64,000 nt of DNA from Promethearchaeota archaeon (GCA_048937405.1 JBHLNF010000001.1:784785-848784), one strand, 5' to 3'; shown: positions 1 to 64,000, numbered from the stretch's first letter. Program-made: numbers and translations. Notes: generated from the sequence alone by a model not told the origin.

Positions 1-593
1 TTAGGAACATCTTTAATAGCTTCAATTGCTTTTTCAGCAGCTTCTAAAGTCGAATCTTGATCTTTTCCAATAATTAAAAAATTTCCACCAGCTATACCTT
101 TTCCTACTTTAAAAGAGTTTTGAACAATAAATTCACCCCCCATAACAGGAATTTTAAAAGCCTCAAAAGGATACATACCTTCAATTTTTTCTTGGAATCC
201 ATCTCCAAAGAATTTTAAATTATTACCTGATTTTACTTCAAATTCCTTAGCACGATCAAGAGAGATATTTAGAGCATCAAAACACGAAGTCGTAGGGCAT
301 GTTAAAATGCATTCACCAATTCGATGAGTTAAAACCATACTCATCTCATCTTTTTTGTTCTTAAAGAACATTAATATTACTCCTGGACGTTTGTCAGGTG
401 TATTCTCCGAATCTACAAAGATATCAATACCCGCTTCGGCATCGCAACCGATTGTTGATGTTCCATAACCCGTTGCTTCCTGAGCCGCTATAGTAGCCCA
501 TTTCTTATTCTTTGCAGTTACTAAAACTCGTGAAAATACGGCTCCAAAAGCTTCACAGTAAGTATCTTCAATTTCTACTCCATTAATATTCAT
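1..593 (-). CDS. ftr: Formylmethanofuran--tetrahydromethanopterin N-formyltransferase (3' end runs off window)
   Basis: Not in the ORF track. Manual translation from ATG at 593 gives MNINGVEIEDTYCEAFGAVFSRVLVTAKNKKWATIAAQEATGYGTSTIGCDAEAGID...TPDKRPGV...GGNF, the characteristic Ftr N-terminus. Divergent from mtd. Confidence 0.95.
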   Translation of the reverse strand, partial: MNINGVEIEDTYCEAFGAVFSRVLVTAKNKKWATIAAQEATGYGTSTIGCDAEAGIDIFVDSENTPDKRPGVILMFFKNKKDEMSMVLTHRIGECILTCPTTSCFDALNISLDRAKEFEVKSGNNLKFFGDGFQEKIEGMYPFEAFKIPVMGGEFIVQNSFKVGKGIAGGNFLIIGKDQDSTLEAAEKAIEAIKDVP

Positions 594-756
594 TTTGATT
601 ATACCTTAAGGTTATAATTTTTCTTTTTTTATAATTTGTATTTACTTATAGAGTTCCTTATTTTATAAAATTTAAAACAAAAAATAAAAACATTGAATAA
701 TTGATAACAATTATATTTATATTTAAATTTGAAAGATTTACATAAGATTGTGAAAA

Positions 757-1596
757 ATGAGCGAAAAAGTGCTTAAAATTGGAATTTTGAAGAATGGAAC
801 TATTGGATCTTCTTTACTTCTCGCTTTCTTAATGGATGAACGTGCTGAATCTACAAGAATTAGTGTCTATGAAGTTACCTCTGGGGCAAAAATGCATCCT
901 CCAGAAATATGCACAAAAACAATGGAGGATTTATTAAAATGGGAACCTGAATTAATAATTATGTCAAGTCCAAATGCAGCATTACCAGGCCCTAAAGCAG
1001 CGAGAGAAATGGCAGGAACAATACCAACTATAATAATTTCTGATTCTCCAGCTAAAAAAGCAGTTGACGAAATAAAAGAAAAGAATATGGGTTTCATTTT
1101 GGTAAATTGTGATAGTATGATTGGAGCACGTCGACCTTTTCTTGATCCTATTGAAATGAGTATATTTAACTCGGATCTACTAAAGGTTTTAGCAATTACT
1201 GGAGCACTCCAGGTCATTGCTGAAGAATTAAATAAAGTAATTTTAGATATGCTTGAAGATAGAACGCCTGTTTTACCTCAAATCATTGTTGACGCAAATA
1301 TTGCGACTGATGTAGCTAAGTTCGCTAATCCTTATGCTAGAGCAAAAGCTATTGCTGCTTTTGAACTTGCAGCGTCAGTATCAAAATTGACTGGTAAAGC
1401 GTGCTTTCAATTAAAAGAAAAATCAGAATATATGCCACTATTAGCAGCAGCTCATGAAATGATGAGGACTGCCGCCTTAATGTGTGATAAAGCAAGAGAA
1501 ATTGAAAAATCAAACGATACAGTTATCAGACGACCTCATCACGCCAAGCAACAAAGGTTTTTAACAAAAATTGGCTTAAATGATAAAGAGCAATAG
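757..1596 (+). CDS. mtd: F420-dependent methylene-H4MPT dehydrogenase
   Basis: KIGILKNGTIGSS, MDERAE, SGAKM, SPNAALPGP, DSMIGARRPFLDPIEM, FANPYARAKA, AAAHEMMR motifs of Mtd. Confidence 0.93.
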   Translation: MSEKVLKIGILKNGTIGSSLLLAFLMDERAESTRISVYEVTSGAKMHPPEICTKTMEDLLKWEPELIIMSSPNAALPGPKAAREMAGTIPTIIISDSPAKKAVDEIKEKNMGFILVNCDSMIGARRPFLDPIEMSIFNSDLLKVLAITGALQVIAEELNKVILDMLEDRTPVLPQIIVDANIATDVAKFANPYARAKAIAAFELAASVSKLTGKACFQLKEKSEYMPLLAAAHEMMRTAALMCDKAREIEKSNDTVIRRPHHAKQQRFLTKIGLNDKEQ

Positions 1597-1653
1597 TAAC
1601 CAAAAAAACTATAAGTTTTATAAAAATAAATTTTTTCTTTTCAATTCTTAGAA

Positions 1654-2610
1654 TTAGTAGTGAGCAGATTTCAAATAGAGTGCTAAATTCTTAAACTGAT
1701 CACCAGTTAAAGCATTCATAACACTAGAAAAAACTTCAGAAGTTTTATTTCGTGTTACAGCCATCAAAACTGCTCCGTTATAAACTTCCTTTATTAAAAT
1801 CCAACAGTTGTCTGATTCATAGACTACAGTTGATAATGATAATGGAGAAAGAGTTGATATATTTTGAAGTTCCATAATTTGTTGATAAATACTATAAACA
1901 TTAGAATCTAAAGTCCCAATTTCAAATTTCATAAATTGTAACGGTTTTGATTCAAATTTACCAAAAGTAGATGAGATTAGTAAACCATCGGGTTGATTGA
2001 ATAAAAGATATTCAGATAAAGTATTAATTTTTAATTCATCTAAGAAATGACGTATTTTTCCAAAACGTTGCATTGATAAAGTATTCTTCTGAATCTCAAA
2101 ATCAAGGATTTCAATTAATCTATGTTGGGCACTCCCTTCTTTAACTGATACTGGAGTAAATGAGACTCTTTCCATTAAACCATTATTTAGATTCTTTGTT
2201 AGTATTTCATAATATTCATCTTCTTTTGAATTGTCTAAATCAACTTTATTTAATAAAACATAAATCATATCAATTTTAGGCGAAAATTCTAAAACATATT
2301 TCAAGAATTTCTCAAAAATTTCACGCACTTCGGGATCAACTGCTGCAGAATCAACCATAAATACAGCAGTAGTAGCTTCTGAAAATATTAGTTCGCGTTG
2401 AGATTCTGAAAAATATCGCTCCATGTAGCGTTCTTGACCTCCGAGATCCCAAACATTAAGTTCCATTATTCCTCGGAAAATAAAATTCTCCCGAGAAACG
2501 CCTTTAGTAGGTTTTAGATTTAGCACTTTCATGAAGTTATACCCTAAACAAGTTGTTCGCATTAGTGATGTTTTACCTGCTCCAGCTGGACCGAATAATA
2601 AAATTTTCAT
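1654..2610 (-). CDS. Rag/Gtr1-like small GTPase with C-terminal roadblock-like domain
   Basis: GPAGAGKTS, WDLGGQERYMERYF..QRELIF, NKVD. The G3 region resembles RagA/Gtr1, and there is a ~130-aa C-terminal alpha/beta domain (LLFNQPDGLLISS). Confidence 0.85.
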   Translation of the reverse strand: MKILLFGPAGAGKTSLMRTTCLGYNFMKVLNLKPTKGVSRENFIFRGIMELNVWDLGGQERYMERYFSESQRELIFSEATTAVFMVDSAAVDPEVREIFEKFLKYVLEFSPKIDMIYVLLNKVDLDNSKEDEYYEILTKNLNNGLMERVSFTPVSVKEGSAQHRLIEILDFEIQKNTLSMQRFGKIRHFLDELKINTLSEYLLFNQPDGLLISSTFGKFESKPLQFMKFEIGTLDSNVYSIYQQIMELQNISTLSPLSLSTVVYESDNCWILIKEVYNGAVLMAVTRNKTSEVFSSVMNALTGDQFKNLALYLKSAHY

Positions 2611-2821
2611 TTAAATGCAACCCGATTTAGAATTTGTTTTTTATTTATTTTCAATATATTTTTTATACTTTAATTTTTATTTAATTTTTTCTAATTATTA
2701 AATGAAAATTTGTGTTAGTATGAATTTGATCATGTCTATAATTAATCATTTTTAATTACCATTTTTAATTATCAAATTTAATTAATTGAATTCTAAATTA
2801 ACAAATGTAAATTGAATTGGA

Positions 2822-3349
2822 ATGAATTTAGAAGATTATATAAGAAATGTACCTGACTTCCCTGTTAAGGGAATACAGTTTAAGGATATTACCACATTAG
2901 CAAAAGTTCATAAGGCATTTAAAGATTCATGCGATAAAATTATTGATCAATATAAAGGAAAAGGTATTTCAAAAGTAGCTGCAATTGAAGCTCGTGGATA
3001 CGTATGGGGTGGAGTGATTGCTTATCAATTAGGTGCAGGATTTGTTTTAATGAGAAAACCAGGTAAATTACCTTACAAGACTCTAAGCGAAACTTATGAA
3101 CTTGAATATGGTACAGATAGTATCGAAATGCATGTTGATGCAATTGAAGAAGGGGATAAAGTTTTAGTTTTTGATGATCTATTGGCAACTGGAGGTACTG
3201 CTAAAGCGGCATGTAATTTAGTGGAAAAGGCTGGAGGTAATGTTTTAGGAATTGCTTTTATTATTGAATTAACAGGAAGTTTACATGGAAGAGATAAATT
3301 AAAGGAATATGAAGTTCTCTCTCTGATAGAGATTCCCGTAGAAGAATAA
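2822..3349 (+). CDS. apt: Adenine phosphoribosyltransferase
   Basis: PDFPVKGIQFKDIT, EARG, RKPGKLP, YELEYG, DDLLATGGT. Confidence 0.97.
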   Translation: MNLEDYIRNVPDFPVKGIQFKDITTLAKVHKAFKDSCDKIIDQYKGKGISKVAAIEARGYVWGGVIAYQLGAGFVLMRKPGKLPYKTLSETYELEYGTDSIEMHVDAIEEGDKVLVFDDLLATGGTAKAACNLVEKAGGNVLGIAFIIELTGSLHGRDKLKEYEVLSLIEIPVEE

Positions 3350-3402
3350 TGTGGATTCATATGAATCCTTTGAAAACAAATTCTATTTTAAAATAAATTT
3401 TT

Positions 3403-4407
3403 TCATATTTTTTCTAATTCTGGTGGAATAAAACCAAATACTTCAAAAAATCTTTTTCTTACTTTATTTATATCAAATTTTTGTGTTTGAGCTCCACTAG
3501 TTTCAACAACAAATGACCCTATTATAGCACCTAATCGACAAGCATCCAACAGAGTCATATCTAATGTTAAACCTGATAATATTCCCGCTCGATATCCATC
3601 GCCAGCGCCCGTAGTATCTTCTATTTTATTTGGGGGTGCAATTGGGATATTCACACTAAATATCTTTTCTTTTTTATCCTTATAAATTAGTTCTGATCCT
3701 TCTCCTCCCTTAGTAATCACAATTGCGTTTATAACTTTCATTAACCCATCTTTATCTAATGAAGTTTTATCCATAATTTGATTTATTTCATACCTATTAC
3801 CAATTAGAATATCTGATTTTTGAATGATTTTTATTAGTGACTCTTTTGGAAAAAGTGGAGTTACTTGACCTGGATCAAAAATAATTGGAATTTTTAAATT
3901 ATACAATTGATCTGTGAAATGTTCCATAGCATCAACGCTTTGAGTTGAATTGATAGCATAAGAATAATTTTCAGGATCCTTAAGTTTTTCTTTTAAATCG
4001 ATTTCCTTGCATTTATCTAATGCTCCTCCATGGAAAATGATCATTTGATTTGATTTAATATCATTCACAATATAACATGCAGCAGTGAAGAGGTCCTCAT
4101 GAAAATCAATTCCAAGTTCAATATTATCAAATTGTTTTATATGATCTTTATAACCTAAACTTTCAAAATCTTTTCCTACTGATCCTAATAAAGATACTCC
4201 AGCAATGTTTAATAAACCTAAGTTATAAGCAATATTACCTGCGGTACCACCAAAGTATTGTTTCCGACTATCTGCTGTAATGGTGCTTTGATATTCTTCC
4301 TTTTCATGATCGACTGAAACAGCATTAATAAAATTTTCCTTGAATCCCATAATATAATCAAAAGCTAAAGATCCAAGAACTAAGACTTTCCTTTTATTCA
4401 TTTTCAA
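3403..4407 (-). CDS. PfkB-family carbohydrate/nucleoside kinase (adenosine kinase-like)
   Basis: GSLAFD, GGTAGNIAY, DPGQ, DTTGAGDGYRAG; lies in a purine salvage context. Confidence 0.9.
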   Translation of the reverse strand: MKMNKRKVLVLGSLAFDYIMGFKENFINAVSVDHEKEEYQSTITADSRKQYFGGTAGNIAYNLGLLNIAGVSLLGSVGKDFESLGYKDHIKQFDNIELGIDFHEDLFTAACYIVNDIKSNQMIIFHGGALDKCKEIDLKEKLKDPENYSYAINSTQSVDAMEHFTDQLYNLKIPIIFDPGQVTPLFPKESLIKIIQKSDILIGNRYEINQIMDKTSLDKDGLMKVINAIVITKGGEGSELIYKDKKEKIFSVNIPIAPPNKIEDTTGAGDGYRAGILSGLTLDMTLLDACRLGAIIGSFVVETSGAQTQKFDINKVRKRFFEVFGFIPPELEKI

Positions 4408-4531
4408 TTTATTGAATTAATAATCTTTTATAATTTTTATATAAGTTTAATTGTGTAAAGATTAAAATGACTATATCTTGCTAAGATTATTATAAAATTT
4501 TATTAAAGCGAATTTCATTTTTTTATCATTT

Positions 4532-5395
4532 TCAGATTATTGCGTTTGAAAGTGTGTGGAAACATCGACAATCTCTTTTAGTGTCAATTTTTGCGATACT
4601 AAGTTCTAATATTTTTTTAAGGTTAGTAATATTTCTGGATATGGTTTCTAGAACCTCAGGGACATTAACTTCCAATTTACTTACAGAACTTCCACATTTT
4701 TCACATAAATTTCCGTATTCAATTACGCCACAATTAGGACATTCTCCGGCCCATACATCTAAATCTGTAACCATGGCAATACAACAATAACAAATTTCTT
4801 TTTCAGAAGACAATACCACTTCAGGATAGGTTGTCATCCCTACAATATCTCCTCCCCATTCTCTAAACATTTTTGATTCTGATCTGGTGGAAAATCGAGG
4901 ACCTTCGATACATACATATGTTCCTCCATTTTGAATATTAATTCCAAGCTGTTTTCCACTATTATAAAATAATTCGTTTAAATAACTACAATAGGGATCG
5001 GCTTGTCCAATATGACATACTTGACCACCTTCATAGAATGTATCAATACGGTTCTTAGTTCGATCAATATATTGGTTTACTAATAAAAATTTACCCTTTA
5101 TATGTTCCAATTTTAGAGAGCCTACCGCAGATGGAGCAATAATAAATTTAACTCCTATTTCTTTCAATGCCCAAATGTTTGCTCTATAATTTAAATTATG
5201 TGGGGGAATAATATGACCAATACCATGGCGAGGCAGATAAGCTAGCTTTTTCCCCTTAAAATCACCAATTATGATTGCTGCTGATGTACTCCCATAAGGA
5301 GTATAGACTTTTATTTCTTTTGGATTGTCTAGAGTTATATCAGAACCAGTTCCACCAATAATTCCAATCTCAACAATTTCTTTTACTTTTTTCAT
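4532..5395 (-). CDS. mtnP: 5'-methylthioadenosine/purine nucleoside phosphorylase with a Cys4 insertion
   Basis: GIIGGTG, TPYG, RHG, NYRANIWAL, EGPRFSTRSES, GMT, VTDLD. Extra CPNC-x9-CEKC segment. ATG at 5395 (the ORF track starts at TTG 5401). Confidence 0.88.
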   Translation of the reverse strand: MKKVKEIVEIGIIGGTGSDITLDNPKEIKVYTPYGSTSAAIIIGDFKGKKLAYLPRHGIGHIIPPHNLNYRANIWALKEIGVKFIIAPSAVGSLKLEHIKGKFLLVNQYIDRTKNRIDTFYEGGQVCHIGQADPYCSYLNELFYNSGKQLGINIQNGGTYVCIEGPRFSTRSESKMFREWGGDIVGMTTYPEVVLSSEKEICYCCIAMVTDLDVWAGECPNCGVIEYGNLCEKCGSSVSKLEVNVPEVLETISRNITNLKKILELSIAKIDTKRDCRCFHTLSNAII

Positions 5396-5505
5396 AATCA
5401 ATTCACATTATTTTTATTTTAATCAAAATAAAATAAAATAAAATAAAATTTGAGCTATTTTAAATATTATAAATATAAAAATTCAAATTTTAGTTGATAA
5501 ATATT

Positions 5506-6255
5506 ATGGTTAAAATAGGTATAATTGGGGGTTCGGGATTAGATAATCCGGACATTTTAAAAGATGATAGAGATATTGAAGTTGATACTCCATATGGTAA
5601 ACCTTCATCTCCTTTAAAGATTGGAAAGATCGAGAATGTTGATGTAGTTCTCATAGCTAGACATGGAAGAGAACATACCATTCCACCAACATATGTGAAT
5701 TACAGAGCTAATATACAAGCATTGAAGGATCAGGACTGTACACATATTATAGCTACTACAGCTTGTGGAAGCTTACGAGAAAAAATTGGTAGAGGAGATT
5801 TAGTAATTGTTGACCAATTTATTGACTTTACTAGACTCAGAAAAATCACCTTTTTTGATGAGTTCCCTCCTGGTGATGCCAAACATACACCGATGGCATA
5901 TCCTTATTCAAGTGAGTTAAGAAAAATCCTTATTGAAACAGCAAAAGAACTTAATCTTAAACACCATGAAAAAGGGACCGTAATTACTATTGAAGGACCA
6001 AGGTTTTCCACTAGAGCGGAATCAGAAATGTTTCGAATTTGGGGTGCTGATGTTATAAATATGAGTATTGCTCCAGAGACAATTTTAGCAAATGAAGCAT
6101 CTATACCTTATGCTGCAGTTGCTATGTCTACAGATTATGATTGTTGGAAAGATGATGAAGTGCCCGTAACTTGGGAAGAAATCTTGGAAATTTTTGGCAA
6201 AAATGTTAGTAATGTCATTGCTTTAATAACTAATTGTATAAAGAAAATACAATAA
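5506..6255 (+). CDS. mtnP: 5'-methylthioadenosine phosphorylase (second paralogue)
   Basis: KIGIIGGSG, TPYGKPS, ARHGREH, NYRANI, EGPRFSTRAES, TDYDCW. Likely ATG at 5506. Confidence 0.92.
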   Translation: MVKIGIIGGSGLDNPDILKDDRDIEVDTPYGKPSSPLKIGKIENVDVVLIARHGREHTIPPTYVNYRANIQALKDQDCTHIIATTACGSLREKIGRGDLVIVDQFIDFTRLRKITFFDEFPPGDAKHTPMAYPYSSELRKILIETAKELNLKHHEKGTVITIEGPRFSTRAESEMFRIWGADVINMSIAPETILANEASIPYAAVAMSTDYDCWKDDEVPVTWEEILEIFGKNVSNVIALITNCIKKIQ

Positions 6256-6446
6256 TTTTTTTTTTAAGAAATTCTTTTTTTTTTCCAGAAATATTTGATA
6301 TTAGAATGAGTGTAAAAAATGTATAATTATTTGGAGGAATTTGTAAAAGATTGATTATTGTATTTGATAAGATTATTATTTTTTCATTTGTTTAAAGTAT
6401 ATAACTATTCTTATGAAGCTTAAAATAACTAAAGAGTAATTTAAAA

Positions 6447-7754
6447 ATGGTAAACATTTCATTTCTTGGTGGATGCAGAGAAGTCGGACGTAGTGCTATA
6501 TTAATCGAATCAAAAAGTGGGGCTAAATGCATGTTAGATTATGGGATAAGATTTCATGGAGAAGAGAGACTCCCTTATAATACGAATATAGATAATCTAA
6601 AAGCTGTTGCTTTAACTCATTGCCATATTGATCATTCTGGTGCATTACCTTTTTTGTTTAAGACCAAAAAAATCCCTCTTCTTACAAATTCAATTACATT
6701 AGCTATATCTGAAATTCTAATTAAAGACATGATTAAAATATCAAATTTCAATTATCCATTTGGCTATCGAGAATTAGATTATTTAATACAAAATTCCATT
6801 TTTCTAAAAAATGGGAATCGTCAAAAGATTCATGATAACTTTTACCTAACATTTATTGATGCGGGGCATATTCCAGGAAGTGTTTCCATTTTAATTGAAG
6901 TGGATAATAAAAAAATTTTATACACAGGAGATATCAATTCACAAATTACTAATTTAGTAAATCCAGCAAATCCTAATAATGGTCATGAGATCGATAGTGT
7001 AATCATGGAATCTACTTATGCTCTTAAGGAACATCCTCCAAGAGAACAATTAGAAAAAGAATTTGTGGAAAAAATTATTAACATTACTGATAATGGAGGG
7101 AAAGTGTTAATTCCAGCATTCGGAGTTGCACGCTCTCAGGAAACGTTACTAATTTTGGAAAAATATGATTATAATGGAAATATATTTATTGATGGTTTAG
7201 CAAGAAAAATATCAATGTTATATTTAGATTACCCTAATTTTTTAAAAAATATTAAACAATTCAAAAAAGCTTTAAAGAAAACTCAATTTGTTTCTAAACC
7301 CAAAACTAGATCAACTATCAAAAACACAAACGGAGTTATAATATCCCCTTCTGGGATGCTTAAAGGAGGCATAGCAATTGATTATATTCAATCAATATTA
7401 CCAGATCATTCTTCAGCAGTTTATTTAGTTGGATATCAAGTGGAAGGAACTCCAGGAAGAAAATTGTTAGATGAAGGAATTTTTGAATTTAAAGAATCAA
7501 GAAAAAATAGGAAAATTTCATTGGATTTAAAAATTAAAGCAAAATGCGACTATGATTACTTTGATTTTTCTAGTCATTCTGATAATAGTCATATTCATAA
7601 ATATATTGAAAATTTAAAATTTAAAGAGAATTCAAATAGAGATATTTTCTGTGTTCATGGAGATAATAAATCCACCACTCGCTTAGCAAGTGAATTGGTT
7701 AAAAAAAAATACAATTCAGTAGCTCCTGAAACAGGAGAAGTATATCATGTTTAG
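6447..7754 (+). CDS. Beta-CASP metallo-beta-lactamase ribonuclease (CPSF-like, no KH domains)
   Basis: LGGCREVGRS, THCHIDH, AGHIPGS, YTGD, ESTY, PAFGVARSQE, FSSH, VHG. Confidence 0.92.
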   Translation: MVNISFLGGCREVGRSAILIESKSGAKCMLDYGIRFHGEERLPYNTNIDNLKAVALTHCHIDHSGALPFLFKTKKIPLLTNSITLAISEILIKDMIKISNFNYPFGYRELDYLIQNSIFLKNGNRQKIHDNFYLTFIDAGHIPGSVSILIEVDNKKILYTGDINSQITNLVNPANPNNGHEIDSVIMESTYALKEHPPREQLEKEFVEKIINITDNGGKVLIPAFGVARSQETLLILEKYDYNGNIFIDGLARKISMLYLDYPNFLKNIKQFKKALKKTQFVSKPKTRSTIKNTNGVIISPSGMLKGGIAIDYIQSILPDHSSAVYLVGYQVEGTPGRKLLDEGIFEFKESRKNRKISLDLKIKAKCDYDYFDFSSHSDNSHIHKYIENLKFKENSNRDIFCVHGDNKSTTRLASELVKKKYNSVAPETGEVYHV

Positions 7755-7778
7755 ACATTTTCTTTAAGAATTATCATT

Positions 7779-9299
7779 TCATTCTTGTTTTAATTGGTTT
7801 CTGATAATTATGTTACAGTTTTCTAGAAACTCATCTGCTTTATCAATGGGAATTTTTGTTCCTGCTGCGGGAGGATGTCCACCCCCTAATACTTCCAAAT
7901 TTGATAGATCACATGCTTTTCTAATAGCTTGAGAGAGATTTATCCCCTTTGATACTAATCTCTTATGTGCTCTTCCTGAAACTTTATAAACATTTTCATC
8001 TTCTCTTATTGCTAAACCAAATATTGGTTTTGCTTTATCAAAATCCTCAAGATCTTCGAACACCAACATGGATGTAACTGTTCCAATAATGTTTTCTGGA
8101 ATAACATCTTCTCCAAAAAAATATTGAATATATTCTTTATGTTGAATTTTTTGATTATCCTGAATCCATTTAAGACTCTTTAATAATGCTTTTTTATAAT
8201 TAGAATGTGCTTCTTGAGATTGTTGATAAGCTTTTTTTCTATCTCCCATTGCAATTGCAATTCCTAATGAAGCATTATTAGTTCTTCCACAAGCATTTAA
8301 AAGATTGGAAAATTCTGTTAAATCATGAAATTCTGAGCCAACTATTTCTTTTTTCAACAAGTAACGATTTATAATTAATTTTTTAATGATTTCACTTGGT
8401 TCAATATCAAATTTGGTTGCTGTGTATTCAATAATTGCTGTAGAAATCTTTTGTTTTTCATCTTGATTAAGCTCGCTTAAGGTACGAATATTACCTTTTG
8501 AATCTTCCATTAAAATACCTAAGGCTTGTAAAAATATCAGAGTTCTATTAACATCACCAGTTAATCCTGGTAAATTTATATCTTTCGAATATGCAATTGC
8601 TTCATTTAATGGTTTTATTGAAGGAAAATTTAGATCATTTTTGATTTCAATAAGTCCACTCTTTTTAGCATCCTCTAAAATGTATGAATTCATGCCTAAA
8701 AACGACTTATTTGGTCCTTGTGTCTGAATATCTCCCATAGCTCCAACTAATGCTATCGAAGATAAATCTATGTTCTTCTCATTTAAAGATTTGGCAAAAA
8801 AATAACATACACCAGCACCAGAAATCTCTAAACTTCCATCAATATTGAAAAAATACGGATTAATATGCCATTGAAATGTATTTTTATGAATTTCCTCAAT
8901 CAGATCAATATCTTCTTTAGAAGATACATTCTGAGGTAGATGATGATCTAGGATAATAAAGGAATTATATTTTTCATTTAGAATTAATTGATTTTGAAGT
9001 TCTAAGTATTGGCCACTCCCAAAATCAGAAAATATTAAAAATTTTTTAAATTCCCTTATATTTTTGGAGATTTTTAATATTTCTTCTCTCTCCAATTGAC
9101 GTAAGACTGTTATTTGAAATGGTATTTCTTCTCTATACAAAGCCTTACCTAAAATTGCCCCTGAACTCAATCCATCTGCGTCCAGATGGGTATAAATATG
9201 AATAGATGAATGATTATCTTTTATATTATTAATAAAATTATGCTTTACAATTTCTATAGCGTCATTAAATAGTCCTATTTTTTTTTTAAAATCTTTCAT
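7779..9299 (-). CDS. DHH-family RecJ-like nuclease (archaeal RecJ/GAN-Cdc45 family)
   Basis: HLDADG, DFGSG, LDHH, GAMGD, NACGR, SGR, GGGHPPAAG. Confidence 0.9.
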   Translation of the reverse strand: MKDFKKKIGLFNDAIEIVKHNFINNIKDNHSSIHIYTHLDADGLSSGAILGKALYREEIPFQITVLRQLEREEILKISKNIREFKKFLIFSDFGSGQYLELQNQLILNEKYNSFIILDHHLPQNVSSKEDIDLIEEIHKNTFQWHINPYFFNIDGSLEISGAGVCYFFAKSLNEKNIDLSSIALVGAMGDIQTQGPNKSFLGMNSYILEDAKKSGLIEIKNDLNFPSIKPLNEAIAYSKDINLPGLTGDVNRTLIFLQALGILMEDSKGNIRTLSELNQDEKQKISTAIIEYTATKFDIEPSEIIKKLIINRYLLKKEIVGSEFHDLTEFSNLLNACGRTNNASLGIAIAMGDRKKAYQQSQEAHSNYKKALLKSLKWIQDNQKIQHKEYIQYFFGEDVIPENIIGTVTSMLVFEDLEDFDKAKPIFGLAIREDENVYKVSGRAHKRLVSKGINLSQAIRKACDLSNLEVLGGGHPPAAGTKIPIDKADEFLENCNIIIRNQLKQE

Positions 9300-9412
9300 C
9301 TTCTTTACTGAATGGTAATCATATATACAAAATTAATATTATATTATATTACATTATCAAAATAATAATAAATACTAAATTAAAAAAAGTAATTTTAAGA
9401 AGGTGAAAATGT

Positions 9413-10408
9413 GTGCATCATGTAAAAATAAACGAATTAGCTAAACATATCATTGATAAAATAATACAAAATAAGGAAATCTATAACGTGAAGATTAATA
9501 AACTAAATAATGGCTCAACAATTCTCGATATGACAAATGCTTCTTGGATCGGAGGGAGACTTCTTGGAGAGATTTGTATGGGGGGATTAGGAACAGTAGA
9601 GTTTTCTTCTTATGATTTAGATGGTCATTACATGCCAAGTGTAAATGTTTATACTTCCGAACCAATTATTTCCTGTATGGCATCTCAATTAGCGGGATGG
9701 AGTGTTAAACTGAAAAAAGAAGTAGAAAAAGAAGGACAATTAAAAAAAAAAATTGTGTTTCAATCTTTAGGATCCGGACCTGCTCGCGCAAAGAGCAAGA
9801 TAGAAAAGATTTTTGAAGAATTAGATTATACTGATAATTCTAATTGTGCGGTAATTGTTTTTGAAACACCGAAATTACCAAATGAAGAAGTTATGGATAT
9901 TGTAGCTGAGAAATGTGGAGTTAATCCGGACAATACTTATGCAGCTTGTGCTCCCACTGCTTGTCTGACAGGATCAATACAAGTAGCTGCTAGAATTGTA
10001 GAAACAGGTATACACAAGTTACATGAAATTAAATTTCCTATAGATGTTATAACTAACGGTTTTGGAACTACTACCATTGCTCCTGTTGCTAAAGATGATC
10101 TTAATGCAATGGGGCGAACTAACGACTCAATAATTACTGCGGGTTTAACATATTATACAATTAATGTTAAGAAGGAAAAAGAGGGAGAATTATTTGAACT
10201 TGTTAAAAAAGCTCCCGCAAATACATCATCTAGTTATGGAAAACCATTCGTTGATACTTTCAAAGAAGTAAATTATAATTTCTATGATATTGATCCTGGA
10301 TTATTCGCACCCGCAACCTATACTATAACAAATATTAATACAGGCAAAAGTATAAGTGTAGGAAAAGTAAATCATGAGTTATTAAAACAATCTTATGGCT
10401 TAAAATAA
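9413..10408 (+). CDS. mch: Methenyl-H4MPT cyclohydrolase
   Basis: EICMGGLG, SQLAGW, GSGPARA, GSIQVAARIVETGIHK, AMGRTND, YGKPF, IDPGLFAP. Confidence 0.96.
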   Translation: MHHVKINELAKHIIDKIIQNKEIYNVKINKLNNGSTILDMTNASWIGGRLLGEICMGGLGTVEFSSYDLDGHYMPSVNVYTSEPIISCMASQLAGWSVKLKKEVEKEGQLKKKIVFQSLGSGPARAKSKIEKIFEELDYTDNSNCAVIVFETPKLPNEEVMDIVAEKCGVNPDNTYAACAPTACLTGSIQVAARIVETGIHKLHEIKFPIDVITNGFGTTTIAPVAKDDLNAMGRTNDSIITAGLTYYTINVKKEKEGELFELVKKAPANTSSSYGKPFVDTFKEVNYNFYDIDPGLFAPATYTITNINTGKSISVGKVNHELLKQSYGLK

Positions 10409-10465
10409 CCTATAATTTTTTAAATAAAATCTTTCAGTTTTTTTATTGTTAAAAAACAAAAAATT

Positions 10466-11599
10466 TCACATATTATTTATTTCTGTTTCATATTTTAATA
10501 TTTCATCGTCAGTAATATCGCGATCAAATTTGATTTTCTTTTGAATTCCTAAGTAGGCGCAAGCTAATTTAGCAGCAGCAGCAACTTCTGCTTTTTTAAG
10601 TGTTATAGAATATTCATCCTGTTGAACAGGATCATCTTCATATGGATTTTCTTGATACTTTCTTTCATTAAATCTAACGGATCTTTCACTTTTCATTTTA
10701 TATAACAATGAAGACATTTTATTTGCTACTTTAAATGGTAATTGATTTTTAACTACCAATCGAATAATGTTATTGACATCAAAATAGTTTAAAGATTCAT
10801 ACTTAGCGCGAAGAAAGCTTTTAAGATTTTCCGAATTTTTTTCACATTCAATCTCAGTCCAATCATGAATAGCGAGTTTTCTTCGAAAAAATATTACTTC
10901 CCAGTCTATATTTAGTTCTTTCAATAACTCAAATAATAAATTATCATTCGGTTTTCTTGATTCTATAATTACGTAAAGTTGAAGTCCATAGTATTTGTGT
11001 TCTTGCTGAAGAAAAAAACCTCTTTGTTGCATAGAAGCAAGAATCAACACTTTTATGGAATATATATTTTCGGAAATATTTTTTTTTCCACAATTTAAAT
11101 ATATAACATTACCTTCTTCACTGATATATTCACAGTCTAAAAATCCTAATATGCTTTCCTTATTACTTTTGATAAAATCTAACAGTCCAGTAAGTGTTGG
11201 TTTAACATCATATTTAACTAAATCATTTTCACCAATTGTGACATAATCATTATAATTACTACCAACGGCTAATTTAATAGAATTTAATTTTAAATCTTTA
11301 TCAGCGCCAAAAACTTTCAGAAAAGCTTCATTAATAGGTAAGATTTCGTCTTCTAAAATTTTAACGTCGGCAATAGAGCTCTCATAAGGTTCTGGTTCAC
11401 TTAGTATCTTATTTAGCACAGGTGCTTCGGAGGCATCAACTTCAATTTCATATGATTTTGCCAGATCCTTTCGTATTATACAGAATGCTCTTTTCTTTTT
11501 ATTAAAAATAGAAATTGAAGAATTGTCGTCTATGACTGCTCTAAATTTTTCAATGAACTTACTTTCTGTTGTGTCTGAACCTACTCTTCTTCTTCGAAT
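10466..11599 (-). CDS. Hypothetical protein (~377 aa), probable non-canonical ATT start
   Basis: The frame stays open 60 codons upstream of the ORF-track GTG (11419) with protein-like sequence (IRRRRVGSDTTESKFIEKFRAVID...). The first start-like codon is ATT at 11599, 5 nt after an SD-like GGTTGAT. Confidence 0.7.
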   Translation of the reverse strand: MRRRRVGSDTTESKFIEKFRAVIDDNSSISIFNKKKRAFCIIRKDLAKSYEIEVDASEAPVLNKILSEPEPYESSIADVKILEDEILPINEAFLKVFGADKDLKLNSIKLAVGSNYNDYVTIGENDLVKYDVKPTLTGLLDFIKSNKESILGFLDCEYISEEGNVIYLNCGKKNISENIYSIKVLILASMQQRGFFLQQEHKYYGLQLYVIIESRKPNDNLLFELLKELNIDWEVIFFRRKLAIHDWTEIECEKNSENLKSFLRAKYESLNYFDVNNIIRLVVKNQLPFKVANKMSSLLYKMKSERSVRFNERKYQENPYEDDPVQQDEYSITLKKAEVAAAAKLACAYLGIQKKIKFDRDITDDEILKYETEINNM

Positions 11600-11793
11600 T
11601 TTTTATCAACCAATTATTATTTAAAATAACTTCTTTCAGTTAATTAATGTATAAAATTATTATTTTATATTCTTAACTAAAAAATATTATAAGAATTTTC
11701 TTTTTAGAATTAAAAATATAATAGCCAAAATGATAACTGATTTTTAAAAATGAATTGATAAATTAAAGTTTATTAATAAAACCATTTAAATTT

Positions 11794-11973
11794 TTATTCT
11801 AATTCTCCTTCTAATAAGAAATGTTCTCCCTTCTTTACATATGTGACTGAAGAACCGAAATTATTACGAACGGTATATTTATCTCCTTGGATATCTAATA
11901 ATTCGATAGAATAAGATAACCTTCGTTGAGTTATGATTTCTTCAATAATTTCCTTCTCTTCTTGCGGATCCAT
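11794..11973 (-). CDS. Small hypothetical protein (59 aa)
   Basis: Not in the ORF track. ATG to TAA: MDPQEEKEIIEEIITQRRLSYSIELLDIQGDKYTVRNNFGSSVTYVKKGEHFLLEGELE. Coding-like composition in an otherwise AT-rich gap. Confidence 0.75.
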   Translation of the reverse strand: MDPQEEKEIIEEIITQRRLSYSIELLDIQGDKYTVRNNFGSSVTYVKKGEHFLLEGELE

Positions 11974-12344
11974 GTTATTAAGTCATATATCAATACAAAA
12001 AAATTTTTTTATTTTATGAATCGATTTTACGAATTTTACAAATCTTTACTATCAAGAATTATTAGAAATTTAATATTTTAATTTATGGTTTGATATCATA
12101 TAAAAAGTAGTTAGATTCTCCCATATTATTTATAATCGAGGAGAAATAAATACGATATAAGATTAGCACTTAATAACATAGTTTTTAACTATAATAATCT
12201 TATTAAAAATTCGAGTTTTTTTTATTAAACAATATGTATTTTTATATAAACATGTGTTTAATTAAAATAATCAAAAAAAAACGTATGTTTTTTCTAAAAA
12301 TTTTTTTTTTCTAAATAGTTCAATCTTTTACCTCTCGAAATATA

Positions 12345-13595
12345 ATGGTTAAACAAAAGTTAAATATTGGATTTTTCACTTCAATGTATTCACAGGTGAA
12401 TGGTACTGCGATTGCCTGTAGAAACCTTGCTGAAGCAATTGCTAAATATACAGATCACGACATTCATGTTTATGCTCCGGGGATTTATAAACCTAAAAAC
12501 ATTCCCAAGAATCTACACCTCCATAACTTTTTTGGGGCCAAAATATCACCTAAAACTGGAGTAGTATTAAGTCTACCGATACACAAATACTTTTTTTGTA
12601 ATCATGATTATTTAGATATTGCCCATATACACACGCATGCTAGTTTTGGATCTATGGCGATCAATTGGGCTAAATATTTAGGTATTCCGATGACAGGAAC
12701 ACATAATTCTCCAATGTCTTTTTATACCTCACAATACATACCTGTATTTGGCAAATTATTGGCAAGAATGGATTGGGTTTGGCGCTATGAAAGACATGTC
12801 TTAGATAAGTATGATCTTGTTTCTGTACCAACCAAATCAAAAAAAGAACTACTTAGAGATCAAAGGTTTAAGGAGCCAATTGTATGTTTAACTAATGGAA
12901 TTTCAGATTTGTATTTTTCAGATGTGAAAGAAAACGGGATAAGAGATAAATATAATTTAGATGATAAAAAGATTCTTCTATATGCCTCTAGGTTATCACC
13001 AGAAAAACATCAATTAAATATCATTAAAACTTTCAAAAAAATTCATAAAGAAGTACCTGATTCACATTTAGTATTAGTTGGTAGTGATGGCCCATCGACA
13101 TCTTCTGTCTTAAAATTAATCAAAAAGAAGAATTATAAGGATAGTGTATCTTATTTGGGCCGAGTTCCATTTAACGACCTATTAAAATTATATAATATTG
13201 CAGATTTAGCTTGTCTTTGGTCTTGGATTGAAGCAGAGGGATTAGTTTTAATTGAAGCAATGGCACAAGGAACACCTTGTATAGGAGCAAACGCAGTTGG
13301 AATTTCTAATGTAATTAAACATGGCAAAACAGGATATCTAGCAGATAATCTTGATGAATTCAAAAAAAAAGTTGTTGAATTATTTAAAGATGATGATTTA
13401 CGGGCACAAATGGGAATAAATTCAAAAATGGTTGCTCAAAATTATAGAATTAGCACAGTTGCTAAGACCTGGATAAAATTATATAAATTTATTATAAATG
13501 AACTTTATCCATTGAGATACTATAAAAAGGAAAGAAAGGAAAGAGTCGAATTAGTTAAAGAATTTATACATAAATTACCAATTGTAAGTTTTTAA
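12345..13595 (+). CDS. Glycosyltransferase family 4 (GT-B)
   Basis: QVNG, HIHT, RLSPEK, GSDGP, EAEGLVLIEAMAQGTP. Confidence 0.92.
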   Translation: MVKQKLNIGFFTSMYSQVNGTAIACRNLAEAIAKYTDHDIHVYAPGIYKPKNIPKNLHLHNFFGAKISPKTGVVLSLPIHKYFFCNHDYLDIAHIHTHASFGSMAINWAKYLGIPMTGTHNSPMSFYTSQYIPVFGKLLARMDWVWRYERHVLDKYDLVSVPTKSKKELLRDQRFKEPIVCLTNGISDLYFSDVKENGIRDKYNLDDKKILLYASRLSPEKHQLNIIKTFKKIHKEVPDSHLVLVGSDGPSTSSVLKLIKKKNYKDSVSYLGRVPFNDLLKLYNIADLACLWSWIEAEGLVLIEAMAQGTPCIGANAVGISNVIKHGKTGYLADNLDEFKKKVVELFKDDDLRAQMGINSKMVAQNYRISTVAKTWIKLYKFIINELYPLRYYKKERKERVELVKEFIHKLPIVSF

Positions 13596-13612
13596 TTATT
13601 TTCTTTTAACAT

Positions 13613-14368
13613 TTAAAAATTGTATTCTTCTCTTTTTTTGTTCAATATATTCATGCATTTTTCACATAATTCTTTTTCTTTTCTATCGATTTCATCAATA
13701 TCAGTAGAAAATTTCATAACGCAAGATGGATTATTACAATGATTAGGACCTAAAATTAAATGACCAATTTCATGAATTATTTCTTTAATAATTCTTTCTT
13801 CGAGAAGAACACGATTTTCTAATCTATTATAAAATTGTTCTTTTAATTTTAATGATGATACTATACAACAACGATGTTTTAAATTAGCCTCTCCAAATAA
13901 GAATAAAATATTATCATTATTACTTGAAAATATGGGGAGATCAGTAATAGCAAGTATCATCCCCAGATTTTCTTCCCTCTTTTTCTCTATTAATATTTGG
14001 TAGAATTTATTGGTTGGATGTAATTCAACTTTATTTGAAGATTTTTTCATTTCTCTAAATTCTTTTTTTACACCCTTATAGAATAGTTTAATACTAAAAT
14101 TAAATACTCCTAAATTTCTAATATCAAAAAAAAAGGAATCAAATATATTGTTTAGATTAATTGATAACCTTTTAAACAAGGATACATCAAAATTTCCAAA
14201 AAACATAATTCCTAAATGACAGGGTAGAATTAGTTTATTAAAGGGCTCATCTACTAACTCAAATTCTATAGAGTAAGAAATTCCCCTCCGAGTTAACAAT
14301 TTTTTAAATTTTTTTAAATGTTTTCTTATTTTTTTTGAATATTTTTGGAGTTTTGGCATTGCTAACAT
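13613..14368 (-). CDS. Archaemetzincin-family Zn metalloprotease
   Basis: KEIIHEIGHLILGPNHCNNPSCVMKFS...LCEKC. Confidence 0.88.
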   Translation of the reverse strand: MLAMPKLQKYSKKIRKHLKKFKKLLTRRGISYSIEFELVDEPFNKLILPCHLGIMFFGNFDVSLFKRLSINLNNIFDSFFFDIRNLGVFNFSIKLFYKGVKKEFREMKKSSNKVELHPTNKFYQILIEKKREENLGMILAITDLPIFSSNNDNILFLFGEANLKHRCCIVSSLKLKEQFYNRLENRVLLEERIIKEIIHEIGHLILGPNHCNNPSCVMKFSTDIDEIDRKEKELCEKCMNILNKKREEYNF

Positions 14369-14509
14369 ATTTAAAGTTACTGTAAATAATAAGTTTCTTT
14401 CTAGAAATCTAATAATATACCATAGAATTTTGTTTTTAATAGGTATTTAAGTTAGTAATAATATTATAATCTAAAAATCAACATTTTAATTATATAACTA
14501 CTCTTTATT

Positions 14510-15484
14510 ATGTCTGAAAGTTCAGAAGTAAAAGAAATTGTGAAAAAAGATTTTATCCCTCATTTTTTTCCAACTTATAGAATAAAAAGAAAATTATACC
14601 CATTACCTATAATCCTCGTGGTTCTAATTGCAGGAATTTTAGCATATTTAAGTTATGTTATAGCTGGATATCAATATGATGGGGGTTATTTTCCAGAGAG
14701 TGAGATGGGTGTTTTGGGGGGACTTTTAAATGGGTTAATCTATACAGCATTAGCAGTAATTTCTGCATTTATTATAATTTTTATAATTAAAAAAAGAGGC
14801 ATAGATGTTTTAAAATATATTTTTGGATTTAGTTTTGGCTTAATAGGATTTTTTCAAACATATTTTTTTGGATATATAATACTTTTTTTGTTATTTTCAA
14901 ATTTACCAATTTTATTTGAAGTTTCCCATGCCGAATTGATTTTTCTTTCAGCAGTTTTTACAATCCTTATGATATACCAATATTTTACTTCAAAATCAAT
15001 AAAAACAAAAAATTTTGTTGTATTATATATAGGATTATTAATTGGAGCAACAATGGGTATTATAATGCCCCTTTGGACAACTTTAGCCATATTAATCGGA
15101 ATTTCTTGTTGGGATCTTTTTGCTGTTTTATATAAACATGGACCAATAAAACAATTAATAGATATTGCATCAACTCCAGAAGATGAGGATATAATATCTA
15201 AGGAAGAATTGAATCATAAAATTAAAAGTGGAGAATATGAGTACGACACATCCAAATTAGAAATTGGGATAGGAGATTTAGCATTTTACAGTATGTTAAC
15301 CTCAAGTGCCCTTGTTCAAACAAATAATATACTCGTTATGATTTTAACTTCTGTCGCTATTATTATAGGAACTGGTATAACAATTTCTGGATTAAAAAGA
15401 AATAAATTATTACCTGGATTACCTATATCTATTTTTCTAGGGATTGGCATAATGTTATTCTCATGGTATCTTTTCACAATCTAA
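14510..15484 (+). CDS. Presenilin-family intramembrane aspartyl protease (GxGD)
   Basis: About 9 TM segments; ISCWDLFAVL..GPIKQL, IGIGDLAFYSML, LPGLPISI. Confidence 0.93.
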   Translation: MSESSEVKEIVKKDFIPHFFPTYRIKRKLYPLPIILVVLIAGILAYLSYVIAGYQYDGGYFPESEMGVLGGLLNGLIYTALAVISAFIIIFIIKKRGIDVLKYIFGFSFGLIGFFQTYFFGYIILFLLFSNLPILFEVSHAELIFLSAVFTILMIYQYFTSKSIKTKNFVVLYIGLLIGATMGIIMPLWTTLAILIGISCWDLFAVLYKHGPIKQLIDIASTPEDEDIISKEELNHKIKSGEYEYDTSKLEIGIGDLAFYSMLTSSALVQTNNILVMILTSVAIIIGTGITISGLKRNKLLPGLPISIFLGIGIMLFSWYLFTI

Positions 15485-15612
15485 GATCTAAAAAAGTATA
15501 TCATAAATAGAATAAATAAAAATATTATTTTTAAAAAGGAATTTTATCAACAACTTTTATTATCCTTTTAAATTATTTTATTTATAAAAAAAATAATAGT
15601 AAGGATGTTCTA

Positions 15613-16797
15613 ATGATAGATATTAATGATTTTAAAGAATTTTCAGTTATAGGAGCGGGTACAATGGGTCGTGAGATTGCGCAAGTAGCAATCATGTCGG
15701 ATCAATTTGAAAAAGTAAATTTATGGTCAAGAACTCAAAAAACTTTAGATATTGCGGACAAATTTATTGAGAATGGCATTAAAAAATTAGAAGCTAAAGA
15801 ATTATTAGGAGGAAAATCTGCTAAAAGTATTTTGGATAAATTAGTAATAGAAAAAGATTTTGAAAAAGCTTCTAAAGCCGATTTTATAGTTGAATCCATA
15901 CCAGAATTTATGGATCTCAAACAATCAACTTTTGAAAAATTAGGAAATTTAGCTCCGGAATATACGATACTAGCCACAAATACATCTACGATGAGTATCA
16001 CAGAAATTGCCTCTAGTTCGGGTAGACCCGATAAAGTAGTTGGAATGCATTTTTTCACCCCTATACCTGTACTTGAATTGATTGAACTTATTAGAGGTGA
16101 AAAAACTTCAGATGAAACTTTTGAAATTAGTGCTGCTATTGGTGAATCACTTCCTTACATTGGAGGAAAAAAGTTTGTCGCCCGAATTGAAAAAGAAAGT
16201 CCAGGATTTATTGTTAATAGATTAACAATTGCAAGTGGAGCATATATAGATTGGTTAACTGATGTTGCTATGGAAAAAGGGATTCCATGGAAGGATCTTA
16301 ATGAAGATCTTGGTGTTCCAAATCAAATGGGAGGTCTTGCTAAAAGAGATTATTTAGGTTTAGATGTAATTCGCAATGCGGCAAAATATTTCGAGGAAAT
16401 TGTTTCTTCAGACTTTGCTACCGGAAAAGCTTTAGCCAAATTAATTAATGAAGGGAATATAGGAAGGAAAACAGGAAAAGGTTTTCTTGAATGGACTGAA
16501 GATGGAAGACCTATAACTGATGGAGCAAAAAAGGCGAATATAGGAAATATGGAGTGTTTCATGGCGCTACAAATGAATGAAGGTTGCAGGCTCTTAGAAG
16601 AAGGAATTGTTTCGAGTTATAAGACAATCGATAAAACAATGATTGCTGGAATGCGTTCACGTGGTCCATTCGAAGTAGGAATGAATAAATATAAAGAATG
16701 GTGCAAATTATTAGACGATTTTGCGGATAAATCAGGAAAAAACTATTTTCGTCCATCGAAATTAATGCGATCAGGAGATTTTCTGAAATATAAGTAA
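15613..16797 (+). CDS. 3-hydroxyacyl-CoA dehydrogenase
   Basis: GAGTMG, ESIPE, ATNTS, GMHFF, PGFIVNR, GRKTGKGF; duplicated C-terminal domain. Confidence 0.93.
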   Translation: MIDINDFKEFSVIGAGTMGREIAQVAIMSDQFEKVNLWSRTQKTLDIADKFIENGIKKLEAKELLGGKSAKSILDKLVIEKDFEKASKADFIVESIPEFMDLKQSTFEKLGNLAPEYTILATNTSTMSITEIASSSGRPDKVVGMHFFTPIPVLELIELIRGEKTSDETFEISAAIGESLPYIGGKKFVARIEKESPGFIVNRLTIASGAYIDWLTDVAMEKGIPWKDLNEDLGVPNQMGGLAKRDYLGLDVIRNAAKYFEEIVSSDFATGKALAKLINEGNIGRKTGKGFLEWTEDGRPITDGAKKANIGNMECFMALQMNEGCRLLEEGIVSSYKTIDKTMIAGMRSRGPFEVGMNKYKEWCKLLDDFADKSGKNYFRPSKLMRSGDFLKYK

Positions 16798-16854
16798 TAG
16801 TTCAATGGATAACTAATATTTAAATAAAAAATCTACATTTTTTTAGCAACCAAT

Positions 16855-17127
16855 ATGTCTGAAAAAAGAGATGCCCCCAGAACAGGAATAGAAAAAATAA
16901 TTGCGTATTTTAATGAAATTCTTGAAATAAATCATCCCATCGCCATTGCTAAGATTGTGGAAGACACAGGTTTATCTTGGAGTTTCATTAAGAAATCATT
17001 AACTAAAATTAAAGAGGAATTTGATGGATTTCATTTTGAAAAATCAGGAAATACATGGATCATTTGGAAAGATCGAGATCATCTAATAAAAAAACTTGAT
17101 CAAACATGTTCTCGTTTTTTAGATTAA
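16855..17127 (+). CDS. Small winged-helix/HTH-like protein
   Basis: IAIAKIVEDTGLSWSFIKKSL followed by a beta-hairpin (FEKSGNTWIIW). Confidence 0.65.
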   Translation: MSEKRDAPRTGIEKIIAYFNEILEINHPIAIAKIVEDTGLSWSFIKKSLTKIKEEFDGFHFEKSGNTWIIWKDRDHLIKKLDQTCSRFLD

Positions 17128-17382
17128 TCTAGAAAGTTTTTTCGTTCTCTAATTTTAAAAAATCATCATAATTAGAACTCAAATTAGAAACAATTTTTAT
17201 TAAAATTTTTCATTTCTTTTAATTATGAATATTATTTGTTGAGAAAGTTTAGCTATTATGAGCTTTATTAACTTGAAAAACCTTGACTTTTTTTTATATC
17301 AATTAATTAAAGTCTATTAAAAAGAAAATTTAACATTTAATACTCGATAAAAAACCTTTTTATTAGTGTTGGATTTTACTTA

Positions 17383-17398
17383 GTGTGAAATTTCACAC
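17383..17398. promoter_or_regulatory. Perfect 16-bp palindrome, putative operator
   Basis: GTGTGAAATTTCACAC, ~20 nt downstream of a TATA-like TTTTTATTA and 31 nt upstream of the FrhB-like ATG. Confidence 0.55.
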
Positions 17399-17429
17399 AA
17401 ATAAAAATTAACGAACATGGTTAAATTAA

Positions 17430-18374
17430 ATGAAAATTGAAAAATCAAGCCAAGATCTAGAAAATGAAGTGATCTATTCTGGGCTATGCATCCATTGTGG
17501 AAATTGTAATGCGTTTTGTCCACATATGGATTTTAACAAAGAAACTGGAGAAGCATATGTCGTAGATGAGTGTGCTGAAACTGTAGGACTCTGTTATAAT
17601 AGTTGTCCACGAAGTTTTCTCCCTATATCAGAAATGGAGCAAAAAATGTTTGGAAAAACTCGTATTGATCTAGGTGTTGGAGTATATAATGATATAATTC
17701 AGGTAAAATCAAAAAATAAGGATGAGATTTTGTATAATCTTGTTGTTGCTGCTTTCGATACGGGAATTGTGAAGCATATGGTTTTAAGTGAACCACAAAG
17801 TAAAAAACCACCAGTAGCATTTCCTGTCGTTGTAGATAATGCTAAAAATGCTAAAAAATTCATTCCAAAAACGACAATGGATAATGCTGGACCATTAATA
17901 ACTGGAATTGGTCAAGCATATAGGGACTATAAACGAGATATTGGAATAATTGCTAACCCATGTCATTTACAAGGGCTTGCTAAAATTTTGGTTTCTGACT
18001 TTAATACTGGAGCTGAACGCACTTCGTTAAAAATAGCATACGCTTGTTCCTCTGGTGGTATGACTGGATGTAAATATTGTACGGATTTTTCAGGAGAATT
18101 TTCAGATATTTCTTACTCCCCATGGGGAGCACCAAAGGGTTCTGGAGAGGCATTCTTAATTATTAGAACTGATATTGGCCAAAAACTTGTAGACGCTGCT
18201 GTAAAAAGTAAATTGATCGAAATTACAGATCCAAATCCAGATTTGTCAGAGATGAAGAAGTTTTTAAATAAAAAACGCAAGAAAAACTTTATAAACCTTC
18301 TGGGTAAAGATTTAATAAAAGCTAAGTATTTAAATCTTAATGTCGACGAGTTAAAAGACATTCTTGAAGAATAA
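17430..18374 (+). CDS. Coenzyme F420 hydrogenase/dehydrogenase beta-subunit (FrhB/FdhB) family protein with N-terminal ferredoxin motif
   Basis: LCIHCGNCNAFCP, CYNSCPR, NPCH, GCKYCTDFSGEFSDIS, IIRTDIG. Confidence 0.88.
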   Translation: MKIEKSSQDLENEVIYSGLCIHCGNCNAFCPHMDFNKETGEAYVVDECAETVGLCYNSCPRSFLPISEMEQKMFGKTRIDLGVGVYNDIIQVKSKNKDEILYNLVVAAFDTGIVKHMVLSEPQSKKPPVAFPVVVDNAKNAKKFIPKTTMDNAGPLITGIGQAYRDYKRDIGIIANPCHLQGLAKILVSDFNTGAERTSLKIAYACSSGGMTGCKYCTDFSGEFSDISYSPWGAPKGSGEAFLIIRTDIGQKLVDAAVKSKLIEITDPNPDLSEMKKFLNKKRKKNFINLLGKDLIKAKYLNLNVDELKDILEE

Positions 18375-18407
18375 TATAAACTAGATTTCTCTAATTTTTA
18401 TTATTTT

Positions 18408-18947
18408 TTATTTATTTTTAGGTAGTACTTGTCTCTCCATTATTTTACGTGTTAATGTCTCAAAAATCATATTATTATTTTCACCACTTTTAGAGGATGT
18501 CTCAAAAAAGTAATCCAAATGATATTTATTTTTAAATTCCTCACCATCTTTATATTTTACACTCCTCCTGATGTCAGCTAAATCAAGTTTTTCTCCAACT
18601 AAGATGAATACAGGATTATCCGCATTATCATTAACAATTTTAAACCATTCATCTAAACTATCAAAACTAGTTTGTCGTGTGATGTCATAGCAGAGTAAAC
18701 AACCTGTAGCACCTCGAGAATAATTTGGTAAAAATATTCTAAATCTCCTCTCCCCTGCAAAATCCCATATCTGGAGATTTACTTCAGTATCATTATCAAT
18801 TTGTATACTTTTTACGGCAAGGTCAGTTCCTATTGTAATTTTTTGTGGTATAAATTGTCCTGTCGTAAGTCTCTGTACCATTGTACTCTTTCCTACGCCT
18901 CCATCTCCAATGATAACGACTTTGAAGAGCATTTTTCGCTGAGCCAT
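18408..18947 (-). CDS. Rab-like small GTPase
   Basis: FKVVIIGDGGVGKS, TIG, LQIWDFAGE, YDIT, ETSSK; no C-terminal prenylation Cys. Confidence 0.93.
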   Translation of the reverse strand: MAQRKMLFKVVIIGDGGVGKSTMVQRLTTGQFIPQKITIGTDLAVKSIQIDNDTEVNLQIWDFAGERRFRIFLPNYSRGATGCLLCYDITRQTSFDSLDEWFKIVNDNADNPVFILVGEKLDLADIRRSVKYKDGEEFKNKYHLDYFFETSSKSGENNNMIFETLTRKIMERQVLPKNK

Positions 18948-19030
18948 GATACAGAACCTAATTCTTTTGAGGATACTAATTATAATAAAATAAGTTATGA
19001 TTTTAATAAATTTTTATTATAATAATTCAT

Positions 19031-19601
19031 GAAAACCCCTCCCTAAAGGGAGGGGATGAATTGAGGATGAGAAGAAAACCATCAAACTATTAAACCCTCC
19101 TCTTTTTAAACTATTGTTTCCCCTATTATATTCAAATAAAATTGATTTAAAAGAAAAAAGAAACAGGTGAGAAGAAAAATAAAAAAAATAAATAAAATTC
19201 TCAACCATTCGGTTCATAACACAGGTTATATATCAAGATTTGTCGAATTCTTAACCTATAAAGTAGAAAAAATAGGTAAAAGAGTAATAAGAATTGATGA
19301 GTCCAAGAACACAAAAACCTGTTGTAAAGGTAGAAGGTTGAAAAAAAGGTTACTCTTCGAAAGAAGAATTTCATGCGACTGAGGAACTGATGTTGACCGA
19401 ATTCTCAACTTAGTCATCAATATCATGACTTGATTTTTAATGATTAAGCAAGAATATGAGTTCTTATCGCATAAACCCTCTGTGGACGAGAAATAATTCC
19501 TGACACGATGGAATGGTTTTCTACGACACACAGACCAACCCATACTAGTAGCGGTTGCGTACTCATAGGAAGCCACATCCTTTAGGCTGTGCGTAGTTCA
19601 C
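19031..19601 (+). mobile_element. Degenerate non-autonomous IS200/IS605-family element (tnpB remnant)
   Basis: Left-end hairpin CCCCTCCCT-AA-AGGGAGGGG (19036-19055); right end GAAGCCACATCCTTTAGGCTGTGCGTAGTTCAC (19569-19601); internal TnpB C-terminal fragment. Confidence 0.82.
19167..19530 (+). pseudogene. tnpB: tnpB pseudogene fragment (RuvC-III/zinc-ribbon region)
   Basis: SRFVEFLTYKVEKIGKRVIRIDESKNTKTCC...ISCD*GTDVDRILNLVINI matches a decayed TnpB 'TSxxCxxC...CG...DRDxNAAxNI' region, with in-frame stops. Confidence 0.8.
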
Positions 19602-20473
19602 TCAGTATTTAATTGTTTTTTAATTTTATTATTCAATGATTTTAGATTTTCAATTAATTTTATTTGAGTATTTCTAGGTAAAGCTTCCATAATTTTATCT
19701 AATTTTTCTCTACTGAAATTATTTATTATCATATAATTTAAAGTAAGAAGAATTATCGTTATTGCCGGAGGAATAACGAGAATCACATAGAAAAAATATG
19801 AAATACTTATTGATTGAGACCCTGGAAGGTAGAACTGTATTCCAAAATTAGGATAATTATTTACAAACAAGTTTGTTATTAGAGCTATTATGTTTAAAAT
19901 TAGAAAAACCAAGAAAGCTACAAGGGAAATCACCTTAAAATTTTTTAGTTTTAAAACTGAAATGATATTACTATAGTCTTCAGAAATCTGAGGTGTAATT
20001 TTATCCTCAATCATGGTTGGTATGATTTCTATCTTCGTATATTTCCATAAATCAATAAAGATCCAAAAAAAACTAAATGTATAAAAAAAAGTAAGGAAAC
20101 CAAGAAAATATAAGATATAATCATCAACAATGAGTGGATTGTATAATGATTCAGCACCTATCCAAAAAATTAAAATCATCTGAAATAATGAACAAAAGAA
20201 TAACCGGTTTGCATTTTTTCCTTCTATACCCAAAGGATTATAAATAATAGGATTACTTTCAAATATAGTTCTCTGTTTATTTGTATTAAGAATCCGAAAA
20301 AAAAATGAGAAGGTTGCTGTTACTAAAGGAAATAACAAGAACAATATGTTCTCCCATGAATGAGTAATTATCAATAGAAAAAAAAATGTGAATAAAACCA
20401 AATCTCTCAAAAGATTTTCGGAGATTAAGTCTTTTAACGATAAATATTGATTCTTATTATTTTCTTCTTTCAT
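19598..20473 (-). CDS. Hypothetical membrane protein (~6 TM)
   Basis: Multiple hydrophobic segments; no family recognised. Confidence 0.8.
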   Translation of the reverse strand: MKEENNKNQYLSLKDLISENLLRDLVLFTFFFLLIITHSWENILFLLFPLVTATFSFFFRILNTNKQRTIFESNPIIYNPLGIEGKNANRLFFCSLFQMILIFWIGAESLYNPLIVDDYILYFLGFLTFFYTFSFFWIFIDLWKYTKIEIIPTMIEDKITPQISEDYSNIISVLKLKNFKVISLVAFLVFLILNIIALITNLFVNNYPNFGIQFYLPGSQSISISYFFYVILVIPPAITIILLTLNYMIINNFSREKLDKIMEALPRNTQIKLIENLKSLNNKIKKQLNTE

Positions 20474-20631
20474 TTTTTTATTAAAAATACTTAATAATAA
20501 TTTTTTAAAATTTTAGTCTAGAATATCAATACTAAGAATGTAAACTTTTTGTTCTTATCTTATAGCCAAAAAATTTTAATTAAGCATACGATTTTATCTC
20601 ACTATATAACTCAAACACTTTAATATAGTAA

Positions 20632-21744
20632 GTGTGTGTAGAACTTTTGTGTGGAGAACTCAATAATCTTAAAAAGACTGCACTCTATGATATTCATCTA
20701 AAAAATAATGCCCGGATGGTTAATTTTGCTGGGTGGTACATGCCAGTTCAATATGAAGGTATAATTAAAGAGCATAATACCGTTCGCTCTTCCGCAGGAG
20801 TATTTGATATCTCCCATATGGGAGAATTTCTCCTTGAAGGAAAAGATGTTTTTAAATTTCTCCAATATATTATGGTAAATGATTTAAACTTATTAGAGCC
20901 ATCTAAAGGTCAATATTCTTGTATGTGTTATGAAAATGGATCAGTTGTGGATGATCTTGTTTATTATGAGGAAACCTATGAACGTTTTAGAATGATAGTG
21001 AATGCGAGTAATATTGAAAAAGATTATCAATGGTTAAATGATCATATCAGGGAATCAAATGTTACAATTACAGATTTATCAACACAAAGATCTCGAATAG
21101 CATTTCAAGGACCTGAAGCGGATGAAAAACTTCAACCTCTTGTTAATATTGATCTTTCTAAAATCAAAAGATTTTATTTTTCTCATTGTTCAATTAAAGA
21201 TATTCCAATCTTTTTGGCAAGAACAGGATATACTGGTGAGCGTGGATTTGAAATATCATTTGAAAATGAATTCGCAAAAAAAATATGGAATGAACTATTA
21301 AATACAGGAGCAAAACCCATTGGTTTAGGTGCTAGAGATTCATTAAGATTGGAAGCTTGTTATGCCTTGTATGGTCATGAGATAAATGAAAATATAACAC
21401 CTATTGAAGCAGGACTTAGTTGGTTAGTAAAACCAAAAGAAGGAATTGATTATATTGGAAAAGAAATTTTGATCAAACAAAAAACTGAGGGAACAAAAAG
21501 AACTTTAGTTGGTCTTAATTTGATTGATAAAGGTATTATCAGAGAAAACTATAAAATCTTTAAAAACAATGATGAAATTGGAATTATTACATCTGGAGGA
21601 TATTCACCTACACTTAAAAAAACAATTGGTTTAGGACTTATTGAGCAACGATATAATGAAATCGGAACAAAACTTGAAATTGAAATTCGTAATAAACTAC
21701 TACAAGGAGAAATAGTATCTACACCATTTTACAGGAATGTATAA
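20632..21744 (+). CDS. gcvT: Glycine cleavage system aminomethyltransferase T
   Basis: FAGWYMPVQY, FDISHMG, RTGYTGERGFE, GLGARDSLRLEA, TSGGYSPTL; exact start uncertain. Confidence 0.97.
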   Translation: MCVELLCGELNNLKKTALYDIHLKNNARMVNFAGWYMPVQYEGIIKEHNTVRSSAGVFDISHMGEFLLEGKDVFKFLQYIMVNDLNLLEPSKGQYSCMCYENGSVVDDLVYYEETYERFRMIVNASNIEKDYQWLNDHIRESNVTITDLSTQRSRIAFQGPEADEKLQPLVNIDLSKIKRFYFSHCSIKDIPIFLARTGYTGERGFEISFENEFAKKIWNELLNTGAKPIGLGARDSLRLEACYALYGHEINENITPIEAGLSWLVKPKEGIDYIGKEILIKQKTEGTKRTLVGLNLIDKGIIRENYKIFKNNDEIGIITSGGYSPTLKKTIGLGLIEQRYNEIGTKLEIEIRNKLLQGEIVSTPFYRNV

Positions 21745-21769
21745 TGAAACTTCAAATTATTAAGAAAGA

Positions 21770-22171
21770 GTGATAAAAATGGAATTTAAATTTCCTGATG
21801 ATTTAAATTATACTTTAACTCATGAATGGGTAAGACTTGAAGATTCACAAGCAATAGTTGGGATTACTGATTATGCTCAACATCAATTAGGTGATATTGT
21901 ATTTATAGAGCTTCCTGAAGTTGGTATGGTATTTGAGAAGGGAAGTAATGCGGCAGAAATAGAATCAGTTAAAGCTATTGGTGACTTAATAATGCCATTA
22001 TCAGGAGAAATCATTGAGGTTAATAAAAATCTCGATAATAACCCTGAACTTATAAATAAATCTCCTTATCTAGATGGGTGGGTGATGAAAATTAAATTTT
22101 CCCATGCGAGTGAGATAGATGAGCTTTATTCAGTTGAAAAATATAAAGAATTTATCCAAAATGAAGAGTAA
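21770..22171 (+). CDS. gcvH: Glycine cleavage system H protein
   Basis: HEWV, GITDYAQHQLGDIVF, ESVK (lipoyl Lys), PYLDGW. Confidence 0.97.
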   Translation: MIKMEFKFPDDLNYTLTHEWVRLEDSQAIVGITDYAQHQLGDIVFIELPEVGMVFEKGSNAAEIESVKAIGDLIMPLSGEIIEVNKNLDNNPELINKSPYLDGWVMKIKFSHASEIDELYSVEKYKEFIQNEE

Positions 22172-22232
22172 TAATAATTGTTTCAATATTTTTTTAAAAT
22201 AATTATGAAAAAAATCTTAAGAGGGAAAATAG

Positions 22233-23579
22233 TTGGATTTTATTCCTCATGATGATAAAGAGATTTCACAAATGTTAGACATAATTGGTATAAAATCTTT
22301 ACAAGAACTTTTTCAAGATATCCCAAAAGATTTAATTATTGAAAAGCTTGATTTACCATCTGGTTTATCTGAACCAGATCTTTTGCAGGAGATCGAAAAA
22401 ATCTCTCAAAAGAATAAACTATATTCCAGTTCATTTTTAGGAGCAGGATGTTATTATCATTATATACCTTCCTTAGTGGATTTTGTAACTTCGAGATCAG
22501 AATTTTACACTTCATATACACCTTATCAAGCTGAAGCAAGTCAAGGTTATTTACAAGCTATGTATGAATATCAAACAATAATTTCTCGACTTACACAGAT
22601 GGATGTATCTAATGCTAGTATGTATGATGGTTCAACTGCTCTTGCTGAGGCAGCCATTATGTCTACAATTATTACACGTAAAAATACAATTATTTTACTT
22701 AATGGAATTCACCCAGAATACGAGGAAGTAGTTAAAACCTATTGTTGGGGCCAAAATATAAGAACTATTACCACTAGTGAAGAAGATTTACACTTAAAAT
22801 TAAATAATGATGTAGCAGCTGTTTTATTTCAAAGCCCTAATTTTTTCGGTGATATTGAAGATACCTTAAAGTTTACTAAAGTCATAAGAGAAAAGTTGTC
22901 TAACTGTTTGATTATTCAAGCTATGACAGATCCAACTTGTTTAGGGATTTTAAAACCTCCTGGAAAAACAGATATAGATATTTTTGTTGCTGAAGGACAA
23001 TCTTTTGGATTAAAACCTTCTTTTGGGGGTCCTGGATTAGGAATTTTTACAACTAAACAAAAATATTTGAGGAAAATACCAGGAAGACTAATTGGAAAGA
23101 CTACTGAAATTGAGGGTGAAAAGAACGGATTTATTTTAACATTACAAGCACGAGAACAACATATACGTAGGGAAAGAGCAAGTTCCAATATTTGTACCAA
23201 CCAAGCTTTATGTTCATTGGCTGCACTAACTTATCTTTTAGCATTAGGAAGATCTGGGCTAAAGGAGATTGCTACCCAAAATTTTCAAAAAGCTCATTAT
23301 ATAAAAAAAGAACTGAGCAATATTAGTGGATATGAAATTCTGAATAAAAAACCGACCTATAATGAGTTCATAGTAAAATGCCCTGATATTGATAATCTAT
23401 TAAAGTTATGTAAACAAAGAAATCTTCAGCCTCCTTTAAAACTCTCAAAATATTATCCCGAAATGGATAAAGTTGCATTAATTTGTGTAACTGAGATGAA
23501 TTCGAAGAATTCAATTGATAACTTTCTTGAAATAGCACAATTAACATCAAATAACAAAACGGAGGAAGATATTAAGTGA
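22233..23579 (+). CDS. gcvPA: Glycine dehydrogenase subunit 1
   Basis: FLGAG, TSYTPYQAEASQG, NASMYDG, REQHIRRERASSNICTNQ. Confidence 0.97.
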   Translation: MDFIPHDDKEISQMLDIIGIKSLQELFQDIPKDLIIEKLDLPSGLSEPDLLQEIEKISQKNKLYSSSFLGAGCYYHYIPSLVDFVTSRSEFYTSYTPYQAEASQGYLQAMYEYQTIISRLTQMDVSNASMYDGSTALAEAAIMSTIITRKNTIILLNGIHPEYEEVVKTYCWGQNIRTITTSEEDLHLKLNNDVAAVLFQSPNFFGDIEDTLKFTKVIREKLSNCLIIQAMTDPTCLGILKPPGKTDIDIFVAEGQSFGLKPSFGGPGLGIFTTKQKYLRKIPGRLIGKTTEIEGEKNGFILTLQAREQHIRRERASSNICTNQALCSLAALTYLLALGRSGLKEIATQNFQKAHYIKKELSNISGYEILNKKPTYNEFIVKCPDIDNLLKLCKQRNLQPPLKLSKYYPEMDKVALICVTEMNSKNSIDNFLEIAQLTSNNKTEEDIK

Positions 23580-25012
23580 ATTCTAGTATTCAATTGATTT
23601 TTAATAAAGAAAACGAGAATTTACAACAGAATTTTGTCCCAAAAATGGATGTATTTCAAACTAATATTAAAGAAATTTTACCTGAAAATTTAATGAGAAA
23701 AGAATTACCAATACCGAATGTACCTGAAATTGAGATAGTCCGGCACTTTATAAGATTAAGTAATAAAAATTATGGTGTCGATACGGGGATTTATCCATTA
23801 GGATCTTGTACTATGAAATACAATCCCAAAGTAAATGAAACAATAGCAAAATTATCAGGTTTCACAAATATTCATCCATTACAGGAAGAAAATCAAGGTT
23901 GTTTTGAATTACTTTATCATATTTCAGAGTTATTAGGAAGAATAACAGGAATGGATGGATTTACATTACAACCTGCAGCTGGAGCTCATGGAGAATTAGT
24001 AGGATTATTGATGATAAAAAAGTATTTTGAAAGTAAAGGGATTAAAAAACAGAAAATTATTGTTCCAGACTCTGCACATGGAACTAACCCAGCTTCAGCA
24101 AAAATGGCAGGCTTTTCAATTATAGAATTAACATCAAATAAATTTGGAGAAGTGCCCTTAGATCAATTGGAATATGCATTAAAAGAAGGTGATGTTGCTG
24201 GAATTATGCTTACAAATCCTAATACACTTGGTATATTTGATAGACAAATTAAGGAGATTACTCGTCTAGTACATACTTATGGGGGCCTGTGCTATTATGA
24301 TGGTGCCAATTTAAATCCGATGTTAGGTATATGTCGTCCTCGAGACATGGGATTTGATATTGTTCATCTAAATTTGCATAAAACATTTTCTACTCCTCAT
24401 GGTGGAGGTGGACCAGGATCAGGACCAATAGGTGTGATTAGAGAATTAATACCCTTTCTTCCCAAACCCCATTTAAATTCTATTGAAAAAGATATTATAC
24501 GTAATGATACTTGTGATTTATCAATTGGAAGAATAAAAGCTTTTTGGGGAAATTTTGGGATTATTATTAGAGCTTATGCTTACATTTTAGCATTAGGTGC
24601 CGAAGGTTTAAAAAAAGTAGGACAAATTGCTGTTTTGAATGCGAATTATTTAAGGATTCTTTTAAAAGAGAAATACCATCTTCCCTTCAATCGAATTTGT
24701 CAACATGAATTTGTATTATCAGATCAAGGAATAACTAACAATATTACAACAGAAGATATTGCGAAGCGTATTCTAGATTATGGAATTTATGCACCAACAA
24801 TCTATTTTCCATTAATCATCTCAGGTGCAATGATGATTGAACCAACAGAAACTGAGTCAAAACAATCTTTGGATTACTTTGTTGAAGTAATGAATAAAAT
24901 TTATGATGAGGTTAGAACTCACCCTGAATTATTAAAAAAAGCACCTCATAATATGTCAGTTAAACGATTAAACGCAGTTACCGCGGCAAGAAAACCTATT
25001 CTGCATGATTAA
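23576..25012 (+). CDS. gcvPB: Glycine dehydrogenase subunit 2
   Basis: PLGSCTMKYNP, QPAAGAHGE, SAHGTNPAS, NLHKTFSTPHGGGGPG, EPTETES. Confidence 0.97.
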   Translation: MNSSIQLIFNKENENLQQNFVPKMDVFQTNIKEILPENLMRKELPIPNVPEIEIVRHFIRLSNKNYGVDTGIYPLGSCTMKYNPKVNETIAKLSGFTNIHPLQEENQGCFELLYHISELLGRITGMDGFTLQPAAGAHGELVGLLMIKKYFESKGIKKQKIIVPDSAHGTNPASAKMAGFSIIELTSNKFGEVPLDQLEYALKEGDVAGIMLTNPNTLGIFDRQIKEITRLVHTYGGLCYYDGANLNPMLGICRPRDMGFDIVHLNLHKTFSTPHGGGGPGSGPIGVIRELIPFLPKPHLNSIEKDIIRNDTCDLSIGRIKAFWGNFGIIIRAYAYILALGAEGLKKVGQIAVLNANYLRILLKEKYHLPFNRICQHEFVLSDQGITNNITTEDIAKRILDYGIYAPTIYFPLIISGAMMIEPTETESKQSLDYFVEVMNKIYDEVRTHPELLKKAPHNMSVKRLNAVTAARKPILHD

Positions 25013-25185
25013 ATTTATGCTAAATCAGCCTAAGTTTGATGTATTTTATGAAAAAAGGAAACAAAGATTTATTCTATTCTATATTTCAGGAATATTTACA
25101 TTAGAATAAATAAATTTTTATAGTCTATGGGAATATAAGGGTTAAAATAGAATGAAATTTATAAATTAGAATTCGGTGATTTAAT

Positions 25186-27153
25186 ATAGATTATTCCTCT
25201 TTTTTTCCCTATGAACAATTCAGAGAAAATCAAGAAAATATCATTAATCAAATTGAATTAAGTTCAAGATCAAAAAAAATCTCTCTATTATTAGCTCCTA
25301 ATGGAACAGGAAAGACAATAATTGCTTTATGTGGGTTATTACCTTTAGCTTATGAAAAAGATTTAAAGATAATATATATGTGTCGAACTCATTCTCAAAA
25401 TCGTAGAATTATAAAAGAATTAATAAAAATTTCAAATAGACTAATTAATGATAATCTAGGGATTAAACTTAACGCATTATCTATAAGAGGGAGAAATGAG
25501 ATGTGCCTAAATGAAACATTGATATCTCTTAAGCTAAATCCTAAAGAAGCTATGTCTGTATGCGGAGATTTAAGAAAAAATAGGAACTGTAGCTACTTTT
25601 TGAATTTGTTAAAAAAGAAAGGACAAAATGAAAATCCAATAATGATAGCACCAGAATTATTTAATAAGCCCGTGGATGCAGAAGATTTACTCAATTTTTG
25701 TAAAGAAAAGAAATATTGCCCCTATTTCTTAAGTAAGTTCTTACTTGAAAAAATGAAAATAATTATTTGTAATTACCAATGGATTTTCAATCCATTTATT
25801 CGAGAATCATTTTTAGAATTTATTGGTCAAGAACTTCAGAATTGTATTATAGTATTGGATGAATGCCATAATATAATTGATGTTGCTACAGAAGTAAATT
25901 CAAAAAGGATTACTCCATATTCATTAAGACTTAGTTTGAAAGATCTAGAGATGTATAGATCTCCTATTTTAATGCAAAGTTTTGTTAAAATTCTATTAGA
26001 TCATTTAGATGAAAAGAAAAAAAATCTAAAAATTGAAGAAAAAGCAATAGTACCTGAAAAATTATTGGGTGATAGTTATAAGAAACTGGGAATTAATGAT
26101 TTAAATGGATTTAAGAATTTTATTGAAGAAATACTTGATTATAGTGTATCTATTCATGAGGAAAAACTCGCTAATGGTGAAATTTCAAGAGACTATGTTG
26201 GATCATTAGCAGAATTTTGGCTGAAGTGGGTGAATACTTATACTTTAGATAATTATTTTTTCTGCTATAATGTGAAAATGATAAAAGGAAAGAAATCAAT
26301 ATCACTTGAAATTATAGCATTAGATCCAAGAGAAATTTCTATTCCTCTCTTAAAAAGAGTATATACTTGTTTAAATCTCTCTGGAACCGTGAATCCTTAT
26401 GTATTTAATAATTTAATGGGATTAAATGAGTGTGGTAAGAGCTATAAGGGTATAATAGCAGATTCACCATTTAGTAATAAAAATATTAAGGCTCTAATCA
26501 TCGATGGAGTTGATACAAAAAGGAATAACAGAATACCAATAATGTTCAAAAAAATGAATGAAAAAATTAATGAAGTTCTGCAGTGCACTCCAGCAAACAT
26601 AGGAATTTTTTGTGCCTCTTATCGAATCCTAAATTCGCTTGTGGAACATGGTTTAGAATCTATAGTACAAAAAAATGAAAAAAAATTATTTATTGAAGAA
26701 CCTGGATTGTCTGCTTCTGAAAATGCACTATTGATCGATGATTTTAAAAGTATGGCTTCAAATGGGGGTGCTGTGTTATTAGGAGTATGTGGAGGGAGGA
26801 ATTCAGAAGGAGAAGATTATCCTGGAAATTTCATGAATTCTGTAATAATTGCTGGTTTTCCATATCATCTACCAACTCCAAGAGTAGAGGCAAAAATCAA
26901 TTATTATAATAAAGTATTTAAAAAGCAAGGATGGAACTTTGCTTATTTATATCCCGCTGTTCAGCGAGCCAATCAAGCTTCTGGAAGACCAATTAGAAAG
27001 ATCTCTGATAAGGGAGCAATAATTTTCATGGACAGTCGTTTTAAAGAAAAATATAAATGGATTTCGGATTGGATAAGAAATCAATTAGAAATAATTCCTG
27101 ATAAACCTAAAGCAATAATCAAGAAGCTTTCTCCTTTTTGGAATAGGAAGTGA
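25186..27153 (+). CDS. XPD/Rad3-family Fe-S DNA helicase, non-canonical ATA start
   Basis: The Q motif (FPYEQFRENQ) and Walker A (APNGTGKT) are in frame upstream of the ORF-track ATG at 25378. Also DECH, Fe-S Cys, SGT, SEGEDY and QASGRPIR. Confidence 0.92.
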   Translation: MDYSSFFPYEQFRENQENIINQIELSSRSKKISLLLAPNGTGKTIIALCGLLPLAYEKDLKIIYMCRTHSQNRRIIKELIKISNRLINDNLGIKLNALSIRGRNEMCLNETLISLKLNPKEAMSVCGDLRKNRNCSYFLNLLKKKGQNENPIMIAPELFNKPVDAEDLLNFCKEKKYCPYFLSKFLLEKMKIIICNYQWIFNPFIRESFLEFIGQELQNCIIVLDECHNIIDVATEVNSKRITPYSLRLSLKDLEMYRSPILMQSFVKILLDHLDEKKKNLKIEEKAIVPEKLLGDSYKKLGINDLNGFKNFIEEILDYSVSIHEEKLANGEISRDYVGSLAEFWLKWVNTYTLDNYFFCYNVKMIKGKKSISLEIIALDPREISIPLLKRVYTCLNLSGTVNPYVFNNLMGLNECGKSYKGIIADSPFSNKNIKALIIDGVDTKRNNRIPIMFKKMNEKINEVLQCTPANIGIFCASYRILNSLVEHGLESIVQKNEKKLFIEEPGLSASENALLIDDFKSMASNGGAVLLGVCGGRNSEGEDYPGNFMNSVIIAGFPYHLPTPRVEAKINYYNKVFKKQGWNFAYLYPAVQRANQASGRPIRKISDKGAIIFMDSRFKEKYKWISDWIRNQLEIIPDKPKAIIKKLSPFWNRK

Positions 27154-27157
27154 ATTT

Positions 27158-28333
27158 TTAGTCCGGTTTGAATTTAAAGAAAATTATGAAAGTGGAAATT
27201 GCTGGAAATATTATCATAAAATACATAACAATATAATAATCAGAATTAAAAACAGATAATAATAAGCTGAATAATAGTCCACCGAGAAAACTTCCTGAAA
27301 AAACACTGGTATTAGCAAAACCCATATATTTACCTTTATTTTTGGGTGAAGTTTTATTAGATATGTAAGTTACTGTTGCAGCCCAATGCAAAGAATAGCT
27401 AAAAGAAACTAATAATTGGCATACTAAAAAACTCCAGAAATTCGTTGAAATTATATATCCAAAGATTGTAATTGTGCTTAAAGCATAGCCAATGATCATG
27501 AAAGATTTAAGATTTTCATTAGTTAATATTTTACCAATTAATAACATCTGAAAGAATTGTAATAAAAAGTTAATTCCAATCAAAAATCCAATTTCTGTAT
27601 CATTACTTAAATGAATCCCCATAATAATTGCCAATATTGGCAAGATTGATTTCAGACTAAAATTTCTAAAAAATAATCCATGATAAATTGATTTTGAAAT
27701 TAAAATATTTTCTTGATTATTAATTAATAAAAGATCATCTGAGTTTTTCTCTGTTTTTCTGTTAAATCTTTCTAAAATCAATGATCTTTTTTCTTTTATA
27801 AAAAACAAAATAATTAAATTTGGTAAAAAAACTAAAAAAGAAAAGAAAAATATATTCTCAATTCCATAGAAATCAATAAAAATACCACCAGATTGAGCTC
27901 CAACAAACCAACCGGCAACAACTGAAGCATTATAGTAAGAAATGAAAGTTTTATCATTTTCTACTAATTCAGCAAATAATGTCATTAATAAATTATTTGA
28001 TGCCATAAAAAAGCCAAAAATAAATATTAATAGTATTAAAATAAATAAATTCTGGGAAAGAAATAATAAAAAAAAATAGATAAAAGACATTCCAAGAGAG
28101 CCAATCAAAATAAAAATATATCTATTTTGAATTTTATCTGAATAATGACCATATATTGGTGGAAAAATAAAAGCAGTTAAAGGAAAAATTGTAATTATTA
28201 GTTGTATTATCGGTCTTTCTATACCTGAAAATTCCAAATACTTAGGTAAATATGTAAGTAGAGTAATTGAAGCTGTACTGATAATAAAAATAGATATTAA
28301 AATTAGAACAACCGATTTTTTTGATAAGATCAA
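27158..28333 (-). CDS. MFS transporter (paralogue 1 of 3)
   Basis: About 12 TM; GHYSDKIQNR motif A; KGKYMG. Confidence 0.92.
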   Translation of the reverse strand: MILSKKSVVLILISIFIISTASITLLTYLPKYLEFSGIERPIIQLIITIFPLTAFIFPPIYGHYSDKIQNRYIFILIGSLGMSFIYFFLLFLSQNLFILILLIFIFGFFMASNNLLMTLFAELVENDKTFISYYNASVVAGWFVGAQSGGIFIDFYGIENIFFFSFLVFLPNLIILFFIKEKRSLILERFNRKTEKNSDDLLLINNQENILISKSIYHGLFFRNFSLKSILPILAIIMGIHLSNDTEIGFLIGINFLLQFFQMLLIGKILTNENLKSFMIIGYALSTITIFGYIISTNFWSFLVCQLLVSFSYSLHWAATVTYISNKTSPKNKGKYMGFANTSVFSGSFLGGLLFSLLLSVFNSDYYIVMYFMIIFPAISTFIIFFKFKPD

Positions 28334-28482
28334 CTAATATTCCCCTTTTATGAAATTCAAATTATTTTACTTTTTAGTAATTATAAAAAATTAGTGTAAA
28401 ATAATTACTATATTAAAAAAATTAATCACTTAATCTCAGTATTTAAGCAAGAAATAAAAATATCTCCTTTAAATTCTTTAAA

Positions 28483-29655
28483 TTACTCGGTACTTTTAAA
28501 TTTAAAAAATATAATTAATGTAGAAATTAATGGAAAAATAATCATAAATGACATAGATATATAATAATTAGAGTTAGACAGTGCTAACAATAAACTAAAA
28601 AACATACCTCCAATTGTTGTACCAGCAAAAATACTAGATGTAGCATATCCCATATAACGCCCTTTATTGAGAGGAGTCGAATTTTGAGCAATATAAACAG
28701 TTGTTGCCATCCAAAATAGTGAATAACTTAAAGAAAGAAGAACTTGAAAAATTAAGAAGCTCCAAAAGGTCTCTGATATAATATATCCAATAATAACAAT
28801 AACTGATAAAAAGTATCCTAAAATCATAACAACTTTAATATTATTTTGCTTTAATTTCTTTCCTATGAATGGCATGGTGAAAAACTGTAATAAAGGGTTA
28901 ATCCCCACGAGTAATGCTATTTGAGTATTATTCCCTAAGTAGAACCCTATAATAATTACAAGAATGTTTAAGATTGGTATAATACCATAATTCCTAAAAA
29001 AAAGACTCAGGTATATAGATTTAGAGATATTTTCTTTTTTAAGATTTTTTATCACTTCTTCTTTATGAGCATTCTCTGATATTTCAGCATTACTTTCTAG
29101 AATTAATTGTCGATTTTCTCTGATAAATATATTAAAAATAATACTTGGCAAGAACATGATTAATGCAAAGAGGAACAAATTCTCAATGTTAAAAAAGTCT
29201 ATAAATATACCACCTATTATGACACCCGTAAAATTGCCAATTGAACAGATTGAGTTATAATAAGAAATCCACTTTTTGTCATTTTGAACTAATTCACTAA
29301 AAAGAGTAAAAAAAATAGTTCCAAATGAAATAAAAAAGCCAAAAATGAAAATTAATACATTTAGGATTATAATATTTTTGGTAAAAAGAAGTAGAACTAA
29401 AGTAGTGAACATTCCTAAAGGACTTAACATAATAAAATATATTCTGTTTTGGAGTTTATCTGAATACCTTCCTAATAATGGTGGAAAAATAAAGAAGGTA
29501 GACATCGTAAAAGTCATTGTTAAAGTAATAATTGGTGATTCTATCCCCAAAAATAATAAATATTGAGGTAAATAAGTGTACAACAACATTATAGCAACAT
29601 AGATAAAGAAAACGGTTCCCAGAATGAAGATAACAGATTTCTTTGATATTATCAA
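28483..29655 (-). CDS. MFS transporter (paralogue 2 of 3)
   Basis: About 12 TM; GRYSDKLQNR; KGRYMG. Confidence 0.92.
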   Translation of the reverse strand: MIISKKSVIFILGTVFFIYVAIMLLYTYLPQYLLFLGIESPIITLTMTFTMSTFFIFPPLLGRYSDKLQNRIYFIMLSPLGMFTTLVLLLFTKNIIILNVLIFIFGFFISFGTIFFTLFSELVQNDKKWISYYNSICSIGNFTGVIIGGIFIDFFNIENLFLFALIMFLPSIIFNIFIRENRQLILESNAEISENAHKEEVIKNLKKENISKSIYLSLFFRNYGIIPILNILVIIIGFYLGNNTQIALLVGINPLLQFFTMPFIGKKLKQNNIKVVMILGYFLSVIVIIGYIISETFWSFLIFQVLLSLSYSLFWMATTVYIAQNSTPLNKGRYMGYATSSIFAGTTIGGMFFSLLLALSNSNYYISMSFMIIFPLISTLIIFFKFKSTE

Positions 29656-29789
29656 ATTTCCTTCAACGTGCTATAAATTTGCTTAAACGTAATCTCTAAA
29701 ATATTGTTAGATTTATTTAATTTTCTACAAAGATGTGCATTAAAATGTTTAATGTTGAATCTATAACCAAATTATTCAGAATTCAATAA

Positions 29790-30977
29790 TTACTCACTTT
29801 TGAATTTAAAAAATATTATCAATGTAGAAATTAAAGGAAATATGAGCATTATCCACATAAAAGCATAATAGTCTGAATTAAATATCAATAAAGAAGTATA
29901 AAAAAGACCTCCAAAAAAGCCCCCTGAAAAAAAACTTGAATTTGCATAGCCAAGATATTTACCCTTATTATTTGGATCAGTTTTTTGAGCAATATAGATT
30001 TGGGTTGCATTCCAAAATAATGCAAAAGAAGCAGAAACCATTATTTGAGATAGAAAAAAACTGAAGAAGTCAGTAGCAAACATATATCCTAAGATAGCTC
30101 CACAACTTAAAAAAAAACCTAACATCAAAACATACTTCTCATTCTTTTTTGAAATAAATTTTCCGGTAATAAGCATTATAAAGAACTGAAGTAAAGGATT
30201 AAATCCTAATAAAAATCCAATCTGAACACCACTAGCCAAATGAAATCCCATTAAAATTGCTAAAATTGTAACTATTGGTCTTACACCGAAATGTCTCGAA
30301 AAGAGTGCTATATAAAGTGATTTAGAGATTGATGGGTTATTATCTACCTCATCTTCCATATTATTATTTACTTTTTCATTTTTTTCATTGTTATAGTATT
30401 CAATTATATCTTTTCTATTCTCCCTAATAAATAAGATAATTGAACAATTAATTATGGAAATGACTAGAAAAAATATAAATATGCGCGAAATTCCAAATAT
30501 ATCTATATAGATACCCCCAAATTGCGAACCAAGAAACCATCCAAATACAGAAATTGCATTATAATAAATTACAAAGTTTGAATTACTTTTTGTTAATTCT
30601 TGAAACAGAGTGAAGTTTAACCTATAACTAGCGTTAAACATACCATAAATAATTAATAATATTGTTATTAAAATTAGATTCTTTGTAAATATTAAAGTTA
30701 GAAAAATTAGACTTGTACCAAATGACCCCATTATGATAAAGATATACCTATTTTGTATTTTGTCTGACAACTTACCAAAAACTTGTGGAAAAAATATTAG
30801 GGCCAAAGGATAAATTGTAATAACAAATTGTACAACTGAAGGATTGAATCCAAGATCTTTTAAATAAGGAGGAAGATAATTTATCAGTGCTATACCCGCT
30901 GCACCATATATTAAAGCTGAGATTAGACAAAGAAAAACAGAACTTTTTGAAAGTATTTTAAGATTAGCTTCTTGCAT
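29790..30977 (-). CDS. MFS transporter (paralogue 3 of 3)
   Basis: About 12 TM; GKLSDKIQNR; KGKYLG. Confidence 0.92.
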   Translation of the reverse strand: MQEANLKILSKSSVFLCLISALIYGAAGIALINYLPPYLKDLGFNPSVVQFVITIYPLALIFFPQVFGKLSDKIQNRYIFIIMGSFGTSLIFLTLIFTKNLILITILLIIYGMFNASYRLNFTLFQELTKSNSNFVIYYNAISVFGWFLGSQFGGIYIDIFGISRIFIFFLVISIINCSIILFIRENRKDIIEYYNNEKNEKVNNNMEDEVDNNPSISKSLYIALFSRHFGVRPIVTILAILMGFHLASGVQIGFLLGFNPLLQFFIMLITGKFISKKNEKYVLMLGFFLSCGAILGYMFATDFFSFFLSQIMVSASFALFWNATQIYIAQKTDPNNKGKYLGYANSSFFSGGFFGGLFYTSLLIFNSDYYAFMWIMLIFPLISTLIIFFKFKSE

Positions 30978-30980
30978 CTT

Positions 30981-32771
30981 TTATAACCTAATTTTTTTTA
31001 TCGTTGCATACAAGTTTATTAATTTCTTTGAGACTATTTTCCATCTAAAATTATTTTCTACTCTTCTATGACAGTTTTCTCTTACTTTGTTATAATAATT
31101 AGGATCCAAAAGAACTAGAGATTCAAGTATTTTATCAGGAATCTGGTTTACTATGCGAAAATTTTCAACTTCATAAATATCTTCTTTATCTTTGACTTTT
31201 TCAGAAATCTCCTTTAACTTAAAGAGAGAAATTAAAGCTTCAGCAAATTGTTGGGGGTTATCTTTCTCAATTAAAATCCCTGTACCTATTTCAGGAAAAT
31301 GTCTGATATCTATTATAGATTCTTGAAATCCTCCCACTTTTGTTGCAATAACTGGTAATTTTACAGACATAGCTTCTAAAGCAATGATACCAAATGGTTC
31401 CCATCTAGATAAAGCACAATAGACATCAGAAGAAATGTGGGCAAGATGAAAAATATCTGTAGCTACACCATAAATTATTCTAAGATTATTTGGATAATTT
31501 TTTATATAATGAGCATATTTTCTAATTTCATTTAAACTATAATCAGTAGGTAATATGAGAAATAAGAATTTAGCATTAGGTATCACTTCGATTATAAAAG
31601 GTATCGCATCTAAAATAGTTTCAAATCCCTTTTGAGGGGAAATTCTCCCTGTTGTAATTACTAATGGTCCTGATTCGTTGAATGATTTGATATAACCCTT
31701 TTCAGTTAATTCATTCCCATTAGTAATCTCATTAATAACTGTTAAAACCTTCTCTGACTGAATTAATGGACTCTTATCTAAATGGGATAATTTATATGTT
31801 AATAAATACTCTTTCATGTCAGCTAGCGTTACGTCTTTTTCAGAGGTTATATTTAACACATATCGAATTTCTTGTTCATGATTATTTAATACCTGTTTAA
31901 GAATTTTATTATAGTTCCAATCACATCCATCCCAGACAAAATTAGATTTAAATTCAATAAGATCTCTTCCACAATTAGGTATTATATCTGATTTTAAATA
32001 AGACTGACTTACTGTAGTAACCAAGTCACTGACAAACGCGCCAATCAACTCCACAGTAGGATGTTGATACCGCTCACTCATTCTTTCACAAATAGAGAAA
32101 ATTTCATGAAATTTTAAAGTTTTAAGGCCTTCTTTTAAATGAATAGTAATAGGGGTGTGGTCTATTCCACATGTTCTAAAAAAATCAATTGGATATCTTG
32201 GCCAAGTTAACAGATGGATTGTAATTAAAGATCCTACATCCAGTCCGTTTTTAGCTAATATTTGTTTTATTCCAATAAAAGCTATAACTGAATGATAATC
32301 GTGTATGTGGATTATCTCAGGTATTTTTTCTCTTGAATTGTCAATTAAAAAATCAATATAACAACGCATCCCTATACTAAAAAGACATATCTTTCCGCTA
32401 AGAGTATCTGGATTATAAACAATTTTATCATCAATAAATTTTGAAGTAAATGGATTTTCTCCACATAATATAATAATATTAACATTATTGATTCTCATCT
32501 TATAAAAAGAAATATTATAGCTTGTTTCAGGATTATTTGTTCCAAATGGAGAAGGATTTATTTGTCCAACGCAATTAAATGGAAGTTTTTCTAATTGATG
32601 GGATTTTCGTAACATTTCTAATTGACCATGTGAAGGAATGAATACAGTGATATCATAATCATTTGCTAAATGTTTAGTTTGGTTTGCAGGTACTTCTCCA
32701 AGACCGCCTACTTTCGCAATTCCCGCATATTCAAAAGTAAAAATCCAAATATTCTGTTTTTCTTCTGTCAA
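30981..32771 (-). CDS. glgA: Glycogen/starch synthase (GT5)
   Basis: KVGGLG, HIHDYH, TTVS, GRISPQKG, SRWEPFG, VGG. Confidence 0.88.
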   Translation of the reverse strand: MTEEKQNIWIFTFEYAGIAKVGGLGEVPANQTKHLANDYDITVFIPSHGQLEMLRKSHQLEKLPFNCVGQINPSPFGTNNPETSYNISFYKMRINNVNIIILCGENPFTSKFIDDKIVYNPDTLSGKICLFSIGMRCYIDFLIDNSREKIPEIIHIHDYHSVIAFIGIKQILAKNGLDVGSLITIHLLTWPRYPIDFFRTCGIDHTPITIHLKEGLKTLKFHEIFSICERMSERYQHPTVELIGAFVSDLVTTVSQSYLKSDIIPNCGRDLIEFKSNFVWDGCDWNYNKILKQVLNNHEQEIRYVLNITSEKDVTLADMKEYLLTYKLSHLDKSPLIQSEKVLTVINEITNGNELTEKGYIKSFNESGPLVITTGRISPQKGFETILDAIPFIIEVIPNAKFLFLILPTDYSLNEIRKYAHYIKNYPNNLRIIYGVATDIFHLAHISSDVYCALSRWEPFGIIALEAMSVKLPVIATKVGGFQESIIDIRHFPEIGTGILIEKDNPQQFAEALISLFKLKEISEKVKDKEDIYEVENFRIVNQIPDKILESLVLLDPNYYNKVRENCHRRVENNFRWKIVSKKLINLYATIKKIRL

Positions 32772-33088
32772 CTTAGTTCAAATATCAAATAAGATAGAAA
32801 ATTATTTTAAATCCAAATCTTAAGAAATAATATAAAAATAACAAATTTTAATTCGTTAATTATTGAATTTTATTAAAATTTATCGAAAATGTATTTGATC
32901 GGGCTAAGTACGACAAAATTAAGTTCCTTAAAGAAGACATAATCAGTATTGATGATCAAAGTTGTAGAATCGATTTTCCTCAGTCTAATACTAATCCTGC
33001 TTCTAAAAATTCATAAATTAATAATTTATTGTATTTTTATATTAACCAAAACTTCAAAATTATAAAAGCAAAATTATCAATAGAAATT

Positions 33089-34255
33089 ATGTGCGATACT
33101 CTTGTTGCTCTTGGAAATTCAACTGAAGATGGAAGTGTAATATTTGGTAAAAATTCAGATCGCCCTTTTAATGAAATACAATTAATAACTTATTCTCCTA
33201 AAATGAACTTTTTAAAAAAAATTCCTCTTCAATGTACTTATATTTCTATTCCACAAGTTAGTGAAACAGCAGCAATTATATTAAGTCAACCCTACTGGAT
33301 GTGGGGTGCAGAAATGGGTACTAATGAGTATAATGTTGTAATTGGAAATGAAGCTGTGTATACTCATGAACCTTTAAGAAATAGTGGTCTATTGGGTATG
33401 GATTTATTAAGATTAGGTCTTGAGAGAGGCAAAACAGCTAAAGAAGCAATGAACATAATTATTGATTTACTAGGAACATTTGGACAAGGAGGTGGTTGTG
33501 CTTACAACGATCCAAGTTGGAAGTACCATAACTCATTCATAATTGCAGATCCAAAAGAAGCATATGTATTAGAAACAGCGGATGAATGGTGGATAGTAGA
33601 AAAAGTTAAAAATGTTAGATCTATCTCAAACGGAATAACTATTAGGGGAAAGGGTGATTTTCGAAAGAAGGGAATAATTCAGCATGCGATTGATAAAGGT
33701 TATTGTAAAGATGATAATGATTTTGATTTCGCAGTGACATTTTCAGGATCTCCTCCTTCCTCAACTCCATCACCTTATTCAAGAGAAGGAAAATCTAAGC
33801 TTTTACTACGCGAGAACAAAAATAAAATAACTCCTAAATTGATGATGGAATTTTTGAGAGATCATCAAGCAGGAATATGTATGCATGGTGGATTTGAATC
33901 TACGGGATCTCAAGTTTCACACTTAAGAGACGGAAAGAATTCAATTCACTGGTTTACAGGAACGACTCTTCCATGTATTAGTCTTTATAAACCTTATACT
34001 TTTCCAATTGAAGGTCTAAAATATTATAATCCTGGACCCTATCAAATGATAAATTATGATTGGTTTTGGTGTAAACATACAAAATCAAAACCTATTGATA
34101 AGAAAATTTTTCTAAAAGATATAGAACATTCTATTATCTCCAAAATTGATGACCTAATTAATCAAGAAAATGAAATAACTAAGAAAAAATTCCAGGAAAA
34201 ATTAAAAGCTATTAATTTAGAGGCTTGGAATAAATCATATGAAATGATAAAATAG
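33089..34255 (+). CDS. Peptidase C69 / secernin-like Ntn-hydrolase
   Basis: MCDT N-terminal nucleophile (true start ATG 33089), FGKNSDRP, WMWGAEMGTNE, LLGMDLLRLGLER. Confidence 0.92.
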   Translation: MCDTLVALGNSTEDGSVIFGKNSDRPFNEIQLITYSPKMNFLKKIPLQCTYISIPQVSETAAIILSQPYWMWGAEMGTNEYNVVIGNEAVYTHEPLRNSGLLGMDLLRLGLERGKTAKEAMNIIIDLLGTFGQGGGCAYNDPSWKYHNSFIIADPKEAYVLETADEWWIVEKVKNVRSISNGITIRGKGDFRKKGIIQHAIDKGYCKDDNDFDFAVTFSGSPPSSTPSPYSREGKSKLLLRENKNKITPKLMMEFLRDHQAGICMHGGFESTGSQVSHLRDGKNSIHWFTGTTLPCISLYKPYTFPIEGLKYYNPGPYQMINYDWFWCKHTKSKPIDKKIFLKDIEHSIISKIDDLINQENEITKKKFQEKLKAINLEAWNKSYEMIK

Positions 34256-34514
34256 GATATTTTTAAAATCAATAATTTTCATTTCATTAGTAAATCCCAT
34301 TATCATTATTTCAGTATAATATCCACAAAAAGATTTTAAACAAGTATTTAGTATGTTTCCGCTTCTCAAAGATTGTATCAATTTGATATGTACCCAATTT
34401 GTCAATTAATAGTAATTATAATTTTATTAAAAGAAAAATATTTGAAAAAACTTAATAGTTTTGAAATATTTCAGAGATAATAGATTGATGTAATGATTAA
34501 ACAGGTTTTACTTA

Positions 34515-34808
34515 ATGTCTTTAAATAAATTAAACATGCTCGGAATGGAAGGTGTGATCTCAAACTATAAAGGAGGTCGCCACACAATACATCAGAAACA
34601 TTGCATATTAGTATTCCCTAATATAAAAACAAGAAATGATGCTAATAAACTTATTGGAAGAATTGTTGTTTGGAATAGCCCTACTGGTAAAGAATTAAAG
34701 GGTGTTATAACTCGAGCTCACGGAAACAATGGAGCTGTAAGAGCTCATTTCAAGAAAGCAGGTTTACCCGGTCAAGCCTTAGGAAAAAAAATAAAAATAA
34801 TTAGGTAA
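34515..34808 (+). CDS. rpl35ae: 50S ribosomal protein L35Ae
   Basis: GVITRAHGNNGAVRAHF...LPGQALG; the start may be a downstream ATG. Confidence 0.93.
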   Translation: MSLNKLNMLGMEGVISNYKGGRHTIHQKHCILVFPNIKTRNDANKLIGRIVVWNSPTGKELKGVITRAHGNNGAVRAHFKKAGLPGQALGKKIKIIR

Positions 34809-34967
34809 TAATTAATCAATCAGATCTTATTTTTCTCTAACTATATCTGGATATTATATGATACTAGAATATTATAGCTTTTTTTATGTTTTGCATTTTG
34901 TTATTCATCTGATAAAGCGATTTTAAAGGTAAGTTTTACCATATTTGGTTGGGTTTAAGTATTAAAA

Positions 34968-36956
34968 ATGTCAGAACAAGTGTGTAGATTTTGTCACAGA
35001 TACGTAAAGTTAGCTTATTATTGTGAAGAGTGTGGCTCTAGTTGTTGTTCTGAATGTCTTCATGAAAAAAAAGTAGAGTTCTATATTTGTCAAGATTGTA
35101 AATCTAAAAATATCAAAATTTCAGAGTCTGAAAATAAGAAAAGTTGTAATGATTGTGGGAATGAAAATATCACTAAAACAAACCAACTGTTAAAATCTTG
35201 CCCAAAATGTGATTCTCATCAAATTATTAATATTTATGAGAAAAAAGAAGAATTGGAAAAGAATTTTTTAGAATTAATAAAAAACTCTCGTTTATTTATT
35301 CAACCTTTGAAAGAAATACTTGAAAAATTATATCAATATCAATCCAAATTTAAGGAAATAAGAGATCCACCTAATAAGTATTATCATTTTCCTCAAATGG
35401 AATCAGATTTATTAGCTCTGTTCAAGTTATTTCTTTATATAAGGAACACCTTATTTGAAAAAGTTAATGTTCATTTTTATCAACTAAATCAAAATAAGGA
35501 ATATTTTTTTGATATTTACCCTCAACCAAATTCGAATATAGTGATCATAGAAGGCATATTTGAAAATTTGTCAAGAAGTTATAATACTATTGAAGAGTTT
35601 ATTAAAAAAAATTTAAGTACTTTTAACGATAGTTTTGAAACTTTCGAAAAAAACTTACAATTTATTGGAAAAGTAAATTTTTATTTCTCTGAATTCAAAA
35701 AATTTTTACGACTTGCGGATGGAGAAAAACCTGTTTATGCAATATTTGCTAAATTAACTAATGGACTAAATACTCAAGAAAAATTTAAGAAAGATAAAGG
35801 GATTTTGTTTATTACCAATTACGATTTATCATTTGTTCATGAACATGGTGTAGTTAAAAAAAAGAAAGAATTAATATTCAAAGCCCCAGTTAAAGATTTA
35901 ACTAGAATAAAGGAAAAAGGTAAACTCTTCAAAAAATTATATATTGAATTCTCTTATGGGAAGTATGAATTTACACTACCTCCTAAATCAATTTCTAGAG
36001 TGGTCGAATACATTTTATTAGCGAGATCTTTCGATGAAACAACGATCTATGATGAAAAAAGTGCCAAAAGACTTCTACAAATTGATTTGGATTTAAATGA
36101 GTTATTAAATTTCATTGAAGAAAGCATTAATTCGTTTTTCAGTATTAAATGTCAATATAATAAAAATTATGAGAATTCATATGTTAATCATAAAGAATTG
36201 TTACCTCCATTTGGTATACAACCCACTTTAATGTCTAATATCGCTTCTCCTCCTTCAAATCAATATATGCATCATCATCCCCAAAATAACGCTCAACCTT
36301 GGTTTAATTCTCCTGGTAATTTTAGTTACTATAAAAAGAATAGTAATTCACCATATTATCCCCCTAACATTATTCAATCACCTCACATAATTAATAATCC
36401 AGAAAGACAAACCCATACTGAAAATAACATCTATTCACCAAATATGTACAACCCAATTTACTATCAAAATCATAATCCTCAATCATTAATTCCTGAAAAT
36501 GAATTATACAATAGCCTAAATCAACCAATACAAAATCAAAGAAGAAATAATAATAGTGATCCTTATAATCAAAATAATTATGTCTTAAAAAATGGCGTAT
36601 CATTTCAGGATTATAATAGAAATCATTTATCAGATATGTTCGATCCAGATTATAGTCAACGAGATAGTTCTTATCGATACAAACGTAAATTATTTAAGAT
36701 AGATAAAGAAAAACATGAAAAGATGTTAGAATTAGATAAAGATAGATATAGTCTAAAGGAAACTCTAAAAAAGTTAGATGCGAAATTCGATCAAGGTATT
36801 ATCTCTGAAGTGGATTATTTTAGAACCTTTAAGAATCTACAAAAAGAAATTTACCTAATTGAAAAAAAAATACAAACACTTCAAAATAATCTCGAGGAAA
36901 TCGAAGAAATTAAAAGAAACAGTAGAAATTTTGATAAAAAAAGATATTTTTCATAG
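34968..36956 (+). CDS. Multidomain protein: Cys-rich Zn fingers, coiled coil, PH/GRAM-like domain, N/P/Q-rich linker, C-terminal helical domain
   Basis: Six CxxC motifs at the N-terminus; KGILFITNYDLSF (PH/GRAM-like); low-complexity region; FDQGIISEVDY (SHOCT-like) in a coiled coil. Confidence 0.75.
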   Translation: MSEQVCRFCHRYVKLAYYCEECGSSCCSECLHEKKVEFYICQDCKSKNIKISESENKKSCNDCGNENITKTNQLLKSCPKCDSHQIINIYEKKEELEKNFLELIKNSRLFIQPLKEILEKLYQYQSKFKEIRDPPNKYYHFPQMESDLLALFKLFLYIRNTLFEKVNVHFYQLNQNKEYFFDIYPQPNSNIVIIEGIFENLSRSYNTIEEFIKKNLSTFNDSFETFEKNLQFIGKVNFYFSEFKKFLRLADGEKPVYAIFAKLTNGLNTQEKFKKDKGILFITNYDLSFVHEHGVVKKKKELIFKAPVKDLTRIKEKGKLFKKLYIEFSYGKYEFTLPPKSISRVVEYILLARSFDETTIYDEKSAKRLLQIDLDLNELLNFIEESINSFFSIKCQYNKNYENSYVNHKELLPPFGIQPTLMSNIASPPSNQYMHHHPQNNAQPWFNSPGNFSYYKKNSNSPYYPPNIIQSPHIINNPERQTHTENNIYSPNMYNPIYYQNHNPQSLIPENELYNSLNQPIQNQRRNNNSDPYNQNNYVLKNGVSFQDYNRNHLSDMFDPDYSQRDSSYRYKRKLFKIDKEKHEKMLELDKDRYSLKETLKKLDAKFDQGIISEVDYFRTFKNLQKEIYLIEKKIQTLQNNLEEIEEIKRNSRNFDKKRYFS

Positions 36957-37036
36957 AATATTCTTTTGATTTTTTATGCAGGATTTGCATATTTCATATA
37001 TCTTATATTTATATTTTTTTCCCTTCTTTATATCTT

Positions 37037-38059
37037 ATGGAAAAAGAAGATACTCCATTCACGACAGTCGTAGGTAGTTGGCCTTTAGAGCATAATGAAA
37101 AAAATATGTTAAAGGTTTTCACTGATCTAATTCAAATTGGTATTGATTATCCATGCTACCCTCAATTTATAGATATGAATTATCAGTTCTTATCTCCTTT
37201 ATCCAAAAAAGTTCAAAATTTAGAAGAAATTGATAAAAAATTTTATTTACATGGAGATTTTAAAATACCAAAACAACCTATAGCTCTAGAATATGGAGAA
37301 TTTATGATTAAATTTTTTAAAGATCATCCAACTCTTAAAGAATTAATTAAGGGTACGAAAGCTTGTTTAACTGGACCTTTCACTTTATCATTTGAAACAA
37401 TATTAAAGAATGATATAGCAAAAGGTTTAAAACCTAGAATCTTTGAAGAACCAAGAGCTGTTATGGTAGATTGGATAGTTGATAAATATGCTGAAATTGT
37501 GAAACAATTAGGGTCAGCTTATAATGATATGGGAATAGATATAATTTCTTGCGATGAACCAATTCTTGGACTATTAGTAGGAAAGAAAATTCTTTTCCAC
37601 TCAGAAGATTTCATCATTAATACTATTAATAAAGCAATATCAGGAATAAAAGGTTTATCTTCTCTTCATGTGTGTGGAACTATTAGTCCAAATTTGCGAG
37701 ATCTTCTCTTAAAAACAAATGTTAAGATTTTAGACCATGAATTCAGTACAAATGAACAGAACTTTAAAATCTTTGAAAGAAAACATTTTCAAGAAACAGG
37801 GAAACTTTTAGCACTAGGAACTGTTGAATCGAAATTTGTTCCTATTAAAGATAAGTCAATCGATGATTACGTGGAAAATGTTGATCAACTTAAGACATAT
37901 ATAAAGAAAGGTATTGAACAATATGGTAAAGAAAATTTAATCATAAAACCTGATTGTGGTTTCTATCCCTTAAGGGTTTTCGGAGAGAAAGATGGTTATG
38001 AAATTGCAATAAAAAAAGTTAAAAATTTAGTTCTTGCATTAAAAGAATTGAAAAATTAG
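37037..38059 (+). CDS. Cobalamin-independent methionine synthase catalytic-domain (core MetE) family protein
   Basis: TTVVGSWP, KACLTGPFTL, DEP, LHVCG, PDCG (Zn ligands). Confidence 0.85.
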   Translation: MEKEDTPFTTVVGSWPLEHNEKNMLKVFTDLIQIGIDYPCYPQFIDMNYQFLSPLSKKVQNLEEIDKKFYLHGDFKIPKQPIALEYGEFMIKFFKDHPTLKELIKGTKACLTGPFTLSFETILKNDIAKGLKPRIFEEPRAVMVDWIVDKYAEIVKQLGSAYNDMGIDIISCDEPILGLLVGKKILFHSEDFIINTINKAISGIKGLSSLHVCGTISPNLRDLLLKTNVKILDHEFSTNEQNFKIFERKHFQETGKLLALGTVESKFVPIKDKSIDDYVENVDQLKTYIKKGIEQYGKENLIIKPDCGFYPLRVFGEKDGYEIAIKKVKNLVLALKELKN

Positions 38060-38061
38060 GT

Positions 38062-38550
38062 TTATTTTAATATCCTCTCCATAAAGCAAACTGTAAAAGG
38101 TAAATGATTAAATTTCTTTAATTCTGTCTCAAAAAATCCATTATTAATATAATAATCTTTTAAAATGATATTATCATTTATTATCCCTATTGAAACTTTG
38201 TTTCCATTGTTTTTTCTAACGTAATTAAAAACAAAATCCATTAATTCTTTTCCATATCCATTATGTCTAAATTGTGGTAGTACACATAATTTCTCCATAT
38301 AATATAATGCATTATTTGCTTCTTCTATGGCAACAAATCCTATTTGCTTTTTATTATTTTTATTGAAAAACCCATACAGTTTTACACCATTATCTTTCAA
38401 TTCTTTTAATTTATCAAAAGTTATAAAAGCGGGATTTGTAGGAGCATTTTCTTTATTTAAATTGAAATCATGTGTTACTGTAAGAAAGGAAGTTCTTATC
38501 ACTTGTGCACTTTCTAAAAGCTGTTTCTTACTTTTTATTTTTTTTATCAT
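38062..38550 (-). CDS. GNAT N-acetyltransferase
   Basis: KLCVLPQFRHNGYGKELM acetyl-CoA motif. Confidence 0.92.
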   Translation of the reverse strand: MIKKIKSKKQLLESAQVIRTSFLTVTHDFNLNKENAPTNPAFITFDKLKELKDNGVKLYGFFNKNNKKQIGFVAIEEANNALYYMEKLCVLPQFRHNGYGKELMDFVFNYVRKNNGNKVSIGIINDNIILKDYYINNGFFETELKKFNHLPFTVCFMERILK

Positions 38551-38672
38551 CTACTTTTCTCAATACTACTAAAAATAAGCATTATTCATATAATTAAAAA
38601 ATAGAATGTAGAATCTAACAATTGTTTCTAAAATCAATTCTTTCTAAAAAGAAAATGATGAACAAGAAAGAA

Positions 38673-39323
38673 TTATCCTTCCAATTCTTTTCTCAATTTC
38701 TCAATTTCGTCTTTTAACTTATCTTTTGATTTAACTTCAGCTTCCTCTTCAAGTTCATCGAACTCAGGAATATATTGTAAATCATCAGAAGGAATTTCGG
38801 GCATCGTTCCTCCTTGATCAAGCAACATTTCTGTTTCGAGCTGATTCAATTCATCTGTAACATCAATAGCAAGATCAATTTCCGGATCTCCCCCTAAAAT
38901 ATCTGCTGCTTCCTCGATTTCAGAAACATATGCTTCAGAATCCTCGGCAATTTCGGCCACCTTTGTAGGAGATGCTTTTGTAGCAATATATTCCAACTCA
39001 TCCCTAATTCCGCCCATCACATCTCCAGTCTGAGAGATCAGCATTCCTTCTTCTATTGCTTGAATTTGTCTTTCTATTTTTAATCTTATATTATTAGATC
39101 GGTCAACTTTTGCTTGATATGCCTTATATTGCACCAGATAACTTTTAGCACGATCTTTTTCTCCTCGTTTTAATGCGATTTTTGCATTCTTTCTGCTTAT
39201 CTCAGCTCGTTTAGTGTAATTTTTATTCATCATATTTAATCTATGAATATGACCTTTCGCTTTTGCTACTAAATCATCCTTTTCTTTACCTTTACGAGGG
39301 AAAAGTTTCTTTTTTAGACCCAT
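38673..39323 (-). CDS. ESCRT-III / Snf7-family protein
   Basis: Basic N-terminal helical hairpin (AKIALKRGEKDRAKSYL), acidic C-terminal half, terminal amphipathic helix (DEIEKLRKELEG); 216 aa. Confidence 0.85.
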   Translation of the reverse strand: MGLKKKLFPRKGKEKDDLVAKAKGHIHRLNMMNKNYTKRAEISRKNAKIALKRGEKDRAKSYLVQYKAYQAKVDRSNNIRLKIERQIQAIEEGMLISQTGDVMGGIRDELEYIATKASPTKVAEIAEDSEAYVSEIEEAADILGGDPEIDLAIDVTDELNQLETEMLLDQGGTMPEIPSDDLQYIPEFDELEEEAEVKSKDKLKDEIEKLRKELEG

Positions 39324-39474
39324 TTCAAGATTACTCCTTTTAGAGTTTTAATTTAATTTTATCTGATTTATGAATTATATGATTTTTCTGACTTAAAAAT
39401 TTAATATTGTTTACTATAATATTATAAAATAGTTCATATCAAAAAAGTTTTCATAGACCAAAGTTTGATGCAAT

Positions 39475-40590
39475 ATGAAAAAAGTAATATTAGGTTTTGA
39501 AGCTATAAGAGATAATTTCAAGGAATTAGTTCAAGAAGCTTTTAATAAAAATATTTTAAATTTTTTAGTTTCTCAAGAGACTTTTCCTGATTTTGAGAAA
39601 ATTGAAAGGGTACAGCTCTATTCAAGAGATCTTAATATCCCTTCTACATATCTGGTTTTTGATGATAAAAAGCTATTTGAAGAAAAAATTGAAAAAGAAA
39701 AGATTATTCCTCAGAATTCTGGTCTTTTTATTGAATTAAAAAGAAAAGAAGATGAAAGAGAAATAATTGAAATTTCGAAGTCAGGAACTATAGATTTTAT
39801 AATAGTCTCGGCTAAAGATTGGAAGATAATACCTTTTGAAAATTTAATAGCAGAGATGCAAACAAACAACACAGAATTGATTGCGGCGGTTGAGTCAATA
39901 GAGGAAGCTAAATTACTACTAAAAACTCTAGAAATTGGGGTTGATGGTGTACTTATAACTCCTAAAAGCGTGGATGAAATTAATGAACTCAAAAATTTGA
40001 TTCATGATTCCTTTCAAATTGAACTTACTAAGGCTAAAGTAGTGAGTATTGAAAATATTTCTGAAGCAGAAAGAGTATGCGTTGATACGGCATCTCTTTT
40101 TAATATAGGAGAAGGACTTCTTGTTGGATCGACGGCAACTGGGTTCTGTTTGATTCATTCCGAGACATTTGAAACAGAATTTGTGGCATCTAGACCATTT
40201 CGTGTCAATGCGGGGGATGTATCTTCATATGTGTTGGTACCTAATGATGATCCAAAAAAAGTATATAGAACAAACTATTTAAGTGAATTAAAGGGAGGAA
40301 AGAAAGTTCTAGCAGTTTCCAATAAAGGAGAGGCTCGAATTATTTCTGTTGGGCGGGTAAAAATTGAAACACGTCCAATGCTCCGATTTGAATTAGAAGC
40401 AATGAAAGAAAGTAAGAAAATAACAATAAGCTGTATTTGCCAAAATGCTGAAACAATTCGTTTAGTTGATGTTGATGGGAAAGCGAAATCTGTAGTTGAT
40501 ATTAAAGTTGGTGATGAGGTGTTAGCCCATATTGGACCTGGAGCTACACATTTTGGGACAGCAGTAAAAGAAACTATCATAGAAAAATAA
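39475..40590 (+). CDS. aroB': 3-dehydroquinate synthase II
   Basis: DWKIIPFENLIA, RVCVDT, SRPFRVNAG, YLSEL, GRVKIETRP, QNAETIRL, HFG. Confidence 0.95.
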   Translation: MKKVILGFEAIRDNFKELVQEAFNKNILNFLVSQETFPDFEKIERVQLYSRDLNIPSTYLVFDDKKLFEEKIEKEKIIPQNSGLFIELKRKEDEREIIEISKSGTIDFIIVSAKDWKIIPFENLIAEMQTNNTELIAAVESIEEAKLLLKTLEIGVDGVLITPKSVDEINELKNLIHDSFQIELTKAKVVSIENISEAERVCVDTASLFNIGEGLLVGSTATGFCLIHSETFETEFVASRPFRVNAGDVSSYVLVPNDDPKKVYRTNYLSELKGGKKVLAVSNKGEARIISVGRVKIETRPMLRFELEAMKESKKITISCICQNAETIRLVDVDGKAKSVVDIKVGDEVLAHIGPGATHFGTAVKETIIEK

Positions 40591-40614
40591 CATAATAAAA
40601 ATAAATAGTTAAAA

Positions 40615-41733
40615 CTAGACGTTAGCGTTTTTAAATAAAGGAATTATTTCTTCACTTATTATTCTTGAAGCATCCCAGTACGTGAACGGTGCATTTTTAC
40701 TAGAACTGCTGTTTGTAGACGAAAATACGAAGTAATTAGCACCATTTTCTACGAACTTACGAATTTTATTTATTATTTCATCTTTTGATCCAATCATCAC
40801 ACTTTCTCTTATTAAATCATCTGGAATTTCCCTAATAATCGGTTCTAATTTATTGAGATTAATTTTTTTCCTATCATTTCCGTCAATCTTTAGAATATTC
40901 AATTGCTCGCTTTTATGTCCAGTAGCCTCTAAATAGAGTTCTTCATACTCATCTCTCCAATATCCTAATTCTTTTATTCGACGTGGATTTAAAAGCAACC
41001 CGTACTTATTTCCATGTATTCTCCTGTTAATCAGTTTTTCATCATCATTAATAAATATGAATTGAAAAATACCAAATGAAAAATCCTTTAAGTTTCTTCC
41101 TTTATCTTTCATTACCTTAACAATCTCCTCTTTTTTATTTTTGTACGTTTTGGGATCAATTCCAGCAGGCATCCATCCATCAGCTACTTCACCAGTTAAC
41201 TGTAATGTTTTTGGACTATTGGCTCCTATCCAAATAGGAATTTTCGATATAGGTTTTGGAAGTAATATAGCATTATTTGCATAATAATGCTGTCCCTTAA
41301 ATGATTCAATTCCACCTTTATTCCAGTACGACTTCATCATACTTATGGATTCTCTCATTTTTGAAAGAGCATGGTCAGAGGGTATGCCGTAAGCTTTTAG
41401 ATTCATTGCTTCTCCAGCTCCAAATCCTAAAATAAAGTTACCACCTGTAAGATGATTAACCGAAGTGCACAATTGTGCTAGCACTGCGGGATGCATTCTA
41501 TGAGGATCCGTAACAGCTGTCCCAAAAGTTTTTCCTTCCACCAATTCAGTCATTGAGCCAAATAGTGACCAAGGGCTTAAAAAATCATTAATTAATGAAC
41601 CCTCCGTACCAGCAAGATGGTCGGGAAGCCATAGAGAATCCCAATTTTCTTTACTTGCAGTCAAGACTTTTTTTCGGAAAAAGTCATAAGAGTGAAGAAA
41701 AAACAATTGATGACCAAATTTTATTTCGGCCAT
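40615..41733 (-). CDS. LLM-class (probably F420-dependent) oxidoreductase
   Basis: SLWLPDH, GTAVTDPHRMHPAVLAQ, LGFGAGE, PIWIGA, ADGW. Confidence 0.92.
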   Translation of the reverse strand: MAEIKFGHQLFFLHSYDFFRKKVLTASKENWDSLWLPDHLAGTEGSLINDFLSPWSLFGSMTELVEGKTFGTAVTDPHRMHPAVLAQLCTSVNHLTGGNFILGFGAGEAMNLKAYGIPSDHALSKMRESISMMKSYWNKGGIESFKGQHYYANNAILLPKPISKIPIWIGANSPKTLQLTGEVADGWMPAGIDPKTYKNKKEEIVKVMKDKGRNLKDFSFGIFQFIFINDDEKLINRRIHGNKYGLLLNPRRIKELGYWRDEYEELYLEATGHKSEQLNILKIDGNDRKKINLNKLEPIIREIPDDLIRESVMIGSKDEIINKIRKFVENGANYFVFSSTNSSSSKNAPFTYWDASRIISEEIIPLFKNANV

Positions 41734-41858
41734 TTTATATCACGATAAATATAATTGAATAATTCAATAAAAAAATATTATTAAAATAAATCTAATTTTA
41801 ATTTAACTATAATTGAAATTTTAAAAGATATAATTTAAAGTTAGGGTTATTAATTAAA

Positions 41859-43121
41859 ATGGTAACTTATTGGGCGCCTTTATTACATGCTTACCAGCCA
41901 CCGACTCAAGATTTTAAAGTTTTAAAAGATATTGATAAAGAATGTTATAAACCAGTATTTTCACTTCTGGAAAAATATGATGATATTCAAATTACCTTAA
42001 ATATCAATGGAGTTCTTATTGAGTTATTTTATCAATTTGGATTATCAGATACAATTGATTTAATAAAGAAATTGGTTGCTGAGAGAAAAATTGAAATAGC
42101 TGGGACTGCAAAATATCATCCAATTCTTCCTCTTATTCCTCAAAAGGAAGTTCAACATCAAATTCAGATGAATGAAGAATTAAATAGAAAAGAATTTAGT
42201 CGCTGGGAAAAAAAGGGTTTTTTTCCTCCAGAATTGGCAATCTCAGGAAGTTTAGTTAAAGAAATTCGTCAATTAGGATATAAATGGGTAATTTTAAGTG
42301 GTATCGCATGTCCAGCAGAGTGGACATATGACAAGATCTATGCATCTCCTAATGGCCTTCAATTATACTTTAGAGATGATATCCTAAGTAATAAAATTGC
42401 ATTCAAAGATATAACAGCAAAAGAATTTATCAAAGCTTTACTAAAAATGTATAAGAATGAAAAAGATATTATAGAAAATGATACATACATCATTTCTGCA
42501 TTAGATATTGAGACATTTGGGCATCATATTAAAAAGTATGAAAAAATCTTTTTAGGTAAAACCCTTGATCTAATTACTATTGATGATAAAATCAAAACTA
42601 TTTTTATTTCAGATTTAAATCAGTATTTTCCAATAGCCAAGAAAAAAATTATTCCAAGAGAGTCAAGTTGGAGTACAACTTATGAAGATATTAAAAAGAA
42701 TATCCCATATCCTCTTTGGGATCATCCAGATAATAGTGTGCATAAATATTATTGGAAACTTATGAAAAGTCTAAATAATTTAATATATTTATCAGATAAT
42801 TTAGATCTTACATTGGATTGGGAAGTAGCTAATTATTACAATACAGCTAGATATTTCTATGATCGTGGTATTTATTCTTGTCCTATGTGGTGGTCTAATC
42901 CTCTTAATGGCACTTGGTCTCCAAATTTAATATACAAAGGTCTTGAAATTCTAATGAGATCGGCATTAAATGCTCAAATGGCATTAGTTTATGCTGGTAA
43001 ATCAGATTTAGGTGAAAGTTATTTTGATTCAATTTCTTATTATCACGGTCTTTTGCTTATGGAATTGAATAACATTACAAAAAAGAATTTAAAAGAATCT
43101 AATCAGAATAGATCTACATAA
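41859..43121 (+). CDS. Glycoside hydrolase family 57
   Basis: HAYQP, YHPILPL, FFPPELA, ALDIETFGHH, SSW. Confidence 0.9.
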   Translation: MVTYWAPLLHAYQPPTQDFKVLKDIDKECYKPVFSLLEKYDDIQITLNINGVLIELFYQFGLSDTIDLIKKLVAERKIEIAGTAKYHPILPLIPQKEVQHQIQMNEELNRKEFSRWEKKGFFPPELAISGSLVKEIRQLGYKWVILSGIACPAEWTYDKIYASPNGLQLYFRDDILSNKIAFKDITAKEFIKALLKMYKNEKDIIENDTYIISALDIETFGHHIKKYEKIFLGKTLDLITIDDKIKTIFISDLNQYFPIAKKKIIPRESSWSTTYEDIKKNIPYPLWDHPDNSVHKYYWKLMKSLNNLIYLSDNLDLTLDWEVANYYNTARYFYDRGIYSCPMWWSNPLNGTWSPNLIYKGLEILMRSALNAQMALVYAGKSDLGESYFDSISYYHGLLLMELNNITKKNLKESNQNRST

Positions 43122-43309
43122 ATCTTATCAATGTTCTCTTGAAAAATAGTTATTTAATTCATTTTTTTAATATTTTTTTTTATATCTACATTTCTATTCA
43201 CATTGATATCTAATGACTTTAATAAAATGCAAGCAAAAATTATATAATTTCTGATTTATATAATTTACAAAATATATAATGAAAAAGAAATAAAGCATAA
43301 ACCTGAAAA

Positions 43310-44371
43310 ATGTCAGAAAATATTGAAAAGAAGATAAAATACTGTGTTTACTGTGGAGTGGAAGTGCCAGAAAATAAGACTTATTGTCCAAAATGTGGAA
43401 AATTAATAGTTAAAATTGATTCTAAAAAAACAGAACAGAAACCTGCAATGATTCAAAAAATGGATATTTCAAGAAAATGTCCTGGATGTGGATCTATAAT
43501 AACATCTACAATTATCGATCAATGTCCGATATGTGATACACCATTAGAGAAGATTTCTGATGTCAAAAAAGTATTAATTCAGAAAAAACCTGGCTTAATT
43601 TTTACAGAAAAAAAACTTGTACCTGAAGAAGATTTAGTATTAAAAAAAGATGTATGGAATCTGAAAGAAGGTATTAATGTTTTTCTGACTAGTATCTATG
43701 TTTTAATAATTATCTATTTTTTATTATATGCTTTTATTTCATTTCAAGCAGATACAACTACTATTGATGTTAGTATTCAACAAATCTTATTATTCCAGAT
43801 ACCTGATTTAATTTTTGGTGTGTATCCAATTTGGTATATATATAATAAAAAACATCATTTTAATAAATTAGGATTTAAACTGAAATCCAAAAAAATTCTT
43901 ATCGCTCTTATTCTTGGAGCAATAGGTACTGCTGATTTATTAGTAATTAATTTTTTCTCTGATTTTTTTATAGATTACCTTTCAGATGTAGGTTTTAATT
44001 TTTTACAAGTTACTGAGAGCATTAGCGAGCAAAATCAGGTGATTAAGGAGGCGGAACTATTATGGAAAATTCTATTTATTATAGTAGTTTGTATAGGAAC
44101 AATTTCTTCGGAGATTGTATTTAGAGGGGTATTACATAACACTTTAAAACAAAAATTTCAATCAAATTTTTATGTTATTCTAATAGTTGCTCTTGTATAT
44201 TCATTTATAGTACTAATATTTTCTTTTCAAATTGGATTGATATTATTTCTGGCAAATTTCTTATCTTTTGTAATCTTAGGTCTTCTTTACGAGTGGAATG
44301 GAAATATTCTTAATACAATGATTGCAAATGTCGCATTTAATATTTTGATAATATTCCTTTTTTATTTTTAA
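43310..44371 (+). CDS. Double zinc-ribbon plus CPBP/Abi (CAAX protease-like) membrane protein, catalytic motifs degenerate
   Basis: Four CxxC motifs, then SSEIVFRG (EE to SE) and ANVAFN (HxxxN His lost). Confidence 0.8.
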   Translation: MSENIEKKIKYCVYCGVEVPENKTYCPKCGKLIVKIDSKKTEQKPAMIQKMDISRKCPGCGSIITSTIIDQCPICDTPLEKISDVKKVLIQKKPGLIFTEKKLVPEEDLVLKKDVWNLKEGINVFLTSIYVLIIIYFLLYAFISFQADTTTIDVSIQQILLFQIPDLIFGVYPIWYIYNKKHHFNKLGFKLKSKKILIALILGAIGTADLLVINFFSDFFIDYLSDVGFNFLQVTESISEQNQVIKEAELLWKILFIIVVCIGTISSEIVFRGVLHNTLKQKFQSNFYVILIVALVYSFIVLIFSFQIGLILFLANFLSFVILGLLYEWNGNILNTMIANVAFNILIIFLFYF

Positions 44372-44480
44372 TTTTGACACTACATTACCTCTTAAATATA
44401 AAATTTTAATAATAAGGAAAATCAATAATCTCAATAGTTTTATTAACACGACTTGATCTTCCTGATTCGGAGAAAAAATT

Positions 44481-45191
44481 TTGAGTAAAACTATTTATAG
44501 AAATAAAGGGTCAAAAGATAATATAGTCATATCTATTGCAGGTGTTCATGGTGTGGGAAAAACAACAGTTTTCAATCTTCTTAAATCAAAAGTTAAGGAA
44601 AATAATAAATTTAGATTTTTTCCTGAAAGATATATAAAAAATCCCCCTTTTCCCTTTGGTTCTTCGGATAAACAGATTGGTTTTCGAAGCGAGCTTCATT
44701 TTCTTCAACAATTAATTAGACGTAATCAAAATATTACCAATTTTGACAACAAATATAATGGTAGAATTATTATCTTAGATAGAACGCCTTTATGTGTTTT
44801 AATTTATTCCAAAAGTTTAAACCTAAAAGAAAAAGACTATAATCTTATTTTAGACACATACAATTCCATCCAATGGAAAGAAGATTATATTTTCTATTTA
44901 TACGCTAATCCGAATACGATTATGAAACGTATAATCCAAAGGGGGTCTTTAGAAAAAATAAGAAAAGATTGGAATGAAGAAGATAAAGAATACTTGCTAA
45001 CTATTATTTCTTATTATAGAAAATATCTTTCAACTAAAGAGAATATTTTTATGCTTGATACAGATAACCAGAATCCGGAACAAGTTATTAATGAGATAAA
45101 AAAATTAATAACACAGGTATCTGGATATTCCTTTGATAAATCAGATAATTCTATTTCAACCCAAATGAATATTTTAAAATTTTTAAAATAA
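44481..45191 (+). CDS. Deoxynucleoside/thymidylate kinase family P-loop protein
   Basis: GVHGVGKTT, ILDR, RIIQRG. Confidence 0.82.
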   Translation: MSKTIYRNKGSKDNIVISIAGVHGVGKTTVFNLLKSKVKENNKFRFFPERYIKNPPFPFGSSDKQIGFRSELHFLQQLIRRNQNITNFDNKYNGRIIILDRTPLCVLIYSKSLNLKEKDYNLILDTYNSIQWKEDYIFYLYANPNTIMKRIIQRGSLEKIRKDWNEEDKEYLLTIISYYRKYLSTKENIFMLDTDNQNPEQVINEIKKLITQVSGYSFDKSDNSISTQMNILKFLK

Positions 45192-45291
45192 GATGACAAT
45201 AAAATATATTAAAATAGTCTTTCTATTTATACATAAATCTAGATTAAATAAATCGTGTATATTCTGATAATATTATAAAGGGAAAAAATAA

Positions 45292-46278
45292 ATGTCTACA
45301 ATTGCAGAAGATATCCGCATAAAAATGATGGGTGTTTTAAAAGAAGAAGAAGAAAATACTGATTTAGAAAATCTCGCAGTTTTATCTCGAGTAGGAATGA
45401 AAATAGCCAGTGCTAAATCTTCAGAATTGGATGCTGATGCAACTTCAGCGTCTAGTACTGCTTTAATAGATCTAGGACTAAGACTTAACCAAGCAACGGT
45501 TCATGGGGCATTAACAGAAATTATATTGCATAACACATCAGGTTATAGTATTTTGGTAGCAATTAATGATGAATATATAGTTTTTGGAGGATTAAGAGCG
45601 ATTTATAGAATTGGCTATTATCTCGGGTACTTGAGAGAGTTAGCAAAAAAGCTGAATAGATTGATTTCAGGAGATCAAGAAACTGAGATGATGCTTTCAC
45701 TTGAAGAATCTGAAATCAGAAAGATTGAACAACAAAAAGCAGATGAGGAAGAAAAAGCTATTGTAAAACCCTCAATAGCACAAGATAAAGCTGCTTTAGA
45801 TGATCTTTTAGGATTCTTAGATGACTGGGAACAGGAAGGAGAGGATTTTGAGGAACTTGAAGTAACTACTGAAAACAATATTGTTTCAATACCAAAATCA
45901 ATGGGTTTAGGGATTAATAAAGAAGTAAAAGTGGCTGTTGAATCTGATGTAAATCAAGTAACCGAAGGCACTACTCCTGGATCTCGGTTTAAAGTTTATG
46001 ATGATGAAATTCCTCCAATTCCTCTTAATGATTACACTCCAATGGAAATTGATGAAGAATCAACTACGGAGGCTCCAAATATTGCTTCTCAAGAACCTAT
46101 TTCAACACATAAATTTCCATCCTTGGCTGAATTACCTTCTTTTGATGAATTAGCTCCACCTGACTTTGATTCAGAAATTTCTGCATCCGAATATGATACA
46201 GAATTTGTATTAGAGGAAGAATCAGAAACTTTAGGTTCAGTTTTAAAAGATCTTGGTTGGGATCAAGAAGAAGATTAG
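45292..46278 (+). CDS. Roadblock/LC7-like domain protein with a long acidic disordered tail
   Basis: LAVLSRVGMKIAS...SASSTALIDLG...LTEIILHNTSGYSILVAI roadblock pattern; ~190-aa D/E/P-rich tail. Confidence 0.8.
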   Translation: MSTIAEDIRIKMMGVLKEEEENTDLENLAVLSRVGMKIASAKSSELDADATSASSTALIDLGLRLNQATVHGALTEIILHNTSGYSILVAINDEYIVFGGLRAIYRIGYYLGYLRELAKKLNRLISGDQETEMMLSLEESEIRKIEQQKADEEEKAIVKPSIAQDKAALDDLLGFLDDWEQEGEDFEELEVTTENNIVSIPKSMGLGINKEVKVAVESDVNQVTEGTTPGSRFKVYDDEIPPIPLNDYTPMEIDEESTTEAPNIASQEPISTHKFPSLAELPSFDELAPPDFDSEISASEYDTEFVLEEESETLGSVLKDLGWDQEED

Positions 46279-46593
46279 CTCTTACTGATATTGTTTTTAA
46301 AGTTAATATATTATTACTTTTGGTTTTTTACGTCTTTTTTTAAACTCAGTTATAATCTAATATCTAAAGAATATATTTTTAAATTTTAAATAATCAATTT
46401 TCCACTTCTATACAAAGAAATGTGTTAAATTAGATTTTGATTGGGAAAAAAATAGCTAAAAAGAATTGGTTTTTTTATTTCAGTTATTTTTCTGAAGGAT
46501 TTAAGAAATTTTCAATTAATCATCTTTATCTCATTTCAACTGTTAATAAAATAAAGTTTTTAGAATAAGTTTAGTACTAATTCTTTTAATGAT

Positions 46594-46827
46594 TTAATAT
46601 CTTCTATCTTTTGAAACTACCTTTACATTTAAAGCTTCAGGTCCCTTTCCATTTTTTGATTGTTTTAGTTCAAATTCTACCTCATCGCCCATATCGAGCT
46701 TTTTAAAACCATCCATTTCAACATTGGAAAAATGAACAAAAACATCTTCCTGATCTTTAACACTGATGAAACCATATCCTTTTTTAGCATCAAACCATTT
46801 AACAAATCCGACTTTCATATCTGACAT
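46594..46827 (-). CDS. csp: Cold-shock domain protein
   Basis: GFVKWFDAKKGYGFI, DVFVHFS, KGPEALNV. Confidence 0.96.
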   Translation of the reverse strand: MSDMKVGFVKWFDAKKGYGFISVKDQEDVFVHFSNVEMDGFKKLDMGDEVEFELKQSKNGKGPEALNVKVVSKDRRY

Positions 46828-47015
46828 TTGTAATTCTCTTGTTATTGATTTTTATTTCATTATATAATATTACCAAAAATCTTCTTAGGATATTTTATAA
46901 CAGTAATATTAATTGAAATTAAATAAAAAAATAAATTTTTATTTTTAAAATTTATTTAAACACACCTTCTTCATCAAAAAATCAATAAATCATTAAATAC
47001 TTTTTTTATACAAGT

Positions 47016-48374
47016 ATGATTTTCAATAAGGTTCTAGAAATTTATCAAAAATACCACATATGTATTCACTGTTTGGGGAGAATGTTTTCACTTCTAGCAA
47101 CAGATACAACTAACTATGAAAGAGGGAATTCCTTATTGCTTTCAATAACTATGGAAAACCATAAAAATTATATTAGTGGAAATGATGCTTTACAAAAAGA
47201 ATCAATCAATAATTTGAAATTACTAGCCGAAAATGCATGTTATAATCCCGCTCAGAAGGTTTTAACCAAGGAAGGATTGGGATATTTAAAAAATAACATA
47301 AATCAAATATGCCATCTATGTAATAACATTTTTGACACCATCCAAAAATATGTGAATAAAACCAAAGAAGTACTTAAAGAAATTGAATTTAATAATTTTT
47401 TAATTGGATCGAGCCCAGAATCAAGAATAATCAATCGAGAAGACAAATTCAAAGTAGAATTCAATCTTTTAGAAGCAGAATCCTTTAAAAGTCATATTAA
47501 TCGAGTAATTGGGAAAAAACTGCAAGCTGCAATTGGCAAACCTCCAGAATTCAATAATCCTGACATTTTAATTATATACTCTATTGATTATGATTCTTTT
47601 GATTTTAACATAATATTCAAATCTCTTTTTATATATGGAACGTATAATAAACTAATAAGAGGTATCCCTCAAACCCATTGGTTTTGTAGAATTTGTAAAG
47701 GAAATGGATGTAAAGAATGTAATTTTACTGGTAAACAATATTTATCAAGTGTAGAAGATTTAATTAGCCCCTACTTTATTAAAGAAACAAAATCAAGTGA
47801 TTCAAAGTTTCATGGCGCTGGAAGAGAAGATATTGATGTAAAAATGTTAGGTTTAGGAAGACCTTTTATTCTTGAATTAAGAAATCCTAAAAAAAGAAAT
47901 ATAAATTTAACCAAAATCGAAAAAAAAGTTAATAAAAAAAATAGAAAAAAGATTCAAATCAGGAATTTAAAGTATAGTAATAAGCGTGAAGTAATTAAGC
48001 TTAAATCTGAAGCAAAAAACACCAAGAAAATTTATAAAGCGATAGTATTAGCTGAAACTAAAATTAATAGAAATCAATTTGATCAAAAACTACTGAAATT
48101 GAAAAAGATCTTTAACAATTGTAAAATTAAACAAAGAACTCCATACAGAGTCTCTCACCGTCGAGCAGATAAAATACGTCAAAAAATTATTTACAGTGTT
48201 GAAGGAAAATTTATTAAAAAGAATCTATTCGAATTTAAAATAATCTCTCAAGGTGGAACTTATATAAAAGAATTGATAAATGGAGATGAAGGACGTACAT
48301 CTCCTTCTTTTTCAGAAATTTTTGAAACTAAATTAGTATGTAAAGATTTAGATGTACTAGGAGTATCACTATAG
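47016..48374 (+). CDS. pus10: tRNA pseudouridine(54/55) synthase Pus10
   Basis: CIHCLGR, YNKLIRGIPQTHW, FHGAGREDIDV, QRTPYRVSHRRAD, GGTYIKELINGD. Confidence 0.96.
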   Translation: MIFNKVLEIYQKYHICIHCLGRMFSLLATDTTNYERGNSLLLSITMENHKNYISGNDALQKESINNLKLLAENACYNPAQKVLTKEGLGYLKNNINQICHLCNNIFDTIQKYVNKTKEVLKEIEFNNFLIGSSPESRIINREDKFKVEFNLLEAESFKSHINRVIGKKLQAAIGKPPEFNNPDILIIYSIDYDSFDFNIIFKSLFIYGTYNKLIRGIPQTHWFCRICKGNGCKECNFTGKQYLSSVEDLISPYFIKETKSSDSKFHGAGREDIDVKMLGLGRPFILELRNPKKRNINLTKIEKKVNKKNRKKIQIRNLKYSNKREVIKLKSEAKNTKKIYKAIVLAETKINRNQFDQKLLKLKKIFNNCKIKQRTPYRVSHRRADKIRQKIIYSVEGKFIKKNLFEFKIISQGGTYIKELINGDEGRTSPSFSEIFETKLVCKDLDVLGVSL

Positions 48375-48490
48375 TGCTTGTTTTTCATCTTAGACTTCGT
48401 TTTAAATCAAAAAATAAATAAATTATGATACATAATTCTACCAAATCAATTATGTTATTTTTGCATAAACAATTATTAAGGTGTATTGAA

Positions 48491-48802
48491 TTGGTTAAAC
48501 ATAGAGGATATCGTACAAAAACAAGACATAAACATAGAAGAAATGTCCGTAATAGAGGATTAACTTCTGTCGAGAAATATTTAATAGATTATAAAATTGA
48601 CGATAAAGTTGATATTATTACAGATTCTTCACAACATAAGCGAGGAATGCCCCATTCTAGGTATCATGGTCGTACAGGGACCATTATTGGTCAACGAGGG
48701 CGTTGTTATCTAGTTGATGTAAAATTAGGAAACTCTAAAAAGACCTTGATAATAGGGAGAGAACATTTAAGATTAAATTCATTATCAAATAAAATAAACT
48801 AA
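48491..48802 (+). CDS. rpl21e: 50S ribosomal protein L21e
   Basis: GYRTKTR, GMPHSRYHGRTG, EHLR; likely TTG start at 48491. Confidence 0.95.
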   Translation: MVKHRGYRTKTRHKHRRNVRNRGLTSVEKYLIDYKIDDKVDIITDSSQHKRGMPHSRYHGRTGTIIGQRGRCYLVDVKLGNSKKTLIIGREHLRLNSLSNKIN

Positions 48803-48821
48803 ATTTTTATAGAGATAAACT

Positions 48822-49187
48822 ATGTCTGGAAGAAAAATAGACGAGAAAATCGTTTCAATACCAGAAGTAAAAGAAATTATGGAAAACTTAAAAGATCATA
48901 TAACAGAAATTGATGCAGAAGAAGGGATGTCCCATTTTCAAGAAATAACCTATAATTATGTAAATAAATTTGCAAAGTATGATGTGAAAATAGCGCAGAA
49001 AATACAAAAATTACTAATTGAAAAGTATGAGATAGAGGAAATTTACGCTATTAATATTATAAATATAAATCCAAAAACAATCCCTGAACTTCGGATGATT
49101 TTGGAAAAATCTTTTGTTGGAAAAACTTTTGATGATGAACAATTACAAGAAATACTCTACCAAATAGAAGAAATAAAAACATCTTGA
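48822..49187 (+). CDS. rpo4: RNA polymerase subunit F (Rpo4)
   Basis: VSIPEVKEI, YVNKFAK, INPKTIPELR; conserved position after rpl21e. Confidence 0.9.
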   Translation: MSGRKIDEKIVSIPEVKEIMENLKDHITEIDAEEGMSHFQEITYNYVNKFAKYDVKIAQKIQKLLIEKYEIEEIYAINIININPKTIPELRMILEKSFVGKTFDDEQLQEILYQIEEIKTS

Positions 49188-49354
49188 ATTAAATCATATT
49201 TAATGAAAAATTTTAATTATTTTCTAAAAAATTAGAAGAATTTATAAGTTTCAATCTCTATAATTCTAATGAAGAATCTCTACTGTTAAAATAGATTATT
49301 ACAATTAAAATTCTGAAATGGTAATCGGAAAAGTAAAAAAACAGTTAACTAGTA

Positions 49355-49999
49355 ATGATGGAAAGAAGAGAGCGATACAGACGTCCTCCACGCAAAAGAG
49401 ATTATCGTGGTGGTCCGAAGAAAAAAAAACAATTTATAAAGAAGTTTCGGGAAGTAGTTATCTTAGATTCATTAATACATGGACATCCCGAAGAAGATAG
49501 ACCTAGTTGGGCTAAAACTCCAATTGCTCAAGTTCTTACTTTTCCAGATTTTGTACTTTATGAAGTTAAGCTAAATAAAACTTCAAATATTGAAGTACAA
49601 GAACAAAAAACATATGAAGAATTCTTGAATGAAGATAAATTAGGAGAAGTTTTGAAAAAGATTGACTATAATGATTTAACAAGTACATCAAAAGCTTTAA
49701 TACTGCCAATTCTTGAAAAAGAAGTTTTAAAATATGAAGAAGAATTTATTAGATTCTTCAATAACTCTACTTCAATAACTCCAAGAATGCATGCATTAAA
49801 ATTATTGCCCGGAGTTGGACAAAAACATATGTGGGAGATTCTTGATGCTAGAGAAAGACAAAAATTTGGAACGTTTCAAGATATCGCTGATAGAACGAGC
49901 ATTTCTAATCCAGCGAAACTAATTGCACAGAGAATTATTAAGGAACTTCAGCGAGATGTAAAATATTACCTTTTTAGCAAGACTCAAAAATATGAATGA
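49355..49999 (+). CDS. DUF655 family protein
   Basis: FFNNSTSITPRMHALKLLPGVGQK, RIIKEL; conserved position between rpo4 and ksgA. Confidence 0.9.
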   Translation: MMERRERYRRPPRKRDYRGGPKKKKQFIKKFREVVILDSLIHGHPEEDRPSWAKTPIAQVLTFPDFVLYEVKLNKTSNIEVQEQKTYEEFLNEDKLGEVLKKIDYNDLTSTSKALILPILEKEVLKYEEEFIRFFNNSTSITPRMHALKLLPGVGQKHMWEILDARERQKFGTFQDIADRTSISNPAKLIAQRIIKELQRDVKYYLFSKTQKYE

Positions 50000-50841
50000 G
50001 CCTTATGGATAAAAAAGAAGTACAACTTATTTTAAAACAACTTAAAATAACTCCAAATAAAAAATTAGGACAAAATTTCTTAATAGATAAAAATGTTGTT
50101 AAGAAAGTCATTTCGCTCTCAGAACTTTCTAATGATGACATTATTTTAGAAATTGGTCCTGGTTTAGGGGCTTTAACAAAAGAATTGGTAAAAAAGGTCA
50201 AAAAAATATATGCAATTGAAATAGATCGTCGCCTTGTTTCATATTTAAATAAAAAATTTTCAAATTTTGACAATATTGAGATTATTCATGGAAATATACT
50301 TGAATCAGAAATACCGTATTATAATAAAGTAGTATCCAATATTCCATATTCAATAACAGGACCAATCTTTGAAAGAATTTTTTACAAAAAAGATCCTCCA
50401 ACTGGTATTTTAATTATTGAAAAAAGTCTTTCAGAACGAATTTTTATATCAGATAATTATAAAAATTTTTCAAGAATTAGTGTTACTGCCAATATATTTA
50501 TAAATCCTTTATCTAAATCAACTATTTCAAGAATGAGCTTTTATCCTATTCCAAAGATACCATTATCACTAATTAAAATAATCCCAAAACAAAATATTAA
50601 TCCATTCCTAATGAAAAAAGATGCCATTGTCTTTTTTTTAAAATTTGTTGCGGGGATAATGCCATATAAAAACAAAAATATTGTAAATGCTTTAGATCTT
50701 TATTTCAAAACATCTAATAGAAAAAAATATACTAAAGAAGAAATCTTTATAATTTTAAATAAAAATAATTACGATAATAAAAAATTATTTAGCTATACAA
50801 TCGAGGAATTTATTGAGATTTGTAAATTATTTTATTCTTGA
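49996..50841 (+). CDS. rsmA: 16S rRNA dimethyladenosine transferase
   Basis: KKLGQNFLID, LEIGPGLGALT, AIEID, SNIPYSIT. Confidence 0.96.
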   Translation: MSLMDKKEVQLILKQLKITPNKKLGQNFLIDKNVVKKVISLSELSNDDIILEIGPGLGALTKELVKKVKKIYAIEIDRRLVSYLNKKFSNFDNIEIIHGNILESEIPYYNKVVSNIPYSITGPIFERIFYKKDPPTGILIIEKSLSERIFISDNYKNFSRISVTANIFINPLSKSTISRMSFYPIPKIPLSLIKIIPKQNINPFLMKKDAIVFFLKFVAGIMPYKNKNIVNALDLYFKTSNRKKYTKEEIFIILNKNNYDNKKLFSYTIEEFIEICKLFYS

Positions 50842-50858
50842 AATATAAATAATATTAA

Positions 50859-51554
50859 GTGATGAAAATAAATCTTCTAACCGATCCAATAATTAATTGT
50901 GATTTTAGTAGCGTTTACACTCCTTCTGATGATAGTTATTTAATAATTGACTATTTTAAACACAAAATTGATAATAATAATTTTGATGGGATTAAATTAA
51001 ACAAAATAAAAAATATACTGGATTTAGGTACTGGGACCGGAATAATTGCTATATTTTTGCAATTAATTAAATTAGAGAATTCAAACTTCAATCCAAAAAT
51101 ATATGCTTCTGATATCTTAGAAGATTCAATAAAATGTATGAGGTTGAATCAAAAGAGAAATAAAATGAATAATCAAATTACTCTACTAAACTCTGATTTA
51201 TTTAAATCCTTTCCGGATAAGTTGAAACACACCTTTAACATAATAATCTTTAATCCTCCATATCTACCTTCCTCCTCTTTAGTTAAGGAAAATCACAATA
51301 AACAGAATATTGATTTTAGTTGGGATGGTGGTTTAAAAGGATATGAAGTTTTAATTGATTTTCTTACCGTTGCCAAAACATTTCTAAATTTGAGAGAAGA
51401 ACACTATATCTATTTTATTAGTTCTAGCAGAACAAATCTGAAAGAACTAGATAAATCAATTATAAATCTAGGGTATACAAAGAGAATTGTTGCTAAAAAA
51501 CATATTTTTTTTGAAGATATTATTTTATATAGATTAAATATTAATTTCAGTTAA
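50859..51554 (+). CDS. HemK2/PrmC-like SAM-dependent methyltransferase
   Basis: VYTPSDDSYL, LDLGTGTG, FNPPYLP, WDGG. Confidence 0.92.
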   Translation: MMKINLLTDPIINCDFSSVYTPSDDSYLIIDYFKHKIDNNNFDGIKLNKIKNILDLGTGTGIIAIFLQLIKLENSNFNPKIYASDILEDSIKCMRLNQKRNKMNNQITLLNSDLFKSFPDKLKHTFNIIIFNPPYLPSSSLVKENHNKQNIDFSWDGGLKGYEVLIDFLTVAKTFLNLREEHYIYFISSSRTNLKELDKSIINLGYTKRIVAKKHIFFEDIILYRLNINFS

Positions 51555-52831
51555 AAAGGTCTTCTATTTCTTCTTTTTTCTAACAAAGAAATGCCATATA
51601 TGCCTAATGTTCTAGTTAAATTATTGAGTAATAAATCTACTTCTTTTGGTTTAAAGACGGCCCTCTTATGAGCTTCAATTTGAGGGATTGGTAAACCATA
51701 GTGTTCATTCAAACTTGAAATTGGTAATAGTATCGAAGATATTAAATCTGCTTTCTCTGAAGCTTTATTAAAACAGTGTTTTTCTTCCATAAAGAATTCT
51801 ATTCTACATGGAGTATCAAAATGAGTTGTTTTCAGATAAAAGGCATAAAATGACAAAGGAAAATAATAGGGAATTTCTTTTTTTATTCCAGTATCTCTAA
51901 TTTTATCGATCTCTCTCTTGCAATTGAATATACAAGTTCTTTCGGATTTTTCCAAGATTCGATTGAATAAATCAATATCAGAAAAAAATTCAATAATTTG
52001 TCGGTAATTTAAAGTAATAAAATCTGTTAATTTTGAATAATTAGGTTTTAATAATTGTATCGTATCTCTTATAATGTGTGATAAGGCAGATGTTCTTGTA
52101 TCTTTTATTGAACCAATTAATAATATCCCATTTTCTTTACAATTCAGATATAATTTATGGTATTCCTTTAATAGTTCATCATACTTTCTTGATATTTGAA
52201 GATCTTTTGAAAATAATAAATTTATTGGCATAATAACAATTGATCCATCAATTATTATCATATCAATTCCAGAAGATTTTTCTATTAGTCGATTTAAAAG
52301 ATTTATTTCCATGAAAGTCATATCAATAGAAATTTCGGTCTCAGTCGTAGTTTCATCTCGATTTAAAAAATTACTTTGAACATAATAATTATTAAAACCA
52401 CTGAGGTCTGGATAATAATCGATTTTTGCATTATGATTTTTTTGAAAATAATATTTTGCTACTATAGCCTTTAAAAATGAAAAATCTACATTCATGTATT
52501 TTTTCGTAACAGAGCTTCCATCTACGCTAACAACATTTAATCCCCGAATATTAGCACAGGATATCTTTTTTTTCAAGAATTTTTCTTTAATATAAAAATT
52601 GGGAGAATATATAAATTTTGTAAAATCTAAATTTTCAAGATTCTTCAAAATGCAATCTACAAAAGAATTTTTTAATTTTTCTATCTCTAAATATTCTTCA
52701 GCAATAACTTTAAGATCATTTAAAAGAAGTTGCTCTTTAGTTAATCCAAGATAATTAATTCTATCATTATCTCGTTTTACTATTTGAGAAGAATTCTTTT
52801 CTGATTCAATAAAATTATCTCCAATTGTCAT
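51551..52831 (-). CDS. nurA: NurA-family nuclease
   Basis: VSVDGS, IIDGS, GSIKD, YGLPIPQIEAH. Confidence 0.85.
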   Translation of the reverse strand: MTIGDNFIESEKNSSQIVKRDNDRINYLGLTKEQLLLNDLKVIAEEYLEIEKLKNSFVDCILKNLENLDFTKFIYSPNFYIKEKFLKKKISCANIRGLNVVSVDGSSVTKKYMNVDFSFLKAIVAKYYFQKNHNAKIDYYPDLSGFNNYYVQSNFLNRDETTTETEISIDMTFMEINLLNRLIEKSSGIDMIIIDGSIVIMPINLLFSKDLQISRKYDELLKEYHKLYLNCKENGILLIGSIKDTRTSALSHIIRDTIQLLKPNYSKLTDFITLNYRQIIEFFSDIDLFNRILEKSERTCIFNCKREIDKIRDTGIKKEIPYYFPLSFYAFYLKTTHFDTPCRIEFFMEEKHCFNKASEKADLISSILLPISSLNEHYGLPIPQIEAHKRAVFKPKEVDLLLNNLTRTLGIYGISLLEKRRNRRPF

Positions 52832-52925
52832 TTAGTAGTAAAATTATTAGAATTAATATTAATAATAATGAGATATTTAATTTTTTGATTTATTAGGACT
52901 TATCAATAATGATAAAATAAGGAAA

Positions 52926-53567
52926 ATGGCTATTAATTTAGGAGAAAATCCATGGATTTTAATAAGTTTAATATTTTTGGAATTTTTGTTAATTATTATA
53001 CCCGCTTTAGTATCCAGTAAATTGGAAAAAAGACCATTTCAAGATATAATAAAAGAAATGGGTTTTCAAAAAGATAATGACCTGCTTATAAAAATTATAT
53101 CAGGAATATCTCTTGGAATAATTTTTTTCTTTCTTGGTACTTATATCATAATATTTTTTAGAGATTTTATTGTTAAGAATCTATTTGGTTCCGATTTTGT
53201 TAAAACTGGTAAAGAAGGCACTATTAGCACAGGACCAATGCAACCTAATACTACTCAACTAGTAATACTTATAATCTTAAATTTGATTATTACGGGACCT
53301 TGTGAAGAAGCTTTTTTTAGAGGATTTCTTATTAAAAAGTTTGAAATCAAATTTAAAATGAGTTACAGTACTTTCTTTTCATCGATTATTTTTACTCTTT
53401 ATCATATTCCTCCATTTTTGGTGCCTATAACTACAATAGTTACATATTTTGGATATTATTTTGCATTTGGGGTGCTACTTTCACTTGTATTTGTCTATTT
53501 CAAATATTCTTTAATTCCTTGTTCAATAGCTCATTCTTGTTTCAATATTCTGATTTTATTAATATAA
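52926..53567 (+). CDS. CPBP/Abi-family intramembrane metalloprotease
   Basis: EEAFFRG, FTLYH, IAHSCFN all intact. Confidence 0.92.
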   Translation: MAINLGENPWILISLIFLEFLLIIIPALVSSKLEKRPFQDIIKEMGFQKDNDLLIKIISGISLGIIFFFLGTYIIIFFRDFIVKNLFGSDFVKTGKEGTISTGPMQPNTTQLVILIILNLIITGPCEEAFFRGFLIKKFEIKFKMSYSTFFSSIIFTLYHIPPFLVPITTIVTYFGYYFAFGVLLSLVFVYFKYSLIPCSIAHSCFNILILLI

Positions 53568-53691
53568 TTAAGTTTTATTTTGAAAATGGTAATTTTAATA
53601 TACATAAAAATAAATTAATATTGGAGATATTAATATTATAAAAATATGCAAGGTCTTTCCAAAATTAAATTAATAAATTTTTGAAAAAAAA

Positions 53692-54216
53692 ATGACAAAT
53701 TACGACTATACATTTAAAATAATGATGCTAGGTGACGCATCAGTAGGTAAAACATCGCTTACTATGAGATATATTTCTGGATATTTCATGGAAGACCTCA
53801 AATTAACTATCGGAGTAGATTTTTATAGTAAGACAACCTCATTTAATGATAAAAAAGTCAAATTGCAGATTTGGGATTTTGGAGGAGAAGAACGATTTCG
53901 GTTTTTACTTTCTCAATATAGTAAAGGTGCAAATGGGGCATTTTTTTTGTATGATATTACTAATCAAACATCTTTAGATCATCTACCAGATTGGACTCAA
54001 GTAATTAGAGAACATGCAGGGGAAATTCCTATAATGTTAATTGGTTCGAAGGTTGATTTACATGAATTCCGTTCTGTATCTCGTGATGACGGAATATTAG
54101 CAGCAAAGAAATACAATCTTTCTTCTTTTGTGGAATTATCTTCTAAAACAGGAGAGAACGTCGAGAAAGCTTTTAATGTAATGACAGAAATTCTTTTTGA
54201 AAAGTATGAACATTAG
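53692..54216 (+). CDS. Rab-like small GTPase
   Basis: YDYTFKIMMLGDASVGKTS, TIGVDF, LQIWDFGGEERFR, YDIT, SSKTGENV. Confidence 0.95.
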   Translation: MTNYDYTFKIMMLGDASVGKTSLTMRYISGYFMEDLKLTIGVDFYSKTTSFNDKKVKLQIWDFGGEERFRFLLSQYSKGANGAFFLYDITNQTSLDHLPDWTQVIREHAGEIPIMLIGSKVDLHEFRSVSRDDGILAAKKYNLSSFVELSSKTGENVEKAFNVMTEILFEKYEH

Positions 54217-54336
54217 TTTTTAATAAAATTGATTATCTCTTTTATTACTACTAATTTTTGAAAATAATAATACTTTTAAAATTATCATATCTAATTCTTA
54301 ATTAAATTTTATAAATGCAATATTTAAGTGGAAATT

Positions 54337-54870
54337 TTGACTGAAATAAACAAAGAAGAACCACCAAGACCTGAAGGACTAAAATTACATTCTAAAGCAC
54401 CTCAAATAGATACAACAGATATATATGACAATCCTGTTAAACTAGATAAGCTGTTATTGTCCTATAATGGTGTTTTAATTGATTTTTTTCGAGGAAATTG
54501 GTGAAGTCACTGTAAAATGCATTTAAAACTCTTAACTGAACATATCTCTGAATTTAATGATAAAAAAATTAAATTACTTTCAATTGCTAGCGATAGTGTC
54601 AGACTTTTAAGGAAATTTAAAGAAGAAAATGAGTTTGTGATTGATATGATTTCTGATAGAGGAGCTAAAATTGCTAAACAATATGATGTTTACTGGTTTG
54701 CTCCTGGAGGAGGAAAAGATTATAAAATAAAACAAGCGGTGCCTAGTAAATTTCTTATAAATAATAACGGTGAAATTATCTGGAAATATATCGGAAAAGA
54801 TAAAACTGATAGACCTTCGATTGATATGATGATGAGTATAATTGATAAATTTATTACAAATCCCAAATAA
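54337..54870 (+). CDS. Selenocysteine-containing peroxiredoxin-like (AhpC/TSA, thioredoxin-fold) protein
   Basis: The frame is open from TTG 54337 (or GTG 54328): ...KAPQIDTTDIYDNPVKL...LIDFFRGNW-TGA(54502)-SHC-KMHL... This gives a UxxC motif in frame with the ORF-track 54517..54870 fragment. Confidence 0.92.
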
Positions 54871-54872
54871 GT

Positions 54873-54908
54873 ATGAGTTGACCGTAAAAAAAAGAGACGT
54901 TCAATGAC
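54873..54908 (+). promoter_or_regulatory. Eukaryote-type SECIS element (3' UTR)
   Basis: ATGA-GTTGACCGT-AAAAAAAAGAG-ACGTTCAAT-GAC: AUGA/GA core, 9-bp stem with one mismatch, A-rich apical loop, 2 nt after the stop codon. Confidence 0.88.
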
Positions 54909-55054
54909 AACCTTGCAAGGGTTTTGGGATTATTCTTTCTTTTTTTAAGCAATTTCTAAATAAATAATGTTAAATGTGAGCTTAATGATATATGAATTAA
55001 TCTTTTTTCATTTGATTTATAAAAAACAATGGTAAAATTGTAAATAACAGAATT

Positions 55055-55246
55055 TCATCTATTTTTTATTGCTCTGTTTTTAATTGGAGATCTAGATTTA
55101 TATAACTTACAATCTAGTGCAACACATTTATCAGAAATCCTCTCGATATGAAGACATTCTCCCATAGAATAATAGAAACATTTCTTATTGTCTTTAATTG
55201 ACTTTTTAAAATTAATTTGCTCAGATGAAAAATTATCTCTCCTCAC
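55055..55246 (-). CDS. Small Cys-rich hypothetical protein
   Basis: C-x6-C-x8-C-x4-C pattern (KCFYYSMGECLH...KCVALDCKLY). Confidence 0.6.
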   Translation of the reverse strand: MRRDNFSSEQINFKKSIKDNKKCFYYSMGECLHIERISDKCVALDCKLYKSRSPIKNRAIKNR

Positions 55247-55443
55247 ATTTTTCTGTTGAGATTTTCTAATATAATTTCTCTACAATTAATATTGGTAAAT
55301 AGTAATAATTTTAATATAACTTACTAAATTTTCATCGTAGTAAATTTATATGAATTATAACTCAACCAACTGAAGATATAAGAACTATATCAATCAATTA
55401 TTAATAGGATTTCGTCCTAGTACATGTCCTAAATAAATAATCA

Positions 55444-55623
55444 TTAATTAAAACGTATGTATCTGATATATTGCTTAATTAATGAATTATACCGAAATCC
55501 AGATTCATATTTAAATCCACATTTAGAACAATAGTACTGAATGCACTCTTTATTATCTTCTTTAAAAAGAACATCATCTTTCATAAGATGCCCACATTTA
55601 TCACAATATATACTTTTTAACAT
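55444..55623 (-). CDS. Small zinc-ribbon protein (59 aa)
   Basis: Not in the ORF track. MLKSIYCDKCGHLMKDDVLFKEDNKECIQYYCSKCGFKYESGFRYNSLIKQYIRYIRFN, with two CxxCG knuckles. Confidence 0.78.
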   Translation of the reverse strand: MLKSIYCDKCGHLMKDDVLFKEDNKECIQYYCSKCGFKYESGFRYNSLIKQYIRYIRFN

Positions 55624-55832
55624 AATTTATAATTAGTTTTAGAAACATATTTAAAATCCACAAGTAAGGAGATTTAGTAATAATTCTATAGCATCTAGAG
55701 AGGGATTAATAATAAGCTTTTTGTACACAAAAAGAACTTGTTTTGTATCAAAATCACATAATAATTTTTTTTGTTATCTATTTATATACAAAAAGTTACT
55801 TCTACTCATTCAGGAATGGTGAAAATAAAAAA

Positions 55833-56387
55833 ATGACATTAAATGCTTTCTTAGAATTAGATAATCAGCAGAGTAAAAAGGACTTCAGTTTTAAAAGTAT
55901 ATATGATTTTTCTCCACCCCCTTTTATTGGGTGTATCTTATCAGATAAAGAAGGAAAAACAATTGCATTATTTGAGAGTCATAAGGGAGCTTTAGAATTT
56001 TATCTTAAAAACAATATGAAAGATCCATCAAAAAGTGAATGTTTTAATATTGAACTCATTCCTATGTTTATAAGTGCCTTAGAAAGATTTTCAGAAGAAA
56101 TTAATATTCAAGATGTGCCCTGTATTAATCTTAAAGGAATTAATATCAAATTACATTCTATTTTTGATTTAGATAATTTTATTGTTATATTCTTCCTAAA
56201 TCCATACGTTCATATTAAATCGTTTGAAAATTTAATACATAATTATTTTATAAATCTTTATGATGATTATAGATGTGAATTTAATGATATCAAGAAATTA
56301 AGCTCATTAAATTTCATAAATAGCCTAGAAAATCTTGGAATGGAATGGATAAAGCATTTAAACAATCTATTTTTAGAAAGAATATAA
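55833..56387 (+). CDS. Hypothetical protein, possible longin/roadblock-like fold
   Basis: FIGCILSDKEGKTI...LIPMFISALERFSEEI pattern; likely ATG at 55833 rather than TTG 55743. Confidence 0.6.
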   Translation: MTLNAFLELDNQQSKKDFSFKSIYDFSPPPFIGCILSDKEGKTIALFESHKGALEFYLKNNMKDPSKSECFNIELIPMFISALERFSEEINIQDVPCINLKGINIKLHSIFDLDNFIVIFFLNPYVHIKSFENLIHNYFINLYDDYRCEFNDIKKLSSLNFINSLENLGMEWIKHLNNLFLERI

Positions 56388-56700
56388 AAATTTAATAAAT
56401 TATATACTGAAAAATATATCTCTATTCATCTTAGAGTCAATGCTAATTCAATATAAAGGATTATTAAATTGACCCTAAAGTCTTAATATGGTTAGAAACG
56501 ATTCTGTCTCAACCAATTTCTTTAAATCTTTCTATGAAGCCATATATTAGTTATATTGGGAATAGGAACTCTTTGAATAAATATCGTTATACTAATACGA
56601 ATAATTGATAAAAATATAAATTTTTATAATAAAGATTTTATTAGTAGATTGAGAATTTTCTAAAATTTTATGATTAATCTTTGTCTGGAGAAAAACCAAT

Positions 56701-57255
56701 TTGAGACAAGTAAAAGGAACGATGCTTTTAATGATTATAAAGTCAATTAAAGCAAATTATATTAAAATTGGTGAATATAATGGGATCCTTTCAGACAAAG
56801 CAAAAGAATTCCTTACACATAGAATTTTGAGTACGTCTTGGTATCCATTTGAAGTATATCGAGAACTTTATGATGCTTTATGTCTTATTGAAGCCCGAAA
56901 TGATCCAAAAATCTTAGAGCAATGGGGTATAATTGAATCAAAACGTATGTTTTCAACAACTTATCAGTCTATTGCTGTTAAAGAAGATCTTCAAATGGCT
57001 ATTGAAGGATACACACGTTTTCAAAGAAGGATTTTTAATTTTGGTGATATTATTTTCGAATTCATTTCTGATAACGAAGTAATGTTTTCATATAAAGACA
57101 TGCCTCTTGATTGGGAAAATTTCTATTACACAGCAGTGGGATATTTGAAAGGATTTTTGGAATTATGTGTTGATAAAAAGGTTGATTCGTCCTTTTTAAA
57201 AAAATCTTGGAAAGGGGAAAGTTCGACTGAAATCAAAATTTCATGGTCTCTTTAA
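56701..57255 (+). CDS. H-NOX/V4R-fold-like protein, array copy 1 (His108 to Gln)
   Basis: 184 aa; VKG, RIL..SWYP, NFG, KSW motifs shared with six neighbours. Confidence 0.8.
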   Translation: MRQVKGTMLLMIIKSIKANYIKIGEYNGILSDKAKEFLTHRILSTSWYPFEVYRELYDALCLIEARNDPKILEQWGIIESKRMFSTTYQSIAVKEDLQMAIEGYTRFQRRIFNFGDIIFEFISDNEVMFSYKDMPLDWENFYYTAVGYLKGFLELCVDKKVDSSFLKKSWKGESSTEIKISWSL

Positions 57256-57509
57256 ATAATTTAGAATTCCTAAAGTTAAAACTAAATTTGTTATTACCCT
57301 TTAAATTGAGATAATCTTGGAGAGATACTTTGTACAATTCTAAAAAATTAATCTGTCATTAGATTTACAAAAAGGTTCATAATAATCAAAAAAAATAAAA
57401 TGAACTTCATTTCGTAAAAAAACTTTATATAAATGAATTTACAATATAATTTTGTAAAACTCTTCATAAAAAATAATAAATTTTAAATATTAATATAAAG
57501 GGGATTTAT

Positions 57510-58064
57510 TTGAAACAAGTAAAAGGATCAATGGCGGTAACGATTATAAAGAATATTAAAACAAGTCCTAAAGGATTGGGACCATATAACCAGATTCTTT
57601 CAGATAAAGCAAAAGAGTTACTTAATCGAAGGATTCTTGCTGGATCATGGTATCCTTATGATGCATATAGAGAATGTTTTGATGCTTTATGTTTAATTGA
57701 AGCAAAAAATAATCCAAAGACCTTAACAGAATGGGGTTTAAATGAGTCTAAAGTTTGGCTTTCAACTGTTTACCAATCTACTATTGATAAAGGAAACCTT
57801 CAAGCGCTTACTACACAATATACACGTTTTCATAGATTGGTTTTTAATTTTGGAGAAATCATAGCAAAATTTCTCTCTGATACAGAAATAGAATTTACAT
57901 ATGTAGATCTTCCTCGTGATTGGTCAAATTATTATTACATAGCACTGGGGTGGATAATTTCATTTGTCGAGGCTACTGTTAACAAAAAAGTCGATTATGT
58001 CTTTCTTAATAAATCATGGGAAAGAGGAGGCTGGACTAAACTCAAGTTTTCATGGTCTCCTTGA
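57510..58064 (+). CDS. H-NOX/V4R-fold-like protein, array copy 2
   Basis: 184 aa paralogue; RFH, YVDLPR. Confidence 0.8.
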   Translation: MKQVKGSMAVTIIKNIKTSPKGLGPYNQILSDKAKELLNRRILAGSWYPYDAYRECFDALCLIEAKNNPKTLTEWGLNESKVWLSTVYQSTIDKGNLQALTTQYTRFHRLVFNFGEIIAKFLSDTEIEFTYVDLPRDWSNYYYIALGWIISFVEATVNKKVDYVFLNKSWERGGWTKLKFSWSP

Positions 58065-58416
58065 AAAGTATATGAACCTATACATTAGAAATGAAGGCTC
58101 AAATCGGATAAGAACAAATATACCTTTAAAGAATTCTCAAAATTATTTTATTATTCTAAAAACATTTTTATTAAGTAGATTTCTAAAAAAGTTTATGAAT
58201 ATATTCTGTTAAAAAAGCACGAAATTTCTGCATAAATAAAGGTTTATATAATTAGACTTAAACTATGATTTTAGAAAACTCTTTAAAATTTCTATAATGT
58301 CTAAGTTAAATTGGATAATCTTAAGAAAGTATAAATTATGTCAACTAGCTTAGATTATTTTAGATAATTTTAGATTAGTTAAACTATATTTAGTTAGGAA
58401 AAATAAGGGGATTTAT

Positions 58417-58971
58417 GTGAAAAAAGTAAAAGGATCGTTAATAATAACGATTGTAAAATCAATTAAAACAAGCCCTAAAGGATGGGTTGAATATGACAGA
58501 ATACTTTCAAACCAAGCAAAAGAATTTCTTAAAAAAAGAATTCTGACAGGATCATGGTATCCTTTGGAAGACTATAGAGAATGTTTTGACTCAGTATGTT
58601 TTGTTGAAGCACGAAATAATCAGAAAATCATTCTCGAATGGTCTATAAGGGAAGCAAATCGTTGGCTTACAACACTTTATCAGGCTATTGTTCTTAAGGG
58701 AGACCTTGAAATGGCTATAGAGAAATACCAACGTTTACACAGGAGATTTTTTAATTTCGGTGAAATTATAACAAATTTCATCTCTGATAATAAGATAGAG
58801 TTAATTTACATAGATATTCCTCGTGATTGGGAAAATTGGTATCAGTCAGCAGTAGGATGGGCAATGGCATTTATTAAATTATGTATTGACAAAGAAATTG
58901 ATTATACATTCTTAAATAAATCATGGGTGAATGGTGGTTGGACTACAATCAAGTTTTCATGGTCTCCTTGA
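58417..58971 (+). CDS. H-NOX/V4R-fold-like protein, array copy 3
   Basis: 184 aa paralogue; RLH, YIDIPR. Confidence 0.8.
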   Translation: MKKVKGSLIITIVKSIKTSPKGWVEYDRILSNQAKEFLKKRILTGSWYPLEDYRECFDSVCFVEARNNQKIILEWSIREANRWLTTLYQAIVLKGDLEMAIEKYQRLHRRFFNFGEIITNFISDNKIELIYIDIPRDWENWYQSAVGWAMAFIKLCIDKEIDYTFLNKSWVNGGWTTIKFSWSP

Positions 58972-59113
58972 AAATGCTCTGAATACATAAATTAAAATTA
59001 AAGGTTTCAATCATTAAATAACATGCTTTTCTTTAAGAGATGTTTTAAATCGTTTTACTAATTTCTAACAATTTTAATTAATTTTAATTGAGAAAAAAGC
59101 CGTGAAATTATTA

Positions 59114-59190
59114 TGTTAAAATGACACGAAATAAATGTATATATATAAATTTTTATAGTCAAATAAATACTATATTTCTGAAAAACTCTC
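59114..59190 (+). promoter_or_regulatory. Conserved upstream module of array genes (example: copy 4)
   Basis: TGTTAAAA-N-CACGAAA, then TTTTATA ~26 nt after CACGAA, then GAAAAACTC ~29 nt later. Also present at 58207, 60722 and 61551, and as a variant at 56586. Confidence 0.75.
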
Positions 59191-59323
59191 TAAAATTACT
59201 TAATTCTCTAAGTAAAATTAGATAATTCTATATAAGAATATATTTGAAAACAATAACTTAGACTATTTTAGGTTTTTCAGATTAGTTAAAATAAGTTTAA
59301 ATAGGAAAAATGTGGGGATTTGA

Positions 59324-59878
59324 ATGAACAAAGTAAAAGGAACGATGCTCTTAATGATTGTAAAATCAATTAAAGCAGATCGGTCTAAAAAAGGTAAATA
59401 CGATCAGTTACTTTCAGAGAAAGGAAAAGAATTTCTTCAACAAAGAATTCTGTCAGCATCATGGTATCCTATGGGATATTATAGAGAATGCTTTGATGCT
59501 TTATGTTTAGTTGAAGCAAAAAATGATCCAAAAACCTTAATTAAATGGGGCTATTTGGAAGGAAAACGTTGGCTAACAACGATTTACAAATCTACTGTTT
59601 TCAAAGGAGATTTGCACCAGGCTATTGAAAAATATACTCGCTTTCACGATATGTTATTTAATTTTGGTAAAATTGTACCAAGTTTCAACTCGGGTACAGA
59701 GCTAGAAGTAACATATATGGATATTCCTCGTGATTGGAAAAATTGGTATTATACGGCATTAGGATGGGCAATGGTGTTTATAGAATTATGTATTGACAAA
59801 AAAGCCGACTATACATTCTTAAATAAATCATGGGTGAATGGAGGTTGGACTAAAATCAAATTTTCATGGACCTATTAA
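59324..59878 (+). CDS. H-NOX/V4R-fold-like protein, array copy 4
   Basis: 184 aa paralogue; RFH, YMDIPR. Confidence 0.8.
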   Translation: MNKVKGTMLLMIVKSIKADRSKKGKYDQLLSEKGKEFLQQRILSASWYPMGYYRECFDALCLVEAKNDPKTLIKWGYLEGKRWLTTIYKSTVFKGDLHQAIEKYTRFHDMLFNFGKIVPSFNSGTELEVTYMDIPRDWKNWYYTALGWAMVFIELCIDKKADYTFLNKSWVNGGWTKIKFSWTY

Positions 59879-60029
59879 AAAATTTGGAAATTTATCAGAA
59901 AATGAAAAAGATCTGAAAAAAATAGAGATTTTAAAATTAGTATGCTTATTAGACCATTTTGAAGGATTATCTATAAATCTTTATTAGGTTATAATTCTTT
60001 ATATTAATTTGGTAAGGTGGGATATTTAT

Positions 60030-60584
60030 ATGAAACAAGTAAAAGGAACTTTATTATTAACAATTGTAAAGATACTTAAAGCAAGAAATCGAACTAGTGG
60101 TTATTATAATAGTGCTCTTTCAGATAATGCAAAAACATTTCTTGAGCGAAGAATACTTACAGGATCATGGTATCCTTTAGAATATTATAGAGAATTATTT
60201 GATACTTTATGTTCTGTTGACGCAAAAAATGATCCAAAAACTTTAATCGAATGGGGTTTGGAAGAAGGAAAGCAATGGTTTACAACAATTTACCAGTCCG
60301 CTATTGTTGAGGGGGATCTTGAATCGGCTATTGAGAGATATAAACGTTTTCATAAAAAAGTTTTTAATTTTGGTGAAGTTAAAGTAGAAGCCATCTCTGA
60401 TACGGAATTAGAATTTACTTATGTAGATATGCCTCAAGATTGGAAAAATTATTATTACACATCATTAGGATACGCATTAGTATTTATTGAACTATGTGTT
60501 GGAAAAAAACCTGAATATTTCTTTCAAAATAAATCATGGGAAAGGGGAGGTTGGACTAAAACGAGGTTTTCTTGGGTTCCTTAA
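60030..60584 (+). CDS. H-NOX/V4R-fold-like protein, array copy 5
   Basis: 184 aa from ATG 60030 (start corrected by alignment to paralogues); RFH, YVDMPQ. Confidence 0.8.
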   Translation: MKQVKGTLLLTIVKILKARNRTSGYYNSALSDNAKTFLERRILTGSWYPLEYYRELFDTLCSVDAKNDPKTLIEWGLEEGKQWFTTIYQSAIVEGDLESAIERYKRFHKKVFNFGEVKVEAISDTELEFTYVDMPQDWKNYYYTSLGYALVFIELCVGKKPEYFFQNKSWERGGWTKTRFSWVP

Positions 60585-60858
60585 GAAATCTCTAAATTCA
60601 CAGGTTGGAATTGAAACTTTCAATTTGCATAAAAATAAGGTTATCTCGATATAAATTCTTTAAATCATTCTAAATCAATCTCCACTTCAGATAATCTCCA
60701 AAAGAGATTATGATTATTTTCTATTAAAATCACACGAAATTTTGGTTTATATGAAACTTTTTATAATCCATCTTATATTATAATTTTGAAAAACTCTCTA
60801 AACACTCTTCGTTAGGTTAAGTTTGTTTAGATTAATTAAAAATAAGAAGGATATTTAT

Positions 60859-61413
60859 TTGAAACAAGTAAAAGGAACAGTATTGATAACGATTGTGAAG
60901 TCAATAAAGGTAAACCATAATAAAAGAGCGGAATATGATAGAATACTTTCAGACAGAGCAAAAGAATTTCTTAAAAAAAGAATTTTAAATGCATCGTGGT
61001 ATCCTTTTGATATATTACGGGAACTTTTAGACGCTATGTGTTTAGTTGAAGGAGGAAATGACCCAAAAATCTTAGTTGAATGGGGACGTATTGATGGAAA
61101 ACGTTGGTTTACAACAGTTTATCAGGCTATTATTCTTAAGGGAGATCTTGAACTGGCTATAGAGAAATACCAGCGTTTTCACAGAAAGGTTTATAATTTT
61201 GGTGAGGTTATAGTTAAATTTATTTCTGATACAGAATTAGAATTTACTTATGTAGATCTGCCTCGCGATTGGGAAAATTATTATCACATAACAGCAGGAT
61301 GGGCAAAATCATTTGTAGAATTATGTCTTGGTAAAGAAGCTGATTATATGTTCATAAATAAGTCCTGGAAGGGAGAAGGTTGGACTAAAACAAGAATTTA
61401 TTGGGGTCCTTAA
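60859..61413 (+). CDS. H-NOX/V4R-fold-like protein, array copy 6
   Basis: 184 aa from TTG 60859 (start corrected by alignment); RFH, YVDLPR. Confidence 0.8.
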   Translation: MKQVKGTVLITIVKSIKVNHNKRAEYDRILSDRAKEFLKKRILNASWYPFDILRELLDAMCLVEGGNDPKILVEWGRIDGKRWFTTVYQAIILKGDLELAIEKYQRFHRKVYNFGEVIVKFISDTELEFTYVDLPRDWENYYHITAGWAKSFVELCLGKEADYMFINKSWKGEGWTKTRIYWGP

Positions 61414-61700
61414 ATAATTTACAATAAGATTATTTCAAACTAAATATTCTTATTAGTTATAAAAAAAATGTATTTTAAGGAGTTTTTTTAAATCCACTTA
61501 AAAGCAATTATCATTTCATCTGGTTAGTAGAATATTTTATAGATTTTTTATGTTAAATTAACACGAACTTACGAGTTTAAAAATAAATTTTTATAAATAG
61601 GTTTATACTATCATTTTGAAAACTCATCTAAACTTTTTTTTAAAATAAGTTAGTTTAGGTTAATTTAATTATTATTATTTAATTAGGACAGGGGATTTGT

Positions 61701-62255
61701 TTGAAACAAGTAAAGGGAGTAGTAATAATATCGATTGTAAAGTCGATTAAAGCAAACCATCAAAAAAGGGATGAATATGACAGAATACTTTCAGTTAAAG
61801 CAAAAGAATTTCTTAAGCAACGAATTCTGCCAGGATCATGGTATCCTTTTGAAGAATATCGAGAATGTTATGATGCTTTATGTTATGTAGAAGCCAGAAA
61901 TAATCCAAAAACTATTGTCGAATGGGGTATGACGGATGGAAAAAGTACATTTTTATCAACATATCAGTCTACAGTTATTAAAGAAGATATCCAACTTGCG
62001 GTTGAGAGATATGTACGATTTCACAGAAGAACTATGAATATTGGAGAAATTGTAACAGAAATCATCTCTGATAACGAAGTAAAATTTGCTTATACAAAAA
62101 TGCCGCGTGAATGGGAAAATTGGTATCATACAGCTGTAGGGTGGGCAATTTCATTTATAGGATTGTGTCTTAATAGACAAATAGATTACACTTATTTAAA
62201 TAAATCATGGAAAAACGAAGGTTGGACTGAAGTTAAATTTTCGTGGTCTTCTTGA
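61701..62255 (+). CDS. H-NOX/V4R-fold-like protein, array copy 7
   Basis: 184 aa paralogue; RFH, YTKMPR. Confidence 0.8.
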   Translation: MKQVKGVVIISIVKSIKANHQKRDEYDRILSVKAKEFLKQRILPGSWYPFEEYRECYDALCYVEARNNPKTIVEWGMTDGKSTFLSTYQSTVIKEDIQLAVERYVRFHRRTMNIGEIVTEIISDNEVKFAYTKMPREWENWYHTAVGWAISFIGLCLNRQIDYTYLNKSWKNEGWTEVKFSWSS

Positions 62256-62319
62256 ATTTAAGATAATTAGAAAAAAAAAATGATAAATATTTAAATGAAA
62301 ATAGCAAACTGAAAACGGC

Positions 62320-62526
62320 TTATACTAGTCCAATAGCAATTTTCATATCTGCAGCGGTTACTTTCTTTCTACCAGAGTGTTTTGCAATATCAAGCGCACA
62401 GCCAGTCAAACTTTTGGCATATTCTTCTAAATAATCCATTAATTTGTCAACTGCGGCTCGACTTACAATTTCTGCTCCGGCTTTCTTCATTAAAGCCCGT
62501 AAAGGACTCCATGCAAATGCGGCCAT
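62320..62526 (-). CDS. Archaeal histone (HMf-like, no tail)
   Basis: RALMKKAGAEIVSRAAV...AKHSGRKKVTAADM. Confidence 0.95.
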   Translation of the reverse strand: MAAFAWSPLRALMKKAGAEIVSRAAVDKLMDYLEEYAKSLTGCALDIAKHSGRKKVTAADMKIAIGLV

Positions 62527-63035
62527 TTTTTATTCCTCCACTTGATTATACTTATTTTATATTCTTTTTTTAGAGTGTATTTAAATTTTAATTAGTATTA
62601 CTTATATTTAAATGTGTTGGTCGATTATCATTAATCCGATGCATATGATCAATCAAATATGGTCGACAAAAAAAAATGATTAAAAAAATTAACAAATTTT
62701 TTACTAGTGAATTCAATTAAATGAAAATGATCAATTTTTGATTTCAGATGACTAGATTATGATCGAACACTAATATAAAACCTATTATAAATATTGATAC
62801 ATTCATCCACTTCTCGATAAATCATATATGAGATAAAAGATTAAGGTATCTATCATCAAAAGATTTTATAATATAAAACTTATAAAGCACAATTTAGTTG
62901 ATTTCAAAATTCTTTATCTAGATTATTTAAATAAATTTTTTGCTGATATAAACAGGAGTCATTCTCTTTAATAATTTTATTTTATTCTATTATAATTATA
63001 TGTTAATAATTTACGTAAAAAATGGATGATAGAAA

Positions 63036-64000
63036 ATGGGCGAAACAAAACCTAAGATTTTAGTGGTCTCAGATATTCACTTAGGTTCCTTGGATTGTGA
63101 AAGGGATTTGTTTATTCAATTTTTACAAAATATTATTAATGGAGATTTAGGAGATGAAATAGAAACTCTTGTAATATTGGGAGATTTTATTGATTTATGT
63201 ATGGATGTTCCTGAACGTCTTTTAAAAAGAGACAAAGTGCAAAAAATATTTAGTCTTTTGCAAGATATTAGAAAATCAATAAACCTCGTTATTGTTTTGG
63301 GGAATCATGAGATTCCTGTTACTGGAGATTACGATGAGAAATTTAAACGTCGAGAGCTAAAGTTTTTACTCAAATTTAAGAATAGTACTTTCAATGAATT
63401 ATTTAACAAAGAGCTATACTGTCAATATTTATTATTAAAAAATTGGAATGATGAAGCTGTACTTTCATTATACGACTCGCGAGATCAAATTGAAAATAAT
63501 CCAATCAAACAAATAAAAATTAAAGGTATTGATTTAGATATGGAATATAAATGCTTTCTAACCCATGGATATCAATTTGATAGTGATATGTATAGGTTTT
63601 TTGTAGGACCAATATGGAAGTCTTTAATCTCTAATAATAAATTTGAAGTAAAAGAAACTTATGATTATTTTTGGAATGAGGTTGTTAAAGAGAAAAGAAA
63701 GATCAAACCAATTAAGCTTGATCAGATGAAAAAAGAATTAGTTGTTCTAAAGAAAATGCCTAAGGAAACGATAAACAGATTATTTTCTGGCTTAAGCCAT
63801 TTAGAATTTAACTTAATCAAAACAAACATGCGTATAATGACTAAATGGCAACGTGCGAGTCATCCTGATTATTATTTTGGTGAGATAAAAGCGTTTTTAG
63901 AGGATGACAAGTATAACCTTTCAAAAATTAACCACGTTATATATGGACACACTCATCACAGCGGGGTATCATATGGAAATATAAATAATCAGAGAGTCGA
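63036..64000 (+). CDS. Calcineurin-like metallophosphoesterase (3' end runs off window)
   Basis: Not in the ORF track. MGETKPKILVVSDIHLG...LGDFID...LGNHE...THG...YGHTH. Confidence 0.92.
   Translation, partial: MGETKPKILVVSDIHLGSLDCERDLFIQFLQNIINGDLGDEIETLVILGDFIDLCMDVPERLLKRDKVQKIFSLLQDIRKSINLVIVLGNHEIPVTGDYDEKFKRRELKFLLKFKNSTFNELFNKELYCQYLLLKNWNDEAVLSLYDSRDQIENNPIKQIKIKGIDLDMEYKCFLTHGYQFDSDMYRFFVGPIWKSLISNNKFEVKETYDYFWNEVVKEKRKIKPIKLDQMKKELVVLKKMPKETINRLFSGLSHLEFNLIKTNMRIMTKWQRASHPDYYFGEIKAFLEDDKYNLSKINHVIYGHTHHSGVSYGNINNQRV

Follow-up and report, generated by a model that had tools for sequence, protein, structure and literature searches.

A tandem array of seven stand-alone proteins with a predicted H-NOX-type fold in an Asgard archaeon

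The array and its surroundings

We analyzed a 64,000-nucleotide stretch of the genome of a Promethearchaeota archaeon, a Lokiarchaeon (GCA_048937405.1 JBHLNF010000001.1:784785-848784; hereafter, the window) and found seven plus-strand paralogues at 56701-62255, each 555 nt (184 aa) long after trimming to the common start MKQVKG. The 184-column alignment of the copies contained no gaps and 44 invariant columns, among them V4, K5, and G6; S46, W47, Y48, and P49; C61, W75, Y131, and G147; and K168, S169, and W170. Pairwise identities between array copies were 48-62%, and the family profile matched each of the seven with E-values of 1e-97 to 1e-101, well above chance. Six copies had His at position 108, whereas copy 1 had Gln, and H108 was the sole His of copies 2, 3, and 5. 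The proteins are aromatic-rich and mildly basic, with a pI of about 9. The initial annotation had described co-oriented 555-nt paralogues without indels sharing these motifs, and the ORF list and the gap-free alignment bore this out; the alignment likewise reproduced its reading of position 108 and of the variants in the region corresponding to the H-NOX motif YxSxR, namely YKDMPL in copy 1, YVDMPQ in copy 5, and YTKMPR in copy 7.

Copy 1 (56701..57255), copy 2 (57510..58064), copy 6 (60859..61413), and copy 7 (61701..62255) start with TTG, copy 3 (58417..58971) with GTG, and copy 4 (59324..59878) and copy 5 (60030..60584) with ATG. For copies 5 and 6, the ORF listing places the starts upstream, at TTG codons at 60009 and 60823, respectively. 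We favored the shorter starts at 60030 and 60859 because a conserved GGGGAT-like Shine-Dalgarno sequence lies 6-7 nt 5' of them, and a Shine-Dalgarno motif was present 5' of every array start. Upstream of copy 1, a promoter-like module on the plus strand (56596..56628) pairs a YACGAA box with a TATA-like box, TTTTTATA, that follows it at a distance of 25 nt. The combination of YACGAA and TATA-like boxes was found in five of the seven array spacers, with further copies at 58218-58250, 59125-59157, 60733-60765, and 61562-61595 (repeat families D4, D6-D8, and D11), while the region upstream of copy 2 contained the TATA-like box only, at 57424.

The gene order around the array is conserved and consists of a Ras-like GTPase, a longin-fold protein, an array of 1 to 11 copies, and a histone. 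In the window, the left flank is a Ras/Rab-like small GTPase of 174 aa (53692..54216, plus strand; Pfam Ras E-value 4.5e-47), and the gene directly upstream of the array encodes a longin-fold protein of 184 aa (55833..56387, plus strand) that is syntenic in the related loci L009, L011, and L014. These two conserved neighbors had gone unremarked in the initial annotation. An archaeal histone gene (62320..62526, minus strand) forms the right flank, conserved by synteny. An eighth copy of the family lies outside the array, elsewhere in the same genome, adjoining actin. Among the genes of the window, no kinase, cyclase, or chemoreceptor gene was found near the array, in agreement with the earlier description of stand-alone proteins that carry no output domain and have no adjoining kinase or cyclase. 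The proposed Asgard origin also fits: the close homologues all come from Promethearchaeota/Lokiarchaeota MAGs, none of those listed carrying a functional name, and the genome encodes a lokiactin.

Fold and family membership

An AlphaFold2 model of copy 6 had a pLDDT of 95.6 and a pTM of 0.90. Its best Foldseek matches were the H-NOX proteins of Nostoc and T. tengcongensis (E-value 1e-6, TM 0.70), followed by the MopR/PoxR phenol sensors and Bet3. With VIA-align, H-NOX structures scored Z of 13.3 and 13.2 over 172-173 residues, model residues 4-184 aligning to residues 1-180/183 of the H-NOX chains; YslB, TRAPPC, the VirS ligand domain, the V4R protein MJ1460, and BcsD followed at Z of about 10-11. 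In the ESM Atlas, the model reached TM 0.87 to clusters from Myxococcota and TM 0.77-0.79 to clusters bearing DUF2378 or V4R. The modeled structure thus supports a full-length, two-lobe H-NOX-type fold, helical in its N-terminal lobe and alpha/beta in its C-terminal one, and the expectation that V4 corresponds to H-NOX residue 1 was borne out in both structural comparisons. A complete H-NOX architecture would accordingly be present in an archaeon while escaping the curated Pfam and NCBIfam models that we searched.

None of those models matched any of the seven copies. The Pfam models for HNOB and DUF2378 (PF09536) remained unmatched by every copy even at E<=1, V4R gave no match either, and PF07700 (HNOB) had no match anywhere in the genome. 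A search with the family profile recovered 278 cluster representatives at E<=1e-3, and among 104 relatives scanned, 28 matched DUF2378, 13 HNOB, and 8 V4R. The link to PF09536 is transitive only, resting on 28 of the 104 relatives matching at E<0.1 (best 1.3e-9); one bacterial relative cluster bears the annotation "TIGR02265 family." The best reading of these data places the array proteins in a branch of DUF2378/TIGR02265 that is specific to Lokiarchaeia, within the H-NOX/V4R/Bet3 superfamily; they would add a new branch to a superfamily already known. The initial annotation had listed haem-free V4R/DUF2378-like proteins as its alternative, and the counts among relatives favor this over the haem sensors that it preferred. 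Fusions to a Ser/Thr kinase, a PilZ domain, a receiver domain, or a chemoreceptor occur among distant relatives, a pattern typical of sensor modules. We know of no ligand for any DUF2378 member, and the label "sensor" therefore rests on the fold and on these domain fusions of distant relatives.

Position 108 and the haem question

In H-NOX proteins, a proximal His on helix alphaF ligates the haem iron, and the motif Y-x-S-x-R holds the haem propionates. The array proteins could be true H-NOX-type gas or redox sensors, binding haem or another tetrapyrrole or a metal, with H108 as the proximal ligand and Y131 and R136 holding the propionates. The full-length architecture and the best structural matches, all of them H-NOX, are in line with this, and the placement of H108 on the proximal-His position found support in a HMMER profile alignment, albeit a weak one (E-value 0.04-0.08), in which H102 of T. 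tengcongensis H-NOX pairs with the H108 column. Within the Loki clade, 32 of 33 homologues have H108, and 29 of 33 have Y131, paired with the H-NOX Tyr by hand alignment of strand beta2. R106 and Y104 hardly vary in the same clade. The conservation of H108, R106, and Y104 and the status of H108 as the only His of three copies would likewise be compatible with a ligand of a cofactor or metal.

Several observations speak against the haem sensor, besides the lack of any HNOB match in the copies or the genome. The Ser of YxSxR, at position 133, is replaced in the 33 Loki-clade sequences by Asp (26), Asn (5), or Lys (2), position 135 is Pro in 25, and the Arg is displaced to position 136 and found in only 20. 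An acidic residue at 133 would be expected to repel haem propionates. Copy 1 has Gln in place of the putative ligand. Across 97 relatives, column 108 was W36, F13, R13, and H8, and His108 is a derived feature, acquired late in one Loki subclade, with Trp, Phe, or Arg in the rest of the family. The genome, with 100% marker completeness, gave no match to HemB, HemC, or HemD (PF00490, PF01379, and PF02602), for which the controls gave matches in 11-12 of 14 genomes, and the neighborhood offers no kinase, cyclase, or chemoreceptor as a partner. Taken together, these points leave the haem-sensor reading of the array weak, and we consider it unlikely. If it were true, it would imply haem scavenging by an organism devoid of tetrapyrrole synthesis.

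Paralogue history, proposed function, and known relatives

The array copies did not group together on the phylogenetic tree, and five have orthologues in other genomes: copy 2 pairs with L009_c1 and L011_c2 (identity up to 90%, with L009_c1), copy 3 with L011_c4, copy 4 with L009_c2 and L011_c5, copy 5 with L011_c7, and copy 7 with L009_c10. The orthologue dN/dS of 0.20-0.43 (dS 0.14-0.56) indicates purifying selection, and the existence of orthologues of individual copies under such selection shows that the paralogues are old and each maintained. Twelve positions were fixed within orthologue groups but different between them, many being changes of hydrophobic size on helices alphaE, alphaF, and alphaG. 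The tree and the dN/dS estimates agree with the initial annotation's picture of a diversified repertoire on one scaffold.

The explanation that we favor, with a probability of about 0.58, is that the seven array genes and the eighth copy encode stand-alone, haem-independent ligand-binding proteins of the DUF2378/TIGR02265 branch. The analysis establishes the array, its fold and family links, the age of the copies and the selection on them, the separate promoter-like modules, and the lack of tetrapyrrole synthesis genes, while we infer the ligand binding, its site, and an output through protein contact. The proteins would keep the two-lobed H-NOX architecture, with a small molecule bound in the interlobe cleft. 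A conserved polar and aromatic core of Y104, R106, H108, Y131, Y142, K168, and T176 may anchor whatever portion the ligands share or may stabilize the fold, and specificity would be tuned by the paralogue-specific hydrophobic positions on alphaE, alphaF, and alphaG. Given that the proteins have no output domain, a signal or cargo would be handed on through contact with other proteins. Old tandem duplications at a locus that stayed fixed would have given rise to the array, and the genes probably each have their own promoter; with separate promoters and upkeep by purifying selection, the copies are unlikely to be redundant. The family would then constitute a compact and highly expandable candidate receptor set for Asgard biology, with 1 to 18 copies and open to expression and testing.

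Among 301 Asgard genomes surveyed, the family was present in 9; in the source organism's own genus, it was present in 4 of 30. Copy numbers varied from 1 to 18. Such a patchy distribution and the swings in copy number would suit other roles as well. One would be that of an accessory family with fast turnover and a function other than sensing, such as a carrier of hydrophobic metabolites or lipids or a chaperone (compare the palmitate in Bet3), or else a conflict-related repertoire. Besides the distribution, the aromatic-rich, mildly basic composition of the proteins agrees with this, as do the cavities of Bet3 and PoxR, which bind hydrophobic ligands (PMC10933270). However, PADLOC gave no match, the base composition of the array genes equals that of the neighboring host genes, and the selection on orthologues is purifying rather than diversifying; a carrier role, moreover, overlaps with ligand binding as proposed above, and sequence cannot separate the two. 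An accessory role of this kind seems doubtful.

The neighborhood suggests another possibility, in which the array proteins are adaptor subunits of a TRAPP- or GEF-like assembly and join the longin-fold protein in regulating the Ras/Rab-like GTPase encoded nearby, the paralogues providing different specificities. Eukaryotic TRAPP combines Bet3-family and longin subunits and acts on Rab1 (PMC10933270). The upstream protein matched the VAMP7 longin (Z 10.8), Mon1-Ccz1 (10.3), and a Lokiarchaeota longin (10.0), as well as the TRAPP subunits sedlin, Bet5, and synbindin, and the array fold matched TRAPPC3, C5, and C6 and the Thorarchaeota TRAPPC3 (Z 9.6-10.6). The order small GTPase, longin-fold protein, array is common to the source genome, L011, and L014; in L009, the longin-fold gene directly precedes the array, and the contig stops short of the GTPase position. 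The syntenic genomes are close relatives, however (orthologue dS 0.14-0.56), and the shared gene order therefore cannot count as independent evidence. In three genomes (G195, G329, and G331), longin orthologues are found with no array, and arrays or single copies without the longin occur at L010 and L015, beside actin, and in genus g7. The Bet3 matches span only the C-terminal ~130 residues and score below H-NOX, and we found no family member fused to a longin or GTPase. [quoted passage not shown] We regard the adaptor role as improbable. The conserved placement of the array beside longin-fold and small GTPase genes provides a rare, concrete neighborhood hypothesis for a connection between a Bet3-superfamily fold and the GTPase regulators of Lokiarchaeia; in a published survey of the cultured Lokiarchaeon MK-D1, small GTPase genes generally did not share operons with genes for roadblock, longin, or TRAPPC3 (PMC10933270).

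More speculatively, and with only a slim chance, the array could be a bank of small-molecule receptors plugging into the neighboring longin-fold protein and Ras/Rab-like GTPase, or, in a variant, the clade-specific His108 could ligate scavenged haem or metal. The former would be a ligand-gated TRAPP-precursor-like module in which H-NOX/V4R/Bet3 and longin subunits control a GTPase with one input per paralogue; the variant would provide the first H-NOX-type gas or redox sensors of archaea.

Four known systems come closest to the array proteins. H-NOX proteins (PF07700; Nostoc, T. tengcongensis, and sGC beta1) resemble the array proteins in length, two-lobe architecture, aligned MKG-type N-terminus, and, in the Loki clade, a His at the proximal-His column. 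They differ in that identity is 9-19% with no Pfam match, the YxSxR Ser and Arg are absent and the His is a derived state in the array family, and the host has no tetrapyrrole synthesis genes and no neighboring kinase, cyclase, or chemoreceptor gene. The V4R proteins (PF02830; the phenol sensors MopR, PoxR, and DmpR, and MJ1460) are small-molecule sensors with a similar C-terminal alpha/beta lobe (structural Z 9.5-10.2; profile match to MopR 139-191, E-value 0.019). Unlike the array proteins, they have no complete N-terminal H-NOX lobe, and their zinc-site cysteines (C155, C181, and C189 of MopR) correspond to the invariant Y142, K168, and T176. The Bet3 family of TRAPP (PF04051; TRAPPC3/5/6 and the Thorarchaeota TRAPPC3, PDB 7yh2) shares the superfamily fold over about 127-136 residues (Z 9.6-10.6) and also occurs in Asgard archaea, and the array adjoins longin-fold and small GTPase genes; the match is nevertheless lower than to H-NOX, partial, and without sequence signal, and the dimerizing N-terminal helices of Bet3 are replaced by an H-NOX-type helical lobe.

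The array proteins differ from DUF2378/TIGR02265 (PF09536), a paralogous family of Myxococcus, in being archaeal, in lacking a PF09536 match, and in carrying a clade-specific R-F-H at 106-108 and the Y/K/T triad. In common, they have a length of ~180-200 aa, a stand-alone form, multiple copies per genome, and the same fold superfamily; DUF2378 is the most frequent Pfam match among relatives of the array family, and the Atlas neighbors at TM 0.87 come from Myxococcota. The DUF2378 family has been described as exclusive to myxobacteria (PMC9257966), and the array proteins, a related lineage in an archaeon, widen the known range of the H-NOX/V4R/DUF2378 superfamily.

The array genes and their history

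The array consists of seven genes in one orientation (window 56701–62255, + strand), each exactly 555 nt long, and from their common MKQVKG start the copies align without gaps over 184 columns, with 44 invariant columns and pairwise identities of 48–62%. The motifs described in the initial annotation (V4-K5-G6, SWYP, C61, W75, Y131, G147 and KSW) were all found in this alignment, as were the variants YKDMPL, YVDMPQ and YTKMPR and the reported pattern at position 108, with histidine in six copies and glutamine in copy 1. A conserved GGGGAT-like ribosome-binding site lies 5' of every start, and the start codon is TTG in four copies and GTG in one. Among 33 homologues from the window and from loci L009–L011 of related Promethearchaeota MAGs, non-ATG starts are strongly favored (18 TTG and 5 GTG against 8 ATG), a bias that may reflect tuned or low translation. 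Five of the seven spacers contain a YACGAA box 25 nt 5' of a TATA-like box, and this repeated module points, at the level of sequence, to separate promoters for the array genes. An eighth copy is found on a separate contig of the host genome (4.47 Mb in 29 contigs).

In related MAGs, the order of the locus is NurA, an Rce1-like protease, a Ras-like GTPase, variable small ORFs, a 184- to 185-aa protein, the array, a histone and a metallophosphoesterase. The number of array copies at this conserved locus is 7 in the window, 11 in L009 (a short contig that starts just 5' of the 184- to 185-aa gene, with the left flank outside it), 8 in L011 and 1 in L014. In a second type of locus, four copies (L010) or one copy (L015) are located 3' of an unrelated 387-aa gene. 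This gene is directly upstream of the copies at both loci; it contains beta/gamma-crystallin repeats in L010 (6000–7163; Pfam Crystall, E 9.8e-29), and its L015 counterpart (5892–7055) had no Pfam match.

In the maximum-likelihood tree, the window copies never cluster with each other, and copies 2, 3, 4, 5 and 7 have well-supported orthologues of at most 90% identity in L009 and/or L011. For orthologue pairs, dN/dS ratios were 0.20–0.43. Together, the cross-genome orthology and the dN/dS ratios show that the duplications are older than these species, that concerted evolution is absent and that every paralogue has been maintained individually. Concerted evolution or recent duplication was ruled out by the tree, and a decaying repeat of pseudogenes by the intact reading frames and the orthologue dN/dS. 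The base composition is the same as in adjacent host genes, with no compositional sign of recent horizontal transfer. Twelve positions (40, 50, 71, 80, 84, 93, 110, 111, 120, 127, 143 and 179) are constant inside orthologue groups and different across them, and many of them are changes of hydrophobic size in helices alphaE, alphaF and alphaG, which line the pocket in H-NOX proteins and would line a putative one here.

The survey of Asgard genomes that had been suggested found the family in 9 of 301 species genomes. Within the taxonomic family of the window, 10 of 100 genomes were positive, including 4 of 30 in its own genus and all five of a second genus, in which two genomes (G270 and G307, with 18 and 13 matches) carry a diverged, expanded subfamily spread over several contigs. 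Many of the matches in this subfamily contain a single in-frame stop; they may be pseudogenes, or genes that are a little shorter and that the profile match runs past. The array family is accessory and expansion-prone. A PADLOC scan of the window copies matched no defense-system model.

Neighboring genes

The conserved 184-aa protein upstream of the array (window 55833–56387, +) was modeled with moderate confidence (pLDDT 71.8) as a longin fold, matching the VAMP7 longin (Z 10.8), Mon1-Ccz1 (Z 10.3) and a Lokiarchaeota longin (Z 10.0), against Z 7.6–8.3 for TRAPP sedlin, Bet5 and synbindin. About 1.6 kb further 5' lies a Ras-family GTPase (53692–54216, +; E 4.5e-47). All three building blocks of TRAPP (a longin, a small GTPase and a Bet3-superfamily fold) are represented at the locus, and the array proteins, the longin-fold protein and the GTPase could have a TRAPP-like tie. 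The case for it is weak, however: the genomes sharing the synteny are closely related, three genomes have longin orthologues but no array, arrays are found at other loci without the longin gene, and Loki genomes are very rich in both GTPases and longins. The longin orthologues lacking arrays rule out an obligate coupling of the two. For the cultured Lokiarchaeon MK-D1, a recent structural survey (PMC10933270) reported that small GTPase genes as a rule do not share operons with genes for roadblock, longin or TRAPPC3 proteins.

An Rce1-like CPBP gene of the CAAX-protease family (52926–53567) is located directly 5' of the GTPase, an arrangement shared by L011 and L014. The GTPase itself ends in FEKYEH, without a CAAX box. 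The ORF call of an AhpC/TSA-type redoxin (54337–54870, +) was truncated, and reading TGA as Sec gives a 177-aa protein whose peroxiredoxin active site reads FFRGNW-U-SHC, making it a likely selenoprotein. The eighth paralogue (L018 9423–9986, –, contig C25 of the window's genome) is 584 nt downstream of a lokiactin gene on the same strand (L018 10570–11715, –; Pfam Actin, E 1.4e-132), with an LRR protein and a ferric-reductase-like flavoprotein nearby. The 387-aa neighbors at the second locus type were compared with this actin gene and found to be unrelated.

Fold and the haem question

The AlphaFold2 model of copy 6, based on an alignment of 27 Loki homologues, was very confident (pLDDT 95.6, pTM 0.90). 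Foldseek ranked the Nostoc and T. tengcongensis H-NOX structures first (E 1e-6, TM 0.70), in agreement with the fold assigned in the initial annotation, with the phenol sensors MopR/PoxR and TRAPP Bet3 next in rank. A second, independent structural comparison of the all-against-all type gave H-NOX Z scores of 13.3 and 13.2 over 172–173 residues, with model residues 4–184 aligned on residues 1–180/183 of the H-NOX chains, above a plateau around Z 10 consisting of YslB, TRAPPC, the VirS ligand domain, the MJ1460 V4R, BcsD and Thorarchaeota TRAPPC3. The length of the H-NOX matches indicates that the modeled protein has the entire two-lobe H-NOX architecture, beyond the V4R/Bet3 core alone. The closest predicted structures were Myxococcota hypothetical proteins (TM 0.87), followed by clusters partly labeled DUF2378 or V4R and including one chemoreceptor fusion. 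We regard both the array and its H-NOX-type fold as confirmed.

A role as a haem or tetrapyrrole sensor is nevertheless improbable. In favor of this role, the wide-family profile aligns to residues 1–107 of T. tengcongensis H-NOX (E 0.04–0.08) and pairs its proximal histidine, H102, with the column of window H108, consistent with the structural alignment ranges; His108 is present in 32 of 33 Loki-clade sequences, copy 1 being the sole exception, and is the only histidine of copies 2, 3 and 5. Y104 and R106 are conserved nearly as well in the same sequences. Against this role, among 97 wider relatives the column contains Trp in 36, Phe in 13, Arg in 13 and His in only 8, and the R-F-H motif is limited to the nearest Loki subclade; His108 is therefore derived rather than ancestral. 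In the YxSxR motif of the 33 sequences, Ser is replaced by Asp, Asn or Lys and the Arg position is Pro, with Arg one residue further on in just 20. The host genome, 100% complete by markers, has no HNOB match anywhere and no match for ALAD/HemB, porphobilinogen deaminase/HemC or uroporphyrinogen-III synthase/HemD, searches that gave matches in 11–12 of 14 control genomes, and eight paralogues would thus require scavenged haem. The original label of haem or gas sensors is unsupported.

Placement among known families

We consider it somewhat probable (about 0.58) that the array is instead a haem-independent, stand-alone ligand-binding repertoire that belongs to a new branch of the DUF2378/H-NOX/V4R superfamily in Lokiarchaeia and whose proteins would signal or deliver cargo through contacts with other proteins. 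Pfam and NCBIfam scans of the seven copies matched no model, and a PDB sequence search with a seven-sequence profile gave nothing useful. Close homologues number only ~22 in a set of 5.8 billion proteins, all from Promethearchaeota MAGs, and a locus search with alignment A2 found four loci only, all in Asgard MAGs. An exhaustive HMMER search retrieved 278 cluster representatives at E ≤ 1e-3, the nearest relatives being other Lokiarchaeota, followed by Desulfococcus, Alcanivoracaceae and a deltaproteobacterium labeled "TIGR02265 family." Model matches among the 104 full-length members scanned (DUF2378 in 28, HNOB in 13 and V4R in 8) place the family between these three models, with DUF2378 the closest.

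Distant members are fused to Ser/Thr kinase, PilZ or receiver domains or form two or three tandem repeats, a pattern typical of a sensory input module. The search found no fused forms of the close Loki clade, which is weak evidence, and the extensions of P0112, P0081, P0076 and P0114 are without a meaningful Pfam domain. The array differs from V4R proteins in missing their zinc site (C155, C181 and C189 in MopR), with the invariant Y142, K168 and T176 in the aligned columns; the cysteine triad is kept in 15 of 97 distant relatives.
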